Positions 1-64,000 of a DNA stretch of 64,000 bases are shown one piece after another. Position numbers and translations under genes: made by a program. The stretch covers positions 224,001 through 288,000 of the forward strand of contig CAVSPA010000007.1 of the NCBI GenBank assembly GCA_963729715.1, read 5' to 3'. Under the pieces are notes generated by a model. That model was not told the DNA's origin. It ran no database searches and saw only the letters and a program-made list of their open reading frames with translations. This stretch comes from an uncultured delta proteobacterium (lineage in GTDB: Bacteria; Desulfobacterota; Syntrophia; Syntrophales; UBA2185). Positions within the stretch are counted from its first letter, which is position 1. Each line of letters starts with the position of its first letter.

Positions 1-1
1 G

Positions 2-313
2 GCAATTAAAAGGCAGACCCTGTATATGTGGGGGAATGGTTTTGTTGATTTCCGGGATATCGACCGCGCCTGGCAAATATTTTCGAAAATGAAGGTGGGG
101 CCTTTCGGCCTCATGGATTCAGTTGGTCTGGATACGGTCTATAATATAGAGATGGTTTATTATAACGATTCGAAAGATCCAAAAGACAGGCCGCCTGATG
201 CCCTTGTGGAGAAAATCAAAAAAGGCGAACTGGGTGTTAAGAGCGGAAAAGGATTTTATACGTATCCGAACCCGGAATTTCTCCAGCCGGATTTTCTGAA
301 TCCGAAAAAATAA
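2..313 (+). CDS. 3-hydroxyacyl-CoA dehydrogenase family protein, C-terminal part (5' end outside window)
   Basis: Frame open from base 2; motifs DIDRAW, GPFGLMDSVGLD and GELGVKSGKGFY typical of the 3HCDH C-terminal domain. Confidence 0.85.
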   Translation, partial: AIKRQTLYMWGNGFVDFRDIDRAWQIFSKMKVGPFGLMDSVGLDTVYNIEMVYYNDSKDPKDRPPDALVEKIKKGELGVKSGKGFYTYPNPEFLQPDFLNPKK

Positions 314-335
314 GACCGCTACAAGGAGAACGCAT

Positions 336-1259
336 ATGAAAGAGAAAGCCATCATAACGGCGGCCATAACAGGGAGCATTCACACCCCGACGATGTCTGA
401 TCATCTTCCCATCACGCCTCAGCAGATCGTGGACGAGGCAGTGGGGGCATATGAGGCAGGCGCGGCCGTCTGCCATATACACGCCCGGAATCCTGAAACG
501 GGAGTGCCTGTGCCGGACGTGACTCTCATAAAGGAGATCATCACGAAAATCAAGAGCCGATGCAACATAGTCGTCTGCATTACAACGGGCGGGGGGCTGG
601 GTATGACGACGGAACAGCGCGTCGCACCGGTGACCCTTTACAAGCCGGAACTTGCATCATTCAACGCCGGCTCCATCAACTTCGCTCTTTTCCCGGTTAT
701 CCCGAGATTCAAGGAGTGGAAGTTTGAATGGGAGAAGCAGTATCTCGGCATGACGGAGGATTTCATCTTTGCCAATACCTTCAAGTCCATGAAAGAATAC
801 TGCGCGAAGTTTAATGAGGCGGGGACGAAGCCCGAATTTGAGATCTATGATTCCGGCATGGTAAACAATGTGGCCTTTATGATTCAGGCGGGGTATATTA
901 AAAAGCCCGTTTATATACAGTTCGTCATGGGCGTCCTGGGCGGCATCACGCCGAGCCCGGAAAATCTCATGTTCCTTGTCGACTATGCGAACAAGATGAT
1001 CGGGGATTTCGAGTTTTCCGTATGCGTTGCAGGACGTGCCCAGTTCCCCATCTGCACGCAGTCCCTACTCATAGGCGGGAATGTCCGTGTAGGTCTTGAG
1101 GACAACGTATATCTCGAAAAAGGCCGGATGGCGAAGAGTAATGCGGAGCAGGTTGCTAAGATCGCGCGCATAGCCCGTGAGCTTGGAATAGAACCAGCCA
1201 CACCCGATGAAGCAAGAAAGATCCTGCGTCTCAAAGGAATCGACAAGGTAAATTTCTGA
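336..1259 (+). CDS. beta-keto acid cleavage enzyme (BKACE/Kce, DUF849), copy 1
   Basis: IITAAITG, HIHAR metal motif, KPEFEIYD, GGNVRVGLED, SNAEQV, ATPDEAR. Confidence 0.92.
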   Translation: MKEKAIITAAITGSIHTPTMSDHLPITPQQIVDEAVGAYEAGAAVCHIHARNPETGVPVPDVTLIKEIITKIKSRCNIVVCITTGGGLGMTTEQRVAPVTLYKPELASFNAGSINFALFPVIPRFKEWKFEWEKQYLGMTEDFIFANTFKSMKEYCAKFNEAGTKPEFEIYDSGMVNNVAFMIQAGYIKKPVYIQFVMGVLGGITPSPENLMFLVDYANKMIGDFEFSVCVAGRAQFPICTQSLLIGGNVRVGLEDNVYLEKGRMAKSNAEQVAKIARIARELGIEPATPDEARKILRLKGIDKVNF

Positions 1260-1269
1260 ATAACAACGT

Positions 1270-1292
1270 GCCCCCATCTTCAGGGTGGGGGC
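1270..1292 (+). terminator. putative intrinsic terminator hairpin
   Basis: GCCCCCATC-loop-GGTGGGGGC just after the stop codon. Confidence 0.55.
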
Positions 1293-1395
1293 CTCCATTT
1301 TCCAACTCACCACTCATCCGTTACGAAAAGAATCTCTCATGCGATCCCGCTGGAATCGGGCGGCGGCGCAGGCTGCAACTTGTCGTCGAATTGCC

Positions 1396-1425
1396 TTGAC
1401 ATAGAAAGCCCTCATTTCTTATACT
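1396..1425 (+). promoter_or_regulatory. sigma70-type promoter of the deoxyhypusine-synthase-like gene
   Basis: TTGACA-N18-TATACT. Confidence 0.65.
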
Positions 1426-1515
1426 CGATCCGACAAAGGGACATTATTCTTGGCCCCAGTCGGAAGGCCTGAGCCAACTAGTTAAAGCCGGGATCAAAAA
1501 CTTACCGAGGATATT

Positions 1516-2529
1516 ATGGAGAAGAAGGAATATCTGAAGACGCCGGTTGCACACATTGACATTAAATCATTCAGTACAGTTGATATCATCGATGCCATGA
1601 GAGGGATGTCCTTTTCGGCAAGAGACCTGGCCCAGGCCGCAGACATCTATGACAGGATGCTGAAAGATCAAGACTGCAGCATCATTCTCACCATAGCGGG
1701 AAGCACGAGCGCCGCGGGCTGCATGCAGGTGTATGCGGATCTCGTGAAGAACAACATGGTGGATGTGATCGTCGCCACGGGCGCCACGATTGTCGATATG
1801 GATTTTTTTGAGGCCCTCGGATTCAGGCACTACCAGGGCAGCCCCCACGTTGATGACCGGACCCTCAGAAAACTGTACATCGACAGGATATATGACACCT
1901 ATATCAACGAGGAGGATCTCCAGGTCTGCGACAAAACGATTACAGAAATAGCCGACGCACTGCCCCCCGGTTCATACTCGTCGCGGGAATTCATACGTGA
2001 GATGGGAAATTTTCTTACAAGAAAGGCCGCCAAACAGGATTCTCTGGTACAGGTCGCCTATGCAAATGACGTCCCCATCTTTTGCCCCGCCTTTTCCGAC
2101 AGCAGTGCCGGCTTCGGCCTTGCGCTGCACCAGCAGCGGCGTCCGAAAAAGCATCTTTCCATCGATGCGGTGAAGGATTTTCGTGAGCTCACCATGATAA
2201 AGGTGAAGGCCCAAACAACGGGACTCCTCATTATCGGCGGTGGCGTCCCAAAAAACTTTGCCCAGGACACGGTGATATGCGCCGAGATTCTGGGATTTGA
2301 TGCCCCCATGCACAAATATGCCGTGCAGATAACCGTGGCGGACGTGAGAGATGGAGCCTGTTCCAGCTCGACCTTGAAAGAAGCGACATCCTGGGGAAAA
2401 GTGGACATGGCCTGTGAGCAGATGGTCTTTGCCGAAGCGACCACCGCCTTGCCGCTCCTTGCAAGCTACGCCTACCACAAGGGGAACTGGAAGACGAGAA
2501 AGAAGCGGCAGTTTGCGAAGATGTTCTGA
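1516..2529 (+). CDS. deoxyhypusine synthase-like protein (probable homospermidine/polyamine synthesis)
   Basis: IDRIYD, PIFCPAFSDSSAG, IGGGVPKNFAQD, DGACSSSTLKEATSWGKV, AEATTALPL. Confidence 0.9.
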   Translation: MEKKEYLKTPVAHIDIKSFSTVDIIDAMRGMSFSARDLAQAADIYDRMLKDQDCSIILTIAGSTSAAGCMQVYADLVKNNMVDVIVATGATIVDMDFFEALGFRHYQGSPHVDDRTLRKLYIDRIYDTYINEEDLQVCDKTITEIADALPPGSYSSREFIREMGNFLTRKAAKQDSLVQVAYANDVPIFCPAFSDSSAGFGLALHQQRRPKKHLSIDAVKDFRELTMIKVKAQTTGLLIIGGGVPKNFAQDTVICAEILGFDAPMHKYAVQITVADVRDGACSSSTLKEATSWGKVDMACEQMVFAEATTALPLLASYAYHKGNWKTRKKRQFAKMF

Positions 2530-2537
2530 AAAAAGAA

Positions 2538-2576
2538 ACAGGCCGCTTTTCGTCCGGTCCAATGAAAGCAGCCTGT
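2538..2576. terminator. bidirectional terminator; probably the original tRNA-Ala terminator displaced by the island
   Basis: ACAGGCCGCTTT...AAAGCAGCCTGT inverted repeat adjacent to the distal att copy. Confidence 0.55.
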
Positions 2577-2587
2577 CTTATTATGCC

Positions 2588-2611
2588 TGGTGGGGATGAG
2601 GGGGATCGAAC
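2588..2611 (-). repeat. distal att site (duplicated tRNA-Ala 3' end)
   Basis: TGGTGGGGATGAGGGGGATCGAAC vs TGGTGGAGATGAGGGGGATCGAAC at 8369-8392. Confidence 0.92.
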
Positions 2612-2664
2612 AGATTTAATAACTGCTTATTATAACTCATTATTGATCTTATCAATTCTTGGAC

Positions 2665-2684
2665 ATACCCCCAAAAATACCCCC
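2665..2684. repeat. putative integrase arm-type sites, distal end
   Basis: ATACCCCC at 2665 and 2677; same motif at 8208-8266. Confidence 0.7.
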
Positions 2685-2823
2685 GTTTACTGGGTTCTTC
2701 TGATATCGACATTAGATTTTTTCATAAAATAAATCAAGATCAGAAATAAAAAAGTTTGGGGTATGCACTTGACTCAAGTGACCACAATATATTGTAGTGG
2801 CAAATAAGCGGTCCCCTCTTTAA

Positions 2824-3960
2824 TCATTGCCCATTAATGATGCGCGATGCCTGGTCAGGCAAAGTTATCATCCTGCTTGTCCTGTCCTTCACCTGATAAA
2901 TCACAATCTTATTCATGTTCGCAAAATCTAATACAACGGCAAGCAGATCACCGTTGGGAGAGACAGCTTGAGACCATATCAGTGTTGCGTGGAGATGTGT
3001 GATGCGCCGATGGTTTCCATCCGATGAATATTGGAAGAATTGCCCCCAATCGGCCGATCCGTCTGGCTTATAACCTTGTGCCTCAAAAATAAGGACTGAA
3101 CCGTCGGCACTCAATGTTGGTCCGCAGGAATATTCAGACCCCGCAACATAGTCTTTAAACTTTTTTTCGTAGTCAGGCATGATAATATACGGTCTAAGCT
3201 CTTTTTCGTTTCCATGCATTACGTAGATTTGGTTCCCTTTGTACTTTGATTTAAGGTCTTTATACATCATTTCGGTAGCTGCAGGGAGAACACCTGTAAA
3301 AGTTCCTGTATAAGAGAAGGGGGTATCACCCCAAAAAATGAATGTCTTGTCATCCGGAAAATAATATGGCTTTGACATCTGGTAAAATTTGAATTGAGTC
3401 AGACGAGTTTCCAAACCGGTTTCCACATCCACCTCATAGACGTCATAATCCGCAACTGGCGTGAGTCCGCTTGTTCTCTTCTTGTCTGCACGGGCGAAGA
3501 TAATCTTCCTGCCGGAGTGGGAAAAAGAGGGATACACCTTAAATCCTGTTGTATTTGTGATTTTCCTTACGTTCTTTCCGTCTGGATCCATGACGGCTAT
3601 CTGCCAATAACCGGGCTCCTGTTCATGTCCAGTGTGTGGTATTATTTGGAAAACGATACGTTTCCCATCGAAAGAATATTGTGCATGGCTCCATTCTTCT
3701 CCAATTGGTGATCGATAGGCGCTTAGCTCAGCAGTCTCCAGATCATACACATGAATCATCCATGGCCTGCCACCATGGCCGCGGTCAAAGAGAATCTTTT
3801 TGCCGTCAGGCGAAAAACTTATTCCTCTTATAAAATCCTGCTTTCCCTTATCCATAGTCGCACATCCTATATGTGTTGGTAAAAATAAAAAAGTAACGAG
3901 AACGAAACATAAAAAGCACGGCCTTTTATCAATTGATTTTTTCCTTTTGACTTTTCTCAT
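2824..3960 (-). CDS. TolB-like (PD40/WD40-like) beta-propeller lipoprotein
   Basis: Repeated FSPDGKKILF / YSFDGKRIVF / FSHSGRKIIF / VSPNGDLLA blades; basic N-terminus, hydrophobic stretch and HIGC lipobox-like motif; ATG 3960 preferred over GTG 3993. Confidence 0.85.
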   Translation of the reverse strand: MRKVKRKKSIDKRPCFLCFVLVTFLFLPTHIGCATMDKGKQDFIRGISFSPDGKKILFDRGHGGRPWMIHVYDLETAELSAYRSPIGEEWSHAQYSFDGKRIVFQIIPHTGHEQEPGYWQIAVMDPDGKNVRKITNTTGFKVYPSFSHSGRKIIFARADKKRTSGLTPVADYDVYEVDVETGLETRLTQFKFYQMSKPYYFPDDKTFIFWGDTPFSYTGTFTGVLPAATEMMYKDLKSKYKGNQIYVMHGNEKELRPYIIMPDYEKKFKDYVAGSEYSCGPTLSADGSVLIFEAQGYKPDGSADWGQFFQYSSDGNHRRITHLHATLIWSQAVSPNGDLLAVVLDFANMNKIVIYQVKDRTSRMITLPDQASRIINGQ

Positions 3961-3989
3961 GCCGCCATCCTTTGGAATATGCCTTCTTC

Positions 3990-4065
3990 TCACAAATACG
4001 CTGCACCGGTTTCCTCAGTGGAAAATTGTCTTAAACTCATCAAGTGATTTGGGCTTCTGTTTCAT
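3990..4065 (-). pseudogene. decayed N-terminus of an IS1595-family transposase
   Basis: MKQKPKSLDEF, then after a frameshift RQFSTEETGAAYL*, resembling the PxSLxEF..FSTEEAC..YL start of IS1595 transposases; lies just inside the inverted repeat. Confidence 0.6.
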
Positions 4066-4270
4066 ATGCGACAATACTACATCTTGTAGTCACTGGAGTA
4101 AAGTGCATACCCCAATTAAAAAAGTATTAGTCCAGGGGAAGGGTCTTCCCCTGGGTAGTCGTGTAAGAGCAAGAAATGTTTTAGCGTGATCCAGTTTCAT
4201 CCTTGACAATATAACGTTTGTATAATACATGAATGTTCAATATTATAAAAGTACAAAAGTGAGGACTGCG

Positions 4271-4537
4271 ATGAGAAGGCTGAAACAATACGGGATACAA
4301 CTGGAAGAGCAAGTTATCGTGCGGATCGATAGACTGGCGAAGAAACTAAATCAGCCAAGAAGTCTGGTAATGAGAAATTTAGTATTAGGCGGACTGAAAG
4401 ACATGGAATTTCTTCATAAGACCGGGATTATTGACGCAGTGGTTTTTTCTGATAAGATAATGAACAAGGTTAAGAGCGCATTATTAAAGGGGAAACTTGT
4501 ATTAGATGAAAATGACGAACTGAAAATAGAAAAATGA
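4271..4537 (+). CDS. ribbon-helix-helix (CopG-like) DNA-binding protein
   Basis: KQYGIQLEEQVIVRIDRLAKKLNQPRSLVMRNLV fits the RHH pattern; GAGGA RBS at 4261. Confidence 0.7.
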   Translation: MRRLKQYGIQLEEQVIVRIDRLAKKLNQPRSLVMRNLVLGGLKDMEFLHKTGIIDAVVFSDKIMNKVKSALLKGKLVLDENDELKIEK

Positions 4538-5263
4538 ATTAATATGCATTTTTTTCTTGACAGGTATAATGTATTGATATATAGGACTTTCAATATATCA
4601 TTTAACTTCACATTTATCATTTAACTACTCCCCGGCACAGCGGAACAACATGTTCGCCTAACGAAGAAATGAAGTTTTGCAGTTTATGATTTAACTACCT
4701 GGCGATAACGCTGCATGCCCGTAACCAGCAGTCAGATGCTTTCCCTAAAGATATGGCTGCCATGACATCCGGTGATAATTCATTTATTGCCTCAAGGGAA
4801 GTGCGTCCGGAATTTTTCATTCATGATAATTTTGGATGCTTGCAGTTGCGGGGAAGTGAAGGTCATTTTATTCCTTCATCCCGTTCGATGAATGTGCTCG
4901 ACCAGGCGTTTACGATCTCCACACGATCGCATGCTCCGGGAGCACGGCACATTAAAAATAATCTATTCACAAAACATTGTCACTGAAAGGACCCTTCCAG
5001 GGGAAAGCATTCTTGTTCCCTCTGAGGGGCAATTATCTTTCTCCTGGCCGATTGAACATTAACGAAGAAAGGAGAAAGAAAAATGGCTACACATTCTGCT
5101 TGGAAGAAAATCAGCGGAAAAGAACGAGAGAAGGTTTCAAGCCAGTTGAAGAAGCCTTCGAGGACATGAAAAAGCAAGATTGCATGATCATCGATGCAAT
5201 GGACATTAAAGATCTCACCAGTGTCATTCAATTTTAACATCTCAGAAACCTGAACAAACAAAA

Positions 5264-5627
5264 AAGTTAAACAGTACATCGTGAGGAGGATCATCCTCAC
5301 AGCGAGGCGGGATAGTGTGGAATCCCGATGAGCGCCTTTTATCATTTTAACTCGGATATCGTTTAACTTCGACGTGGCTGAACGAGAGTCACGAAACGGC
5401 GAAATCCGTTTCTTTGCTAACGCACGAAGGGCGGTACAAAGAGACGGATTTAAGGGTTGCTATTCACGTTGAGAAAACGACGGGGTCGTGGTCTCAGGAC
5501 GGCAATCAAACAACAAACCTCACATACATTTAACAATTTTTTCTTTCTCAGATTACAGGGTCTATAAGGCAGCAGCCATTCCTTTTGTTACGTATAGGAA
5601 AGGTTGTCAGTGGGACAACTATGCCTT
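5264..5627 (+). other. highly structured non-coding region upstream of the second recombinase (candidate ncRNA or ssDNA origin/oriT)
   Basis: At least 8 stems, several needing G-U pairs on the + strand (see findings). Confidence 0.45.
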
Positions 5628-5638
5628 GAGAGGTGCAC

Positions 5639-6670
5639 ATGAGAAATTTTGGGGTTGGAAAAAATCTGGATAATTTAATTGTTCGCAAGATCGCCGAGCA
5701 TGTATGTTCCGCGCGGGGTAACGGCACGGCATCGGAGAATAAGATTGTCTCCGCCTTAAAGGATTTCGCCGGCTTCCTCCGTTCCGAATACCAGATCAGA
5801 GACCTGCAAAAGGTGACCCAGGAACACTATAACGCATACGCCGATAATCTGAAGATGGAACTGGAGAACGGAGAAAAGGAATCGTCAACGACGTCAAGTT
5901 ATATCGCTTTGATCAACTCCATCTTCGAGGTTTACGGCAGTAGCAACCATATATCTGCAAAGGAATATGGAATCGCACGCGGACATCATTATGGCAATGT
6001 CGATAAATCCGCATCCGACGAGGTATATAAGGCTGTACTGAACGAACTCAGAGAGCGGTTCTCGGAAACAGACGATATAAAATACCGAGCACTCGCGCAT
6101 TCCATCACATTGCAAAGAGACGGCGGATTGCGGTTTCGGGAAAGCACGCAGATCAAGATCCACAATAATGACTTTACAGATAACACAGTATCTCTACAAC
6201 GTGGTGACGGCGTGAAGAACGGCCAGCCGCGCGAATTCCAGGTCCGGGATATCTCCGCATTTCTAAAAGCTCAAGAGTTTGTGCGTGCACATGCCCATTG
6301 GTTCGAAAGAGGTTCATTGATACCCTCGGACATGAACTACAATGAATATCGGGATTTTGCCTATAACACATTGCGCAGCATAAACGAGAGCATCGGATCT
6401 ACGCAGGGGTTTCATGCGTTCAGGCACTCGTTCGCCCATGAAAGCTATACTTCGAAATGGGAAGAAATGACAGGGCGTGAAGTAAAGTGTCCCGTTGAGG
6501 TTGGAAAGTTCGGCAATGAGTGGCGGGAATATGCGGCATCGGAAACTGGCCTCTCGAAAGAGGAAGTCAGAAAGCTGGACAAGGAAATACGTCTCGCCGT
6601 TGGCGAGGAACTTGGGCATCACCGAATCGACATCACGAATGCCTATCTCGGAGGCCATCATGGCAGGTAA
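5639..6670 (+). CDS. second tyrosine recombinase-family protein (Integrase_1-like, MRNFG-start type)
   Basis: Catalytic set intact: GLRFRE (R), VKNG (K), HAFRH, ELGH, NAYL (Y); no P4-type arm-binding domain; GAGAGG RBS. Confidence 0.85.
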   Translation: MRNFGVGKNLDNLIVRKIAEHVCSARGNGTASENKIVSALKDFAGFLRSEYQIRDLQKVTQEHYNAYADNLKMELENGEKESSTTSSYIALINSIFEVYGSSNHISAKEYGIARGHHYGNVDKSASDEVYKAVLNELRERFSETDDIKYRALAHSITLQRDGGLRFRESTQIKIHNNDFTDNTVSLQRGDGVKNGQPREFQVRDISAFLKAQEFVRAHAHWFERGSLIPSDMNYNEYRDFAYNTLRSINESIGSTQGFHAFRHSFAHESYTSKWEEMTGREVKCPVEVGKFGNEWREYAASETGLSKEEVRKLDKEIRLAVGEELGHHRIDITNAYLGGHHGR

Positions 6671-6703
6671 TGAGATGTTGATATTTGACTCGATGGAGGA
6701 AGC

Positions 6704-6931
6704 ATGCAAAAAAAAACAAATCAGCAGTTAAGCGACTTACCGCAAATAGGCTTACTAAGGCTCTCGCAAGTGCTTCTATTCATTCCCGTCTCTCCTTCAA
6801 CATGGTGGGCAGGATGTCGAGATGGCCGGTTTCCTAAACCTATTCGGTTATCAAAGCGCGTAACAGCGTGGAAGGCTGGAGATATTCGTGCATTGATCGA
6901 AGGACATACTGATTTTTCAGAAAAAGGATGA
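6704..6931 (+). CDS. alpA: AlpA-family transcriptional regulator / excisionase-like protein
   Basis: LLRLSQVL...VSPSTWW..CRDGRFPKPIRLSKRVTAWKAGDI; GGAGG RBS. Confidence 0.88.
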   Translation: MQKKTNQQLSDLPQIGLLRLSQVLLFIPVSPSTWWAGCRDGRFPKPIRLSKRVTAWKAGDIRALIEGHTDFSEKG

Positions 6932-6969
6932 TGACCCCGGACCTCTTTCATAAAACCAACCCAACTATC

Positions 6970-8187
6970 TTATCCCTTCACCGCCTTGAACGGTACCACC
7001 ACGGCCCCGGCCTTCAACCCGTCCAGATAATCAGCCCACGTCTGCATCATCTTCCGGCGTTTGGCAAGGTGGGCAGTCCGATTGTAGGCCCGTCCGTTCG
7101 GATCTCTCACAGCATGTGCCAGCTGATGTTCTATGTAGTCCGGCCTCACCTGCAGGACTTCATCAAGAATCGTTCGTGCCATTGCTCGGAATCCGTGCCC
7201 GGTCATGGTGTCCTTGTAGTATCCCATGCGGCGCAGAGCAGCAAGTATTGCGTTATTGGACATTGGCCTTGAAAATGATCGCGCTGAAGGGAATACATAG
7301 CGACCGGCACCTGTGAGGGGTTGCAGCTCTCGGAGAATTTCAACAGCCTGATGTGACAGGGGTACAAGGTGGGGCTCTTTCATTTTCATCTTGTGCGCCG
7401 GAATATTCCAAGCGGCTTCATCAAGGTCAATTTCCGCCCACTCTGCATGTCTCAGTTCCCCGGGACGGACAAAAAGCATCGGCGCAAGACGCAAAGCGCA
7501 CTTCACAACAAAATGCCCCTGGTAACCGTCTATGGCTCTCAGAAGGGGCGCCACTTCTTTGGGATCGGTTATCGCTGCATGGTGTCTTTCATTTGGTTGT
7601 GGCAATGCTCCTCTTAGATCGGCTACCGGGTCACGCTCTGCCCTTCCCGTAGCAACAGCATATCGGAAAATCTGACCAAGCAGGCCTCGCATCCTGTGCG
7701 CCGTTTCCAATGTCCCCCGGCTTTCGATTCGGCGTAAGACTGCCAGTAATTCAGGTGCCTTCAGTTTTTTGATCGGGCGTGTGCCAAGCCATGGGAATAA
7801 ATCTCGTTCCAAAGCACTTAAGAGTTTCTCGGCATATCCTGGCGTCCAGGTGGGAGTAAATTTTGTATGCCATTCACGGGTTATGACTTCGAACGTTTCT
7901 GTTTCCGAGGTCTCTGCCTGTTTCTGGGCCTTGCGGACGGCGCCGGGATCGATGCCGTGGGCTATCTGCCCTCGGGCTTCATCACGTCTTTGCCTGGCAT
8001 CGGCAAGGCTGATTTCAGGATAGGTCCCAAGGGCAAGCAGTTTTTCTTTTCCATCGAAACGATATTTCAGTCTAAAGTATTTCCCTCCCTGTGGAGTAAC
8101 CAAGAGGAAAAGACCGTCACCATCAAATAATTTTTTCTGCTTACCTGACGGCTTAGAAGTACGAATCTTTATGTCGCTCAGTGCCAT
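6970..8187 (-). CDS. int: P4-like tyrosine integrase
   Basis: Arm-binding N-terminus DGDGLFLLV...ALGTYPEISLADAR; VRPGELR, KMK, HGFR, QLAH, RAYN. Confidence 0.96.
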   Translation of the reverse strand: MALSDIKIRTSKPSGKQKKLFDGDGLFLLVTPQGGKYFRLKYRFDGKEKLLALGTYPEISLADARQRRDEARGQIAHGIDPGAVRKAQKQAETSETETFEVITREWHTKFTPTWTPGYAEKLLSALERDLFPWLGTRPIKKLKAPELLAVLRRIESRGTLETAHRMRGLLGQIFRYAVATGRAERDPVADLRGALPQPNERHHAAITDPKEVAPLLRAIDGYQGHFVVKCALRLAPMLFVRPGELRHAEWAEIDLDEAAWNIPAHKMKMKEPHLVPLSHQAVEILRELQPLTGAGRYVFPSARSFSRPMSNNAILAALRRMGYYKDTMTGHGFRAMARTILDEVLQVRPDYIEHQLAHAVRDPNGRAYNRTAHLAKRRKMMQTWADYLDGLKAGAVVVPFKAVKG

Positions 8188-8207
8188 AAAGGATTTCCTC
8201 CATTTTT

Positions 8208-8266
8208 GGGGGTATTTTTTTTATCGTGGGGGTATATTTCACTAAAATGTACCCCCAAATACCCCG
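8208..8266. repeat. putative integrase arm-type sites, tRNA-proximal end
   Basis: GGGGGTAT at 8208 and 8228; inverted GTACCCCC at 8249 and ATACCCC at 8259. Confidence 0.7.
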
Positions 8267-8311
8267 GATTTTGATATACCTTATAGCACGTCCTTGGACA
8301 AATGGCAATAA

Positions 8312-8337
8312 AAAACCCGCTATTTCTAACGGGTTTT
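8312..8337 (-). terminator. island-supplied terminator downstream of the tRNA
   Basis: AAAACCCG-N10-CGGGTTTT followed by a T-run on the minus strand. Confidence 0.55.
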
Positions 8338-8368
8338 CTACTTCCTCGCACTTCCTCGGATTATGTCT

Positions 8369-8444
8369 TGGTGGAGATGAGGGGGATCGAACCCCTGACC
8401 TCGGCATTGCGAACGCCGCGCTCTCCCAGTTGAGCTACATCCCC
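8369..8444 (-). tRNA. tRNA-Ala(CGC)
   Basis: GGGGATGTAGCTCAACTGGGAGAGCGCGGCGTTCGCAATGCCGAGGTCAGGGGTTCGATCCCCCTCATCTCCACCA; 76 nt, anticodon CGC, G3:U70 pair, encoded CCA. Confidence 0.97.
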
Positions 8445-8493
8445 ACTTTCTTTCACAGCCGGTCTCACGTGAGAACCGGTCTGTGTAGGCGAT

Positions 8494-8521
8494 AATATAC
8501 GATGCCGGCGATACCTGTCAA
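8494..8521 (-). promoter_or_regulatory. sigma70-type promoter of tRNA-Ala
   Basis: TTGACA-N16-TATATT on the minus strand. Confidence 0.55.
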
Positions 8522-8548
8522 GCAATAGTTAAGAAAGGGCTTTTCACC

Positions 8549-8577
8549 TTGACAAACATATGGCCTTTTCCTATACT
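8549..8577 (+). promoter_or_regulatory. sigma70-type promoter of the pilT operon
   Basis: TTGACA-N17-TATACT. Confidence 0.7.
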
Positions 8578-8730
8578 CCGATGACGCCGGATTGAAATCC
8601 GCAAACTTTACTAAAGTAAAATTCCATTCTCCCGATACTTCTATAAGATTCCTAAACTCGATCATGAGAAGATCGAAGATGTACCTGCTCTACACGAACT
8701 TATATTTCACGACGACCAAGGAGACTGTTT

Positions 8731-9813
8731 ATGGCAAAGATTGATGCCTTCTTCCAGTTGATGCATGACCAAGGCGCATCAGACCTGCATTTAGTATCAG
8801 GCCAGCAGCCGGTCCTCAGGATAAGAGGTGAGATGGAACGGGTAAAGTTCAACGTGCTTAATAATGATGAACTCAAAGCCATACTCTATGAAATTGCGCC
8901 GGAGCACAAGGTCAAGCAATTTGAGGAAACAGGAGATGTGGATTTCGCATACGAAATTCCCAACCTTGCCAGGTACAGGGCCAATTTCTTCTCGCAGAAA
9001 TTCGGAGTGGCTGCAGTTTTTAGGGAAATCCCCAGCAGGATTATGACATGTCAGGACCTGGGACTGCCGCCGGTGCTTTCGAAACTGGCCACCCTGCCGA
9101 GAGGACTTGTCTTGGTCACGGGTCCGACAGGATGCGGAAAATCAACGACCCTCGCCGCCATCATTGACGAGGCAAACCGCATGCGAAAGGATCATATCAT
9201 CACGATTGAAGATCCCATCGAGTTTGTCCACCACAGTGAGGGCTGCATTATAAATCACAGGGAGGTCGGACTCCATACCAAAAGTTTTTCAGCGGCTCTT
9301 CGCGGAGCGCTACGCGAGGACCCCGATATAATTCTCGTCGGCGAGATGCGGGATCTGGAAACCATATCTCTTGCCGTAGAAGCGGCCAACACGGGGCATC
9401 TCGTTTTTTCCACCCTCCATACCAACAGCGCTGCCAGAACCGTTGACCGGATCATTGAGGTCTTCCCGGCAGAGGAACAGATGCAGATACGGTCCACGCT
9501 GGCGGACGGCATACGAGCGGTTATTTCCCAGGTTCTCTTCAAGCGGACTGACAGGAAGGGGCGCTGTGTCGCCCTGGAGATAATGATCGCCAATTCGGCA
9601 GTTCGCAATCTCATACGGGAATCCAAGTCCTTCCAGATTCCTTCGATGATACAGACGGGCAGAAAGTACGGCATGCAGTTACTCGACAACTCGATCTGGG
9701 AACTTTACAATAGGGGATGGATAGGCGCCGACGATGCTTATATGAAGGCCAACGATAAGACAAGATTCAGGCCTCTCTTGAAAGCGCCGCCGCTTGACTT
9801 TACGGAAGCATGA
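8731..9813 (+). CDS. pilT: type IV pilus retraction ATPase PilT
   Basis: ASDLHL, GPTGCGKSTT, TIEDPIE, LREDPDIILVGEMRD, STLHT, AVRNLIRE. Confidence 0.93.
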   Translation: MAKIDAFFQLMHDQGASDLHLVSGQQPVLRIRGEMERVKFNVLNNDELKAILYEIAPEHKVKQFEETGDVDFAYEIPNLARYRANFFSQKFGVAAVFREIPSRIMTCQDLGLPPVLSKLATLPRGLVLVTGPTGCGKSTTLAAIIDEANRMRKDHIITIEDPIEFVHHSEGCIINHREVGLHTKSFSAALRGALREDPDIILVGEMRDLETISLAVEAANTGHLVFSTLHTNSAARTVDRIIEVFPAEEQMQIRSTLADGIRAVISQVLFKRTDRKGRCVALEIMIANSAVRNLIRESKSFQIPSMIQTGRKYGMQLLDNSIWELYNRGWIGADDAYMKANDKTRFRPLLKAPPLDFTEA

Positions 9814-9874
9814 AAATCGGGTCGCGGTTACAGGTACCGTACCGTGTTAGACTTTATATCCCGAGGAAGAAACC

Positions 9875-11050
9875 ATGAGAAAACAGGAAATAGATTATAT
9901 ACTGACAAAGATGCTGGATTCCCAGAAAAACGTGTCTGACCTGAACATCACCGTAGGCAAGCCATTCCAGGTAGAAACCTCAGGAGTGTTAACCGTAGCG
10001 GAGTTTGACCCTCTTTTTGAAAAACTGACCCCTTTCCAGACGGAAGTCTTTGCCCTGAACCTCATTAATCAGGACCGCCGGCTGACGGAGCTGCTTGTTA
10101 ACGAAGGTTCATGCGATTTGTCTTACGAACTGCCGGGAAAGGCACGCTTCAGGGTAAATGTATTTTCGCAGAAGGGCAATTATTCCGTAGCCCTTCGGAA
10201 ACTGGAATCTAAAATACCCACGTGTAAGGAATTGAATCTGCCTGACGCCTTTTATCAAATGGCCCAGGAGCAGAACGGGATTATCCTCGTAACAGGCGCC
10301 ACGGGAACAGGCAAGACCACATCCCTTGCCGCCGTATTGAATGAGATGAATGAACAGAAATCAATCCATATCATCACTCTTGAAGACCCTGTCGAATACG
10401 CGCATCCTCATAAGATGGCTACCTTTAACCAGAGAGAATTGGGCACGGATTTTGACACCTTTGGGAGCGGACTTCGGGCCGCTCTCAGGCAGGCGCCCAA
10501 GGTGATTCTGGTCGGCGAGATGAGAGACAGGGAGACCGTGGAGATAGCCCTCAGCGCCGCAGAAACAGGACATCTGGTTCTGACTACTCTCCATACGGTT
10601 GACGCAGGACAGACTGTCAATCGCATCCTCGGCATGTTTGCTGCAGAAGAGGAAACCCAGGTGCGCATACGCCTTGCCGACACGGTCCGGTGGATCGTCT
10701 GCCAGCGGCTTCTGCCGCGGGAGGACGGAGGTCGCGTTGCGGCCTTCGAGGTAATGGGCACCAACATGCGCGTCAGGGACACCATTCTGCACGGCGAAGA
10801 AGATGGGAAAACCTTTCACGACATCATCCTGGCCGGCAAAGCCTTCGGCATGGTTACATTCGACGATTACATCGTTGATCTCTATAAACAGGGTTTTATC
10901 AGCGAAGAGACCGCCAAGGCCTATGCGTCCAATAAGGGAGCGGTGGGCCGCGGCATAGATGCTGTAAAGAGTGAAAGGGGACAGAAGACTACAGATATCC
11001 TAGGCAAGCTCGAGGTCGACAAACAATACGGAAAATTCAGGAAACGCTGA
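9875..11050 (+). CDS. pilU: PilT/PilU-family retraction ATPase (PilU-like)
   Basis: GATGTGKTT, TLEDPVE, LRQAPKVILVGEMRD; AIRNLIRE motif replaced by RVRDTILH. Confidence 0.8.
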   Translation: MRKQEIDYILTKMLDSQKNVSDLNITVGKPFQVETSGVLTVAEFDPLFEKLTPFQTEVFALNLINQDRRLTELLVNEGSCDLSYELPGKARFRVNVFSQKGNYSVALRKLESKIPTCKELNLPDAFYQMAQEQNGIILVTGATGTGKTTSLAAVLNEMNEQKSIHIITLEDPVEYAHPHKMATFNQRELGTDFDTFGSGLRAALRQAPKVILVGEMRDRETVEIALSAAETGHLVLTTLHTVDAGQTVNRILGMFAAEEETQVRIRLADTVRWIVCQRLLPREDGGRVAAFEVMGTNMRVRDTILHGEEDGKTFHDIILAGKAFGMVTFDDYIVDLYKQGFISEETAKAYASNKGAVGRGIDAVKSERGQKTTDILGKLEVDKQYGKFRKR

Positions 11051-11070
11051 GAGGAGGCGAATAAAGCGCC

Positions 11071-11586
11071 ATGGAAAAAGATAAGACTTTATTCAATGAA
11101 GAAGAATCATACGAATACGATGCCTCCGACAAACCATTCGATTTCGTGGAAGTGGGAATTGGGACAGCATTGGTCTGCGAATCAGATCCCGCCGCGAGAG
11201 AAAAAATCAGCAGCGCCCTGAGGGCCATGGGTTATCAGATTACGGAACCTGCCTCTATAAAAGAGGCGATCAAAAATATGCGGTTCCACATTTATGATGT
11301 GGTTATATTAAACGAGAATTTTGACACGGAAAACCCCGATACCAATATAGTACTGAATTCCCTCGCCAATCTTAACGTAGGCACGAGAAGACAGATTTTC
11401 GTGGCCCTGCTGAGCAGCAGGTTCCGCACTATGGACAACATGACCGCCTTCAATAAGAGTGTAAATATTATCATCAACATAAAGAACATAGATGATATCG
11501 ATACCATTCTCAAGCGTAGCCTCACCGACAATACAGCCTTTTACCACGTCTTCAAAGAAGCCCTTAAAAAGAAAGGGCGGGTCTGA
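11071..11586 (+). CDS. hypothetical protein with degenerate receiver-like fold
   Basis: ALVCESDPAAREKISSAL..MGYQIT...YDVVILNE resembles a REC domain without the phospho-acceptor Asp; GAGGAGG RBS. Confidence 0.6.
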   Translation: MEKDKTLFNEEESYEYDASDKPFDFVEVGIGTALVCESDPAAREKISSALRAMGYQITEPASIKEAIKNMRFHIYDVVILNENFDTENPDTNIVLNSLANLNVGTRRQIFVALLSSRFRTMDNMTAFNKSVNIIINIKNIDDIDTILKRSLTDNTAFYHVFKEALKKKGRV

Positions 11587-11681
11587 TTTCTTTTCTTACG
11601 ATCCCGCAAGAAATTTCACACCAGTTGAAGATGGACTGTTCTCAAGAAAGTCATGAAGGAGGGTAACTTCTCATGAATTCG

Positions 11682-12629
11682 TCATTTCAGGGATTCGGCC
11701 TGATGGTAAATTTTTTCTGCCTGATCGGAAAGGCCAAGCGCGGCATAGGAATCTGCAAGACGGACATAATAGAATGGATTGCGAGGATCGGCGGCAATCG
11801 CTTTTTTGAAAACCTCGATCGCCAAGCTGTGGTGATTCCCCCGGGCGAGAGTATTCCCAAACCTGTTGTAGTAAGCAGCCGCCGAAGTACGATGAAGATC
11901 GACGGCCTTTTCATAGACGCCGTGAGCGTCGTCAATCTTTCCGCGTTTCACAAGGACATCGCCAAGACCGCAGTGGTACATGGGATCATCAAATCGGAAT
12001 TCGAGACACTTTCTGAAGGCCTTCTCTGCCCGCTCGTCATGCCCCCCACTGCAATATACATTCGCGAGCCTGTTATAGAAAGTGCCTGCCTCTGACGGGT
12101 CAATCTCGACTGCTCTTCCGTATGCTGACTCTGCGCCGTCAAAGTCCCCTGTCTGGACGAGGGCATTTCCGAGACTGCAATATGTTGCTGAAGCATCCGG
12201 TTCCATTTCCGCCATTTTTCTAAACACCCTGACAGACTCGGCGGCCTTGCCCGCCTTGAGATAGGCATCACCAAGATCATTGAGAAGAGCTGTATCATCC
12301 GGTTGAGCCGCCACCGCTCTCTCGCAGATACCAAGAAGACGCTCATAATCCCCTCTTTCCTTAAAGATCCTTACAAGCTCATCGAAGGCGAACCCGGTAA
12401 AAACTTTGCGCTCGAGTTCAACGTTGAGGAGGCATTCAAAGCAGGCGATCGCATCATCGAGTCTTCCGCTGTCATGATAGGCCCAGGCCAATGAAAGAAG
12501 AAAGGAATCTTCACCCGGATGCATTTCAACTAATTTCTGATAAAGCAGGATCGCATCATCGTACCTCTTTGCTTCCACGAATTCATCAGCAAGGTAACGG
12601 AAATAATCCGCCTTCCTTTCCTCAGTCAT
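11682..12629 (-). CDS. tetratricopeptide repeat protein
   Basis: Multiple TPR units (LAWAYHDSGRLDDAIACF, LGDAYLKAG, LGNALVQTGDFDGAESAY). Confidence 0.9.
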   Translation of the reverse strand: MTEERKADYFRYLADEFVEAKRYDDAILLYQKLVEMHPGEDSFLLSLAWAYHDSGRLDDAIACFECLLNVELERKVFTGFAFDELVRIFKERGDYERLLGICERAVAAQPDDTALLNDLGDAYLKAGKAAESVRVFRKMAEMEPDASATYCSLGNALVQTGDFDGAESAYGRAVEIDPSEAGTFYNRLANVYCSGGHDERAEKAFRKCLEFRFDDPMYHCGLGDVLVKRGKIDDAHGVYEKAVDLHRTSAAAYYNRFGNTLARGNHHSLAIEVFKKAIAADPRNPFYYVRLADSYAALGLSDQAEKIYHQAESLK

Positions 12630-12644
12630 AGGCCTCCTGCTATC

Positions 12645-12959
12645 TTAACAACTGCATGACCTTCCACATGAACTGCCGGCATCCAAGCTGGACGTCAGTC
12701 TGAAACCGGATCCTTGCGGTGTGGTCACAAAATCTACTGCAATCGGTTTAGCCAACTCAAGCACTTCTTTGTTGATTATGAAGGTCAACCCGTCTTTCTT
12801 AAACGTTTCATCGCCTTCTTTTGGCTCATCCAGAGCCATGCCCAGGGAGGGCCCCGATCACCCACCCTCATTCATCATGATCCTGATGATATGTTCTTCA
12901 CTCCTATCTTTGAGGAAGTCTTGAATCATCTCGACTGCTTTTTCCGAAACTTCAAACAT
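12645..12959 (-). CDS. HesB/IscA-like selenoprotein (UGA = Sec at codon 34)
   Basis: MFEVSEKAVEMIQDFLKDRSEEHIIRIMMNEGG-U-SGPSLGMALDE...CGRSCSC; in-frame TGA at 12860-12858; GGAG RBS upstream; hairpin TGGCTC-TGGAT-GAGCCA downstream of the UGA. Confidence 0.9.
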
Positions 12960-13178
12960 TGTGTGCTCCTTTCACATTTGCTGCCCTGTTGGCGGCTTAT
13001 TGCGATATAACCTATACACTTAAACCATTTTGTCAAATGATATTTTATATCTTGGAGGCCTGTGATCAATAGGGGGGAAACGCAAATTTATGATTGACAC
13101 GCGGCTGATGCTTGCCTATATACTACTTTGTCATTCCGCCGGTAAAGCAGAATAAAGTATTTTCTATGGAGGTAAGCC

Positions 13179-13772
13179 GTGATGTCTGAATCTTCTCCTT
13201 ACCACGACACATCCTGCCGTTATTTCCATAAGCCAGGAAGGACAAATACGAAGGGAGTCCTTGAAGCCGTCTCGAGGAGGGCCAGGGAGCTTTCCATAGG
13301 AAGGGTACTGATCGCCACGGTGAGCGGACGAACTGCCTTTGAAGCCTTGAAGATTCTTGACAAAGACATCAAGATCATCGCCGTTAGCCATGTCACGGGA
13401 TACGCGAAACCCGACATTCAGGAACTGGACGAAAAGGACAGACGGGAATTGGAATCTCAGGGTGTCAAAGTTCTTACCGGCCAGCACGCTTTCGGCGGAG
13501 TCGGCCGCGGTGTGAGGAACAAGCTTGACACTTATCAGGTAGATGAAATTATGGCCCACACACTTCGCGTATTTGGTCAGGGCGTAAAGGTCGCAATTGA
13601 AGTGACGTTGATGGCCGCAGATGCCGGTCTTGTAAGAACTGACGAAGATGTAATATCCTTGGGAGGAAGCGCTCAAGGTGTCGACGCTGCGCTGCTTCTC
13701 AAACCTGCTAACAGCGCCCGTTTCTTTGATCTGAAAGTGAGGGAAGTGATCTGCAAACCAGCGGTGTTTTGA
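13179..13772 (+). CDS. pyruvate kinase C-terminal (alpha/beta) domain-only protein, MTH1675-like
   Basis: YFHKPGRTNT, ATVSGRTA, VSHVTG, HAFGGV, FGQGVKVAIEVTLMAADAG. Confidence 0.8.
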   Translation: MMSESSPYHDTSCRYFHKPGRTNTKGVLEAVSRRARELSIGRVLIATVSGRTAFEALKILDKDIKIIAVSHVTGYAKPDIQELDEKDRRELESQGVKVLTGQHAFGGVGRGVRNKLDTYQVDEIMAHTLRVFGQGVKVAIEVTLMAADAGLVRTDEDVISLGGSAQGVDAALLLKPANSARFFDLKVREVICKPAVF

Positions 13773-13790
13773 TTTGAAAGGAGAGGAACG

Positions 13791-15485
13791 ATGAAGAAGC
13801 TGCTCGCTGCAATTTTCGGTATGACATTACTGTGGCCTGTCCTGTCTCTGGCCGAAAATTATACAGTCAAAGGAGATATGGGGTCGAGTATCCGCTATGA
13901 ACTTCAGGAACAGGTCACGGCCGGCGGAGGCATCCAGAAGATGGTTCTTAGCTTTGTAGTGCCCCAGAGCTTCCAATCGCCAACATCTCGTCAGGAGATC
14001 AAAGAGTTCGGCCTCGCCTTTTCCCCTGAACCGCAAGACAAGAAGAATACCACCGACGGGCGCGGCAATCAGATCGTCGTGGCAACGTGGATAAGACCTC
14101 CGGATGTCATAGATGTGCGCCTTTTCTGCAACGCTCAAAGTGAGACGAAACTCCCTGCCCTCTCAACGCAGGATCCGTTTCCTCCTGCAGGAGTGAAGCC
14201 GGAACTAATGGCTTATCTTAAACCGACGGAGCAGGTGCAGTCCAATAACCCCCGTATTCGCGAACTCGCGTCGCAACTTACAGCGAATGTCAAGACTGAG
14301 TTTGACGCGGTGCAGCGTGTCATCGCCTGGATAGTGGATCATGTTCATTACGTGACCCCTCCTGCCAGATATGACGCAGTTTATTCGTTGGAATCCGGCA
14401 AGGGTAATTGCCAGAACTTTTCCCATCTGACCGCTGCATTGCTCCGGGCTGTCGGTATACCCGTCCGGATCGTCAATGGTGTCACCTTCAACCAGCCTTT
14501 TGATATCGCATGGCAGAAGGGGACCCTGACCTTCAAAATGGGCCAGGGGCGGCATTCATGGGTTGAGGTCTGGTTTCCGGAGCTCGGCTGGGTGCCTTTT
14601 GACCCCCAAAATACCATGCTCTTCGTGTCTACCCGTTACCTGCGCATAGAGGTCGGTGTCGACAATAATGAAACAAAAAATGATGGGCTTCTCAAGTGGG
14701 CCCAAGTAAAAGATGCGGAGAGGCCCAAACTCCAAGAGAGTATCGCCGGTAATTTCAATAGCGATAAGGTTAATGTGAAGGGAGACCGGCAAACCTATGG
14801 CCCTAAAAACCTCATCCTTTCTCCACTGGTAAAGGCAGAGTTCAAGCAAATCGAAGTGCCCCCGCCCCCGCCGCCTCCTGCTGTAATAACGGATGAGGAG
14901 AAAAAAGGACTTCGGTATGATGTGCCATTTATATACGGCAATTTGGAATTCCCTGAAAACGTGGATTTTGCATTCCCGCGTGTGACAAAAGCCTCAGGGG
15001 TAAATCAATTTGAGATGTCTCGGAACTTCCTCGTGGAGACGGCAGAATATGTAACCACTAACCTCACCCAGTACGCCCAGGTTGTTGTCCTGCGAAAACC
15101 CGTTAGACTCCAGAAGGTCGGTCTGGCACTGCACAAGTTCGGTGGTGACGGCTTGCTCTGGGTTGACATCTTCCATGATGATCAGGGAAAGCCTGGTCAA
15201 CCCATTTCCACAAGCGACTTTGTCAATCTCGATCAGCTCTCTCTTAAACCCGGATATAGATGGGCGGACTTCGATTTCAGCCGGGACAATCCGGTCCTTA
15301 TGCCCGGTTCCTATTGGATCGCCCTCGGTTTTACGGGAAGTCCCATTATCAACTGGTTCTACACATATGGAAAGCCGGTAGGACCTGTCGATGGAACACG
15401 TTACAAGAGCGTGTTCCAGCAAAATTGGAGCGGCGCCCTGAACTATGAATTCAATTACCGGGTGAGTGGTCTCACGGTTAAGTAA
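13791..15485 (+). CDS. secreted transglutaminase-like domain protein
   Basis: Signal peptide; GNCQNFSHL...LRAVGIPVR, HSWVEV, GWVPFDP (Cys-His-Asp triad); poly-Pro linker and C-terminal beta domain. Confidence 0.85.
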   Translation: MKKLLAAIFGMTLLWPVLSLAENYTVKGDMGSSIRYELQEQVTAGGGIQKMVLSFVVPQSFQSPTSRQEIKEFGLAFSPEPQDKKNTTDGRGNQIVVATWIRPPDVIDVRLFCNAQSETKLPALSTQDPFPPAGVKPELMAYLKPTEQVQSNNPRIRELASQLTANVKTEFDAVQRVIAWIVDHVHYVTPPARYDAVYSLESGKGNCQNFSHLTAALLRAVGIPVRIVNGVTFNQPFDIAWQKGTLTFKMGQGRHSWVEVWFPELGWVPFDPQNTMLFVSTRYLRIEVGVDNNETKNDGLLKWAQVKDAERPKLQESIAGNFNSDKVNVKGDRQTYGPKNLILSPLVKAEFKQIEVPPPPPPPAVITDEEKKGLRYDVPFIYGNLEFPENVDFAFPRVTKASGVNQFEMSRNFLVETAEYVTTNLTQYAQVVVLRKPVRLQKVGLALHKFGGDGLLWVDIFHDDQGKPGQPISTSDFVNLDQLSLKPGYRWADFDFSRDNPVLMPGSYWIALGFTGSPIINWFYTYGKPVGPVDGTRYKSVFQQNWSGALNYEFNYRVSGLTVK

Positions 15486-15666
15486 GGGGTCACTTGCACT
15501 GCCGGTTTTCTGAATAAGTTACTGCGACTGCTTTATTAAAACGCAGCGATCAAGAGAGAAAGGAGGTACCAGGTTCAATTAGCAAATGGGTCAATCACGA
15601 GAACTATGAGGTTGTCAGATGGTAAAAGTGGGAGAATCCCAAGACGTAAAAAGGAGAAGGGAAAAA

Positions 15667-16122
15667 ATGAAAAAACTGATAGCGGTAATTTTAGTAGTGG
15701 GCCTCTTGGTAGGAATGACTTCTATTGCACTGGCGTCCAGAGGCACGGCAAAGGAAGCCAAGGGCATGCTGGACAAGGCTGTTGCTTATCTCAAGGCTAA
15801 CGGAAAGGACAAGGCATTTCCTGTTTTTAACGATCAGAAGGGAAAATTTGTTAAAGAGGACCTGTATATCTACGTGCTTGACCAGAACGGCGTCGTCGTG
15901 TCCCACGGCGCGAATGCCGCACTGATCGGAAAGAATCTGATTGATCTTAAGGACTCTGATGGAAAACAGTTTATCAAAGCCATACTCGATGGGGCAAAGG
16001 CAAAGGGCAAGGGAACCATGGACTATAAGTGGACCAATCCGACGAGCAAGAAGGTGGAGGCCAAGTCTATCTTTTTCGAAAAAGTGGGTGACTTGGTCGT
16101 CGCCTGCGGATTTTATAAGTAG
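15667..16122 (+). CDS. stand-alone periplasmic single Cache domain protein
   Basis: Signal peptide; DLYIYVLD, HGAN, GKNLIDLKDSDGK, YKWTNP, ACGFYK. Confidence 0.85.
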   Translation: MKKLIAVILVVGLLVGMTSIALASRGTAKEAKGMLDKAVAYLKANGKDKAFPVFNDQKGKFVKEDLYIYVLDQNGVVVSHGANAALIGKNLIDLKDSDGKQFIKAILDGAKAKGKGTMDYKWTNPTSKKVEAKSIFFEKVGDLVVACGFYK

Positions 16123-16180
16123 GTGCACCGGATATGGTCAGAAGGGCTACCCAGGCCTTTCTGACCATAATGTTTAACAT

Positions 16181-17092
16181 ATGTTAAGAGCGCCGTATTT
16201 GAGCAGAATTAAGTGTAGCGGTTTTTTCCTCGTTATCATAGCGTGTGTCTTCATTACCCCTGCATGTGTCCCCAAGCCGCCTCCTCCCCTGCCTTCGCCC
16301 AAGCCCATCAAGATAGCTCTGGTCCTTGGCGCAGGGGCGTCAAGGGGATTTGCACATATCGGCGTACTGAAGATCCTCGAATCCAACAAAATCCCTATCC
16401 ACATGATAGTCGGCACGAGCGCCGGCAGCTTTGTGGGAAGCCTGTATGCGTATGGATTTGATGCCTACACACTTCAAACCATGGCTATCTCTATCCAGAG
16501 GGACGATATTGTAGATCTCACGATCCCTGACAATGGATTCGTCAAAGGTGAGAAACTCGAAAACTATGTGAACTGGGCGTTAAGGGATACCACCATGGAA
16601 AAGCTGCAGATCCCTTTCTATGCGGTCGCCACTAATATACAGACAGGTGAAGAAGTCGTTTTCGGTACGGGCAACACGGGAACTGCAGTGCGGGCAAGCT
16701 GTTCGATTCCCGGCATATTCCAACCGGTGAAACTTTCAGGCGGGACATATGTGGATGGAGGCGTCGTAAGCCCGGTGGCTATTGACGTAGCCAGAAAGTA
16801 CGGCGCTGACATCGTCATAGCCGTCGATATATCTGCCAGTCCTGCAAATTCATCCCCCAGGAGCACCATAGAAACGATACTGCAATCCATCGACATCATG
16901 CATGCCAAGATATCTCAGATACAACTGGGCAGGGCAGATGTCGTGATAAAACCCGATGTGGGTCATATAGGCGCGGCAGATTTTTCCAGGAGACATGAAG
17001 CCATCCTCGAGGGAGAGCGGGCGACACTGAATGCACTTCCCAATATTAACCGGATCATTTCCAGAATGAGACAGGAAGGCAGCATCCGGTAG
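16181..17092 (+). CDS. patatin-like phospholipase (probable lipoprotein)
   Basis: LGAGASRGFAHIG, GTSAG, DGG. Confidence 0.9.
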   Translation: MLRAPYLSRIKCSGFFLVIIACVFITPACVPKPPPPLPSPKPIKIALVLGAGASRGFAHIGVLKILESNKIPIHMIVGTSAGSFVGSLYAYGFDAYTLQTMAISIQRDDIVDLTIPDNGFVKGEKLENYVNWALRDTTMEKLQIPFYAVATNIQTGEEVVFGTGNTGTAVRASCSIPGIFQPVKLSGGTYVDGGVVSPVAIDVARKYGADIVIAVDISASPANSSPRSTIETILQSIDIMHAKISQIQLGRADVVIKPDVGHIGAADFSRRHEAILEGERATLNALPNINRIISRMRQEGSIR

Positions 17093-17226
17093 CACATGCC
17101 CTGAGGAGTTTCATCACGGTCTGAAAAGCGGAGTTTCGGGTTATACGCCTTTCATCAGGTATGCAGGGACGCCCTCTTTTCTTCCCTGACCGGAGGGGTT
17201 ACTCAAATGAACAAAGGAATTGACGA

Positions 17227-17655
17227 ATGAAAAAGGCCGGCAGAGGCGACAATGTGAAAGTCCACTATAAAGGCTCATTTGATGACGGCTCAGTCTTCGA
17301 TTCCTCTCTGGATTGTGGTCCTCTCGAATTCAAAATCGGCGGTGGGCAAGTCATTCCCGGTTTTGAAGATGCCGTTGTTGGAATGCAGGTGGGAGAAACA
17401 AAGACCTCTAAAATCACGACCGACAAGGCCTATGGATCGCACCTTGAAGAAATGATCGTTGTCTTCGAGCGCGATCAGCTTCCTAAAGACTTTCAGCCGA
17501 GTGTCGGTCAACGGCTGCAATTCCGCAGGGATGACGGACAAGTTATCGAAGTTACTGTGACCGGCATATCAGATACGAGCGTCACATTCGATGGGAACCA
17601 TCCCCTGGCGGGCAAGGATTTGATTTTCGAGATCGAGCTTCTCGGAATTGCCTGA
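17227..17655 (+). CDS. FKBP-type peptidyl-prolyl isomerase (SlyD/FkpB-like, no His-rich tail)
   Basis: VHYKG...FDSS, QVIPGFE, AYG, DGNHPLAGKDLIF. Confidence 0.9.
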   Translation: MKKAGRGDNVKVHYKGSFDDGSVFDSSLDCGPLEFKIGGGQVIPGFEDAVVGMQVGETKTSKITTDKAYGSHLEEMIVVFERDQLPKDFQPSVGQRLQFRRDDGQVIEVTVTGISDTSVTFDGNHPLAGKDLIFEIELLGIA

Positions 17656-17952
17656 TCAATTCGAGAAAGTTTTTCTTCCACTTATGGCAAACTCAAGAAG
17701 ACGGATGCATACTAGTTAATTTATCACAAAACTCTTATAGAAAAAACTTGACATTCGACAAAAAGTCATAATAGATTGGCGCATATTTGAGGAAAGAAGC
17801 TTTTTTACCGTTCAGAAAGTCATAAAAAGTTGGGTAATGGCATTTTGCAGTATAAGGTAGACCATCATGTTCGTGAGGGATATGGTGAATTGTTCTTTCT
17901 GTCAACGTGGAAATCCAACTTTTGAAAAATCTAAGAAAGGAGGATGAAAACA

Positions 17953-18153
17953 ATGTCAGAAGGAGTCGTTAAGTGGTTTAATGAGAAGAAGGGATTCGGA
18001 TTCATTGCCAATGATGAAGGCGGCGATGTATTTGTTCATTTCAGTGCCATTCAAGACAGCGGTTTTAGGACGTTATCTGAGGGCCAGCGCGTCAAATTTG
18101 ACGTCCAGCAGAGTCCAAAGGGTCCCTCTGCTGTTAATGTGAAGACTGTATAA
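17953..18153 (+). CDS. cold-shock protein (CspA family)
   Basis: [24 protein letters not shown]. Confidence 0.95.
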
Positions 18154-18163
18154 GCGGTTCTTT

Positions 18164-18213
18164 ACAGAAAGAGGCACCCCGGTTCAGGTATTTACAGGGG
18201 TGCCTCTTTCTGT
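18164..18213 (+). terminator. terminator-like hairpin between csp and RRM genes
   Basis: Perfect 17-bp stem ACAGAAAGAGGCACCCC / GGGGTGCCTCTTTCTGT. Confidence 0.7.
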
Positions 18214-18252
18214 CTTCAGGTTTTTCTGCGGTAACCGAAAAGGAGACAATAC

Positions 18253-18579
18253 ATGAATAAGAAATTATACATCGGAAATCTGTCCAGCAAGGTTACTGAG
18301 ACTGATCTGAGGTCAAACTTTGCCGGAGCGGGTAAAGTCATGTCGGTGAATATCATAAAAGACAGGTTAACCGGACTATCCAAAGGATTCGGATTTGTCG
18401 AGATGGCATCCGAAGAGGAAGCAAAAGAGGCAATTGAAAAATTCAATGGCGGCCAACTTGACGGAAACACAATCGTTGTCAGTGAAGCCAGGCCAAAAAA
18501 AGACAGGGAGAGCGGAAGAGCAAGACCGTACCAGTCGGATTCCGGCGGAGGATTCAGAGGCAGTCGCGGCAGACGGTAA
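18253..18579 (+). CDS. RRM (RNP-1) RNA-binding protein with Gly/Arg-rich tail
   Basis: KLYIGNL, SKGFGFVEM. Confidence 0.93.
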   Translation: MNKKLYIGNLSSKVTETDLRSNFAGAGKVMSVNIIKDRLTGLSKGFGFVEMASEEEAKEAIEKFNGGQLDGNTIVVSEARPKKDRESGRARPYQSDSGGGFRGSRGRR

Positions 18580-19080
18580 TAAGACCAACACCTACCTTAG
18601 ACCATCACATACTGCATCCAGAAACACATCTTTGCATATTGCGACCTCGCAAGAAGTCATTTGCAAATTCACCACGTTTCACATTTCAAAGGATCCTATA
18701 TAAATTGATTTTTTGTGTGATTATTATCACAGCTTTTTGTTGCGCTGCACTTTAGATTATGACCCAAGAGATGTTGTGAAAAAAACGAGTTGCGAATCGA
18801 GAGGTGAAAGAGCAACCATATCTGAGAAAGGAGGAAAGTAAATGGAACCATTAATGTCAACACAATTATCGGTGCCACTTTCTCATATCCTCTTCCTTCT
18901 GTCCCTCACCACACTTGTATTGATTTTTGGTTACACCAGAACGGCCTTGCTTCTCAACTACAGCTTTCTAATTTACTGGAGCTACCTTTCGAACGTCCTA
19001 CTATTCACGGAAAACGGAAAAAGGAGAATTACAACTCAATCGCATTACGTTACTCTACATAGCATTCGGTTTTGCTATTC

Positions 19081-20498
19081 GAGATATAACCCAAAGTTGT
19101 GGACAGGATAAAAAGAAGGCGTATCCTAAATAAGTGTAGTTTAACTTAAAGCCCCCTTGGCGAGAGGGGAGAAAGAAGGATACGCCCATGGAGAATAATG
19201 AACGAGATTATCTGGAAAAGCAAGTTAAAGAAGAATCAAAAAGCGCATTGGAGTTAATTATCCGGGAAGGCGCCTGTCGGATGTTGCAGGCGGCCATAGA
19301 GAATGAGATAAGTGAGTACATTGAGAGTTTCAAGGATGCGAGAGATAATGGTGGTCGGCGCATGGTTGTGAGGAACGGGTCCTTACCGGAAAGAGAGATT
19401 GTGACTGGCATTGGGCCATTGCAAGTGAAACAGCCCCGCATTCACGACAAGAGAGAAGGCGAGGCTTTTACCAGCACTATTTTGCCGAGATATATGAGAA
19501 GAGTTCCATCAATAGACGCTTTAATACCGGCACTCTATCTTAAGGGGATCTCCACTGGGGATTTCAGTGAGGCACTAGAATCCATATTAGGAAAGAACGC
19601 AACGGGGCTTTCCGCCACAAATATTGTTCGATTAAAGACTCTCTGGGGACAAGATTATGAAAACTGGGCGGGGCGGGATCTTGCCCATAAGCGATACGTT
19701 TATTTCTGGGCAGACGGCATTTATTTCAATGTTCGTTTGGGAGATGTGGAGAACAAGCGGCAATGCATCTTGGTCATTATGGGGACATTGGAAGACGGGA
19801 AGAAGGAACTTGTTTCCCTTCTTGACGGATACCGGGAGAGCAAACAGGTTTGGCAGGAGATGCTGCGCGATCTCAAGCAAAGGGGGCTTAAAGAAGGTCC
19901 TAAGTTGGCGGTTGGTGACGGCGGCTTGGGATTCTGGGCAGCCCTTCGGGAGGAGTTTCCGGAAACAATAGAGCAGCGTTGCTGGGTTCATAAGACTGCC
20001 AATATCCTGGATAAGATGCCAAAGAGCGTTCAACCGAGAGCCAAGGTTCATATCTGCGACATGTATATGGCTCCGACCAGGGATGAAGCCTTTAGAGCCT
20101 ATGATTATTTCTTATCTCAATATCAGGCAAAATATGAAAAAGCATGCGAGTGTTTAAGAAAAGACAAAGAAAGTCTTTTTGCTTTTTATGATTTCCCGGC
20201 AGAGCACTGGCGTCATATCCGGTCTACAAATCCTATCGAATCAACCTTTGCCACTGTGAGGCTTCGCACAAAACGGACAAAAGGTTGTGGCTCAAGATTG
20301 GCAACACTTACCATGGTTTTCAAATTGGCCATGGAAGCAGAAAAGACTTGGCAGAGAATCAGGGGGCATAACCTTATCTGCAAGGTCATTGAAGGAATCA
20401 GATTTGTTGATGGTGTAATAATGAAAGAAGCTGCTTGAATTTGAAAAGGGTCAGGATACGTTGAAAAATGTCTCATCCACAACTATTGACAATATCCC
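19081..20498 (+). mobile_element. IS256-family insertion sequence
   Basis: Imperfect IRs GAGATATAACCCAAAGTTGTGGA / TCCACAACTATTGACAATATCCC; 9-bp target duplication TTGCTATTC at 19072-19080 and 20499-20507. Confidence 0.93.
19188..20438 (+). CDS. IS256-family (Mutator-like) DDE transposase
   Basis: LYLKGISTGDF, WADGIY, VGDGGLGFW, QRCWVHK, STNPIESTF. Confidence 0.95.
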   Translation: MENNERDYLEKQVKEESKSALELIIREGACRMLQAAIENEISEYIESFKDARDNGGRRMVVRNGSLPEREIVTGIGPLQVKQPRIHDKREGEAFTSTILPRYMRRVPSIDALIPALYLKGISTGDFSEALESILGKNATGLSATNIVRLKTLWGQDYENWAGRDLAHKRYVYFWADGIYFNVRLGDVENKRQCILVIMGTLEDGKKELVSLLDGYRESKQVWQEMLRDLKQRGLKEGPKLAVGDGGLGFWAALREEFPETIEQRCWVHKTANILDKMPKSVQPRAKVHICDMYMAPTRDEAFRAYDYFLSQYQAKYEKACECLRKDKESLFAFYDFPAEHWRHIRSTNPIESTFATVRLRTKRTKGCGSRLATLTMVFKLAMEAEKTWQRIRGHNLICKVIEGIRFVDGVIMKEAA

Positions 20499-20724
20499 TT
20501 GCTATTCTCCTGCTTGCTACGATGGGTCTTATGCATAATAGAGAGTGATAAGATTCCGCATCTCTCATTTGTATTTTGTTCCGGGCATGTTTTGTTATAC
20601 AGATGGCACCTGCAGAGCAGGAAATGCTGCTCTGCAGATGCCGCCCTTGCGACAGGCAATACACCCTGTCAGTACCTCCTGAAGGCCAGGTGAAGATGTG
20701 CAATTTAACGGTATTTTCCCCGGC

Positions 20725-20761
20725 CATGAAGCTCCCCGACCTGCCGGCGGGGAGCTTCATG
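20725..20761. repeat. perfect 14-bp hairpin downstream of glyA (terminator or REP-like)
   Basis: CATGAAGCTCCCCG-N9-CGGGGAGCTTCATG. Confidence 0.6.
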
Positions 20762-20783
20762 AACATTGGCAGATTATACCCGG

Positions 20784-22151
20784 TTAAATATTAAGAGGGT
20801 ACTTCCGGCAGAGGGATTTCACTTCCGCGGCAATTTTCCGGAGCTCCGGCATTTTCTTGATCTTCTCTTCAAACTCAGCAGGCTTCAGATTACAATCAGG
20901 TGCGACAACTCTAATGACGTAATCGACCCACTCGGCAATCTTATCCATCTCTTTTTCCTTCATGCCGCGCGTGGTGATGGTCGGCGTGCCCATCCGTAGC
21001 CCTGATGGGTTCATTGGTGACCCGGTTTCATTGGGAACCGAATTGCGGTTCATGATGATTCCCGCCTGGTCAAGGGCTCTGGCAGGATTGCGACCCGATA
21101 GTTTCTTGCTTCTCATATCGATGAGCACGAGATGCTTGTCCGTTCCGCCGGAAACAACATCGTAGCCCCTCTCCATGAACCTTTGCGCGAGCCTCTGAGC
21201 ATTCTTTACCACCTGGAAGGCATATCTTTTAAACGCCGGCGTACACGCCTCTTTCAGACAAACCGCGAGGGAAGCGATTGTGTGTTCGAAAGGGCCACCC
21301 TGCAAACCCGGGAAAACGCCGAAATCTATTCTTTCTGCCAAATCGCCTCTGCATAGGATAACGGCGCCCCGTGGCCCGCGGATGGTCTTATGCGTTGTAA
21401 AAGTGATGACATCCGCTTTACCTACAGGCGATTTATTGGCGCCCGCTGCAACGAGGCCGGCCTCATGAGCGATATCCGCAAGATAATAGGCGCCCACTTC
21501 CTTCGCAACAGAATGAAGGGCGTCATAATTGATTTCGCGCGGATATGCGGTACCCCCTGAGATGATCATCTTAGGGCGGTACTCCTTGGCAATAGCCATG
21601 ATCTTCTTATAATCAAAGAGCCGAGAACCAGGCTCTACTTTGTACTGCACCACTTTAAAAATTTTTGAAACGATACTGATTTTTCTCTTGCCGCCCAGAT
21701 ATATAGCCTGCTCAACCTGCCCTTCCAATCCCTGTTCATCTTTTTCGGGAAATGACCAGCCATGCGACAAGTGCCCGCCATCCGGCAGATACATGCTCAA
21801 GATAGTGTCTCCGGGCTCGAGAAGCCCGTTATAAACGGCCAGATTCGAATTACCTCCGGCAAGCGGCTGCACGTTCACATGCCAGTCGTCAGGGAGAGAG
21901 AAGGCCCGCCTTGCCCTCTGCTGGCAAAGTTCTTCAAGATTGTCCACGAACTGGTTTCCTTCATAATACCGCTTATGAGGATATCCCTCGGCATATTTAT
22001 GTACAAATAATGATGATAAGGCCTCCCGAACTGCGGGACTGGAAAAGTTTTCCGATGGGATCATCGACAGTTTATACTGCTGCTTCTCTTCCTCCTTCTT
22101 GATCAGCTTGTAGATCTCACGATCCTGTTTCTTAAGATTCGGAAAATCCAT
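20784..22151 (-). CDS. glyA: serine hydroxymethyltransferase (divergent)
   Basis: IPSEN, KYAEGYP.KRYY, GGHLSHG, DIAH, TTHKTIRGPRG, FPGLQGGP, SGGTDKHL, SGLRMGTP. Confidence 0.9.
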   Translation of the reverse strand: MDFPNLKKQDREIYKLIKKEEEKQQYKLSMIPSENFSSPAVREALSSLFVHKYAEGYPHKRYYEGNQFVDNLEELCQQRARRAFSLPDDWHVNVQPLAGGNSNLAVYNGLLEPGDTILSMYLPDGGHLSHGWSFPEKDEQGLEGQVEQAIYLGGKRKISIVSKIFKVVQYKVEPGSRLFDYKKIMAIAKEYRPKMIISGGTAYPREINYDALHSVAKEVGAYYLADIAHEAGLVAAGANKSPVGKADVITFTTHKTIRGPRGAVILCRGDLAERIDFGVFPGLQGGPFEHTIASLAVCLKEACTPAFKRYAFQVVKNAQRLAQRFMERGYDVVSGGTDKHLVLIDMRSKKLSGRNPARALDQAGIIMNRNSVPNETGSPMNPSGLRMGTPTITTRGMKEKEMDKIAEWVDYVIRVVAPDCNLKPAEFEEKIKKMPELRKIAAEVKSLCRKYPLNI

Positions 22152-22331
22152 GAAGTTGTTCCTCCTGTATTTTATGACAAAGCGCAGGCATATTACCCTA
22201 TGTCTTCATTTATCTCAAGGGGGCGTTTTGGAAATTCTTATGAATGAGGGCGAGGCAATGATTTTTAATGGCCGTCCCCTGTCTTATGTGATATTAGAGC
22301 CGCCAGTAATTTCAGGGGTTCAGGTGTAGTA

Positions 22332-24473
22332 ATGGAAGAAACGAGTGCAACAGCGGGCGTAACCGGCCAGAGAGTGGCTATGACAGTGCTGACGAGTATG
22401 GTTTTTTCCGGCGCACTCCTCCTTTTCGGGATGGAGCCCCTTGTCGGTCGATTGCTGACACCTTATTTCGGGGGTGCGGCCCATGTCTGGCTTACGTGCC
22501 TGATGTTCTATCAAGCCATGCTCCTCATCGGATATCTGTATGCACATCTCTATGCAAAAAAAATGGGGGGCTGGCATTTGCTCCTGCTTGCCCTTCCCCT
22601 GATAAATATGCCGTTGAATATCAGTGCCCAACCCGATGCCGAGGCGCCGCTCCTCAACATCCTCGGCATATTGTTTATGAATGTGGCGCTGCCCTTCATC
22701 GTCCTTTCGACAACGGCGGTCGTCGCTCAGTTATGGCTCTATCGATCTTCAGTAGGAAAGCACCTTGAGCCGTATCCGCTGTATGCCGCTTCAAATGCAG
22801 GGTCTCTTATTGCGCTTCTGGGTTACACTTTCTTAGCCGAACCTCTGGTGGGTCTGAGAATACAGAGCCTTTCCTGGACAGGAGCGTATATTGTCTATGC
22901 GCTTATTTGCGTGGCGGCCTGGTTTCAACTCCGTCCGGATAAAGAGCGAAATATTCAGACTTCGGAAGCCGGCGGAGAAATTGAACAGGACAAGGTTACG
23001 TCTTTAACCTATGCGAGGTGGCTGCTGCTCAGCAGCCTTCCTTCCGCATTTCTTCTGGCCGTTACTAACTTCATCGCTCTGGAAGTCGGTTCTTTCCCTT
23101 TGACCTGGGTCCTCCCCTTGGCCCTTTACTTGGGTAGCTTCATCGTGACCTTTTCGAACAGGGGTGGCGTCCCCCGCTTCCTGAAAATATTATGGCCGGA
23201 AATCCTGCTCATCACATTCATACTTTATCTGTGGGGACCTTCGCATTGGCTCGCCATCATCGGACATCTGTCTGTCTTCTTTATGATTTGTCTGGTTGCG
23301 CACGGCACGCTCTATGAGCGTCGACCGCGCCCCGGGCATCTCACCAATTTCTATCTCGCGATCGCCTTGGGGGGCTGGATAGGCGGGGCCTTCATCAGCC
23401 TTATCGCCCCTTATATGTTTAAAGGACTGTTTGAATATCCTGTGTTGCTCCTATTATTAGGTTGTTCCTTCTGGTGGTGTTCTAACAGGTTATTTGTCTC
23501 GTACAGGCCCGGCACGCCTATCCTTGCCGCCGGCGGCCGTATCTTGATCATGACCATTATGCTCACCGTCATCGGCATGGAGTCTTGGACATCATGGCAA
23601 GAGCCGATTAAATTTCGTCATCGGAATTTTTACGGGACGTACCGCATCAAGGACGAGCCATCCGTCGAAGGCATGCCGGGAGGGCTGAGAAAACTGCTTC
23701 ATGGCAGGACCTTGCATGGAGCCCAGCTACTCGATCCGGACATGCGGCAGACACCGATTTCTTACTTCTATCCGGGGGGAGGAATTGCCGATGTCTATCA
23801 AACAACTAATACCCCTCGAAGAATCGCTGTACTGGGGCTCGGATCGGGCGCTGTCGCCGCGTATGCAAAAGATACCGACAGCATCACCTATTATGAAATA
23901 GACCCTGACAATGAAAAGATCGCCCGGCAGTGGTTTACGTATCTTGATGACTGCAAGGTCAAAGTTCGCGTCGTTGTCGGTGACGGGCGCCTCTCAATGC
24001 AGAAGTCAGACGGCGCAGGTCACGACTATGACATTATCCACATGGATGCGTTTACAGGCGATGGCATCCCGACACACCTGCTGACACGGGAAGCCATGGA
24101 AATATATCTCAGCAGACTGGCACAAGATGGAGTCATCCTCTTTCACGTCTCTAACCGCTACTATGAACTGAGACCCGTGATCAAATCCACATCCGCGGAA
24201 CTGAACCTGTATGGCGCCATAAATGTACCGGCAACAAGGGACAAATTGAAATATTATCAGAATGCATCCTGGTGTGTCGCCCTTGCAAGGAATCCTGCTC
24301 GCCTTCAGCCATTGGTGAACCGCGGTTGGGTGAGGCTGGGAAAGGATGACGGATTGAATGGGAGTGCGTTATGGACCGACGATTATATAAATATACTCGC
24401 ACCGTTAGGAGAAAATATAAGATACAATTTAGCAAAGTATAACATGAATCTGTTTAAACTCCATGTTCAATGA
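22332..24473 (+). CDS. fused membrane domain / spermidine-synthase-like SAM-binding protein
   Basis: Multi-TM N-terminus; RNFYG, HGRTLHG, VLGLGSG, YEIDP, GDGR, MDAF, WTDDY. Confidence 0.85.
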   Translation: MEETSATAGVTGQRVAMTVLTSMVFSGALLLFGMEPLVGRLLTPYFGGAAHVWLTCLMFYQAMLLIGYLYAHLYAKKMGGWHLLLLALPLINMPLNISAQPDAEAPLLNILGILFMNVALPFIVLSTTAVVAQLWLYRSSVGKHLEPYPLYAASNAGSLIALLGYTFLAEPLVGLRIQSLSWTGAYIVYALICVAAWFQLRPDKERNIQTSEAGGEIEQDKVTSLTYARWLLLSSLPSAFLLAVTNFIALEVGSFPLTWVLPLALYLGSFIVTFSNRGGVPRFLKILWPEILLITFILYLWGPSHWLAIIGHLSVFFMICLVAHGTLYERRPRPGHLTNFYLAIALGGWIGGAFISLIAPYMFKGLFEYPVLLLLLGCSFWWCSNRLFVSYRPGTPILAAGGRILIMTIMLTVIGMESWTSWQEPIKFRHRNFYGTYRIKDEPSVEGMPGGLRKLLHGRTLHGAQLLDPDMRQTPISYFYPGGGIADVYQTTNTPRRIAVLGLGSGAVAAYAKDTDSITYYEIDPDNEKIARQWFTYLDDCKVKVRVVVGDGRLSMQKSDGAGHDYDIIHMDAFTGDGIPTHLLTREAMEIYLSRLAQDGVILFHVSNRYYELRPVIKSTSAELNLYGAINVPATRDKLKYYQNASWCVALARNPARLQPLVNRGWVRLGKDDGLNGSALWTDDYINILAPLGENIRYNLAKYNMNLFKLHVQ

Positions 24474-24681
24474 AATACTTAAAAGCTGGGCGCAATTCCC
24501 GCATAACTTGCAGCCGCCTTTCTGTTGGATATTCTTATGATTATGCAACAATTATAACATAATAATCCTTCCTCAAAAAAATTAAAAAGATTTCTTTTCA
24601 ACTCTGGAGCAATGTGAAAGAATACTAATGTATACTATCCCGCATTGGAGAATTCTTTCGTAACCCTCCCAGGAGTAACCG

Positions 24682-25224
24682 ATGAAATTTAAACCTTATG
24701 AACAGGGAGCTCTTGATTCGCTTTGCGGCATATACAGTATCGTAAATGCCATGCGCGTAATCAGGGGACTCAGTAACGAGGATTCGCAGGAACTTTTTAC
24801 GCAGATTATTTGCTACCTTGAAGAAAATAAGAATCTCGCTGTAACGCTCGCGCAGGGAATCAGCATAACGGTGATGGGGAGCATATTCAAGGATATCATC
24901 GGAGAAAAAGTAGACCGGGCAATACCTTTCCAAAAGCAGACGGACGTGGGAATCAGTGAATTCTGGACCGAGATGGCAAGGTTTCTTTACGAGAAACGTG
25001 CAAAAGGGGAAAAGAGGGCCATTCTTCTGAGCCTGGGCGGTCTGCATGACCACTGGACTATCGTTCGGAAGATCACGAGCAAGCGCATCTGGCTTTTCGA
25101 TTCAATCGGCCTGCGGAATCTGGACCGCAGCAAATGCACAACCCGCAAGGCATCGTCCAGCAGGCGTCATTTGATATATCCCACGCAAACATATTTTTTA
25201 AAGCAAAATCAGCATGTTCTGTAG
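24682..25224 (+). CDS. hypothetical protein, possible papain-like cysteine peptidase
   Basis: QGALDSLCGIYS...HWTIV...LFDS. Confidence 0.55.
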   Translation: MKFKPYEQGALDSLCGIYSIVNAMRVIRGLSNEDSQELFTQIICYLEENKNLAVTLAQGISITVMGSIFKDIIGEKVDRAIPFQKQTDVGISEFWTEMARFLYEKRAKGEKRAILLSLGGLHDHWTIVRKITSKRIWLFDSIGLRNLDRSKCTTRKASSSRRHLIYPTQTYFLKQNQHVL

Positions 25225-25539
25225 TTAATGTCCTGTCATCACCAGACATGCGGCTGATCAATTCAAGAATTTACTCTCAATTGAGATTGAACCCGAGATT
25301 TCGTTTCTCTTCCCGCTATAGAGAGTGATCCGCGCCTGTATGCGCGTGTGCGGTTAATTTTCCGGCTGGAATACCGCTTTGTGTCTATTATCACCTATCC
25401 TGAATAAAGTTAAAATAAGATCATTTTAATGTTGCTTTTTTGATGCTCAGAATTTATAAGAGTTCATTGATGCGCAGATGCTGATGTTTCCGCCTTCGGC
25501 GGATCGAGACCATATAGAATATAAAAGGGAGGAGATGCT

Positions 25540-25809
25540 ATGAACAAAGAAGATCTGATCAATGAGGTTGCAAAGTCAACGTGCAGCAAGGTGGAGGCAG
25601 TAAGCGCCGTTAATTCCGTCCTTGATGCGATCAAGAAGGCCCTTAAAAAAGGAGACAAGGTGACTCTCGTCGGCTTTGGAACTTTCTCCGTTGCGAAGAG
25701 ATCCGCAAGGACAGGAAGAAATCCCCAGACCGGCAAACCGATCAAGATTGCGGCCAAGAAAGTGCCCAAGTTTACTGCCGGTAAGGCACTGAAAGATGCC
25801 ATTAAATAA
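25540..25809 (+). CDS. hup: DNA-binding protein HU
   Basis: [25 protein letters not shown]. Confidence 0.95.
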
Positions 25810-25863
25810 CATTCAGATATTATAAAAATACGTTCAATATTTTTTCAGACCACTTGACAGTTT

Positions 25864-25895
25864 GGGCGGGATAAACTCCCGCCCTTTCTTATTTT
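25864..25895 (+). terminator. intrinsic terminator
   Basis: GGGCGGGA-TAAAC-TCCCGCCC followed by a T-rich tail. Confidence 0.75.
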
Positions 25896-26084
25896 GAGAA
25901 GCAGTTCCGGTATCTGTTTCAAACTCAGCCTTACGGGCACACGGTATAAACAGGTGCAGATTTCTCCTCTGATCATCCGGTCCCTTTTCTAGATTTTGCA
26001 ACTATATTTAAGCTCGCATTTTTGAAAGCATTTATTCTATAATACTGCAAAATAAGTTTTTTACGCAGTGCCTATGAGTCACAC

Positions 26085-26696
26085 ATGCATGCCCTTCTTC
26101 TGACTATCACAAAATATTCTTATTTTGGCATTTTTGTCGCGTTGGGGCTAGGGATCCTGGGTCTTCCCTTTCCTGATGAGACTCTGATTGCATTTGTAGG
26201 CTTTTTAGTTTATGAAGGCAAACTAAGCTATCTCTATGCCCTTGCAGTCTGTTTCGTAGGGAGTTCAGCGGGCGTAACGCTTGGTTATATCCTTGGCAGG
26301 ACATTGGGAAATCGTTTAATAAAGAAATATTCCACCAAGCTGGGTGTAAATCCGGCTCATATTCAAGATGCAAAAAAGTTTTACGTGCGATATGGAAAAT
26401 TCGCGTTGTTCGCCGGTTATTTTATTCCAGGAGTAAGACATCTCACGGCCATTTTTGCGGGGTCATCCATTATGCCGTATCCGTTGTTTGCCGCCTTCGC
26501 CTATTCCGGGGCCGCGCTCTGGACGATTGTTTTTATGAATCTTGGATTCTTTCTCGGCGAGAAATGGGATCGCGTTTCCGCATATTCAAATCGCTACATT
26601 ATACCCCTTATCCTTGTTGCGACTATATCTCTTGTCATAGCGATTTATTGGAAAGGTATTGAGGGAAACTCAAATGAGCATGAAAAACAAAAATGA
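26085..26696 (+). CDS. DedA-family membrane protein
   Basis: GLPFPDETL, GYFIPGVRHL. Confidence 0.9.
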   Translation: MHALLLTITKYSYFGIFVALGLGILGLPFPDETLIAFVGFLVYEGKLSYLYALAVCFVGSSAGVTLGYILGRTLGNRLIKKYSTKLGVNPAHIQDAKKFYVRYGKFALFAGYFIPGVRHLTAIFAGSSIMPYPLFAAFAYSGAALWTIVFMNLGFFLGEKWDRVSAYSNRYIIPLILVATISLVIAIYWKGIEGNSNEHEKQK

Positions 26697-26735
26697 AGAT
26701 ATCAACCAAATTCAGTAATGTGAGGAGAATGGACC

Positions 26736-26930
26736 ATGGCCACGATTATGCCCGAGGGAGAAGCTATTCGCAAAGCTGTAAAATGGATTTCTGATAAACT
26801 GCTCGATGATCCGAACAAGCCCGTTCAGAAACTTATCAATGAAGCAGTCATGCGCTTTGATCTCTCTCCGAAAGATGCCGTCTTTCTGGCAGACTTCTAC
26901 CGCAAAGGCAAGACGGGTGCACCAGAATAA
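26736..26930 (+). CDS. small hypothetical protein
   Basis: GAGGAG RBS; MATIMPEGEAIRKAVKWIS...RFDLSPKD. Confidence 0.65.
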   Translation: MATIMPEGEAIRKAVKWISDKLLDDPNKPVQKLINEAVMRFDLSPKDAVFLADFYRKGKTGAPE

Positions 26931-27080
26931 TTTATTCGACAGGCGTTTGCGGGTATTTACAGTGGTTCGTTGGCGGCTGTGATCGGCAGCCTTGGCGTCT
27001 CCGAGATTCGTCTTCTGCTCAGCATAAAAATACGGTGGTTGAGCGGGTCTCTCCTGTCCGAGGAAAGAAGGAATGACGTT

Positions 27081-27272
27081 TTACTTTCTTGGGTGAGATT
27101 CGCGCCAGAGCATGCACGCAAGCCCTGCGAAGAACACAATTGCTATCGCGCTCACCCATAAGGGAATGTAAAGGCCATTGATGATGATCTCCCCTCCGAA
27201 GAGAACGCGGAGGAGATGCGCGAAGGCGATAAACGACAAGACCGCAACAGCGATAATCGTAAATGGCTTCAT
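27081..27272 (-). CDS. small two-TM membrane protein
   Basis: Two hydrophobic helices separated by AHLLR; GGGAG RBS. Confidence 0.6.
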   Translation of the reverse strand: MKPFTIIAVAVLSFIAFAHLLRVLFGGEIIINGLYIPLWVSAIAIVFFAGLACMLWRESHPRK

Positions 27273-27385
27273 ATCTCCCGCTCCAGCCTTAGAGAAAAGA
27301 TGCTAAAGAGATTCACCTACCTCTTTCCAGAAATGGAAACCCCGCTCCTTTACGAAACGGGGCTTCAATTTCTTCGAACCTTGCC

Positions 27386-28558
27386 TTAGACTCTCTCAAA
27401 GATAGTTGCCGGAGCCATTCCCCCGCCCGTACACAGCGAAACCAGGGCGTAGCGGGCCTTTCGCCTTATAAGCTCATTGATTGCCGTGACGGTCAGGCGG
27501 CAACCGGAATTGCCGACAGGATGGCCGAGGGCAAGGGCACCTCCGTTCACATTGAGTTTGCGCTGATCAGCTTTGAGCTCCTTCGCCCAGGCAAGTGGTA
27601 TGGGTGCAAAGGCCTCATTGATCTCGAAGATGTCGATCGCGTCCATAGAGAGGCCGGCCTTCGTGAGAACCTTGGGAGTAACATAAATGGGACCTGTCAG
27701 CATGATCTCCGGATTGGATCCGACGACGGCGTTTGCAACTAAGCGAACAAGAGGTTTCAGCTTCAACTCCTTCACCTTCTCTTCGCTCATGAGAACCACC
27801 GCAGACGCGCCGTCCGTGATGGTGCTCGATATGCCTGCCGTTATCCACTTGGTATTCGGCAGAACTTTGAGGGCATAAAGGCTCTCCTGGGTTGTATCCG
27901 GCCTGATGGGTTCGTCCGTGTCCCTCACTGTTTCGTTGCCGTCTTTATCGACACCCTTTATGGGCAGAATCTCATTCTTAAAATATCCATTTACAGTTGC
28001 CGCATGGGCCTTCTTGTGGCTTGCTATGGCAAACTCATGACACTCATCGCGCGTGATCGCCCACTTGTCAGCGATCATCTGTGCGGCTGCAATCTGATCG
28101 GGTTTGCCATACTTGCTTGTGTAGAATGCCCCGAAGGGATTACCCATGGGTTTCCCCGTATACAGGGTGCCGTTCAAATCAGAAAACATCCCGTACTTGG
28201 TCAAGAGCTCGCATCCGCTCGCGATCACCACGTCCATCGTACCGGAAACAATCATGCCGTGCGCAAGCTGCACGGCAGTGAGGCTGCTTCCACACTGGCG
28301 GTTCACAGAGACACCCGGAACCGTCAGGGGGAGTTTTGAGGCCAATACTCCCATGCGCGCCAGGGTGAAGCCCTGCTCGCCTATCTGATACACGGTGCCG
28401 GTAATTACATCATCCACAATTGCAGGATCAAGATCAATCCTGCGAACCGTTTCATTTAGCACGGCGCCCAGAAGTTCCGGGGCCGTCCAGTTCCTGAGAA
28501 ATCCATTCTGCCTGCCGATAGGAGTCCTCACGGCGCTCACGATAAAAACGTCTTTCAT
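27386..28558 (-). CDS. acetyl-CoA C-acyltransferase (thiolase)
   Basis: [31 protein letters not shown]. Confidence 0.93.
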
Positions 28559-28609
28559 GATTTTCCTCTCACCCTCTTGATATCAGTCCCCATCCATTAG
28601 CAGGAACGT

Positions 28610-29467
28610 CTATTTTTTTGCGTAATCATAAACTCCTTTGCCCGTTTTCCTTCCGAAGCGTCCTGCCCTGACCAGCTTCACCAGCAGGGGCGCAGGGCGG
28701 TACTTATCGCCGAGTTCCCTGTGCAGACCCTCCATGACGTGAAGCAGAGTCTCATTACCCACAAGGTCCGACAGGGCCAGGGGGCCGATAGGATGATTGC
28801 AGCCCAGCATCATGCCCTTGTCTATATCCTCTGCACTGGCTATGCCTTCATCAAGGGCGAAGAAGGCCTCGTTAAGCATGACACAAAGAATTCTGTTCAC
28901 CGCAAAGGCGGGCGCTTCCTTTACCACGATTACTTCCTTGCCGATCTTTTTCCCCCATTCCTTGGCAATCGCCAGGGTCTCATCGGATGTTTCGTAGCCT
29001 CTGATGATCTCGAGCAGGCGCATCACCGGTACGGGATTGAAGAAATGGGTCCCGATAAACCTCTCCGGCCGCTTCGTAATAGCCGCCATCTCCGTGATGG
29101 AGAGACCCGATGTGTTGCTGAAAAAAAGGCACTGTGACGGCACTGTCTGCTCCAGTTCCTTGTACACCTGTTTCTTGACATTCATCACCTCGATGACCAC
29201 CTCTACGACGACATCTGCCTTGCCTGCCGCCTCTTTGAGATCGAGGGTCGGTTTTATTCTGCCCAGAATTGCGTCCATATTCTCTTGGGTCTTTTTCCCT
29301 TTTTCCACGTCGCGGCTCAGGTTCTTTTTGATCGTATTGATCCCTGCATCGATGAACCTCTGTTCTATGTCTCTCAGGGTAACCTGAAACCCTGCCTGGG
29401 CGCATACCTGCGCAATGCCGCTTCCCATCAAACCGGCTCCTAAAACGCAAACATTCTTAATCTCCAT
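28610..29467 (-). CDS. hbd: 3-hydroxybutyryl-CoA dehydrogenase
   Basis: [30 protein letters not shown]. Confidence 0.88.
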
Positions 29468-29551
29468 ATTGGGTCTCCCTTTCTTATTCTAATATTTTCT
29501 GCACCGTGAAAACATATACAAAGTGCAACATTAATGGTGAATCACCTGATA

Positions 29552-31210
29552 CTATTTGCCGGCGAATATCCCTTTATAGCTCGCACGCATTTCCCTCTTG
29601 AGAATCTTTCCTGTCGGCGTCTTGGGAAGGGCATCGAGAAAGATTACTGCCTTAGGACACTTGAACTGGGCAAGTTCCTTCCGGCAGTGTTCCATAATCT
29701 CTTCCTGCGTAATTTTCTCGCCTTTCTTGGGAACGACCACGGCTGTTACCGCCTCAACCCACTTGGGATGCGGCAAACCGATGACGGCCACTTCCTGAAC
29801 TCTTTTATCCAGGTATATAGCCTCTTCCACTTCTCGCGTCGGGACATTTTCGCCGCCTGTTTTGATCATGTCTTTCTTCCGATCGGCAACGGTTATATAT
29901 CTATCTTCATCCATGACTCCGACATCGCCCGAATGGAACCAACCCCCCTTCATGGCTTCTTCCGTCTTCTCCGGATCCTTGAAATACATAGTCAATGCAT
30001 GGGGGCCCTTGCCGCAGATCTCTCCTGGGATACCCTGTTTATCAACGGGCTTAAACGCGTCGTCTTCGAGTCTCGTCTCCATGTTCAGACCGCCCATGCC
30101 TGCCGAACCAAGCTTGCTCAATGCATCCTTCGCCTTAAGAATTGTATGGTACGGCGCAAGTTCAGTCTGGCCGTAATAGTTGTAGATTCTGGTCCCCGGC
30201 AACCGCTCCATGAGTTCCTTTAGCACCTCGACGGGCATGATAGATGCGCCGTAGTAACACTTCTTGAGACTGGAGATGTCATACTTGCTAAAATCGGGAT
30301 GCCGCAAAATTCCGATCCAGACGGTCGGCGGTGCAAAGAAGAGCGTCGCTTTGTGGTCGGCAATGTTTTTGAGGATCTGACCGATATCAGGAGCTATCAA
30401 TACGTTTGTCCCCCCGACCCAGAAAATCGGGTTCATAAACACATCCCGCTGGGCGCAGTGATATATGGGAAGGGCATTGATAGATATGTCATCCTCATCG
30501 TACTGCCCGTCAATGATAGCCCCCATATACTGGGCCATCAAAGCCTGATTGCTAATGATAACGCCTTTCGGCAGTGTCTCCGTGCCACTCGTATAGGTCA
30601 TCTGCACGGGATCCTCGATATGAAGGATCGCCTCAGGTTCCTCCGCAGGATATTTTTTGTACCACGTATCAAAATCCCGGAATAGATCATTTGCAGGAGG
30701 TTTACCGGCGCCCTGATTGGACCATATCAATGTTTTGACGGTGGGCATATCATTGAGGACATCCTTCACTAGGTCATAGAGGCTGTCCTCCACGATAAAG
30801 ACCTTGCTCTCCGAGTGGTTTATACAGTAGGAGATATCCTTCCCCCTCAAGAGATAATTGATCGCCAGATATACGGCGCCTATCTTGGAGCATCCAAGCC
30901 AGGTCAAGACGTGGTGAATCGTGTTATGAGCCAGGATGGCGACACGGTCGTACTTCTGTATACCCAGCGCCGCGAGCGCATTGGCTGTCCGGTTGCACTC
31001 TGCTTCAAGCTGGGTATAAGTGAGCGTCTTATCCTGGAAGATCAGGGCCTTCTTATCAGGATAGTGGTAGCTGCTGCGTCGGATCATATCTGCAATGACC
31101 CAACGGTTAACATTGTTGTACCGATCCATGAGAAATTCGACATTCTCTTTATTCAGGGTGTGGTACCTTGCCTTCTCATTGTCCGTCAACGGTTTCCAGT
31201 TATCTGCCAT
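29552..31210 (-). CDS. acyl-CoA synthetase (AMP-forming)
   Basis: YTSGTETLPKG, YGQTE, GWFHSGD, DRKKDMIKTGGENV, LPKTPTGK. Confidence 0.92.
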   Translation of the reverse strand: MADNWKPLTDNEKARYHTLNKENVEFLMDRYNNVNRWVIADMIRRSSYHYPDKKALIFQDKTLTYTQLEAECNRTANALAALGIQKYDRVAILAHNTIHHVLTWLGCSKIGAVYLAINYLLRGKDISYCINHSESKVFIVEDSLYDLVKDVLNDMPTVKTLIWSNQGAGKPPANDLFRDFDTWYKKYPAEEPEAILHIEDPVQMTYTSGTETLPKGVIISNQALMAQYMGAIIDGQYDEDDISINALPIYHCAQRDVFMNPIFWVGGTNVLIAPDIGQILKNIADHKATLFFAPPTVWIGILRHPDFSKYDISSLKKCYYGASIMPVEVLKELMERLPGTRIYNYYGQTELAPYHTILKAKDALSKLGSAGMGGLNMETRLEDDAFKPVDKQGIPGEICGKGPHALTMYFKDPEKTEEAMKGGWFHSGDVGVMDEDRYITVADRKKDMIKTGGENVPTREVEEAIYLDKRVQEVAVIGLPHPKWVEAVTAVVVPKKGEKITQEEIMEHCRKELAQFKCPKAVIFLDALPKTPTGKILKREMRASYKGIFAGK

Positions 31211-31550
31211 ACTTTATTCCCTCCCTTTTTTCTTGACCCCTTTTAAAAAATCAATGGTGTGAGCCCAGGGCGCGCCCTGGAACCATTTTCGCAATCATTT
31301 GGGATATGAAACTAAAGACGTTATTTGCAATAACCGTGATTGTAAATTCGACCTGCCGTGAGACCTTCTACCATATTTTTACCTATACTTCTTTAGATTT
31401 TTTTGCAAAAAATTTTCCGGAGGCCACGATCCGAAAAGAAAAGCCCCGTCAGGAACTTTTTTATTTTGACACAGAATTTCATTCTTACTATACTTGAGCC
31501 TGTCAAAGACCGGATCCGCAAAAAGAATTCATGTCAAACGTTGGTGATTA

Positions 31551-32375
31551 ATGAGAGAGACCCTTGGCCAGTATTTAAGAAGGAAGCGGGAATCACACCT
31601 TATTTCACTGGAGGATATTGCCCAGGCCACCGGCATAAGCGTTCCTCTGATTAAGGCCTTGGAAGAAGACAATTTCCATGTCATCCCCCGGTCGGAGATG
31701 AGCATGAAATATTTAAGAAAATATGCCACGCATTTAAAATTAAACAAGAAAGACGTCGTGCATCGTTATGAGATGCAGTACGATCCTACTAATCAAACTA
31801 AACACTTGCCTCAATTATCCCTCTTCTCCTCGGGAAATACGTCTTACAAGCAAATAAAAGCCGAGAAGAGTCTTTTTCGGAAGCCTTCTTTCCAGGTCGT
31901 TCTCTGGTCAAGCGTCATCCTGTGGGCTCTCGTTTTCTTCTCCCTTTATGTCCACATTATGACGCCAAAGAAAGACACGCGTGAGAGTGGAGAGACACAT
32001 GTATCAAAGGACGTCAGGAAGGAAATTTCTCGTGAAAAAACTATACCCATGCCTTCCGTTGCTTCCAGGAAAATGGAGTCTTCACCCGACCAGGCCGGCG
32101 GCATTTTGGCGGACCGTCCCACTCAGAAGCCTTCTGCGCCTCCTCTACCTTTCAAGCACGAGGTGAAGCGCAAAGACAGTGCAAAGGAATTTGCCGCTCC
32201 GGCTTTAAATGTCCCGCCTTCACAAGGTAAGGCTAAGGTCATCGGAAACAGTGACAGCAAGAGGTATCACCTGCCCGGCATGAAATACTACCATAAGGTA
32301 AAGGCATATCATCAGGTGATATTCAATTCCGAGACGGAGGCTATAAAGGCGGGTTATATCAAGGCCCGGGAGTAA
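31551..32375 (+). CDS. RodZ-like HTH membrane protein with C-terminal Ada-like small domain
   Basis: LGQYLRRKRE...SLEDIAQATGIS...YLRKYA HTH; one TM; GNSDSKRYHLPG...FNSETEAIKAGY. Confidence 0.75.
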   Translation: MRETLGQYLRRKRESHLISLEDIAQATGISVPLIKALEEDNFHVIPRSEMSMKYLRKYATHLKLNKKDVVHRYEMQYDPTNQTKHLPQLSLFSSGNTSYKQIKAEKSLFRKPSFQVVLWSSVILWALVFFSLYVHIMTPKKDTRESGETHVSKDVRKEISREKTIPMPSVASRKMESSPDQAGGILADRPTQKPSAPPLPFKHEVKRKDSAKEFAAPALNVPPSQGKAKVIGNSDSKRYHLPGMKYYHKVKAYHQVIFNSETEAIKAGYIKARE

Positions 32376-32482
32376 ATCATTATCTATTCGAAGAACCAAT
32401 AATCTGCTTCCCCAGAGATGCGGATAACCTCTTGGGCGTCCAAGAAACTGTCCCTGCAAGGAGGCGAGGGCATCTCTATCAA

Positions 32483-33754
32483 TCAGTTAACTTCCATGAA
32501 CTTGCCGTCCTTCCACTCGCCGACGTATTTTTCGCCGGTGGGAAGCGTCAACGTCCCCTGTCCGTGATACTCGTCGTTTCTGAACTGACCCACATACTTT
32601 GCGCCGTTGGCAAAGTTTATCGTCCCCTGTCCGTTTTTCTTGCCGCTCTTATATTGACCCACATATTGACCGTCCGGCCTGGTCATAGTTCCTTGTCCCT
32701 GCAACATGCCACTTTCAAACTGGCCCACATATTCCCCGCCGTCAGGGTAGGTTATGGTCCCTTGCCCGTCAAAGAGACCGTTTTTCCACTGACCGACATA
32801 CGTCCTGCCATCGGGAAATGAGGCGGACCCCTGTCCTTCCAGGACACCGTCCTTAAACTGGCCTGTGTATTTTCTTCCATCGGAAAAAGTCAGCACGCCC
32901 TGCCCGTTCATTTTGTCATCCTTGAACTGGCCCTCGTAAGTTCTGCCGTCGGAGAATTTTATCATGCCCTTCCCGCTCATCGCGTCGTTCTTCCATTCAC
33001 AGACATACTCGGTGCCGTCGGGCAGCGTCAGAGTCCCGCGTCCATTCTTCTTGCCGTCTTTGAACTGCCCCACATATCTCTTGCCGCTGGGCTCGGTGAG
33101 AACGCCCTCTCCATTGATCTCGTTATCCTTGAATTGCCCTGTGTAGGATCTGCCGTCCTGAAGGGTCAGAACGCCCCTTCCCTCCCTCTTGTTATCTCTC
33201 CACTCACCGACATAGTGCATCCCGTCATCACCGGATATCGTCCCGTGCCCATGAAACAAATCATTCTTGAATTGCCCCACATAAGTCTTGCCGTCAGGAA
33301 AGGTCATAGTTCCTTGGCCGTTGAATTTGCCATTCTTGAACTGCCCGATGTATTTGACATTGTCCGGCAAGGCCATTGAGCCCTGGCCGTTAGGTTCGCC
33401 ATCCCTCCACTCACCAGTGTAATTTTTCCCGTTGGAAAAAATCATCGCCCCCTGCCCGCTGAACTCGCCGTTTCTGAATTGGCCGATATATTGTGCACCG
33501 TCCGGGAATGTCATTGTTCCCTGTCCGTCCATCTTGTTGCTCTTCCATTCACCGGAATAGCGCAAACCGCCGGGATAGCTCAGCGTTCCCTGTCCGTCCC
33601 ATTTTCCGTCTTTCCATTCCCCCACATAATTCATGCCGCCCGGATAGGTCATTGTACCCTGCCCGTCCATCATCATCTTCTTTTCCGGACTCATGCTTTT
33701 GGGAGATTTTTTTCCGGATAGCTTCGAAAAAAATTTGCTTAAAAAATGGGACAT
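32483..33754 (-). CDS. MORN-repeat protein (about 17 repeats)
   Basis: Tandem 23-aa units YxGxFKxGxxxGQGTxTxPDG. Confidence 0.92.
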   Translation of the reverse strand: MSHFLSKFFSKLSGKKSPKSMSPEKKMMMDGQGTMTYPGGMNYVGEWKDGKWDGQGTLSYPGGLRYSGEWKSNKMDGQGTMTFPDGAQYIGQFRNGEFSGQGAMIFSNGKNYTGEWRDGEPNGQGSMALPDNVKYIGQFKNGKFNGQGTMTFPDGKTYVGQFKNDLFHGHGTISGDDGMHYVGEWRDNKREGRGVLTLQDGRSYTGQFKDNEINGEGVLTEPSGKRYVGQFKDGKKNGRGTLTLPDGTEYVCEWKNDAMSGKGMIKFSDGRTYEGQFKDDKMNGQGVLTFSDGRKYTGQFKDGVLEGQGSASFPDGRTYVGQWKNGLFDGQGTITYPDGGEYVGQFESGMLQGQGTMTRPDGQYVGQYKSGKKNGQGTINFANGAKYVGQFRNDEYHGQGTLTLPTGEKYVGEWKDGKFMEVN

Positions 33755-33949
33755 CTTTTTATCCTCGCTTTCGCGGATACGAAAAGATATCTTTCAGACA
33801 TTCTCACATCCAAACGAAGCTCAACGATTTATCTCTGACAGGAACTCTTCTTGCGCTTTTAGGAAGTCTACGGAAAAGTAGGTTGTGTGTCAAGGGGAAA
33901 TGACCGCGGCATCGAGTACGCGTCTTGGCTGCCTTAACGGCAATGCTTT

Positions 33950-34435
33950 TTAAGGCTTTCGGCTCTTGGTCTTTTTTTTGTAATACTCGAGAGCCTCTTC
34001 AATCAAAGCGACAAAATGTTTCTGGTCTCTTTTTGCGGCTTTGTACTGACTGACTGTCATCTGCTTCTTGTATTCCATGTAGAATTGGTCTACCAAGTCC
34101 CTGTATTCATCCTCCTTCTCTATGGGCTCGGCATGCCTTTTCAGGCGCTGCTGCATGCACATCAGGACGAACTTGATCCCGGATACGAACTGCAATTTTT
34201 TCATCGCCGGTGAATCCGCATTGACGTATTTGGGACACCAGTTGGCGGGATCGCATGGCAGAAGGAGCTCTTTTCTCGCGGGATGAGAGGGATCGGAATT
34301 CTTCGCACGATCAGGATGCCGGCAATATTCGAGGGGAGAGACGGCTTGCTCTCTATCATCAGTGCGATGGGGACTATGATACCAGCAGTTTATACAATTC
34401 TCTTCTGGTCTTCGGAACGCAAGAATCTTAGCCAT
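33950..34435 (-). CDS. hypothetical protein with Cys-rich N-terminus
   Basis: CINCWYH...YCRHP...PCDP.NWCPKY; GGGAGG RBS. Confidence 0.65.
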   Translation of the reverse strand: MAKILAFRRPEENCINCWYHSPHRTDDREQAVSPLEYCRHPDRAKNSDPSHPARKELLLPCDPANWCPKYVNADSPAMKKLQFVSGIKFVLMCMQQRLKRHAEPIEKEDEYRDLVDQFYMEYKKQMTVSQYKAAKRDQKHFVALIEEALEYYKKKTKSRKP

Positions 34436-34446
34436 GGCCCTCCCGT

Positions 34447-35598
34447 CTATCTCGCACTCAATATCTCTCTTGCTATGATGAGCCGTTGAATCTCGGACGT
34501 CCCTCCGCCGATGGTCTGCAATTTCGCATCGCGCATCATCCGCTCCACGGGAAATTCTTTCATGTACCCATAGCCGCCCAGAATCTGTACCGCTTCCGAT
34601 GTGACCTTCATGGCAACTTCCGATGTGAAGAGCTTCGCATAAGCCGCAATCAGGTTCAGTTCCCGCTGGAGACCCCGATCCGCCATGATGGCCCCCTGGT
34701 ATGTGATCAGCCTGGAGAGTTCAATTCCCATCGACATATCGGCGAGTTTGCCCTGGATCAGCTGAAAAGCGGCGATGGGCTTGCCAAACTGAATTCTTTC
34801 TTTAGCATACTTGAGGGCACATGCGAAAGCCCCCCGGGAAATGCCGAGGGACAGGGCGCCGAGGAGAATCCTTTCCGTGTTGAGTCCGCTCATGAGAACG
34901 TCAACCCCCTTATTCTCCTCTCCCAACAGATTTTCCGCAGGCACCCGGCAATCCGCGAAAACCAGCTCCCCCGTGGGTGACCCCCGCCAGCCCATCTTCT
35001 CAAATTTCTTTCCTCGCGAAAAACCAGGGAATTCCTTCTCAACGATAAATGCCGAGACGCCGTGTGCTCCCTTTTCCGGCGATGTCTTTGCGTAAATCAC
35101 GAAGACATCCCCCACCGGCCCGTTGCTGATGAAAATCTTCGCTCCGTTCAAGATGAAAGAATCGCCCCTTCTCTCCGCCCGCAGCTTCATGGAAAGGACA
35201 TCGGATCCGGAAGACGGCTCCGTCATGGCAAGACCGCCGATCCTGCTCCCGTCACACAGGGGTGGCAGATATCTTTTCTTCTGTGCATGATTGGCGTTAC
35301 GGCGGATATTATCGACGCACAGATCCGAGTGAGCCCCCCAGGTCGCAGAAGTGGAACAGCACACTACACCGAGTTCCTCGCCGACAATGCACATCTCCGT
35401 GTAGCCGGCTCCTGCGCCGCCATATTCGGCGGGAACGGTAACACCCAACAAACCCATCTCGGCCAGCCTCTTGAAGCTTTCGGTGGGGAATCTTTCATCC
35501 CTATCTATTTCATAAGCGAGGGGCGCTACTTCTTTTTCCGCGAATGTCTTAACACTCTCGCGAAGCATTTTTTGCTCTTCCGTAAATTCCAGATACAT
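34447..35598 (-). CDS. acyl-CoA dehydrogenase (isovaleryl-CoA DH-like)
   Basis: WGAHSDLC, MTEPSSGSD, GLNTER, QILGGYGY, IGGGTSEI. Confidence 0.9.
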   Translation of the reverse strand: MYLEFTEEQKMLRESVKTFAEKEVAPLAYEIDRDERFPTESFKRLAEMGLLGVTVPAEYGGAGAGYTEMCIVGEELGVVCCSTSATWGAHSDLCVDNIRRNANHAQKKRYLPPLCDGSRIGGLAMTEPSSGSDVLSMKLRAERRGDSFILNGAKIFISNGPVGDVFVIYAKTSPEKGAHGVSAFIVEKEFPGFSRGKKFEKMGWRGSPTGELVFADCRVPAENLLGEENKGVDVLMSGLNTERILLGALSLGISRGAFACALKYAKERIQFGKPIAAFQLIQGKLADMSMGIELSRLITYQGAIMADRGLQRELNLIAAYAKLFTSEVAMKVTSEAVQILGGYGYMKEFPVERMMRDAKLQTIGGGTSEIQRLIIAREILSAR

Positions 35599-35635
35599 AT
35601 TTCCTCCGTGCCCACAGACCTTATGAGGTAGAAGC

Positions 35636-35675
35636 AAAAGAAAGAGGCATCCGCCAGTGGATGCCTCTTTCTTTT
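35636..35675. terminator. bidirectional terminator
   Basis: AAAAGAAAGAGGCATCC-N6-GGATGCCTCTTTCTTTT. Confidence 0.8.
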
Positions 35676-35682
35676 TTAAAAA

Positions 35683-37014
35683 CTAAAAAATCTTCTTCTT
35701 TATCAGTCCCCGCTCGCGGCCGGCCTTTTCCAGCTCTTCCCGGAATTTCGGGTGGGCGATCTTGATCAGTTCCACCGCCCGTTCCGGCTCCGACCTACCG
35801 TAGAGATCCGCAGCGCCGTATTCCGTGACCACGTATCCCGTATAATGGCGGGGCACAGTGACTCGCGCACCCTGTGCAATATAGGGAACGATTCTCGATA
35901 CGGTGTCGTTCATGGTCGTGGCAGGCACCAGATTGATCGCGCGGCCGCCCTTGGACCAGAAGGCGCCGATGACGAAGTCGAGCTGGCCGCCGGTCCCCGA
36001 TCTCATGATATTGCCGACGGACTCCGAGACAACCTGACCGGTGAGGTCCACTTCGATGGACCCGTTGATGGCCACGATGTTGTCCTCCTGTGCGATCACG
36101 GGGATGTAATTGGCATAGGAGGTCGGACGGAACTCGCACATGGGGTTGTTCGCTATCCAGTCATAGAGTTCCTTGTCACCCAGGGTAAAGGCCAGAACGA
36201 TCTTGCCGGGATTGACCTTTTTGTACTTGCAGGTGACAACGCCTTTTTCAACAAGCTTGTGGGTCCCGGCTGGCATCATCTCCGTATGTATGCCCATGTC
36301 TTTAAGTCCCGAATTTTCAAGAAGCTTGCTGATCATGGCCGGGACCGCGCCGATCCCTACCTGAATACAGTCCCTGTCCCTCAGGAGAGCCACCACGTTT
36401 TCGGCCATTTTAACCTCAAGGTCGGTGGCCGGGGGCGTGGGAACGGCGATAATGGGGTTGGGATTCTCGACGAAAGCGGTGAATCTCGAGACGTGAAAGT
36501 TCGTCTGGCCGTAGGTTCTCGGCATATTGGGATTTACTTCCCCTATTATCCACTCGCTCTGGTCCATAACGGCTTCTGTATAAAAGGTGTCCAGGCCAAG
36601 ATTGACGTAGCCGTGTTCGTCCGGAGGTGTGACCTGGGTGACGATGCCGGTCCGTCGTTTGTAAACGCGTTTTCTGTGCGCGTATTTTCGCCCGGCGTCG
36701 GAACTCTGGTATGGGATAAAGTTCGCCCATTCCGAGGCGGCCATCTGCTGCATATGCGGGGTGCTGTAAAATCCACTGAGGAATGTGAATGTATCCCTGT
36801 ATTCCGGCTTAAAAAGTTTGTAAGGTCTCAGGGTCAGGCACGTGATCCACTCCACATCTTTGAGTTCATCTTTCCTGTCTGCAATGGCGTCCGGAATAAG
36901 CATGGACGGCTGCCCCATCAGCAGCGGGAACCAGAAACAATCTCCTGACTGAAGGATCTTCGCGGCATCCTGCGCCGACATTACTCGACTCTTATAGTAG
37001 TCCCGCCAACTCAT
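35683..37014 (-). CDS. acetyl-CoA hydrolase/CoA-transferase (4-hydroxybutyrate CoA-transferase-like)
   Basis: PPDEHGY, QVGIGAVP, GIHTEM, SGTGGQLDF, VVTEYG, IAHPKFR. Confidence 0.9.
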   Translation of the reverse strand: MSWRDYYKSRVMSAQDAAKILQSGDCFWFPLLMGQPSMLIPDAIADRKDELKDVEWITCLTLRPYKLFKPEYRDTFTFLSGFYSTPHMQQMAASEWANFIPYQSSDAGRKYAHRKRVYKRRTGIVTQVTPPDEHGYVNLGLDTFYTEAVMDQSEWIIGEVNPNMPRTYGQTNFHVSRFTAFVENPNPIIAVPTPPATDLEVKMAENVVALLRDRDCIQVGIGAVPAMISKLLENSGLKDMGIHTEMMPAGTHKLVEKGVVTCKYKKVNPGKIVLAFTLGDKELYDWIANNPMCEFRPTSYANYIPVIAQEDNIVAINGSIEVDLTGQVVSESVGNIMRSGTGGQLDFVIGAFWSKGGRAINLVPATTMNDTVSRIVPYIAQGARVTVPRHYTGYVVTEYGAADLYGRSEPERAVELIKIAHPKFREELEKAGRERGLIKKKIF

Positions 37015-37174
37015 AATATTCCCCCTCTTTTCTCTATTACTATGTTTCGGTAAGGTTTCTTCTTATCCTGTTCTGCCGTCTCGGACCGACCTTTACGCAA
37101 TCACCACCTTTCTTACAATTTTTCTTCATGCACATACATGCTGTCGCCTGAAAAAGTAGGAAAGGCCGTCTTTC

Positions 37175-37639
37175 CTAAAGAGGCCTAAAGTACTTGATGT
37201 CCATTATGTGTCCTTTTCTGTCATCGTTCCAGACTGCCTCCACCTTCATCCCGCTCTTTATTGTTTTTTTGACCTCATCGAAATTGTTGAGATCGAAACC
37301 TCCCATGAGATGGAGGAAATTTACGTCCGTTCCGTTCAGCCTGATGAGCGACCCGATAAAGGGAGGTTCTGTGGGCATCCCGAAGTATTTATAATTTGTG
37401 TAGCACCAGGCAATTAACGTCCCTACCTGGGATACCTCCACCCACTCTTCCGCATCAACAAAGCAGCGCGGGCAAAAACTACGGGCCGGAACGAGGATAC
37501 GTCCACACTTGGTGCACTTCGTTCCATAGATGGTCTTATTCTTGAGACCTTCGAAAAAGCGTGTCCACGTGGCGCCGTATGCGAGTTCATACGGCAGGCG
37601 GATTTCTGTCTTGATCGTCTTGTATTCTTTCGCTTCCAT
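37175..37639 (-). CDS. DUF35 Zn-ribbon/OB-fold acyl-CoA-binding protein
   Basis: GTKCTKCGR..VPARSFCPRC. Confidence 0.88.
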   Translation of the reverse strand: MEAKEYKTIKTEIRLPYELAYGATWTRFFEGLKNKTIYGTKCTKCGRILVPARSFCPRCFVDAEEWVEVSQVGTLIAWCYTNYKYFGMPTEPPFIGSLIRLNGTDVNFLHLMGGFDLNNFDEVKKTIKSGMKVEAVWNDDRKGHIMDIKYFRPL

Positions 37640-37656
37640 ATCTTCCTCCATATTTC

Positions 37657-38823
37657 CTATAGCTTTGATCCGAGAATCATAATACCGTTGAATTGATCCA
37701 CGCCGCCCATCGCGTGGGAGAGCGCGAGTTTCGCCCTGGGGACCTGATGATCACCGGCCTTGCCCGTCACCTGCAGGGCCGCTTCTGCAACCCGGATGAG
37801 ACCCGTCGCCCCGATAGGGTTCGTGCATAAAGTACCGCCGGAAGGATCGCAGGAGAGCTCCCCTTTCCTTGTAAAGGTTCCTTTCAGCACCATGTCCGGT
37901 GACTCTCCTGGTTCGCAGAACCCGAAGCATTCGTAGAAAAGCATTTCTTGAAAGGTAAATGGATTGTAGACCTCTGCCACGTCCAGTTCCTTGCGCGGGT
38001 TTTTTATTCCTGCCTGGTCATAGGCCTGCTTTGCCGCCTGAATCGCGCTTTCCCAGACCACCTTGTCACTGTCGCCGAAGAAATACTCTTCACCACGGTA
38101 TCCGACACCTTTGATCCACGCCGGCTTTCGCCCGAGTTTCTTCACCATGTCCCTGGAGGCGAAAATGACCGCGCAGGCGCCATCCGAGTTTGGGCACACA
38201 TCAAGGAGACGCACCGGATAGGTGATGATCCGCGCATTTTTCACATCGTCCATGGTGACCTTCATCTTGATGTGGGCATAAGGATTGTCAAAGGCGTCGT
38301 CATGATGTGTAACCGATATGAAGGCGGCGGCGTCTCGTATTTTCTCTTCCGGTATATTATAGCGGTCCATCCACATCTGTGACTGCATGGAAAAGACGCC
38401 CGGCGCGCCCGATATAAAATACCTCTGATAGAATGGCTCGGCCACCGTCGTCATGGTTGCCTGGCTGTTCCCCTCGTTCATCTTTTCATGACCCACGGCG
38501 AGGACAAGATCGGCCATGCCTGATGCGACCCAGTAGTAGGCCGTATGAGCGATGGAGACACCTGTCGATCCGCATGTCTCCGTTTTCATGATCGGCTTTC
38601 CCGCGGCCTGCATCGCATCGGCAAAATAGAAATGGGTCAGGGCAATCCCCTCCATCATGGAAGGCATGGTGCCCGAAACAACTCCATCTATGTCATTTGG
38701 CGTCAGTCCCGTTTCATTGAACACAGCCACGACGGCTTCTCTCACGAGGTCCGGATAACTGACGTCCATTCTTCTTCCGTGTTTCGTCTGTCCTACACCT
38801 ATTATGGCTACTGGTCGTCCCAT
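37657..38823 (-). CDS. SCP2-type thiolase-family protein (Ltp3-like)
   Basis: AIIGVGQTK, LVREAV, ETCGSTG, CPNSDGACAV, AEVYNPF, NPIGATGL. Confidence 0.85.
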   Translation of the reverse strand: MGRPVAIIGVGQTKHGRRMDVSYPDLVREAVVAVFNETGLTPNDIDGVVSGTMPSMMEGIALTHFYFADAMQAAGKPIMKTETCGSTGVSIAHTAYYWVASGMADLVLAVGHEKMNEGNSQATMTTVAEPFYQRYFISGAPGVFSMQSQMWMDRYNIPEEKIRDAAAFISVTHHDDAFDNPYAHIKMKVTMDDVKNARIITYPVRLLDVCPNSDGACAVIFASRDMVKKLGRKPAWIKGVGYRGEEYFFGDSDKVVWESAIQAAKQAYDQAGIKNPRKELDVAEVYNPFTFQEMLFYECFGFCEPGESPDMVLKGTFTRKGELSCDPSGGTLCTNPIGATGLIRVAEAALQVTGKAGDHQVPRAKLALSHAMGGVDQFNGIMILGSKL

Positions 38824-38835
38824 ATGCTCCACCCC

Positions 38836-39978
38836 CTATCTGCCCAAAATGGCCACGGCGTGACACTGGCCGGAATAGCCGTGAGTACCGTGCGCTAAGG
38901 CCGTCTTTACAGTCTTGGGAACCTGCCTCTCTCCGGCCTCGCCTCTGATTTGCAGAACAGCCTCCACGGCGCGCTGGAGCCCTCTCGACACATAGGGATT
39001 ATTGGCCAGGACGCCGCCGGAGGGATTGACGGGAATCTGCCCGTTCATCTCCGTGAAGCCGCTGTCCATCAGACGACCGCCCTCTCCTTCTTTGCAAAAT
39101 CCCAATCCTTCGTACCACAGCAGTTCCTGGAAGGCGTAAGGCTCCGTGATTTCCGCCACGTCGATCTTTTTCTCCGGATCGGTAATCCCGGCCATCCTGT
39201 AGGCCCTGTCTGCGGCATTCTTCAATTGCCCGTTCAAGAGGTCGCGGTCACCGACATAATAATTATCGAGAGAGCTTCCGAAACCCTTAAGCCATACGGG
39301 TTTGTCAGCTATTTCTTTTGCCTTTTTCGCCGAGGCGAGAATGAGCGCTACCATTCCCTCGGATTTCGGCGCTATCTGAAGAGCGGTCAGAGGATCGATC
39401 AGCCTTTCCGATCCCAGAATGTCATCGACCGTATAGCGCCCCTTCTTATGCGCGTATGGGTTTCTCAGGCCGTTTCCGAGATTCTTTACAGCCACCTTGG
39501 CGCACTGCTCTTCTGTGATGCCGTATCGTTCCATGTACAGCCTCATCTGCAAGGCCGCCGCCATCGTCTCCGTCAGTCCGACGCCTCTTTGATAGAAGGG
39601 ATCAGCATACATGAGCGTGCATGTATCGTTGGGAGGGTTTTCGGATCCCTTGCAGAGGCCGATGACCAGGGCCGTATCATAATGCCCGGTCATAATCCGC
39701 ATCGCGCCGTAAAACAGGGCGAAAAGGGATTCTCCGTCTTGACGTGAGGCGTTCTTCAGGAAGGCGCCCGTTGTTTCCCAATAGTAAGAATTGGCGCAGG
39801 AGATGCCCCCGTGGAAGACGTCGGATGACGCACTGACGACAGTGCCGATCTCGTCCCTCGTCATTCCCGCCTTATCCAAGACCTCCTTCGTGACCGCGTA
39901 GGCCTGGTCATAGAAGTTGTCTTTTGATTCGGCTCCGGCATTCTGCGCAACCGCTACAATAGCAACCTGTTTCGCCAT
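38836..39978 (-). CDS. thiolase-fold protein lacking the nucleophilic Cys (Ltp4-like)
   Basis: SASSDVF, RQDGESLFAL in place of the Cys motif, DTALVIG..K, VNPSGG. Confidence 0.8.
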   Translation of the reverse strand: MAKQVAIVAVAQNAGAESKDNFYDQAYAVTKEVLDKAGMTRDEIGTVVSASSDVFHGGISCANSYYWETTGAFLKNASRQDGESLFALFYGAMRIMTGHYDTALVIGLCKGSENPPNDTCTLMYADPFYQRGVGLTETMAAALQMRLYMERYGITEEQCAKVAVKNLGNGLRNPYAHKKGRYTVDDILGSERLIDPLTALQIAPKSEGMVALILASAKKAKEIADKPVWLKGFGSSLDNYYVGDRDLLNGQLKNAADRAYRMAGITDPEKKIDVAEITEPYAFQELLWYEGLGFCKEGEGGRLMDSGFTEMNGQIPVNPSGGVLANNPYVSRGLQRAVEAVLQIRGEAGERQVPKTVKTALAHGTHGYSGQCHAVAILGR

Positions 39979-40002
39979 ACCTTCATGTCCTTTCTCTCTA
40001 TT

Positions 40003-40455
40003 TTATGATTTTCTTCCCACCAAGATCTTGGTGGTGTAAACAATAACATCTTCGTTGCGTTGATTCTTGATGATGTTTTCCGCCTCGACGATCCCCCTCT
40101 CTGCATCTTTCTCCGTGAGACTTTTTATCTTCACTTCGCAATGAATGGTATCGCCGATCTTCACGGGCCCTGTAAAGCGTACGTTCTCCATGCCGTAAAA
40201 TGCAATAAAGCTCTTCGCCAGAACCACATAAGGCCCCAGGCGGAAAGGCAAGGCCATGCCGACAACGAGCCCCAACATACCGTGGGCGATCCTCTCCTTG
40301 AAGGGCGTCTTTGCCGCGTATTCCACATCGGTGTGCAGGGGATGCCAGTCTCCGGTGAAGGCGGAAAACATGACGATGTCCGTTTCCGTGATCGTCCTTC
40401 CCGGTGATACAAATACCTCACCTACTCTGTAGTCCTCAAAATAATTTTTTTCCAC
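40003..40455 (-). CDS. MaoC-family (R)-enoyl-CoA hydratase
   Basis: RTITETD, FSAFTGDWHPLH, RIAHG, FTGPVKIGDT; GTG start after GGAGG. Confidence 0.88.
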   Translation of the reverse strand: MEKNYFEDYRVGEVFVSPGRTITETDIVMFSAFTGDWHPLHTDVEYAAKTPFKERIAHGMLGLVVGMALPFRLGPYVVLAKSFIAFYGMENVRFTGPVKIGDTIHCEVKIKSLTEKDAERGIVEAENIIKNQRNEDVIVYTTKILVGRKS

Positions 40456-40499
40456 GGACGCACCTCCCTGTTCCCTTCTTGAAACTAAAACAGCCGGTC

Positions 40500-41660
40500 T
40501 CACATGCCTAAAATTTCCCGCGCCACAATCAGCCTTCTGATCTCGGATGTTCCCGCCCCGATGGTCCCGAGCTTTGCATCACGCCAGAACCGCTGCACCG
40601 GATACTCTAGGCAATACCCGTATCCTCCATGAATCTGAACGGCCTCCTCGCAGACCCGGCAGGCCATCTCGGCCGTGTACAAAATAGCGGCAGCGGAAAT
40701 CTGATGGACTTCCGTCCCCTTTCCACCCTTCTTTACCGAATCGGCGAGAATCGCCGCTTTGTAACAGAGCAGGCGCGCGGCCTCGATCCCCGTATACATA
40801 TCCGCGAGCTTCTGCTGTATCATCTGAAACGACGCAATCGGTTTCCCGAACTGCACCCTTTCCTTTGCGTATTTAATCGATTCCGCAAAGGCGGCCTCCG
40901 CAATGCCCAAGGCATAGGTGCCGAAAAATGCCCGCTCCACATCCAATCCCCCCATCATCACTGCAATGCCCTTATTCTCCTGGCCGATGATATTTTCCGC
41001 AGGAATGATGCAATCCTGAAATATTAGCTCGCCTGTGGCCGATCCCCGATTGCCGACCTTGTTCAATTTCTTGGAGACGGAAAATCCGGGAAATTTCGTA
41101 TCCAGGATAAATGCCGTGATCCCCTTGGCGCCGGATCCTTTATCGGTCTTCGTATAGAGCACGATGGTATCAGCGATGGGTCCATTGGTGATAAACATCT
41201 TGGTTCCATTCACTACGTAATGATCCCCGTTTCGTCGCGCCGTCGTCTGAATATTCACCGCATCGGAACCGGCATTGGGCTCCGTCAGTCCCAGAGCGCC
41301 GATGCGCTGACCCGTACAAAGAGGAGGTAGGTACTTTCTCTTTTGTTCGTCGCTGGCATGGTTGTTCAGGTTATTGCAGCACAGGTTCGCATGGGCGCCC
41401 CAGGACAGAGCGACTGCAGCGGAGACCTTCGCCAATTCTTCACAGGCCAAAGCGGCCGATAAGATATCGGCGCCAGCCCCTCCATAGAGAGGGTCTACCG
41501 TAATTCCCATAATCCCCAAATCACCGAGCTTCAGCCATAGCCCTTCCGGCCAGTGGTCATCACGGTCGATCTCTTCGGCAATGGGTTTCAACTCCTTCTC
41601 CGCAAAATTGGCAATGCTGTCCCTCAACATCCGATGCTCATCACTGAGATCAAAATTCAT
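40500..41660 (-). CDS. acyl-CoA dehydrogenase (isovaleryl-CoA DH-like)
   Basis: SWGAHANLC, LTEPNAGSD, GLDVER, QIHGGYGY, IGAGTSEI. Confidence 0.9.
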   Translation of the reverse strand: MNFDLSDEHRMLRDSIANFAEKELKPIAEEIDRDDHWPEGLWLKLGDLGIMGITVDPLYGGAGADILSAALACEELAKVSAAVALSWGAHANLCCNNLNNHASDEQKRKYLPPLCTGQRIGALGLTEPNAGSDAVNIQTTARRNGDHYVVNGTKMFITNGPIADTIVLYTKTDKGSGAKGITAFILDTKFPGFSVSKKLNKVGNRGSATGELIFQDCIIPAENIIGQENKGIAVMMGGLDVERAFFGTYALGIAEAAFAESIKYAKERVQFGKPIASFQMIQQKLADMYTGIEAARLLCYKAAILADSVKKGGKGTEVHQISAAAILYTAEMACRVCEEAVQIHGGYGYCLEYPVQRFWRDAKLGTIGAGTSEIRRLIVAREILGM

Positions 41661-41969
41661 CCTCATCCTCCCATTTTTATGATTAAAGATTAAGTACCGG
41701 CAAAAAAATTATCTTCAGGCATTTCACAGAATCGAGGCAAGTAACGCGCTCACAAGCTGCACCGTACCCGGATTGATATCCAACGCTTTGATATTCGCGA
41801 TTTTTATGGCCATAACGAAGGCGACTGGCTTTCTTATTTGGAAGTTCCTGATAATTAGACGCCACGGTTTGACTTTCAAAACAAACTGAAGTATAAGTCT
41901 CAGGCGATGTGTTAAGGGTTGTTAACGAGCAATTATCCCGCATCGAGACGAGATATTAAGAATCGGATG

Positions 41970-41988
41970 GTAAGTAACGTTTACTTAC
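41970..41988. promoter_or_regulatory. palindromic operator candidate in the divergent promoter region
   Basis: GTAAGTAA-CGT-TTACTTAC adjoining TTGACG. Confidence 0.55.
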
Positions 41989-42610
41989 TTGACGTTTCTT
42001 GATAGTACATACGCGGCAAATTGTCAAGTCGTTTCTGAAATAATTTGCTTCCATTATGCCTTGCTTATCGCAAGATGAGGACGCGGTCGGCACAGGATAC
42101 ACCTCTATTAAAAAGAGGGGCCTTCTCGCCAGAAGTATGAGCGTGCTTATGATCATTGTCGGATGCCTCCCCATGGAGGCGGCCTGTTCAAAGAAGAATG
42201 AGGGCACCGTCGAGATGTCGAGGAAGCTTACATCCCTAGTATTTGCCAAACAGTGATAATGGTTCTCTCGTGAATGCCGGGGAATGTCTCCCGGCGGGTA
42301 AAGCAGTAGCGAACCCGGATAATATCCTTTGGTCCGCCTTAATTGAGGGGAATAATCAGAAAATCGCTTTTACCGTCCGACTTCATGACCGTCCCTTGGA
42401 ATTTATGAAACCTCAAATCATCGGGGAAAAAAATATACCATCCCGCAGGCTGTGTCAAATCCTAATTCCTGCCGTTGCAGGAAAAAATTCAATCCCACCT
42501 CTACATGGCCAATTGTATAGGACACCTGCCCCGGTGCACTCCGCGCACGCAAGCGGGTGTGAAAACGAACTCTTAACAAGTGCATCACATCTGACGAAAG
42601 GAGAAGCCAC

Positions 42611-43876
42611 ATGCTTCAGGACGTATTCTTAACCAAGGAAGAGATGGCCTTGAAACAAGAGGTCAGGGACTTCGTCAAAAATAACGTATCGCCGGATCTT
42701 CTCAAGAAGATGGACCGCGACGAGATTCGCTATCCCCGCGAGTACGTGAAAGATTTGGGCAATAGAAATCTCCTCGGTTTGAGATTTCCCAAGAAGTACG
42801 GTGGCCGAGGTATGTCCTGGACTGGCGAAATAGCTGCCCTCGAGGAAATCGGCGTTCTGGGCACCGCCCTCGGTTGCGCCTTCGCCATGCCCTCGATCGT
42901 GGGCGAAGCCTTGAATGTCTACGGCACGGAGGAACAGAAAGAAAAGTTTCTCAAGCCGATGCTGAAGGGAGATCTGGTATCCGCCGAGGCCCTGACGGAG
43001 CCCCGCGGCGGGTCAGACTTTTTTGGCGCCACGACACGCGCGGAATTGAAGGATGGATATTTTACCATCAAGGGACAGAAGCGTTTCGTTGTTGCCGCGG
43101 ACGGCGCCGACTTTTTTATCGTCTACTGCAACACCAACCCGCAGGGCAAGCCTCATGAGAGGATCAGCCTTATTCTTATTGAAAAAGATCGGGAGGGGGT
43201 GGAGGCGAAATACCTTTATAAGCTCCTGGGTACGAGGGGCGGCGGAACAGGACGCCTCATTTTCAAGGATGTCAACGTCCCCGCTTCCAACCTGATCGGC
43301 GGGCTCAACGAAGGTGCAAACATCTTCAACACGATGATGGTCCCCGAACGAATGACCTCGGCCGGCGCCTCGCTCGGAATGGGACGCGGCGCTCTCGAAG
43401 TTGCCGTGAGATACAGCGACCGCAGGAAGGCCTTCGGCCAGAAGATCAGAAACTTTCAGGGCGTGAGTTTCAAAGTCGCCGATGCCATTACGCAGCTGGA
43501 CGCGGCCCGCGCCCTCACTATCGCGGCGGCGAAGAGTGTCGATGCCGGCATGTCCACCGCTCGGAGGATGGTGAGTGAAGCAAAAAAATGCGCCACCGAT
43601 ACGGCCTGGAATGTTTGCAACCTGGCGATGCAGATCGTCGGGGGGATCAGCTACACGAGCGTATTCCCCATCGAGAAGATGGTGCGTGACGCCCGTCTTA
43701 TCCAGATATGGACGGGAACAAACGACATCATGAACCTTCTCATCCAGCATGAGTTCTATCGGGAGATCCTTAAGGACGCCAATCCCGGCCGTATGATCGA
43801 GATCGACGCAGAAGACGCCGACAAGAACGATGAGAAGGTATACGAAGACGATGAAATGTGGATTAAGGGCTGGTAA
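42611..43876 (+). CDS. acyl-CoA dehydrogenase
   Basis: LTEPRGGSD, GQKRFV, MVPER, QIVGGISY, IWTGTNDI. Confidence 0.9.
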   Translation: MLQDVFLTKEEMALKQEVRDFVKNNVSPDLLKKMDRDEIRYPREYVKDLGNRNLLGLRFPKKYGGRGMSWTGEIAALEEIGVLGTALGCAFAMPSIVGEALNVYGTEEQKEKFLKPMLKGDLVSAEALTEPRGGSDFFGATTRAELKDGYFTIKGQKRFVVAADGADFFIVYCNTNPQGKPHERISLILIEKDREGVEAKYLYKLLGTRGGGTGRLIFKDVNVPASNLIGGLNEGANIFNTMMVPERMTSAGASLGMGRGALEVAVRYSDRRKAFGQKIRNFQGVSFKVADAITQLDAARALTIAAAKSVDAGMSTARRMVSEAKKCATDTAWNVCNLAMQIVGGISYTSVFPIEKMVRDARLIQIWTGTNDIMNLLIQHEFYREILKDANPGRMIEIDAEDADKNDEKVYEDDEMWIKGW

Positions 43877-43916
43877 TACATGGACGCCTGTCCGGAGTTT
43901 GGGGAGTTATTAAACG

Positions 43917-45383
43917 ATGATGAATGGGAAAGAGTACCTGAAAACATTAAAAGCGATGAAGACCATCCTCTATATTGACGGCGAGGCGGTTTCCGATTTT
44001 GCCTCGCATCCGGTCATGAAACCGGCGGTGAATGCCCTTAAGGCAACCTATGACCTTGCCAGCGATCCGCAGCTAAATCCGGAACTGCACCGGATGATGG
44101 TAACCGAAAGCGATCTCACAAGCGGAAAGATCAGCCGCTTTCTTACGATCGTCAAGTCGCAGGATAACCTTATGAGCCGGATGAAACTGCAGCGCACCAT
44201 GATGCGCCACACAGGCGGCTGCTTCGGCGGACGCTGCGTAGCCGGCGCCGTCATCAATGCGCTCTGGTCGGTGACGCACGATGTGGATAAAGTAAGCAAA
44301 GGACAGACGAACTATCATGAGCGATTCAAAAAATACATGACCATGTGCCAGGAGAAAGACCTGGCGGTCTCCGGCAACATCACGGACGCCAAGGGGGACC
44401 GATCGCTCCCACCGCACCGTCAGGCGGATCCGGATCTTTATGTCAGGATCGTGGAGCGCACCCCGGACGGCATCGTCGTCAACGGAGCGAAGCTTCAGCA
44501 GTCAGGAGCGCCCATTGCCCATGAACGGCTGGTGGTGCCGACGACGGCCCTTGGCCCTAACGATGAGGCTTACGCCGTAGCCTTTGCGGTACCGGGAGAC
44601 GCTAAAGGCGTCATCCATGTGAACGATTCCGCGTGTTCCAACGCAAAATTCATGGCCATGGAGACTGAAGATATCGGCAATGCGACATTCGGCATGCACC
44701 AGAGCGCCCACATCCTTTTTGATAACGTCTTTGTCCCCTGGGAGCGGGTTTTCCTCTGTGGTGAATGGAAGGCGACTGCGAGCCTTGTTCATCGCTTCTC
44801 CGATTTTCAGCGTTTCGCCTCCTCTGCCTGCCGGTGCGGCTACATCGACCTTTCCATCGGAGCAGGAGCGGCGATAGCCGATTACAACGGCGTTGCCGAC
44901 AAGGCGCATGTCCAAGACAAACTCATCAACATGAGCGTAGATGCGGAAACCCTCTACGGCCTTGTGGCAGGCTCGGCCGCTTTGGGCACGGCTACTGACT
45001 CCGGCGTGATGCTGCCCGAGACCCTCTCCATTAATGCGGCAAAAATATATATGAACGGCGCCATACTGCGGGCCGGACAAACGCTCGCCGATATCGGCGG
45101 CGGCATCCTGATTACGAGACCCAGCAGCCGGGATCTCAAGATACCGAAGGTGGGCGAGCTCCTGGCCAAATACCATAAAGGGAGGGAAGGCGTGGATGTC
45201 CATGACCGTCTGAAGATGGCGCGGCTGTGCGAGTCTTTGTCGGGACTCTCGGCGCCCACGACCATCCTTTCCGTCATTGCGGCCGGGCCTCCGGCAACGC
45301 AGCGATTGAATTTTCGCCTGATGACGGATTTCAAACGCGATAGAAAAGCGGCAGAAAGATTGGCGGGAATCTCGTCCAGTTAA
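43917..45383 (+). CDS. 4-hydroxybutyryl-CoA dehydratase / HpaB-family protein (divergent)
   Basis: GGCFGGRC, ITDAKGDRS, DPDLYVRIVE, GIVVNGAK, FDNVFVPWERVF. Confidence 0.85.
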   Translation: MMNGKEYLKTLKAMKTILYIDGEAVSDFASHPVMKPAVNALKATYDLASDPQLNPELHRMMVTESDLTSGKISRFLTIVKSQDNLMSRMKLQRTMMRHTGGCFGGRCVAGAVINALWSVTHDVDKVSKGQTNYHERFKKYMTMCQEKDLAVSGNITDAKGDRSLPPHRQADPDLYVRIVERTPDGIVVNGAKLQQSGAPIAHERLVVPTTALGPNDEAYAVAFAVPGDAKGVIHVNDSACSNAKFMAMETEDIGNATFGMHQSAHILFDNVFVPWERVFLCGEWKATASLVHRFSDFQRFASSACRCGYIDLSIGAGAAIADYNGVADKAHVQDKLINMSVDAETLYGLVAGSAALGTATDSGVMLPETLSINAAKIYMNGAILRAGQTLADIGGGILITRPSSRDLKIPKVGELLAKYHKGREGVDVHDRLKMARLCESLSGLSAPTTILSVIAAGPPATQRLNFRLMTDFKRDRKAAERLAGISSS

Positions 45384-45413
45384 AATTAAAATTTGAAAAA
45401 GGAGCTGATAGAG

Positions 45414-46337
45414 ATGAAAGAGAAAGCTGTTATCACCGCGGCCATTACCGGAAGTATTCACACCCCGACGATGTCGGAATATTTGCCCATCACGCCGCAG
45501 CAGATCGCGGACGAGGCCGTGCGGGCCTATGAGGCAGGCGCTGCCGTGTGCCATGTCCACGCGCGTAACCCGGAGACAGGCATGCCCGTCCCGGATCTCG
45601 AGCTGATGAAACAGATTATCACGAATATAAAGAGCCGGTGCAACATCATCGTCTGCATCACGACAGGCGGAGGAATGGGCATGACTGTCGAACAGCGTGT
45701 AGCGCCCGTTACCTTGTATAAACCTGAACTGGCATCTTTCAATGCAGGGTCCATTAATTTCGCCCTATTCCATGCGATCCCGAGGTTCAAGGAATTTAAA
45801 TTCCCCTGGGAGAAGCAGTATCTGGGCATGTCCGAAGACTTCATCTTTCCGAACACCTTCAAGTCCATGAAGGAATACTGCGCAATTTTCGCCGAGCACG
45901 GAACGAAACCGGAATTCGAGATATACGACTCCGGCATGGTAAACAACGTCGCCTTCATGATCCAGGCGGGATATGTCAAGAAGCCCGTCTACATCCAGTT
46001 CGTCATGGGCGTCCTCGGGGGCATAACGCCGAGTTCGGAAAATCTCATGTTCCTTGTGGATTATGCGAAAAAGCAGATCGGCGATTTTGAATTTTCCGTC
46101 TGCGTGGCCGGCCGCGCGCAATTTCCCATCTGCACCCAGTCCCTGCTTATAGGGGGAAATTGCCGTGTGGGACTGGAAGACAACCTCTACTTGGACCGCG
46201 GCAAGATGGCAAAGAGCAACGCCGAACAGGTTGCGAAGATGGTACGTATGGCGCGAGAGCTTGGCATTGATCCGGCAACACCGGATGAGGCCCGCCAGAT
46301 CCTCGGCCTCAAGGGAATGGACAAGGTCAATTATTAG
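45414..46337 (+). CDS. beta-keto acid cleavage enzyme (BKACE/Kce), copy 2
   Basis: Same length (924 bp) as and colinear with 336-1259. Confidence 0.92.
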   Translation: MKEKAVITAAITGSIHTPTMSEYLPITPQQIADEAVRAYEAGAAVCHVHARNPETGMPVPDLELMKQIITNIKSRCNIIVCITTGGGMGMTVEQRVAPVTLYKPELASFNAGSINFALFHAIPRFKEFKFPWEKQYLGMSEDFIFPNTFKSMKEYCAIFAEHGTKPEFEIYDSGMVNNVAFMIQAGYVKKPVYIQFVMGVLGGITPSSENLMFLVDYAKKQIGDFEFSVCVAGRAQFPICTQSLLIGGNCRVGLEDNLYLDRGKMAKSNAEQVAKMVRMARELGIDPATPDEARQILGLKGMDKVNY

Positions 46338-46355
46338 GCATTATGTGCCTTCTAA

Positions 46356-46378
46356 GTAGTGCAGGACTTCAGTCCTGC
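46356..46378 (+). repeat. REP-like palindrome
   Basis: GTAG-T-GCAGGACT-TC-AGTCCTGC. Confidence 0.5.
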
Positions 46379-46420
46379 TTGTAATGCGCATCCCATATCT
46401 AAGGAAGAGGATCTTTTGTA

Positions 46421-48358
46421 ATGCAACAGTTTAAGCATCTATTCACCCCTATCGACATAGGCACGATGACAGTAAAAAACAGGATCGTCATGCTGCCGCT
46501 CACTACAGGCTACTGCGAGCTTGATGAGACAATAGGCGACCGTCTCATCAACTTCTTTGCGGCGCGGGCGAAGGGAGGTGTCGGGCTTATCATCGTTCCC
46601 TTTTCACCGGTTCATGCAGGATCGCCCTTAGAGCCCGGCTTATATGATGACCGTTTTCTTCCCGGCCTACGCAAACTCACGGACGCAGTACACGCGCACG
46701 GGGCGAAGATTGCCGCACAGCTCATCACCTCGTATCATGTAATGTTCAAGGGTAGGATAGCCGAAGTGGTGGGCCCGTCGTCTGTGTTAAACCAAATGAC
46801 GCGCACAACAGCAAGGCCCCTTACCGTCCCCGAGATCCACTATATTGTAAAGGAATACGGAAAGGCGGCCGGGAGGGCCCGTCAGGGTGGCTTTGACGCC
46901 GTTGAGGTGCTCGTAGGCGGCGGCTATCTCTTGAACCGCTTCCTCTCTCCCATCACCAATAAACGCGAGGACGAATACGGCGGCAGTCTGGACAACCGGA
47001 TGAGGATCATTCTCGAGGTCATCGCAAGCATGAGAAAGGAAGTGGGCAGGGACTTCCCCATCGGCTGCCGTCTCAACGTCGATGAACAGATGGAGGGAGG
47101 GCACACCATAGAGGATTCGAAGGAAGTGGCGCGCATCCTCGAAAAGGCCGGCATCCAGATGATTAACGTTTACACAGGCTGGCACGAATCACCCGTGCCC
47201 ACCGTCCAGGCAGTGCTCCCGAAAGGGGCCTTCCTGCATCTTGCAGAGAAGATCAAAGGCTGGGTCGGCATCCCCGTCATCGCAGCCAATCGTATAAATG
47301 ACCCCGTCGTTGCCGAGAAAGCGATTGCCGGGGGCCAGGCCGATTTGATCGGCATGGCCCGGGCGCTTCTCGCCGATCCCGAACTTCCCAACAAGGCGCG
47401 GGAAGGAAAAGCAGGGGAGATTGTTCCCTGTCTCGCATGCTCCAACTGCCTCACGGATATTCTGACAACATATAAAGACTGGGGAACGGCGGCATCGACC
47501 AGCTGCTCGGTCAATCCCCTCGCGGGAAAAGAGGCGGAGTATGCAATCGAACCCGCGAAAAAATCCAAGAAGGTATTCGTTATCGGCGGCGGCCCCGGCG
47601 GCATGGAAGCGGCGATGACGGCGGCATTAAGAGGCCACAAGGTCACGCTCTACGATAGAGGAAACGAACTGGGGGGGAAACTTCTCATCGCCTCCATACC
47701 GCCCTACAAAGGTGAACTTCAGGCCCTGGTCAAGAGCCTGGCATCTCGTGCGCGGAAGGCCGGTGTGGAAATAAAACTCAAAAGCGATGCAAGCCAAGCC
47801 ACAATAGAAAAAGAAAAACCCGACGTCTTGATAATGGCTACGGGGTCCTCTTCCCTCATTCCGAATATACCCGGCGTGGTTGGTCCAAATGTGGTGTTGG
47901 CGGAAGACGTATTGACCGGCGCTAAGACTGTAAGCGGTAATGTTCTCATTGTCGGAGGTGGTATGGTCGGCTGTGAGACAGCGGAATTTCTCCTCGAACG
48001 CACAAAAGATGTAACTCGGGTCACCGTTATAGAGATGTTGAGCCGTATGGCGGACAATGTATCTCCCACATACAGGCCTTTCTTTCTCGCGAGATTAAAA
48101 AAAGAGGGCATCAAGATGGAGACGAACACCATCGTGCAGGAGATAACAAAAGATGGTGTAAAGGTCGAACAGAAGGAAGTCGCCGGTTTCATCGAGGGAG
48201 ATGCCGTGGTGCTTGCCGTGGGCTTTAAGTCAAACCCCACCCTCGATGAAGAGAGCAAGGCAAAGGTTGCCGAGGTATATGCAATCGGAGATTGTGCCAA
48301 GCCCCGTATGATAAAAGAGGCTATTGAAGAAGGTTTTGCTATCGGCAGGAAAATTTAG
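46421..48358 (+). CDS. NADH:flavin oxidoreductase (OYE + 4Fe-4S + FAD; 2,4-dienoyl-CoA reductase/BaiH-like)
   Basis: KNRIVM, ARAKGG, NKREDEYGGSLDNR, ADPELPNK, CLACSNC...C, GGGPGG. Confidence 0.9.
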   Translation: MQQFKHLFTPIDIGTMTVKNRIVMLPLTTGYCELDETIGDRLINFFAARAKGGVGLIIVPFSPVHAGSPLEPGLYDDRFLPGLRKLTDAVHAHGAKIAAQLITSYHVMFKGRIAEVVGPSSVLNQMTRTTARPLTVPEIHYIVKEYGKAAGRARQGGFDAVEVLVGGGYLLNRFLSPITNKREDEYGGSLDNRMRIILEVIASMRKEVGRDFPIGCRLNVDEQMEGGHTIEDSKEVARILEKAGIQMINVYTGWHESPVPTVQAVLPKGAFLHLAEKIKGWVGIPVIAANRINDPVVAEKAIAGGQADLIGMARALLADPELPNKAREGKAGEIVPCLACSNCLTDILTTYKDWGTAASTSCSVNPLAGKEAEYAIEPAKKSKKVFVIGGGPGGMEAAMTAALRGHKVTLYDRGNELGGKLLIASIPPYKGELQALVKSLASRARKAGVEIKLKSDASQATIEKEKPDVLIMATGSSSLIPNIPGVVGPNVVLAEDVLTGAKTVSGNVLIVGGGMVGCETAEFLLERTKDVTRVTVIEMLSRMADNVSPTYRPFFLARLKKEGIKMETNTIVQEITKDGVKVEQKEVAGFIEGDAVVLAVGFKSNPTLDEESKAKVAEVYAIGDCAKPRMIKEAIEEGFAIGRKI

Positions 48359-48402
48359 GTGCAGTTTCTGGACCCTGATGTAAACACTCGGAAGGGCTTT
48401 TC

Positions 48403-49584
48403 ATGAAGACCGTTTATCTTGACCATTGCGCGACCACACCGCTTCATCCCGATGTCCTCAAGGTCATGTTGCCCTTCCTGCGGCATTCTTTCGGCAATCC
48501 CTCGAGCACTCATGCCGCAGGCAGGAAGGCCAGGGAGGCCGTAGAAAAAGCCAGGAGTAAAATAGCAGACCTCATTGGCGCCAAGGCAGCGGAGATCATA
48601 TTTACGAGCGGCGGGACAGAGGCAAACAATCTCGCTATCCAGGGCATCGCACGCGCCCGCAAAGATCGCGGTAATCATATCATCACCTCTGCAATCGAGC
48701 ACCACGCCGTTCTCAAGACCTGTCAGTATCTCGAGAGAAGCGGCTTCACCGTAACCTATCTCCCGGTCGATCGGTACGGCATTGTAAATCCGGAAGACCT
48801 CAGGAAAGCTTTGACGTATAAAACCATCCTAGTAAGCATCATGCACGCGAATAATGAAGCGGGAACGATCGAGCCTATCCCCGAGATAGGAAGGATCATC
48901 ACCGAAAGAGGCATTGCCTTTCACACGGATGCCGTGCAGTCAGCGGGAAAGGTGCGCTTGAACGTCAAAGAAATAGGCGTCGATCTCCTTTCCATTTCCG
49001 CGCACAAATTCCATGGCCCGAAAGGCATCGGGGTCTTGTATATCAGGGATGGGATCGGTATCGATCCTATTCTTCACGGCGGGGGACAGGAGAGGGACAT
49101 CAGGAGCGGCACGGAAAATGTTGCCTCCATCGCGGGATTGGGAAAGGCATGTGAACTCGCAAAAGAAACACTTGCGGTACGTATGGATGAAATCAGAAAA
49201 ATGCGCGATGCACTCCAGGAGCGTATTTCAGCCGCTGTCCCTAGTCTCGTGATAAACGGTCACCCTCTCTCAAGATTGCCCAACTGCCTCAGCGTATCCG
49301 TTCCCGGAATCATGGCTGAGACAATTGTACGCGACCTTGATGCGAGAGGCATCGCCGTATCAGCCGGCTCCGCCTGCACGTCTCACTCAGTTGAAATCTC
49401 GCACGTCCTTGCGGCCATGGGACTGCCCAAGGAGACGGCGCAGGGAACGGTGAGACTGAGCCTCGGAATAATGAATACACCAGATGAAATAGAATGCGCC
49501 GCTGCCTCTTTCATAGAAGTTGTTGAGAAACTCAAGGCCCTTTCCGAAATCGAAGGCTCCCTCGGTTCAAGACGCTGCTACTGA
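48403..49584 (+). CDS. cysteine desulfurase (NifS/IscS group I)
   Basis: YLDHCATTP, TSGGTE, HTDAVQ, SAHKFHGPKG, SAGSACTS. Confidence 0.93.
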   Translation: MKTVYLDHCATTPLHPDVLKVMLPFLRHSFGNPSSTHAAGRKAREAVEKARSKIADLIGAKAAEIIFTSGGTEANNLAIQGIARARKDRGNHIITSAIEHHAVLKTCQYLERSGFTVTYLPVDRYGIVNPEDLRKALTYKTILVSIMHANNEAGTIEPIPEIGRIITERGIAFHTDAVQSAGKVRLNVKEIGVDLLSISAHKFHGPKGIGVLYIRDGIGIDPILHGGGQERDIRSGTENVASIAGLGKACELAKETLAVRMDEIRKMRDALQERISAAVPSLVINGHPLSRLPNCLSVSVPGIMAETIVRDLDARGIAVSAGSACTSHSVEISHVLAAMGLPKETAQGTVRLSLGIMNTPDEIECAAASFIEVVEKLKALSEIEGSLGSRRCY

Positions 49585-49835
49585 TTCAGATCGATTAAGC
49601 CGCGACCGCGGTCACGACATCCTTTACTTCCTGTAAGAAATGATCTACACATTAGTATGATTGATGCAGATTTGTTATCGGAATGAATACGCAGGATTTA
49701 ATTAATCTGGAAAGTGCCCCTGATTTCCCCCCCCGATTGTTCCAGTAACGTTTGGTGTATCACAGAGCGCGCCATACCCCGTCCGGAGATCCGTTGGCGC
49801 CGTAGCGGCAACAGCCGTGCGAAAGGAAATTAACT

Positions 49836-50033
49836 GTGAATGGAAATAACCGATCAAACATTAAACCTGGGATGCGTGTGAAGGTCATCCAGAAGCAGGA
49901 TCAGTTCAGTTGCAAACTGTCTGAAGGCATCGTCAAGGATATTCTCACAAAATCAGTCAGTCACCCTCATGGCATCAAGGTGCGCCTGCATAGCGGCATA
50001 ATAGGCCGGGTCAAAGAGATTTTGGATGCTTGA
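49836..50033 (+). CDS. YwbE-family protein (DUF2196)
   Basis: GIVKDILTKS..HPHGIKVRL..G.IGRV. Confidence 0.85.
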   Translation: MNGNNRSNIKPGMRVKVIQKQDQFSCKLSEGIVKDILTKSVSHPHGIKVRLHSGIIGRVKEILDA

Positions 50034-50067
50034 GCTGATCCATTTTTTTTACTGAAAAAGGTTATGA

Positions 50068-50529
50068 ATGCAGATATATGTCGATGCGGACGGATTTCCG
50101 AATGCGGCCAAAGATCTACTGATCAGGACCGCTATGCGCTTGCATGTGCCCGTGGTTTTTGTGGCCAACAAAAGGGTAAGTTATGAGCCCTCAGTTATCA
50201 TTTCAAGCATTATAGTCCCTGACGGACCTGACCTTGCGGATGATCGGATCGTTGAACTGGCACAGAAGGGCAACCTGGTGATTACTGCCGACATCCCGCT
50301 CGCAGACCGGGTGGTTGCCAAGGGTGCCTTTGCGCTCAGCCCTCGAGGTAATCTCTATATGGAGGGCAACATCAAGGATAAACTGGCTATACGTGACCTG
50401 ATGACTGGGCTAAGAGACAGCGGCATGATGACGGGAGGTCCATCGGTATTTGGTAGGAAAGAATGCCAGGCTTTTATTAACCAGCTCAATAGCTTTTTGA
50501 CCAAACATTTAAAAAACAATAACTCTTAA
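50068..50529 (+). CDS. YaiI/YqxD (DUF188) family protein
   Basis: IYVDADG.P, DLADDRI, VITADIPLA. Confidence 0.88.
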   Translation: MQIYVDADGFPNAAKDLLIRTAMRLHVPVVFVANKRVSYEPSVIISSIIVPDGPDLADDRIVELAQKGNLVITADIPLADRVVAKGAFALSPRGNLYMEGNIKDKLAIRDLMTGLRDSGMMTGGPSVFGRKECQAFINQLNSFLTKHLKNNNS

Positions 50530-50868
50530 AAGCAGCGGCCAAGAGTGTCATAGGTCAAATCAATATATCAGGAAGGGCAATAGTAATTTCTTTTCGTGGT
50601 ATTAATAGGCTGGCTGATAAAAACATTTATAGCGTGCTTCCTGTTATTCTCAAGTTTTCATTATTGCTTTATATGCAAGATTTCAACTGGTAAAAATCAA
50701 AAAAACACAGAGCTTAATCTTTTAAATGTGATATAAAAATAGTGCTACATCTCAATGGTGTCGCAGCAGAAAATAAATGCCTGTGATATCGTTAGCACGA
50801 ATGCCTCAGACAGAGAGGCAGCGTTGTGTAATGAGCTCAAGAATAATTGCAAAGAAAGGGGATATGCC

Positions 50869-51996
50869 ATGGCACGAGATATTTACAAGAAACTGGCTGA
50901 CCATCTCGACAACCTGCCGGGAGGCTTTCCGCACACCCCAAGCGGCGTGGAGATTCGTATTTTGCGACGGATTTTTACCCCTGAGGAAGCCAAACTCGCG
51001 GTCCACTTGGCCCTCATTTCCGAGGAGCCGCGGGTCATAGCGAGGCGCGCCAAGCTCCCCATCCAGGAGGTTGCCCAAAGTCTAAAAGAGATGGATAAGA
51101 AGGGCCTGGTTATGGGGATTAGGCGAAAAGGCGAGCCGCTCCAGTACATGGCCCAACAATTTATCGTGGGTATCTGGGAGGCGCAGGTGAATAAACTGAG
51201 CCGGGAGCTTGTCGAGGAGTTCGAGGAATACCTGCCCTCATTGTTTGACCCCGGCATCTGGCGCAAAGTGCCGCAGATGCGTACGATCCCCGTAAGGAAG
51301 AGTATCGAGATTCAGCCCGAGGTGATGCCCTATGAGCGGGCAGAGGAGATTGTGCGCAATCACACGACCTTCGCCGTTTCGAATTGCATCTGCCGGCAAG
51401 AGTTTCGCATTTTGGGAAAAGGCTGCGACAAGCCTGAGGAGAGTTGTCTGCAGTTTGGATTAGCGGCCGAGGGCGTCGTGCACATGGGACGTGGCCGGGC
51501 CATCACCCGGGAAGAAGCCCTCGCGATTCTTAGGCGGGCCGAGGAGACGGGACTGGTGCTGCAACCGGCAAACGCCAAGAACCCCCTTTTCATCTGCACC
51601 TGCTGCGGGTGCTGCTGCGGTGTGCTGAGACTTCTCAAACGTGATCCCAAGCCGGCCAGTTTGGTGGCGAGTCCATTTGTGGTGAGCCTCAATACTAACA
51701 CATGCAAGGGCTGCGGCATCTGCACCAAGCGCTGTCAGATGGAAGCCATTCATGTGGACAACAAGAAAGCGATCCTGAATCCGGACCGGTGCATCGGATG
51801 TGGACTGTGTGTCGACACCTGTCGCACAAAATCCCTCACCCTGCTTCGCAAACCGGAAGCCCAACAATCCTACGTGCCTAAGAACATCATTGAGACAAGT
51901 ATCAAGTTGGGAAAAGCTCGCGGCAAGCTGGGCATTGGTAAATTGGTTAGTATGCAGGTCAGGTCAAAGCTAGACAGGCTATTGGCTGAGCGATAA
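50869..51996 (+). CDS. Cys-rich 4Fe-4S protein with N-terminal wHTH, paralog 1
   Basis: FTPEEA, CICR, ICTCCGCCC, CKGCGIC and CIGCGLC ferredoxin motifs. Confidence 0.85.
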   Translation: MARDIYKKLADHLDNLPGGFPHTPSGVEIRILRRIFTPEEAKLAVHLALISEEPRVIARRAKLPIQEVAQSLKEMDKKGLVMGIRRKGEPLQYMAQQFIVGIWEAQVNKLSRELVEEFEEYLPSLFDPGIWRKVPQMRTIPVRKSIEIQPEVMPYERAEEIVRNHTTFAVSNCICRQEFRILGKGCDKPEESCLQFGLAAEGVVHMGRGRAITREEALAILRRAEETGLVLQPANAKNPLFICTCCGCCCGVLRLLKRDPKPASLVASPFVVSLNTNTCKGCGICTKRCQMEAIHVDNKKAILNPDRCIGCGLCVDTCRTKSLTLLRKPEAQQSYVPKNIIETSIKLGKARGKLGIGKLVSMQVRSKLDRLLAER

Positions 51997-52069
51997 TGCA
52001 AGCCTGCGATAATTACGCATATGCAAATCATTTTCGTAAAAAATTCCCGTGGAAAGGGGTGACGAAAAT

Positions 52070-52417
52070 ATGATTAGACGGAGTAGTGAGATGCGCGAAG
52101 AGAGTATTCATGAATTGAAGGGAGGAAAGGGAACATTAAAGTTATTCCATATCCTCGAAAAAGATGAATTGAAGGGAAAGGGACGGCTCTGTACAAGAGA
52201 GATTATACCGCCGGGAAATTCCGTTGGCTTTCACAAACACGAGGGAGATTTTGAGTTATACTATGTCCTCGAAGGAGAAGGTCTTGTAAATGACAATGGT
52301 CTTGAAACCACGATAAGAAAAGGGGACGCGGTTCGTACCGGTCATGGCGAGTCTCATGCCATTAAAAATGTCGGAGATAGAGACCTTGAGCTCATTACTG
52401 TTATATTATTTGAATAG
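52070..52417 (+). CDS. cupin domain protein
   Basis: GFHKHEGDFELYYVLEGEG, GESHAIKN. Confidence 0.88.
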   Translation: MIRRSSEMREESIHELKGGKGTLKLFHILEKDELKGKGRLCTREIIPPGNSVGFHKHEGDFELYYVLEGEGLVNDNGLETTIRKGDAVRTGHGESHAIKNVGDRDLELITVILFE

Positions 52418-52443
52418 CAGCCGAAAAGGAAATACAAGAGAGG

Positions 52444-53532
52444 ATGCTCATGGATACATACGAACAATTAAGGGAGATTCTGGATTCGCATCCCGCGACG
52501 GCGCCCAAGACGAAGTCCATTGACGAAATACTTCGCATGCTCTTTACTCCTGAGGAGGCACAGGTCGCTGTAAACATGAGCTTCAAGCCCAATAAGGCGG
52601 CAAGCATCGCCAAAACAGTGGGCATCTCGGAGGATGAAGCGAAAAAGAGGCTGGAGTCCATGGTCGGCAAGGGGATCATCTTTTCCAAGTCTAAAGAGGG
52701 TGAACAACTGTACGGGTTGGTCGGGCTCATTCCGGGGGTCTTTGAGTACCCTTTCATGAAAGGGGGCGGGACATCCATGCACAAGCGGCTGGCCCGACTA
52801 TGGGAGGAGTACCATCAAGAAGCCCTCGGCGCCTCTTTTGCCGGCAATCCCACACCTCTCATGCGGGTTGTTGCCGTGGAAAAATCCATCATGCACCAAG
52901 ACCGCGTTCACCCCTACGAAGAGGTCAAGCATCTGATCAACAACTCAAACTATATTGCGCTCACGCAATGTGCCTGCAGGGTCAGCGTGGCAAAATGCGA
53001 CAAACCGAAAGAGGTTTGCCTTGCCTTCGAGGGCGTGGGTGAATTTCTCGTAGAGCGGGGTTTTGCCCGCCGGATCAGCAAGGAGGAAGGGGTGAAGGTC
53101 CTGGATCAGGCGGAGGCTGCGGGTCTGGTTCACACGAGCAACAACAGCGCAGACCAGGCCCACGTGATCTGCAACTGCTGCCCATGCTGCTGCACCATTC
53201 TGCGCGGGAAAACCCAATTGCATCATCCCCATGCCTTTGAGCCCAGCCGATTTGTGTCCCACGTCAATAGCGATGAATGCACGGGATGCGGCATATGTGC
53301 CGATGAGCGCTGCCCGATGAAGGCAATTGAGATAAAAAATGATACCGCCAGCGTCGATGCTGCGAATTGCATCGGCTGCGGGCTCTGCGTGACGGGCTGC
53401 CCGGCTGGGGCTGTTGAACTTTTGCAAAGGGAACAGATTCCCCTTGTTCCGGCTACGGCCCAGGAAATGATCGTCAAGACCCTGCAGGAAAAGGGGCGGT
53501 TAGATAAATTCATGAAGATCATGCAGCGTTGA
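52444..53532 (+). CDS. Cys-rich 4Fe-4S protein with N-terminal wHTH, paralog 2
   Basis: FTPEEA, CACR, ICNCCPCCC, CTGCGIC and CIGCGLC. Confidence 0.85.
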   Translation: MLMDTYEQLREILDSHPATAPKTKSIDEILRMLFTPEEAQVAVNMSFKPNKAASIAKTVGISEDEAKKRLESMVGKGIIFSKSKEGEQLYGLVGLIPGVFEYPFMKGGGTSMHKRLARLWEEYHQEALGASFAGNPTPLMRVVAVEKSIMHQDRVHPYEEVKHLINNSNYIALTQCACRVSVAKCDKPKEVCLAFEGVGEFLVERGFARRISKEEGVKVLDQAEAAGLVHTSNNSADQAHVICNCCPCCCTILRGKTQLHHPHAFEPSRFVSHVNSDECTGCGICADERCPMKAIEIKNDTASVDAANCIGCGLCVTGCPAGAVELLQREQIPLVPATAQEMIVKTLQEKGRLDKFMKIMQR

Positions 53533-53639
53533 GATGCATGATTAAAGGTGGAATTAATGATAGCGGCCATAACATTTGTGGGGTCGCCTTACCAATTTTT
53601 GATGCGATCAATTTGTCATCGAGCTATTGTTCAATCTGA

Positions 53640-53790
53640 GTAAAGAACCCCGTGCTTCCGCACGGGGCATTAAAACTCAAAATCTAACTGCTTGGGAGCT
53701 TTTCTTCATGCTTATGATACTCAATTCCTAAAGAACGGAAACCCTTTCCTCCCCGTGCTTCCGCACGGGGTATCCAGGGTTTGATTTTCA
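53640..53790 (+). mobile_element. miniature IS200/IS605-type non-autonomous element (PATE-like)
   Basis: Identical hairpin CCCCGTGCTTCCGCACGGGG at 53648 and 53751; the second is in a TTCCTCCCC...GGGGTATCC context; no ORF. Confidence 0.65.
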
Positions 53791-54021
53791 TGAATTTACA
53801 ATCAGTCCGGTCTGAGGTAAGTTTTATAGGCTGTACCGAAGCGCTGATTCTATTCGATGCTTCATAATTCTTTCCCCCTAAAGCTAAGAGTGAAAATGTT
53901 TTTTAAAGCGCTTCCTTTTCAGATCTTACCTTTTATTCTCAGTATTAATAACACGGCATTTGATGATCGGTTTTCGTCCTTTTGGTCGAAACGTCTTTAA
54001 TTGAAAAAGGAGGTAGGCGAT

Positions 54022-54978
54022 ATGTTGAAAGTAAGGAACGTCGGTGTCGTTGGCACGGGATTGATCGGTGCGAGTTGGGCTGCTTACTATGCAAGCAAGG
54101 ATTTCAAGGTGAAGATGTTTGATAAGATCGGCGCGGCGCAGGAGAGCGGCCTGCAGAGGGCAATCGCCTATCTCGACGGGCTTGTCCAATATGGTCTTAT
54201 CGAAAGGTCGCGGGCCCAAAAAATGAAAGGGAATATCAGTTCCGCCGGTTCCCTGGAGCAGGCTGTTTCCGATGCGGATTATGTTCAGGAATCCGCGTCA
54301 GAAAATTTCGAAATCAAGATACCGCTATTTTCCGAGATGGATGCCATTGCGAAACCGGACGCGGTCCTGGCCAGCAGTTCCTCGTCTCTTCCCATGACGC
54401 GGGTGCAGAAATCCGTGAAGAGGCCCGGGCGCTGTGTCGTTGCTCATCCCTTCAATCCGCCGCACCTGGTACCGCTGGTGGAAATTGTGCCCGGAAATCA
54501 GACAACCCCTCAGACCGTTGAAGACGTGAGGACTTTTTTTAACGGTCTCGGAAAAATGCCTGTCGTTCTGAAGAAGGAAACAACGGGGTTCATCGCCAAT
54601 CGCCTCGCTGCCGCCCTGTGGAGAGAGGCTGTAGATCTTGTGCTGAACGGCGTCGCCAGTGTCCAGGACGTCGACCGGGCTCTTTTCGCCGGTCCGGGCA
54701 TACGCTGGGCATTCATGGGCCAACACCTCATTTATCATTTAGGCGGCGGCGAGGGAGGCTACGACTATTTCATCAAGCATATCGGAAAGGCGTTCGGAGA
54801 CATATGGAAAGATATGGCGACCTGGAATGAGATTTCCGATGATTCCAAGAGTAAACTTGTACAGGGTATGGATGAAGTAATGTCCGGTAAGAAGCTCAAC
54901 GACGTCGCCCAGTGGCGCGACAAGAAGATCGTCGCCTTGCTCAAGACGATATACGGCGAAGAGCCGCCGATCGAATAG
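54022..54978 (+). CDS. 3-hydroxyacyl dehydrogenase family protein (L-carnitine DH / lambda-crystallin-like)
   Basis: GTGLIGASWA, ASSSSSL, HPFNPPHLVPLVE, GFIANRL, GPGIRWAFMG. Confidence 0.85.
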   Translation: MLKVRNVGVVGTGLIGASWAAYYASKDFKVKMFDKIGAAQESGLQRAIAYLDGLVQYGLIERSRAQKMKGNISSAGSLEQAVSDADYVQESASENFEIKIPLFSEMDAIAKPDAVLASSSSSLPMTRVQKSVKRPGRCVVAHPFNPPHLVPLVEIVPGNQTTPQTVEDVRTFFNGLGKMPVVLKKETTGFIANRLAAALWREAVDLVLNGVASVQDVDRALFAGPGIRWAFMGQHLIYHLGGGEGGYDYFIKHIGKAFGDIWKDMATWNEISDDSKSKLVQGMDEVMSGKKLNDVAQWRDKKIVALLKTIYGEEPPIE

Positions 54979-55085
54979 CCTTGACATAATCCTGCGGCAA
55001 GCCACAATCTCAAAAAGTTGTTGTGTAACAAACATCGGTAAGGTAAAGTAACAGATAGAAGATAAATAAAAAAGGAGGTCATTTT

Positions 55086-55535
55086 ATGTTTGCACCAAAA
55101 AACATTCTCGTTCCGACAGATTTTTCCAAGTATTCAGATGCAGCCTTGAAGAAGGCCATTGACATGGCAAGCCGACATGAAGCCAAAATCTACCTCTTGC
55201 ATGTTATAGATAAGGGGATTCAGGATTGCGCAATTGACTATTGTCTCGACTATAAGCTCATCGAGGCGCTAAAAAGGGACAGTCTCAGAGAAGCCAAGGC
55301 CAAGCTAAAGAAGGAAGCTGATGAAATTGCCAAGAAGAAGAAAATCAAAATTTCTTTTGATATTAAGAGAGGCTTCCCTGCTGAAGTTATACTGAGTGAG
55401 CAGAAGGCGAAGAAGATTGACTTAGTCGTGATATCATCGCATGGAAAAACAGGCATTCTAAAGCAAATGATGGGCAGTGTAGCAGACAAGGTGGTCAAAG
55501 GCGCTTCATGCCCTGTCATGGTAGTTAAACCTTGA
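55086..55535 (+). CDS. universal stress protein
   Basis: ILVPTDFS, SHGKTG...MGSVADKVV...CPVMVV. Confidence 0.92.
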   Translation: MFAPKNILVPTDFSKYSDAALKKAIDMASRHEAKIYLLHVIDKGIQDCAIDYCLDYKLIEALKRDSLREAKAKLKKEADEIAKKKKIKISFDIKRGFPAEVILSEQKAKKIDLVVISSHGKTGILKQMMGSVADKVVKGASCPVMVVKP

Positions 55536-55758
55536 GATATCAGGTTGAAAATATTTAATTACTGAACATTTTATTACAGAGCTAACACTATCTTCTTTTT
55601 GCAGGTCACCACCGAGCCGTCTGTTTCACCAGGCGGCTCTTCCATTTCAGGAACCTTGTCCGGTTCGCGCCCATCGATTGTCAACCATATTCTTCTTGAC
55701 AAGCTAGTGTGAGTTATCTATGTACGCACGCGACTATCATTACCCAGGAGGACTTCAG

Positions 55759-56988
55759 ATGAGCGACAACAAACTGTTTGGAATGGCGGAGGAGTCGGGA
55801 CGATGGCTTTTTGTGGTCTTTGGATTCATCATCAATCTCTGTTTAGGCAGTGTTTATGCGTACAGCGTATTCGCCAAGCCCGTGAGGGGGTTGATGAACG
55901 TCACCGCAACGGAAGCGGGTCTTCCCTTCATGATCTTCCTGGCCTGTTTTGCTGTTCTGGTGTTCATCGGTGGCCAGTTGATAGCAAGATTGGGGCCGAG
56001 GAATCTCGGCATCCTGGGTGGCGTTATCCTCGGGATCGGTTGGATGTTGGCGAGTCAGTCGTCAAATATTTTCATGCTGTCAATCAGCTACGGCGTCATC
56101 GGCGGCGGCGGTGTGGGTTTAGCCTACGGAGTACCCCTGGCCGTCGTCGGCAGATGGTTCCCGGATAGGAGAGGCCTTGCCCTCGGACTAACGCTGGCCG
56201 GTTTCGGCGGGTCACCCTTCATCTCCGCAAACGTCGCAGCTGCCCTTATCAAATCTGTCGGCCCCATGCAGACGTTCCTGTATTTAGGCGCTGTCTTCCT
56301 CGTTTTAGTCTGCATCCTCTTCATTCCCTTCCGTTATCCCCAGGAGGGATGGAAGCCTGCAGGATGGACTCCGCCGGCTGCCGCCCATCTTGGAGGAGCG
56401 GATTTAAATATGAAACAGATGGCCGGTACATCCACATTCTACGGCCTATTTCTCTGCTACACCATCGGCTGTCTTGCCGGTCTTATGGCCATCGGCATCT
56501 CCAGCCCTGTTGCCCAGGAAATCATTAAGATCGACGCCGCAACGGCTGCTACCCTCGTCGGCGTGTTTGCCATCTTCAATGGCGCCGGACGGCCCCTCTT
56601 CGGAGTTCTTACTGACAAATTAACTCCCCGGATTGCAGCTATCATCTCTTACGTCATCATCCTTGTTTGTTCACTGGGTATGTTGATGGCGAACGAGGGA
56701 AGTATTGTCCTTTATGTCGTCTGCTTCATAGGTTTCTGGCTTTGCTTAGGTGGATGGCTGGCCATCGCGCCGACAGCAACGACCTCATTTTTCGGCGTGA
56801 GGAACTACGCGAAGAACTACGGCCTTGTCTATTTTGCCTACGGTGTGGGCGCTATTCTCGGCGGCATCATCTCCGGTCAGGCGAAGGATGCCTTTGGCTC
56901 TTACGCCGTTGCATTCTATCCTACGGCAGCTCTTGCCGTCGTGGGTATGATCATCGCCTTTCTGCTTTTGAAGCCACCCAAAAAATAG
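55759..56988 (+). CDS. MFS transporter, oxalate:formate antiporter (OFA) family
   Basis: LGSVYAYSVF, RWFPDRRGLA, FNGAGR, FFG..NY.KNYG. Confidence 0.88.
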   Translation: MSDNKLFGMAEESGRWLFVVFGFIINLCLGSVYAYSVFAKPVRGLMNVTATEAGLPFMIFLACFAVLVFIGGQLIARLGPRNLGILGGVILGIGWMLASQSSNIFMLSISYGVIGGGGVGLAYGVPLAVVGRWFPDRRGLALGLTLAGFGGSPFISANVAAALIKSVGPMQTFLYLGAVFLVLVCILFIPFRYPQEGWKPAGWTPPAAAHLGGADLNMKQMAGTSTFYGLFLCYTIGCLAGLMAIGISSPVAQEIIKIDAATAATLVGVFAIFNGAGRPLFGVLTDKLTPRIAAIISYVIILVCSLGMLMANEGSIVLYVVCFIGFWLCLGGWLAIAPTATTSFFGVRNYAKNYGLVYFAYGVGAILGGIISGQAKDAFGSYAVAFYPTAALAVVGMIIAFLLLKPPKK

Positions 56989-57239
56989 GTCTCAATCAGT
57001 CTTGCACTGGATAACGTAGGACTCACAGAAAGCGAAACATTAAAAGCCATGGCTGAAACAGCGATGGACTTTTTCATCAGCCTGCGGGCATGAGAATTAA
57101 TTGCCGGGGATGTCGCCCAATTAAAATATTCTTGACGCCTTCTCAGGCTTTTTGAAGCGGCAAATCAGGTTATTCCTGATTGTGATTCGCTGCTCGACCC
57201 TGTACCTTGAATCCAGATGTCGCTGTGAAAGTTAAAACC

Positions 57240-57749
57240 ATGAAAGCGTCACTTACCCTATCCTTCATCATCGCGGTAATATTGCTGACAGGACAAGCCG
57301 GATTTGCGGATAGCAAGACGGCTCTCGAGCAACTTCAGCAAACAAAGAAGTGTCAGGCCTGCGATCTGTCACTCATGGACTTTTCCGGCGCTAACCTCGC
57401 TGGCGTAGATCTGGCAGGCGCAGATGTATCAGCCACAGACCTTTCCGGCGCTGATCTCACTGGTGCAGATCTGACAAGTGCAACACTCGCCGGAGCAGAC
57501 CTTTCCGGTGCAAACCTGTCCTTCACAAAATTTCGTGATGCAAGCTTGGCCAAGGCAAACCTGTCCAATGCGAATCTGACCTCCGCAGACCTGTCCGGCG
57601 CGGACATGAGAGATGCAAATCTGTCCGGCGCGGACCTGGTCGATGCTACTGTGAACGGTACATACTTAACAGACGCGGACCTATCAGGCGCTGTCTGGAT
57701 TGATGGGACTAAGTGTCAGGACGGCTCCAGCGGCGATTGCTTGAAGTAA
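57240..57749 (+). CDS. secreted pentapeptide-repeat protein
   Basis: Signal peptide; CQACDL; tandem A(D/N)LSG repeats. Confidence 0.88.
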   Translation: MKASLTLSFIIAVILLTGQAGFADSKTALEQLQQTKKCQACDLSLMDFSGANLAGVDLAGADVSATDLSGADLTGADLTSATLAGADLSGANLSFTKFRDASLAKANLSNANLTSADLSGADMRDANLSGADLVDATVNGTYLTDADLSGAVWIDGTKCQDGSSGDCLK

Positions 57750-57804
57750 ATTCCATCCGCTCGATCCTCGTTCAAAATCAGTCTGAGGCAGATCAATATA
57801 TAGT

Positions 57805-58713
57805 TCACTTTTCCGCCCGTCGATTTCTCAAGAAAGCAATGGCGCCCAGGAGTCCTATTCCTGAAAGGATTAAAATGATGCCAAGGCCCTCGCGCAAAGA
57901 CGGGATTTCGCTGAGCTGAATGCGGGCGGAGATAAGGGCAAGCACCGGAGTAACGAGAGTTCCCATCGTCGCCATCCCTGCCTGAAGCTTATCCAGTATA
58001 TAAAACCAGAGCAGGAATGCAATGACGCATACAAGAATGATATTATATAGCAGGGCGACAATGAATACGGGGGTCCACTGGATGGGAGGCGACGGTATCA
58101 AAATGGAAATAATTATAAGAGGCACTGTGCCGTAAATCATCTGCCAGGTCGTAACCGACAGAACGTCAAATTCAGGATCACGCTTCATTATCCTGGTGAT
58201 GATGGCGCTTCCCGCCCATGATATTCCCGCTATCACCGCAAGGATACTCGACCAGAGGTTTACTCCGATGGCATCGACGGCAACAATCAGCGCAAGTCCT
58301 ACGAAAGCTAGAATTACGGCCAGCCATTCAAGGCCCCTTATCCTTTCGCCCAGTATAGGCCAGGCGAGGAGAATAGTCCAGAACGGCATCGTATAAAGGA
58401 GCACTGCCGTCTTCCCCGCAGCGCCGCCTGCGAGAGCCCACAAAGGAACGCCGGAACCCACAGTCGTGGAAAGAAAACCCAGAAGAAGTGTCCATTTCAC
58501 CTGCCGCGGACGCCAATCTTCCTTAGTCCAGACTAGTATAACGAAAAGGCAGATAGCTGCCGGTAATATCCGGATAGCGGCAAACACAAATGGATCGCAG
58601 AAACGGAGGCCCTCCTTCATGACTACCCAGTTATAGCCCCAGATGGCGCTCATGACTGCGAGGGCAAGAACGGGTTTCCCGGTGGTGGTTTCGGAGGTTG
58701 TCTTGGGGCACAT
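57805..58713 (-). CDS. DMT/EamA family transporter
   Basis: IWGYNWVVMK, YTMPFW, LGERI; about 10 TM. Confidence 0.88.
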   Translation of the reverse strand: MCPKTTSETTTGKPVLALAVMSAIWGYNWVVMKEGLRFCDPFVFAAIRILPAAICLFVILVWTKEDWRPRQVKWTLLLGFLSTTVGSGVPLWALAGGAAGKTAVLLYTMPFWTILLAWPILGERIRGLEWLAVILAFVGLALIVAVDAIGVNLWSSILAVIAGISWAGSAIITRIMKRDPEFDVLSVTTWQMIYGTVPLIIISILIPSPPIQWTPVFIVALLYNIILVCVIAFLLWFYILDKLQAGMATMGTLVTPVLALISARIQLSEIPSLREGLGIILILSGIGLLGAIAFLRNRRAEK

Positions 58714-58901
58714 GGTTGGCAAACTTAGGAGATCGCGCCCGTCCTGTCAAGTAATTCTATCACACCAAAGAAGGACGAGCGCCATTTGAACTGGCAGTCA
58801 TGGAGACAACATCTTCAGATGTCCGTCGAACGGACGGCGCCGGTGTACGCGCCGTCCGCGAATCGCGCTAAGACCAGATGTTGCCGTGCGGCATGTTTCT
58901 C

Positions 58902-60239
58902 TCAGCGCGGTAACGGTTTGCCCTTTGTCTCCGGCAGAAAGAAGCACGCTGCAAGACCCAAGAAGTAGATCATGCCCAGGCTCATCGCAGCCGTACTTAT
59001 GCCGCCGAAGCTCTTGATGATCGAGGCCGCCACAATAGGACCCATGAAAGCTATAAGTCGGGTGGCGTTAAAGATGAAGCTCGCGGCGGTGGAGCGTACG
59101 GCCGTAGAGAACAACTCCGGGAGATAGATGGCAAACCATGAATACTGCCCGAGCGTAAAGAATCCATTGATTGCCGCCGCAATGAGCACCGCTTGCAGAT
59201 CATGCGTCCAGACGTATGTAATCGGCGTCAGAATAAGTGAACCGATGAAAAGGAATGCGAGGTATTTCCGGCGTCCCATCCAGTCTGCCAGAAAGCCCGA
59301 TACCAGATAGCCGGCGATGGCGCCGGCGTTGTAGATCATGCCCGCCGTGCTTCCCCAGTACGCCAGGTTCTGATATCCTTCTGACTTGGCAATGGATGCC
59401 ACATACCCGGGGAGAAAGGATGATATTGCATACCAGCCCACCATGGTGGTCAATGACATGGCGAATGTGAGCAGCACGCGGCGGCGGCTCTCGGGCGCCT
59501 GGAAGATCTCAGTCAGCGTGAAGGGTCGCTTTGCCTGCGGCCCCGATACTTCTGAATCCACCTCTGTCGCAGCCCAGCGCTTCTCGCGCACCGTGTCGAT
59601 CCAGCGCTGCGACTCATCAATCTTCCTTCTGATGTAGAATACGAAAAATGCCGGCATAACGCCGACGACAAACAACCATCGCCAGGCCTGCGCCCCCAGC
59701 GGGTGCACGAGGTACCACACGAGCGAAGCGAGGAATGTCCCGAAGCCGAATCCGGACTGCATGAAGCCGGCCCCTTTGGGACGGGCGCGATCGGGCCATG
59801 TTTCAGCAATCAATGTCGCTCCCGTGCTCCATTCGCTTCCCATGGCCAGACCGGTAAGAAACCGCAATGCGATCAGCGATTCCACGCTCCAGCTCAAAGC
59901 GGTCAACCCGGTAAAAAATGCATAGCCGAGAATCGAGTAGATCATCATCCGCTTGCGCCCGATATAATCGGTTATTGTACCGCCGATCACACCGCCCACA
60001 CCCCAGCCGAGCAGGGTGACGCCGATGGTCAGCCCTGCGTAAGCCCCCAACTGAGAGCGAGCCTCAGGCGGAAGCAGAGTGGTCAGGATGGGTCCAATCG
60101 CCACGATGAGTGCGAAGGTTTCGTACCCGTCAAAGATCCATCCGAGAAAACTTGCCCACAGCACGCGCCAATGTTTGGGGGTGAGTCCCTGATACCATGA
60201 GCCTGTCTCGACTGATGTTGCAACTGCACTGCCGGTCAT
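58902..60239 (-). CDS. MFS transporter (carboxylate/sialate-type)
   Basis: GWIFDGYE, DYIGRKR, RFLTGLAMGSEW, YLPELF, LPETKG. Confidence 0.88.
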   Translation of the reverse strand: MTGSAVATSVETGSWYQGLTPKHWRVLWASFLGWIFDGYETFALIVAIGPILTTLLPPEARSQLGAYAGLTIGVTLLGWGVGGVIGGTITDYIGRKRMMIYSILGYAFFTGLTALSWSVESLIALRFLTGLAMGSEWSTGATLIAETWPDRARPKGAGFMQSGFGFGTFLASLVWYLVHPLGAQAWRWLFVVGVMPAFFVFYIRRKIDESQRWIDTVREKRWAATEVDSEVSGPQAKRPFTLTEIFQAPESRRRVLLTFAMSLTTMVGWYAISSFLPGYVASIAKSEGYQNLAYWGSTAGMIYNAGAIAGYLVSGFLADWMGRRKYLAFLFIGSLILTPITYVWTHDLQAVLIAAAINGFFTLGQYSWFAIYLPELFSTAVRSTAASFIFNATRLIAFMGPIVAASIIKSFGGISTAAMSLGMIYFLGLAACFFLPETKGKPLPR

Positions 60240-60378
60240 TGCTCGCACCTCCTTTTCTTAGGTAAAGAAAATTATAATAACAATTTAATTTGACAGTAAG
60301 GTTCTGTCAATAAAATGTTTGAAAGACATTCCCGCGAATGCCGCCTATTAATAGGAGAAGGCCGGAAACGAAACCCAG

Positions 60379-62046
60379 CTAAGATTTGCCTTCTCTTTTC
60401 TTCGCCTCCATATCCCGGAGTTCCCTGCGCAGAATTTTCCCTACGACGCTCTTGGGAAGGGCGGCGATGAACTCAACCAGCTTAGGTACTTTGTATCCCG
60501 CAAGCTTTTCTTTGCAGAAGTCAATGACCTCTTCCGCCGTCAGGGTTTGGCCCGGCTTTGTAACAACAAAAACCTTTACGGTCTCTCCGCGATAGGCATC
60601 GGGAACGCCGATGGTGCATACTTCCAGAATCTTCGGATGCGTGATCAGCAACTCGTCGATCTCTTTGGGATATACATTGAAGCCGCTCGCATTGATGACA
60701 TCCTTCTTGCGGTCCACAATGGTGACATATCCGTCCTCGTCGATGAAACCGACGTCGCCTGTCTTGAGCCAGCCGTCTTCCATGACTATCGCCGTTTCTT
60801 CCGGTCTCTTGTAATAGCCCGTCATGACCTGAGGGCCTTTGAAGCATATCTCACCGATCTCGCCAATCTTAAGCTCCTTCTTCCCTGTATCGAGGTCCAC
60901 GATTCTCAGATCCGTGCTCGGCAGGGGGACGCCTACAGTTTCCGGTTTTTCCTTTCCACCCCAGGGGGTGGCTGTCCCCATGGGAGTGATTTCCGTCAAT
61001 CCGTATACATTGATCAAGGGCACGTTCCGGACTTTCTTCAGCTTCTCGATGGTATCTATGGCCATGGGAGCGGCGCCGGTGATATAGACCTTCACAAAGG
61101 AGAGATCCATGTGGACAAATTTTTCATTATTCAACAGGGCGACAAAAATCGTGGAAACGCCCGGCAGCAAGGTCGGCTTGAACTTATCGATGAGGTCGAG
61201 GATCTGGCCGGGCTCCGGCCTGGGAACCAGGATATCCACCCACGCGGCATAGACACAGGTATTGTGCATACCCGTCCAGCCTGCCGCGTGAAAAAATGGA
61301 TAAATGGCGAGCATTCTCTCTTCACCGTCCTTTCCGGCGCTGAACCACGTACGGAATTGTTGCGTGTTGAAAGAAATATTGGCATGGCTCAGCATGGCCG
61401 CCTTGCTGATCCCCGTCGTGCCTCCTGTATAGATGAGGGCGCCCAGATCGTTGAGTGTCGCCATATTACGGACGGGTGTGTCGCTTTCGCTTTGGGCATT
61501 GAGCAAATCCATGAAATGGTATACCCCCTCTTGGGGCGCAACGTCCGCCGGCGGGAACGCGGGTTTGAGCTGCGGCGGAAGATAATCACAGAGAGAACAG
61601 AGGATGACTTTTTTTACCTGCGTCTTTTCCTGCAGTTTCTTGGCTACGGGGAACATCACATCGAGGGTAACGAGGAATGTAGAATTTGAATCATTCAATT
61701 GATAGGAAAGCTCGGTCTCCGTATAAAGGGGATTGTTCATCACCGTAACTGCGCCTATGCGGAATGCGGCAAAATCAGCAATCACGATCTGTGGAATATT
61801 GGGAAGAACCATGGCCACCTTGTCGCCTTTTTTCACGCCCAGTGAAAGAAGCACTTTCGCAAACCTGTTGACGAGGTTTTCGAGTTCCTGATAGGTGATC
61901 TCTGTGCCCATGAAAATGAGGGCCGCATGGTTCGGGAATTTCCTGGCAGTCCGGGTGAGAACTTCAGGCATGGTCATTTTCTCAAACTGGATTTCCGGAG
62001 GTATGCCGGCCGGATAATTCTTGTGCCATATCCTCGTAAAGCTCAT
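60379..62046 (-). CDS. long-chain fatty acid--CoA ligase (FadD-like)
   Basis: YTGGTTGISK, YGLTE, GWLKTGD, DRKKD...SGFNVYP, LPKSVVGK. Confidence 0.92.
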   Translation of the reverse strand: MSFTRIWHKNYPAGIPPEIQFEKMTMPEVLTRTARKFPNHAALIFMGTEITYQELENLVNRFAKVLLSLGVKKGDKVAMVLPNIPQIVIADFAAFRIGAVTVMNNPLYTETELSYQLNDSNSTFLVTLDVMFPVAKKLQEKTQVKKVILCSLCDYLPPQLKPAFPPADVAPQEGVYHFMDLLNAQSESDTPVRNMATLNDLGALIYTGGTTGISKAAMLSHANISFNTQQFRTWFSAGKDGEERMLAIYPFFHAAGWTGMHNTCVYAAWVDILVPRPEPGQILDLIDKFKPTLLPGVSTIFVALLNNEKFVHMDLSFVKVYITGAAPMAIDTIEKLKKVRNVPLINVYGLTEITPMGTATPWGGKEKPETVGVPLPSTDLRIVDLDTGKKELKIGEIGEICFKGPQVMTGYYKRPEETAIVMEDGWLKTGDVGFIDEDGYVTIVDRKKDVINASGFNVYPKEIDELLITHPKILEVCTIGVPDAYRGETVKVFVVTKPGQTLTAEEVIDFCKEKLAGYKVPKLVEFIAALPKSVVGKILRRELRDMEAKKREGKS

Positions 62047-62306
62047 GATAGCCCTCCTTCATATGGACATTCGAACGCTTTTTGACATTGATAAGATATT
62101 TATTTTTTACAGGTGGAGAATAAGGGTCTCGGCGCTTGTATGTCAAGAGAGTTTTTCTAAAAAATGCAGCGAGCGCTACTGTAACACCGGAACATGCGAT
62201 AATTAATCGTATTGATTCCCATATTCTTCATTTGAAAAACCTGGTAATTTATGTAAGAATCCAGATAGAAATTCGCAACAACTTTCAAGAACTGTAAATA
62301 TCAAAT

Positions 62307-62870
62307 ATGTTTTTCATTGACTATCTCGCAAAAAAGCCAACCCCATTCATTTGGACTATCGCCCTTCTGCTAAATTTGATTATCGGCGTCATTGATTATT
62401 TAACGGGTTACGAAATAGGGATGGAAGTATTTTATTTAATGCCTATCTGTCTTTTATCCTGGCTTGTCAATAGAAGAACAGGAATTATTATGTCGGTTAT
62501 CAGCACAGCAACGCTCATGACTGCAAATCTTCTTGCCGGAAAAAATATTGTGAATTATTTTATTTATTATTGGAATATTTTTGTCCATTTCGGTTTCTTC
62601 ATAGTCGTTGTTTGCTTGATATCTGCGGAGAAAATTATTTCGGATAATAACGAGATGCTCATAGACAAACTTCAGAAGTCCATTGAAGAGATAAAAACAC
62701 TGAGCGGATTGTTGCCCATGTGTTCCGCCTGCAAGAAGATTCGTGATGATGATGGCTACTGGAAGCAGATAGAGCATTACATCAGTGAGTATACGGATGC
62801 AAGATTCAGCCACAGCATTTGTCCGGACTGCAAGGAAAAACTATATCCCGGATTCGGAAAGAACAAGTAA
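62307..62870 (+). CDS. 4-TM membrane protein with coiled coil and C-terminal CxxC...HxxCxxC domain
   Basis: IDYLTG; TLSGLLPMCSACKKIRDDDGYW...FSHSICPDC. Confidence 0.75.
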   Translation: MFFIDYLAKKPTPFIWTIALLLNLIIGVIDYLTGYEIGMEVFYLMPICLLSWLVNRRTGIIMSVISTATLMTANLLAGKNIVNYFIYYWNIFVHFGFFIVVVCLISAEKIISDNNEMLIDKLQKSIEEIKTLSGLLPMCSACKKIRDDDGYWKQIEHYISEYTDARFSHSICPDCKEKLYPGFGKNK

Positions 62871-62960
62871 ACGAGTTTAAGGCCGCACAGAAGAAGTCGT
62901 CAAAAAATAATCTACAGGGAATGGCTTTCCGGAAGCCAATGGAAGGATGGGGAAAAATCA

Positions 62961-62995
62961 GATGCCGATGCCTTTAAGAAAAAGGCATCGGCATC
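62961..62995. terminator. hairpin between convergent genes
   Basis: GATGCCGATGCCTTT-N5-AAAGGCATCGGCATC. Confidence 0.7.
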
Positions 62996-63042
62996 AAAGA
63001 TTAACTGGTTAGCTGTTTGTTGTCCTGACCGATCCCTTATTA

Positions 63043-63369
63043 CTAAAAGTTCAATATGCCGTCTTCCATTAACTCAACTACTTCTTTGTGGCCTCTTTTC
63101 GCCAGGCTTGAGTCATTATATTCTTTCATATAATAAGAATGCTCTACATCGCTCTTGCCATTCTTATCACACTTATAGACATGTGTTACATATTGCCGTG
63201 GGGAGACGGAATTTCCGTTTATGCTCTTGTATATTGGATCTGACTTATCCTGCCATACACGGCTTGTCGATACACAGTAATATTCCCAGGGCCACCACTT
63301 TGCTACGATTGCACAATCAACCTGTGGGAGTTCCGGCCAGAGAGTATCAAGCACCCAACGCGCTTTCAT
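63043..63369 (-). CDS. hypothetical protein
   Basis: 108-aa ORF filling the gap; no recognised motif. Confidence 0.5.
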   Translation of the reverse strand: MKARWVLDTLWPELPQVDCAIVAKWWPWEYYCVSTSRVWQDKSDPIYKSINGNSVSPRQYVTHVYKCDKNGKSDVEHSYYMKEYNDSSLAKRGHKEVVELMEDGILNF

Positions 63370-63481
63370 TATAATTTTCAGGACCTCTCATGTTAGATAA
63401 GCAGATACGGTTTTATAAAAGAACGGCACTCCCTCACATGGTAAACCATATAGGAGCGACTCTTTCTTTCCGATCATGAAC

Positions 63482-63682
63482 TTATAGGAGTTTCACGTTT
63501 TCCGCTGCCGGGCCTTTTGCACCCTGCGTAACATCAAAACTGACACGCTGGCCTTCACTCAGCGTCTTAAAACCTTCAACCTGAATAGCGCTGTGATGAA
63601 CAAATACATCACCACCGTCATCCTTTTCAATGAATCCAAAGCCCTTACGTTCATTAAACCATTTTACTTTACCTTCTGGCAT
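63482..63682 (-). CDS. cold-shock protein (CspA family)
   Basis: [33 protein letters not shown]. Confidence 0.95.
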
Positions 63683-64000
63683 CGCTTTCATCCTCCTTTC
63701 TCGAAATTTTATTAAGTCGGATTTCCACAATGACAGAAAGAAAAAACCACCAAGACTAAGAAAAGCTTGGTGGCCATCTTTGCGCTTCAAAATGTTATAT
63801 CCAAACTTATGTCCTTTTATTTATATATGATTCCATTTGGCGGAAGTCAAGGATTATTATTTAATTGATCGTGATTTGGATGTAAAGAAAGCAGCGTCCC
63901 TCTGGCAGGCATTATGTCTTATCCGAACTCAGGGCCGAGGGAGGCGCAAAGCAACTCTACTTGCCCGGCATACCTGTTTGTTCCGCGGAACATCCTGGTC

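Follow-up and report, generated by a model that had tools for sequence, protein, structure and literature searches.

The stretch 5264-5627 of the analyzed window (the whole 64,000-nucleotide stretch of DNA from an uncultured Syntrophales bacterium) is a composite of separate units and is best explained as the cis-acting half of an MpsA-type mobilization module on a small integrative mobilizable element. We propose, with a probability of about 0.7, that its part from about 5394 to 5545 is the origin of transfer (oriT) of a 5.8-kb tRNA-Ala island and lies inside a transcribed leader. The mobilization module itself is known, and the window most likely holds an MpsA-family variant of it, not a new RNA. 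A preliminary description had offered three readings of the stretch, namely a regulatory leader, a recombinase-associated RNA, and an oriT or single-strand origin; the presence of an MpsA-type relaxase homologue and the match to the IR3 core of Salmonella Genomic Island 1 (SGI1) argue for oriT, and the comparison with sgm-sRNA gave the recombinase-associated RNA no support. The coordinates of all features are given in Table 1.

Table 1. Features of the island and of the stretch 5264-5627 (window coordinates; PD, named in the preliminary description)
Feature	Position	Strand	Remarks
att repeat, left island end	2588..2611	.	24-nt direct repeat, 96% identical to 8369-8392
Cargo gene, PD40/WD40-like propeller	2824..3993	-	between 51-nt inverted repeats
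Ribbon-helix-helix (RHH) protein	4229..4537	+	PF01402, E 0.0046, under curated cut-off
Predicted sigma-70 promoter of leader	4557..4585	+	TTGACA, 17 nt, TATAGG
Tandem TATCATTTAACT boxes at predicted transcript start	4596..4626	+	third copy 4685-4696
Stem	5264-5272/5361-5369	+	outer enclosing stem; PD
Unit 1	5275..5370	+	hairpins 5281-5300 and 5308-5327, then boxes 5340-5352 and 5357-5368; kept in relatives
Stem	5281-5287/5294-5300	+	PD
Stem	5308-5313/5322-5327	+	PD
Stem	5373-5379/5387-5393	+	PD
Stem	5393-5399/5406-5412	+	alternative stem; PD
Unit 2a, 15-bp hairpin, IR3 counterpart	5402..5451	+	core GTTTCT 5408-5413 / AGAGAC 5440-5445
Stem	5402-5416/5437-5451	+	15-bp hairpin; PD
Unit 2b	5455..5507	+	arm 5455-5461/5501-5507, then 5470-5474/5492-5496, cap 5477-5489; kept in 12 rows with G-T changes
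Stem	5455-5461/5501-5507	+	overlooked in PD
Stem	5470-5474/5492-5496	+	PD
Stem	5477-5481/5485-5489	+	PD
Unit 2c	5508..5545	+	unpaired A/T-rich tract with CATTTAAC (5527-5534); CATTTAAC kept in L026
Stem	5566-5571/5622-5627	+	enclosing stem; PD
Unit 3	5572..5607	+	leader stem with variable loop, 31 nt before start codon; 78/78 and 48/51 cells paired
Stem	5572-5577/5602-5607	+	overlooked in PD
Stem	5603-5608/5614-5619	+	PD
MpsA-type (MOB_M) relaxase homologue, 343 aa	5639..6670	+	PF12835 above cut-off; residues R165, H259, R262, H263, Y336
AlpA-type excisionase	6704..6931	+	PF05930, E 2.4e-8
P4-type integrase of island	6970..8187	-	PF13356, PF22022, PF00589
tRNA-Ala(CGC), integration site	8369..8444	-	holds att repeat 8369-8392

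The gene 5639-6670, previously listed as a second recombinase, encodes, by sequence comparison, an MpsA homologue; MpsA is the SGI1 relaxase of the tyrosine-recombinase-like (MOB_M) type. Its product scores 25.1 bits against PF12835 (cut-off 23), which is treated as a relaxase-like signature on account of SGI1 MpsA (PMC10484663). The top match in the plasmid collection is a 321-aa protein of an SGI1-like record (L042:6366-7331; 32% identity, E 5e-38), which we call MpsA from its length, residue numbers, and gene order, not from its accession. This protein carries R162, H247, R250, H251, and Y319, as published for MpsA, and the window residues given in Table 1 align with them, so that R, H-x-x-R-H, and the C-terminal Y are all matched. 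The protein has a SAM-like domain at its N terminus and the fold of a tyrosine recombinase, and its predicted structure (pLDDT 89) matches XerH, XerA, an integron integrase, and Cre. Homologues of about 52% identity with altered catalytic residues, possibly inactive, were observed in L031, which lacks the upstream motif hairpin, and as P0019 and P0020; an ORF downstream of the relaxase gene in L033 (3161-4135) is Cas1-like by eye. No relaxase homologue was found in the viral contigs.

The stretch 5264-5627 sits between the att repeats of the island, which has the features of an integrative mobilizable element: att repeats, integrase, excisionase, and relaxase, with T4SS absent. The block 4131-6671 is conserved as a unit among relatives, those at 80-84% protein identity being Syntrophales MAGs, and is joined to differing excisionase/integrase genes at tRNA-Ala, tRNA-Glu, tRNA-Pro, tRNA-Leu, and tmRNA genes. 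Since one cassette stands beside different integrases, 5639-6670 is not the integrase of the island; together with its 1.1-kb leader it constitutes a portable cassette. The palindrome 4131-4154 marks the precise left boundary of this cassette in L017, L023, L025, L101, and L105, and has further copies on host contig C4. The same contig (C4:450025-452200, locus L083) carries a truncated second copy of the cassette, comprising the RHH gene and the leader up to window position 5504; this copy is joined to the 3' portion of a tRNA-Pro integrase gene, and its leader has an insertion bounded by a repeated palindrome. The junction at 5504, 59 nt after the core of the 15-bp hairpin, was considered as a nick mark and rejected, as it shares about 9 nt of microhomology with the joined integrase gene. 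The RHH gene is present in L017, L023, L025, and the C4 copy, and is missing from L019, L101, and L105. The propeller cargo gene of the island is flanked by 51-nt inverted repeats (2756-2806 and 4065-4115, 80% complementary) with a 12-nt direct repeat just outside, and gene and repeats are possibly a small transposed cassette. No complete conjugation helper was found in the host genome: the two profiles PF11130 and PF03135 detected no VirB4-type ATPase. Host contig C5 encodes a TrwB-like coupling protein; its locus (C5:745096-750407), which also contains an adjoining 976-aa ORF, relaxase-like by eye, and a small DNA-binding ORF, looks like another mobilizable element.

All stem arms listed in the preliminary description are present at the coordinates given there, and none of 100 dinucleotide shuffles of the 364 nt folds as well. 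The z-scores are -3.74 and -4.68 for RNA of the + and - strands, respectively, and -5.65, the strongest of the three, for DNA of the + strand; thus, the + strand is not favored by folding energy. In 150-nt windows, the signal peaks at 5400-5549 (z -3.9 to -4.8), fades to little or nothing in 5475-5624 (z -0.2 to -1.9), and is gone over the gene. Pairing was then scored per cell in an alignment of 13 close relatives. Stems 5281/5300 (63/63 cells paired), 5308/5327 (54/54), 5470/5496 and 5477/5489 (59/60 each), the 15-bp stem 5402/5451 (176/176, with a 2-nt gap in one row), and the two additional stems 5455/5507 (84/84) and 5572/5607 (78/78) are kept. The outer stem 5264/5369 (71/81, one column broken in 6 of 9 rows), the 3' arm of which is one of the TATCRTTTAACT boxes, and stems 5566/5627 (68/78) and 5603/5619 (34/78) were dropped because their pairing breaks in relatives. 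The alternative stem 5393/5412, which is mutually exclusive with the 15-bp stem, needs a G-T pair in 8 of 10 rows. Thus, the claim of one multi-stem structure is not supported: the outer stems break, and the stretch divides into at least three units. The arm of unit 2b aligns to L026 with pair-preserving changes, and the following unpaired tract may be a binding or nick region.

Changes in the kept stems are of the G-T kind in 13 columns vs. A-C in 3 (nominal p 0.01, for non-independent columns and stems chosen on the + strand), which mildly supports the earlier suggestion of a single-stranded fold of the + strand and fits ssDNA and RNA equally. Covariation among the close relatives, named at the outset as a check, did not exceed that of shuffles: one pair changed on both sides, a count reached by 444 of 500 shuffles. 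This result and the break of three of the originally described stems are what chance folding in a conserved intergenic region would predict; however, none of 100 shuffles folds as well, variable columns number 17 of 108 in stems vs. 110 of 248 elsewhere, and the hairpin considered below is family-wide, and chance folding is largely refuted, with next to no probability left to it. Rfam, likewise proposed as a check, contains no match to 5264-5627 at its gathering thresholds, and its covariance models gave no hit in 4500-5800 at E up to 10, including int-alpA, EFASI, hammerhead, and other families as far as these belong to the 4227 models, and 20 related loci gave tRNA and RNAI matches only. Hammerhead-like words near 5326 and at 5379-5404 were rejected, as their core positions vary in relatives and Rfam gave no match.

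The 15-bp hairpin of unit 2a links the stretch to SGI1. When placed on L042, the published SGI1 coordinates fit for P5, for the 125-bp oriT, and for the pair of 6-bp repeats that flank it, which identifies the GTCTCT/AGAGAC hairpin of L042 as IR3, the far hairpin of this oriT. The window has GTTTCT/AGAGAC, and the common form is GTHTCT...AGAGAC. Loss of one IR3 arm in SGI1 is reported to lower transfer 40-fold (PMC6414798). With thresholds that were fixed after the data were viewed, 21 of 33 family loci carry a motif hairpin of at least 11 bp in the 1200 nt that precede the gene; the background is 3 in 3300 shuffles and, in the host genome, 0.003 per 1200 nt. The loci fetched after the motif was first noted contain it in 10 of 18 cases, two of the ten being near kin of L043. 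The 12 regions that miss the exact motif include the close relatives L017 and L022, which have a changed core, L063 with the 3' arm only, L006, where by eye a GGAGAC variant and a long insert are seen, and loci with other genes preceding the relaxase. Homology of L021 is limited to the part from 5394 onward. Two contigs that both begin at 5399 (L015 and L016) presumably reflect an assembly overlap, not a biological end.

For the analysis of covariation across the family, one locus per lineage was taken, i.e., 14 of the 21 motif-positive loci. Pairs flanking the core are formed in 82.5% of cases vs. a mean of 51% and a maximum of 70% in 5000 arm permutations, the observed value being inflated because possession of a stem was the basis for selecting the set. 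In 4 of the 14 representatives, a single core position shows a mismatch or a wobble pair, and C-GNA-G loops, which would be stable in DNA, occur within the hairpin in 6 of the 14 lineages. The spacing between the cores ranges from 7 to 54 nt, and this variable spacer suggests that what is recognized is a folded stem and not a double-stranded palindrome of fixed layout. The same range bears on the reading of the inverted repeats as a double-stranded recombination site, either a resolvase site or a second integrase site, for a tyrosine recombinase: core sites of such enzymes have a short fixed spacer. The recombinase fold and the N-terminal SAM-like domain of the protein fit a recombination site, as does L017, where the gene lies beside tRNA-Pro and another integrase is absent; however, L017 looks like a deletion, the remaining informative loci have a separate integrase after the gene, and MpsA is required for transfer (PMC6414798). 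We give the recombination site very little probability.

In SGI1, oriT is described as acting in cis and lying outside the functional sgm-sRNA (PMC6414798, PMC9299015). Together with the 40-fold effect of IR3 loss, this favors DNA over RNA as the active form of the 15-bp stem. Against the oriT reading, pairwise alignment shows no significant likeness between 5394-5527 and the SGI1 oriT (37 of 500 shuffles reach the same score). In its favor, a model of 5394-5540, searched against 61 genomes, gave 9 matches spread over 5 of them, and 7 of these matches adjoin the relaxase gene. In a search that covered 21 of 24 loci (L024, L031, and L064 were omitted for size), the same model matched L026, whose relaxase is 59% identical, at E 1.5e-5, the second-best match being an unrelated A/T-rich hairpin; SGI1 IR3 was matched only at E 1.4. 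Also against the reading is the placement of the direct RYGAA repeat that coincides with the essential IR1. Its distance after the core is 60-61 nt in six gammaproteobacterial loci, SGI1 among them, and 39-49 nt in four further loci; the window has none at about 60 nt after the core and has a similar repeat 55 nt before it. None of 11 motif matches in viral contigs has an MpsA gene nearby; since about 11 are expected by chance, the viral result is uninformative. We found no description of the hairpin core as a family-wide motif in the literature, and the figures or supplements of PMC6414798, PMC9299015, PMC8409611, and bioRxiv 10.64898/2026.01.13.699239 may show it.

The leader of the relaxase gene would start at the sigma-70 promoter predicted at 4557-4585. 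Its TTGACA box is found at equal spacing in seven loci, with better -10 boxes in L017, L023, and L083; a promoter scanner run on the window listed 4574-4601 and not 4557-4585. Homology with L019, L091, L095, L097, L101, L103, and L105 begins at 4593-4595, whatever precedes. Pieces of metatranscriptome contigs (depth 2-9) cover the leader in four of four metatranscriptomes, and also the integrase and other places; these contigs carry no strand, ends, or level. A non-coding block of about 200 nt (4594-4800, 92-99% identical) sets out from the predicted transcript start, preceded by differing promoters, and is a candidate small RNA or shared leader; in L091, L095, L097, and L103 it adjoins HU/IHF-like genes, with hairpin and relaxase absent from the stretches seen, and it has no Rfam match. 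Further downstream, the hairpin unit 4994-5086 pairs with the Shine-Dalgarno sequence of a short ORF (5030-5045/5070-5085), and similar units are repeated before several small genes in L095, L097, and L103. The short ORF at 5084 was rejected as a conserved peptide: it has 7 to 28 codons in 10 copies, and the peptide is not kept. Unit 3, the stem of which has one column changed on both sides, is probably an mRNA leader feature, and its position corresponds to the sgm-sRNA region of SGI1.

The SGI1 system requires sgm-sRNA from the oriT-mpsA interval (PMC9299015), and a recombinase-associated RNA is therefore possible in the window. The main product of the region would then be an RNA, either a processed sgm-sRNA-like small RNA or a structured 5' leader controlling relaxase translation. 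In SGI1, a 650-700 nt transcript passes through oriT, and its 3' part is the essential RNA (PMC9299015); the window has a comparable predicted promoter about 1050 nt upstream, and both the excess of G-T over A-C changes and the pairing maintained in unit 3 around a variable loop are what a functional RNA would leave. However, likeness to the sgm core is absent in 5452-5638 and 5264-5393 (478 and 184 of 500 shuffles, respectively, score as high), the interval after the oriT-like part is about 130 nt vs. about 280 nt in SGI1, and the account in PMC9299015 places oriT outside the functional RNA. The CTTACC/CTCACC motif, found 57-95 nt before the start in seven proteobacterial loci, is also absent in the window. 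There is neither an Rfam match nor a + strand terminator in 5264-5627. We thus consider an RNA as the main product unlikely. The CTTACC/CTCACC motif was observed in L042, L043, L055, L058, L059, and L061-L063, near the mapped 3' end of sgm-sRNA, and it is absent in the window clade.

Unit 1 has a distribution of its own. Two copies of it, 75% identical, close a cluster on host contig C17 (C17:6000-22600, L086) that has internal duplications and contains ssb, two Gp3-like, ArdC-N, DUF6094, and SNF2 genes. Both copies precede a terminator-like hairpin and not a gene. The TATCRTTTAACT box has 15 matches in the host genome vs. 4 expected, 14 of them in three mobile regions, and the box tandem was identified in 6 of 301 genomes of the order, all from one genus; two tandem-box matches in viral contigs look unrelated and were set aside. 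In our analysis, the tandem-box unit reads best as an operator common to mobile elements, with the RHH protein as the candidate binder. Most likely, unit 1 serves as a control site bound by a protein or helps second-strand synthesis, a role it would share with leading-region genes. A neighboring reading takes the whole region, or unit 1, for a single-strand origin or for a promoter that works in single-stranded form once the DNA has entered the recipient. The set of ssb, ArdC-N, DUF6094, and SNF2 genes beside the C17 copies is typical of conjugative leading regions, the DNA folding z of -5.65 is the strongest, and the C-GNA-G loops in 6 of 14 lineages would suit a single strand. However, the C17 units stand before a terminator-like hairpin instead of a gene, tandem boxes also occur at a double-stranded promoter, as do the Reg576 operators of p576 (PMC6294495), and a single-strand origin leaves the family-wide hairpin unexplained. 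We regard it as quite improbable.

Known systems support the oriT reading to different degrees. The mobSGI1 module consists of promoter P5, ORF S022, oriT with IR3-IR2-IR1, sgm-sRNA, mpsA, and mpsB (PMC6414798, PMC9299015). The window resembles it in the MpsA homologue with aligned catalytic residues, in the long non-coding leader with a short Shine-Dalgarno-led ORF behind an upstream promoter (predicted in the window), and in the IR3-core hairpin upstream of the relaxase in equal orientation, a pairwise likeness that is not significant alone. Like SGI1, the island is flanked by att sites and has its own integrase and excisionase; unlike SGI1, it has no T4SS, rep, or activator genes, is 5.8 kb long, is inserted at tRNA-Ala, and has its relatives among Syntrophales MAGs. 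The hairpin lies 187 nt from the start codon vs. 380 nt in SGI1, and the window has neither an IR1-type repeat at +60 nor likeness to the sgm core. Instead of mpsB, it has the RHH gene and the tandem TATCATTTAACT boxes. MpsB is reported to be essential in SGI1; a search with its profile gave no separate match in the island or the host genome. The profile does pick up the partner gene next to most other members of the family: it matched seven further plasmid loci (E 1e-28 to 8e-10) and gave weaker matches in L032-L036, L047, and L048. In the distant loci L032-L036 and L046-L048, an MpsB-like gene lies upstream of the relaxase gene, between it and the hairpin, an order opposite to that in SGI1. 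Both mpsB and the IR1 repeat at its expected place were looked for and are missing, so that the window does not belong to mobSGI1 in the strict sense; it is still an MpsA-family module.

A relaxase without an MpsB partner has precedents in MobK of pIGRK and TcpM of pCW3 (PMC8152469), which by published description have no sequence relationship to MpsA. Like these and the chromosomal MOB_M elements, the window has a tyrosine-recombinase-like relaxase with an oriT (here a candidate) immediately before it and an integrase close by. For six well-studied species, a catalogue of the oriT regions that precede MOB_M relaxases is in print (bioRxiv 10.64898/2026.01.13.699239). SGI1-like islands at dusA/yicC keep a stem-loop structure in the oriT upstream of mpsA despite divergent sequence; their MpsA proteins are 64-93% identical to that of SGI1 and, as far as PMC8409611 describes them, all have mpsB, whereas the window protein is 32% identical and has none. 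The combination of an RHH gene with tandem boxes at mobile-element promoters is reminiscent of Reg576 of p576 (PMC6294495); the box sequence differs from the Reg576 operators, and binding of the window RHH protein to its boxes is putative.

Based on these comparisons, we propose the following course for mobilization of the island. AlpA and the integrase would excise it; the leader promoter would drive relaxase expression and is probably repressed by the RHH protein via the tandem boxes. The relaxase would bind the folded stem 5402-5451, as a hairpin or a cruciform, and nick one strand nearby, most likely 3' of the stem within 5452-5545, and the strand would be exported by the conjugation system of another element. 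A more general hypothesis is tentative, and doubtful when its parts are taken jointly: MpsA-type relaxases of several phyla would read a folded stem, i.e., the short duplex GTHTCT/AGAGAC formed when the arms pair, with any loop, like integron integrases on attC; the Syntrophales clade would do so without MpsB, from a portable 2.5-kb cassette (RHH gene, 1-kb leader, and relaxase) present in at least five integration modules; and the 3' part of the leader may yield a short RNA cofactor unlike sgm-sRNA.

MOB_M relaxases were reportedly first described from three examples. They are reported to be the commonest chromosomal relaxases in six surveyed species (bioRxiv 10.64898/2026.01.13.699239), and how MpsA initiates transfer is presented in PMC9299015 as still unexplained. 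With flanks that covary and a loop that is free to vary, the six-base-pair core retained between Salmonella and Syntrophales would provide a small, defined binding or nicking substrate for this question, and the version without MpsB a simpler model. The core hairpin may also serve to recognize such origins where the adjacent gene is annotated as "integrase." For the organisms themselves, the module suggests a route by which small islands may move among peat and sediment anaerobes.
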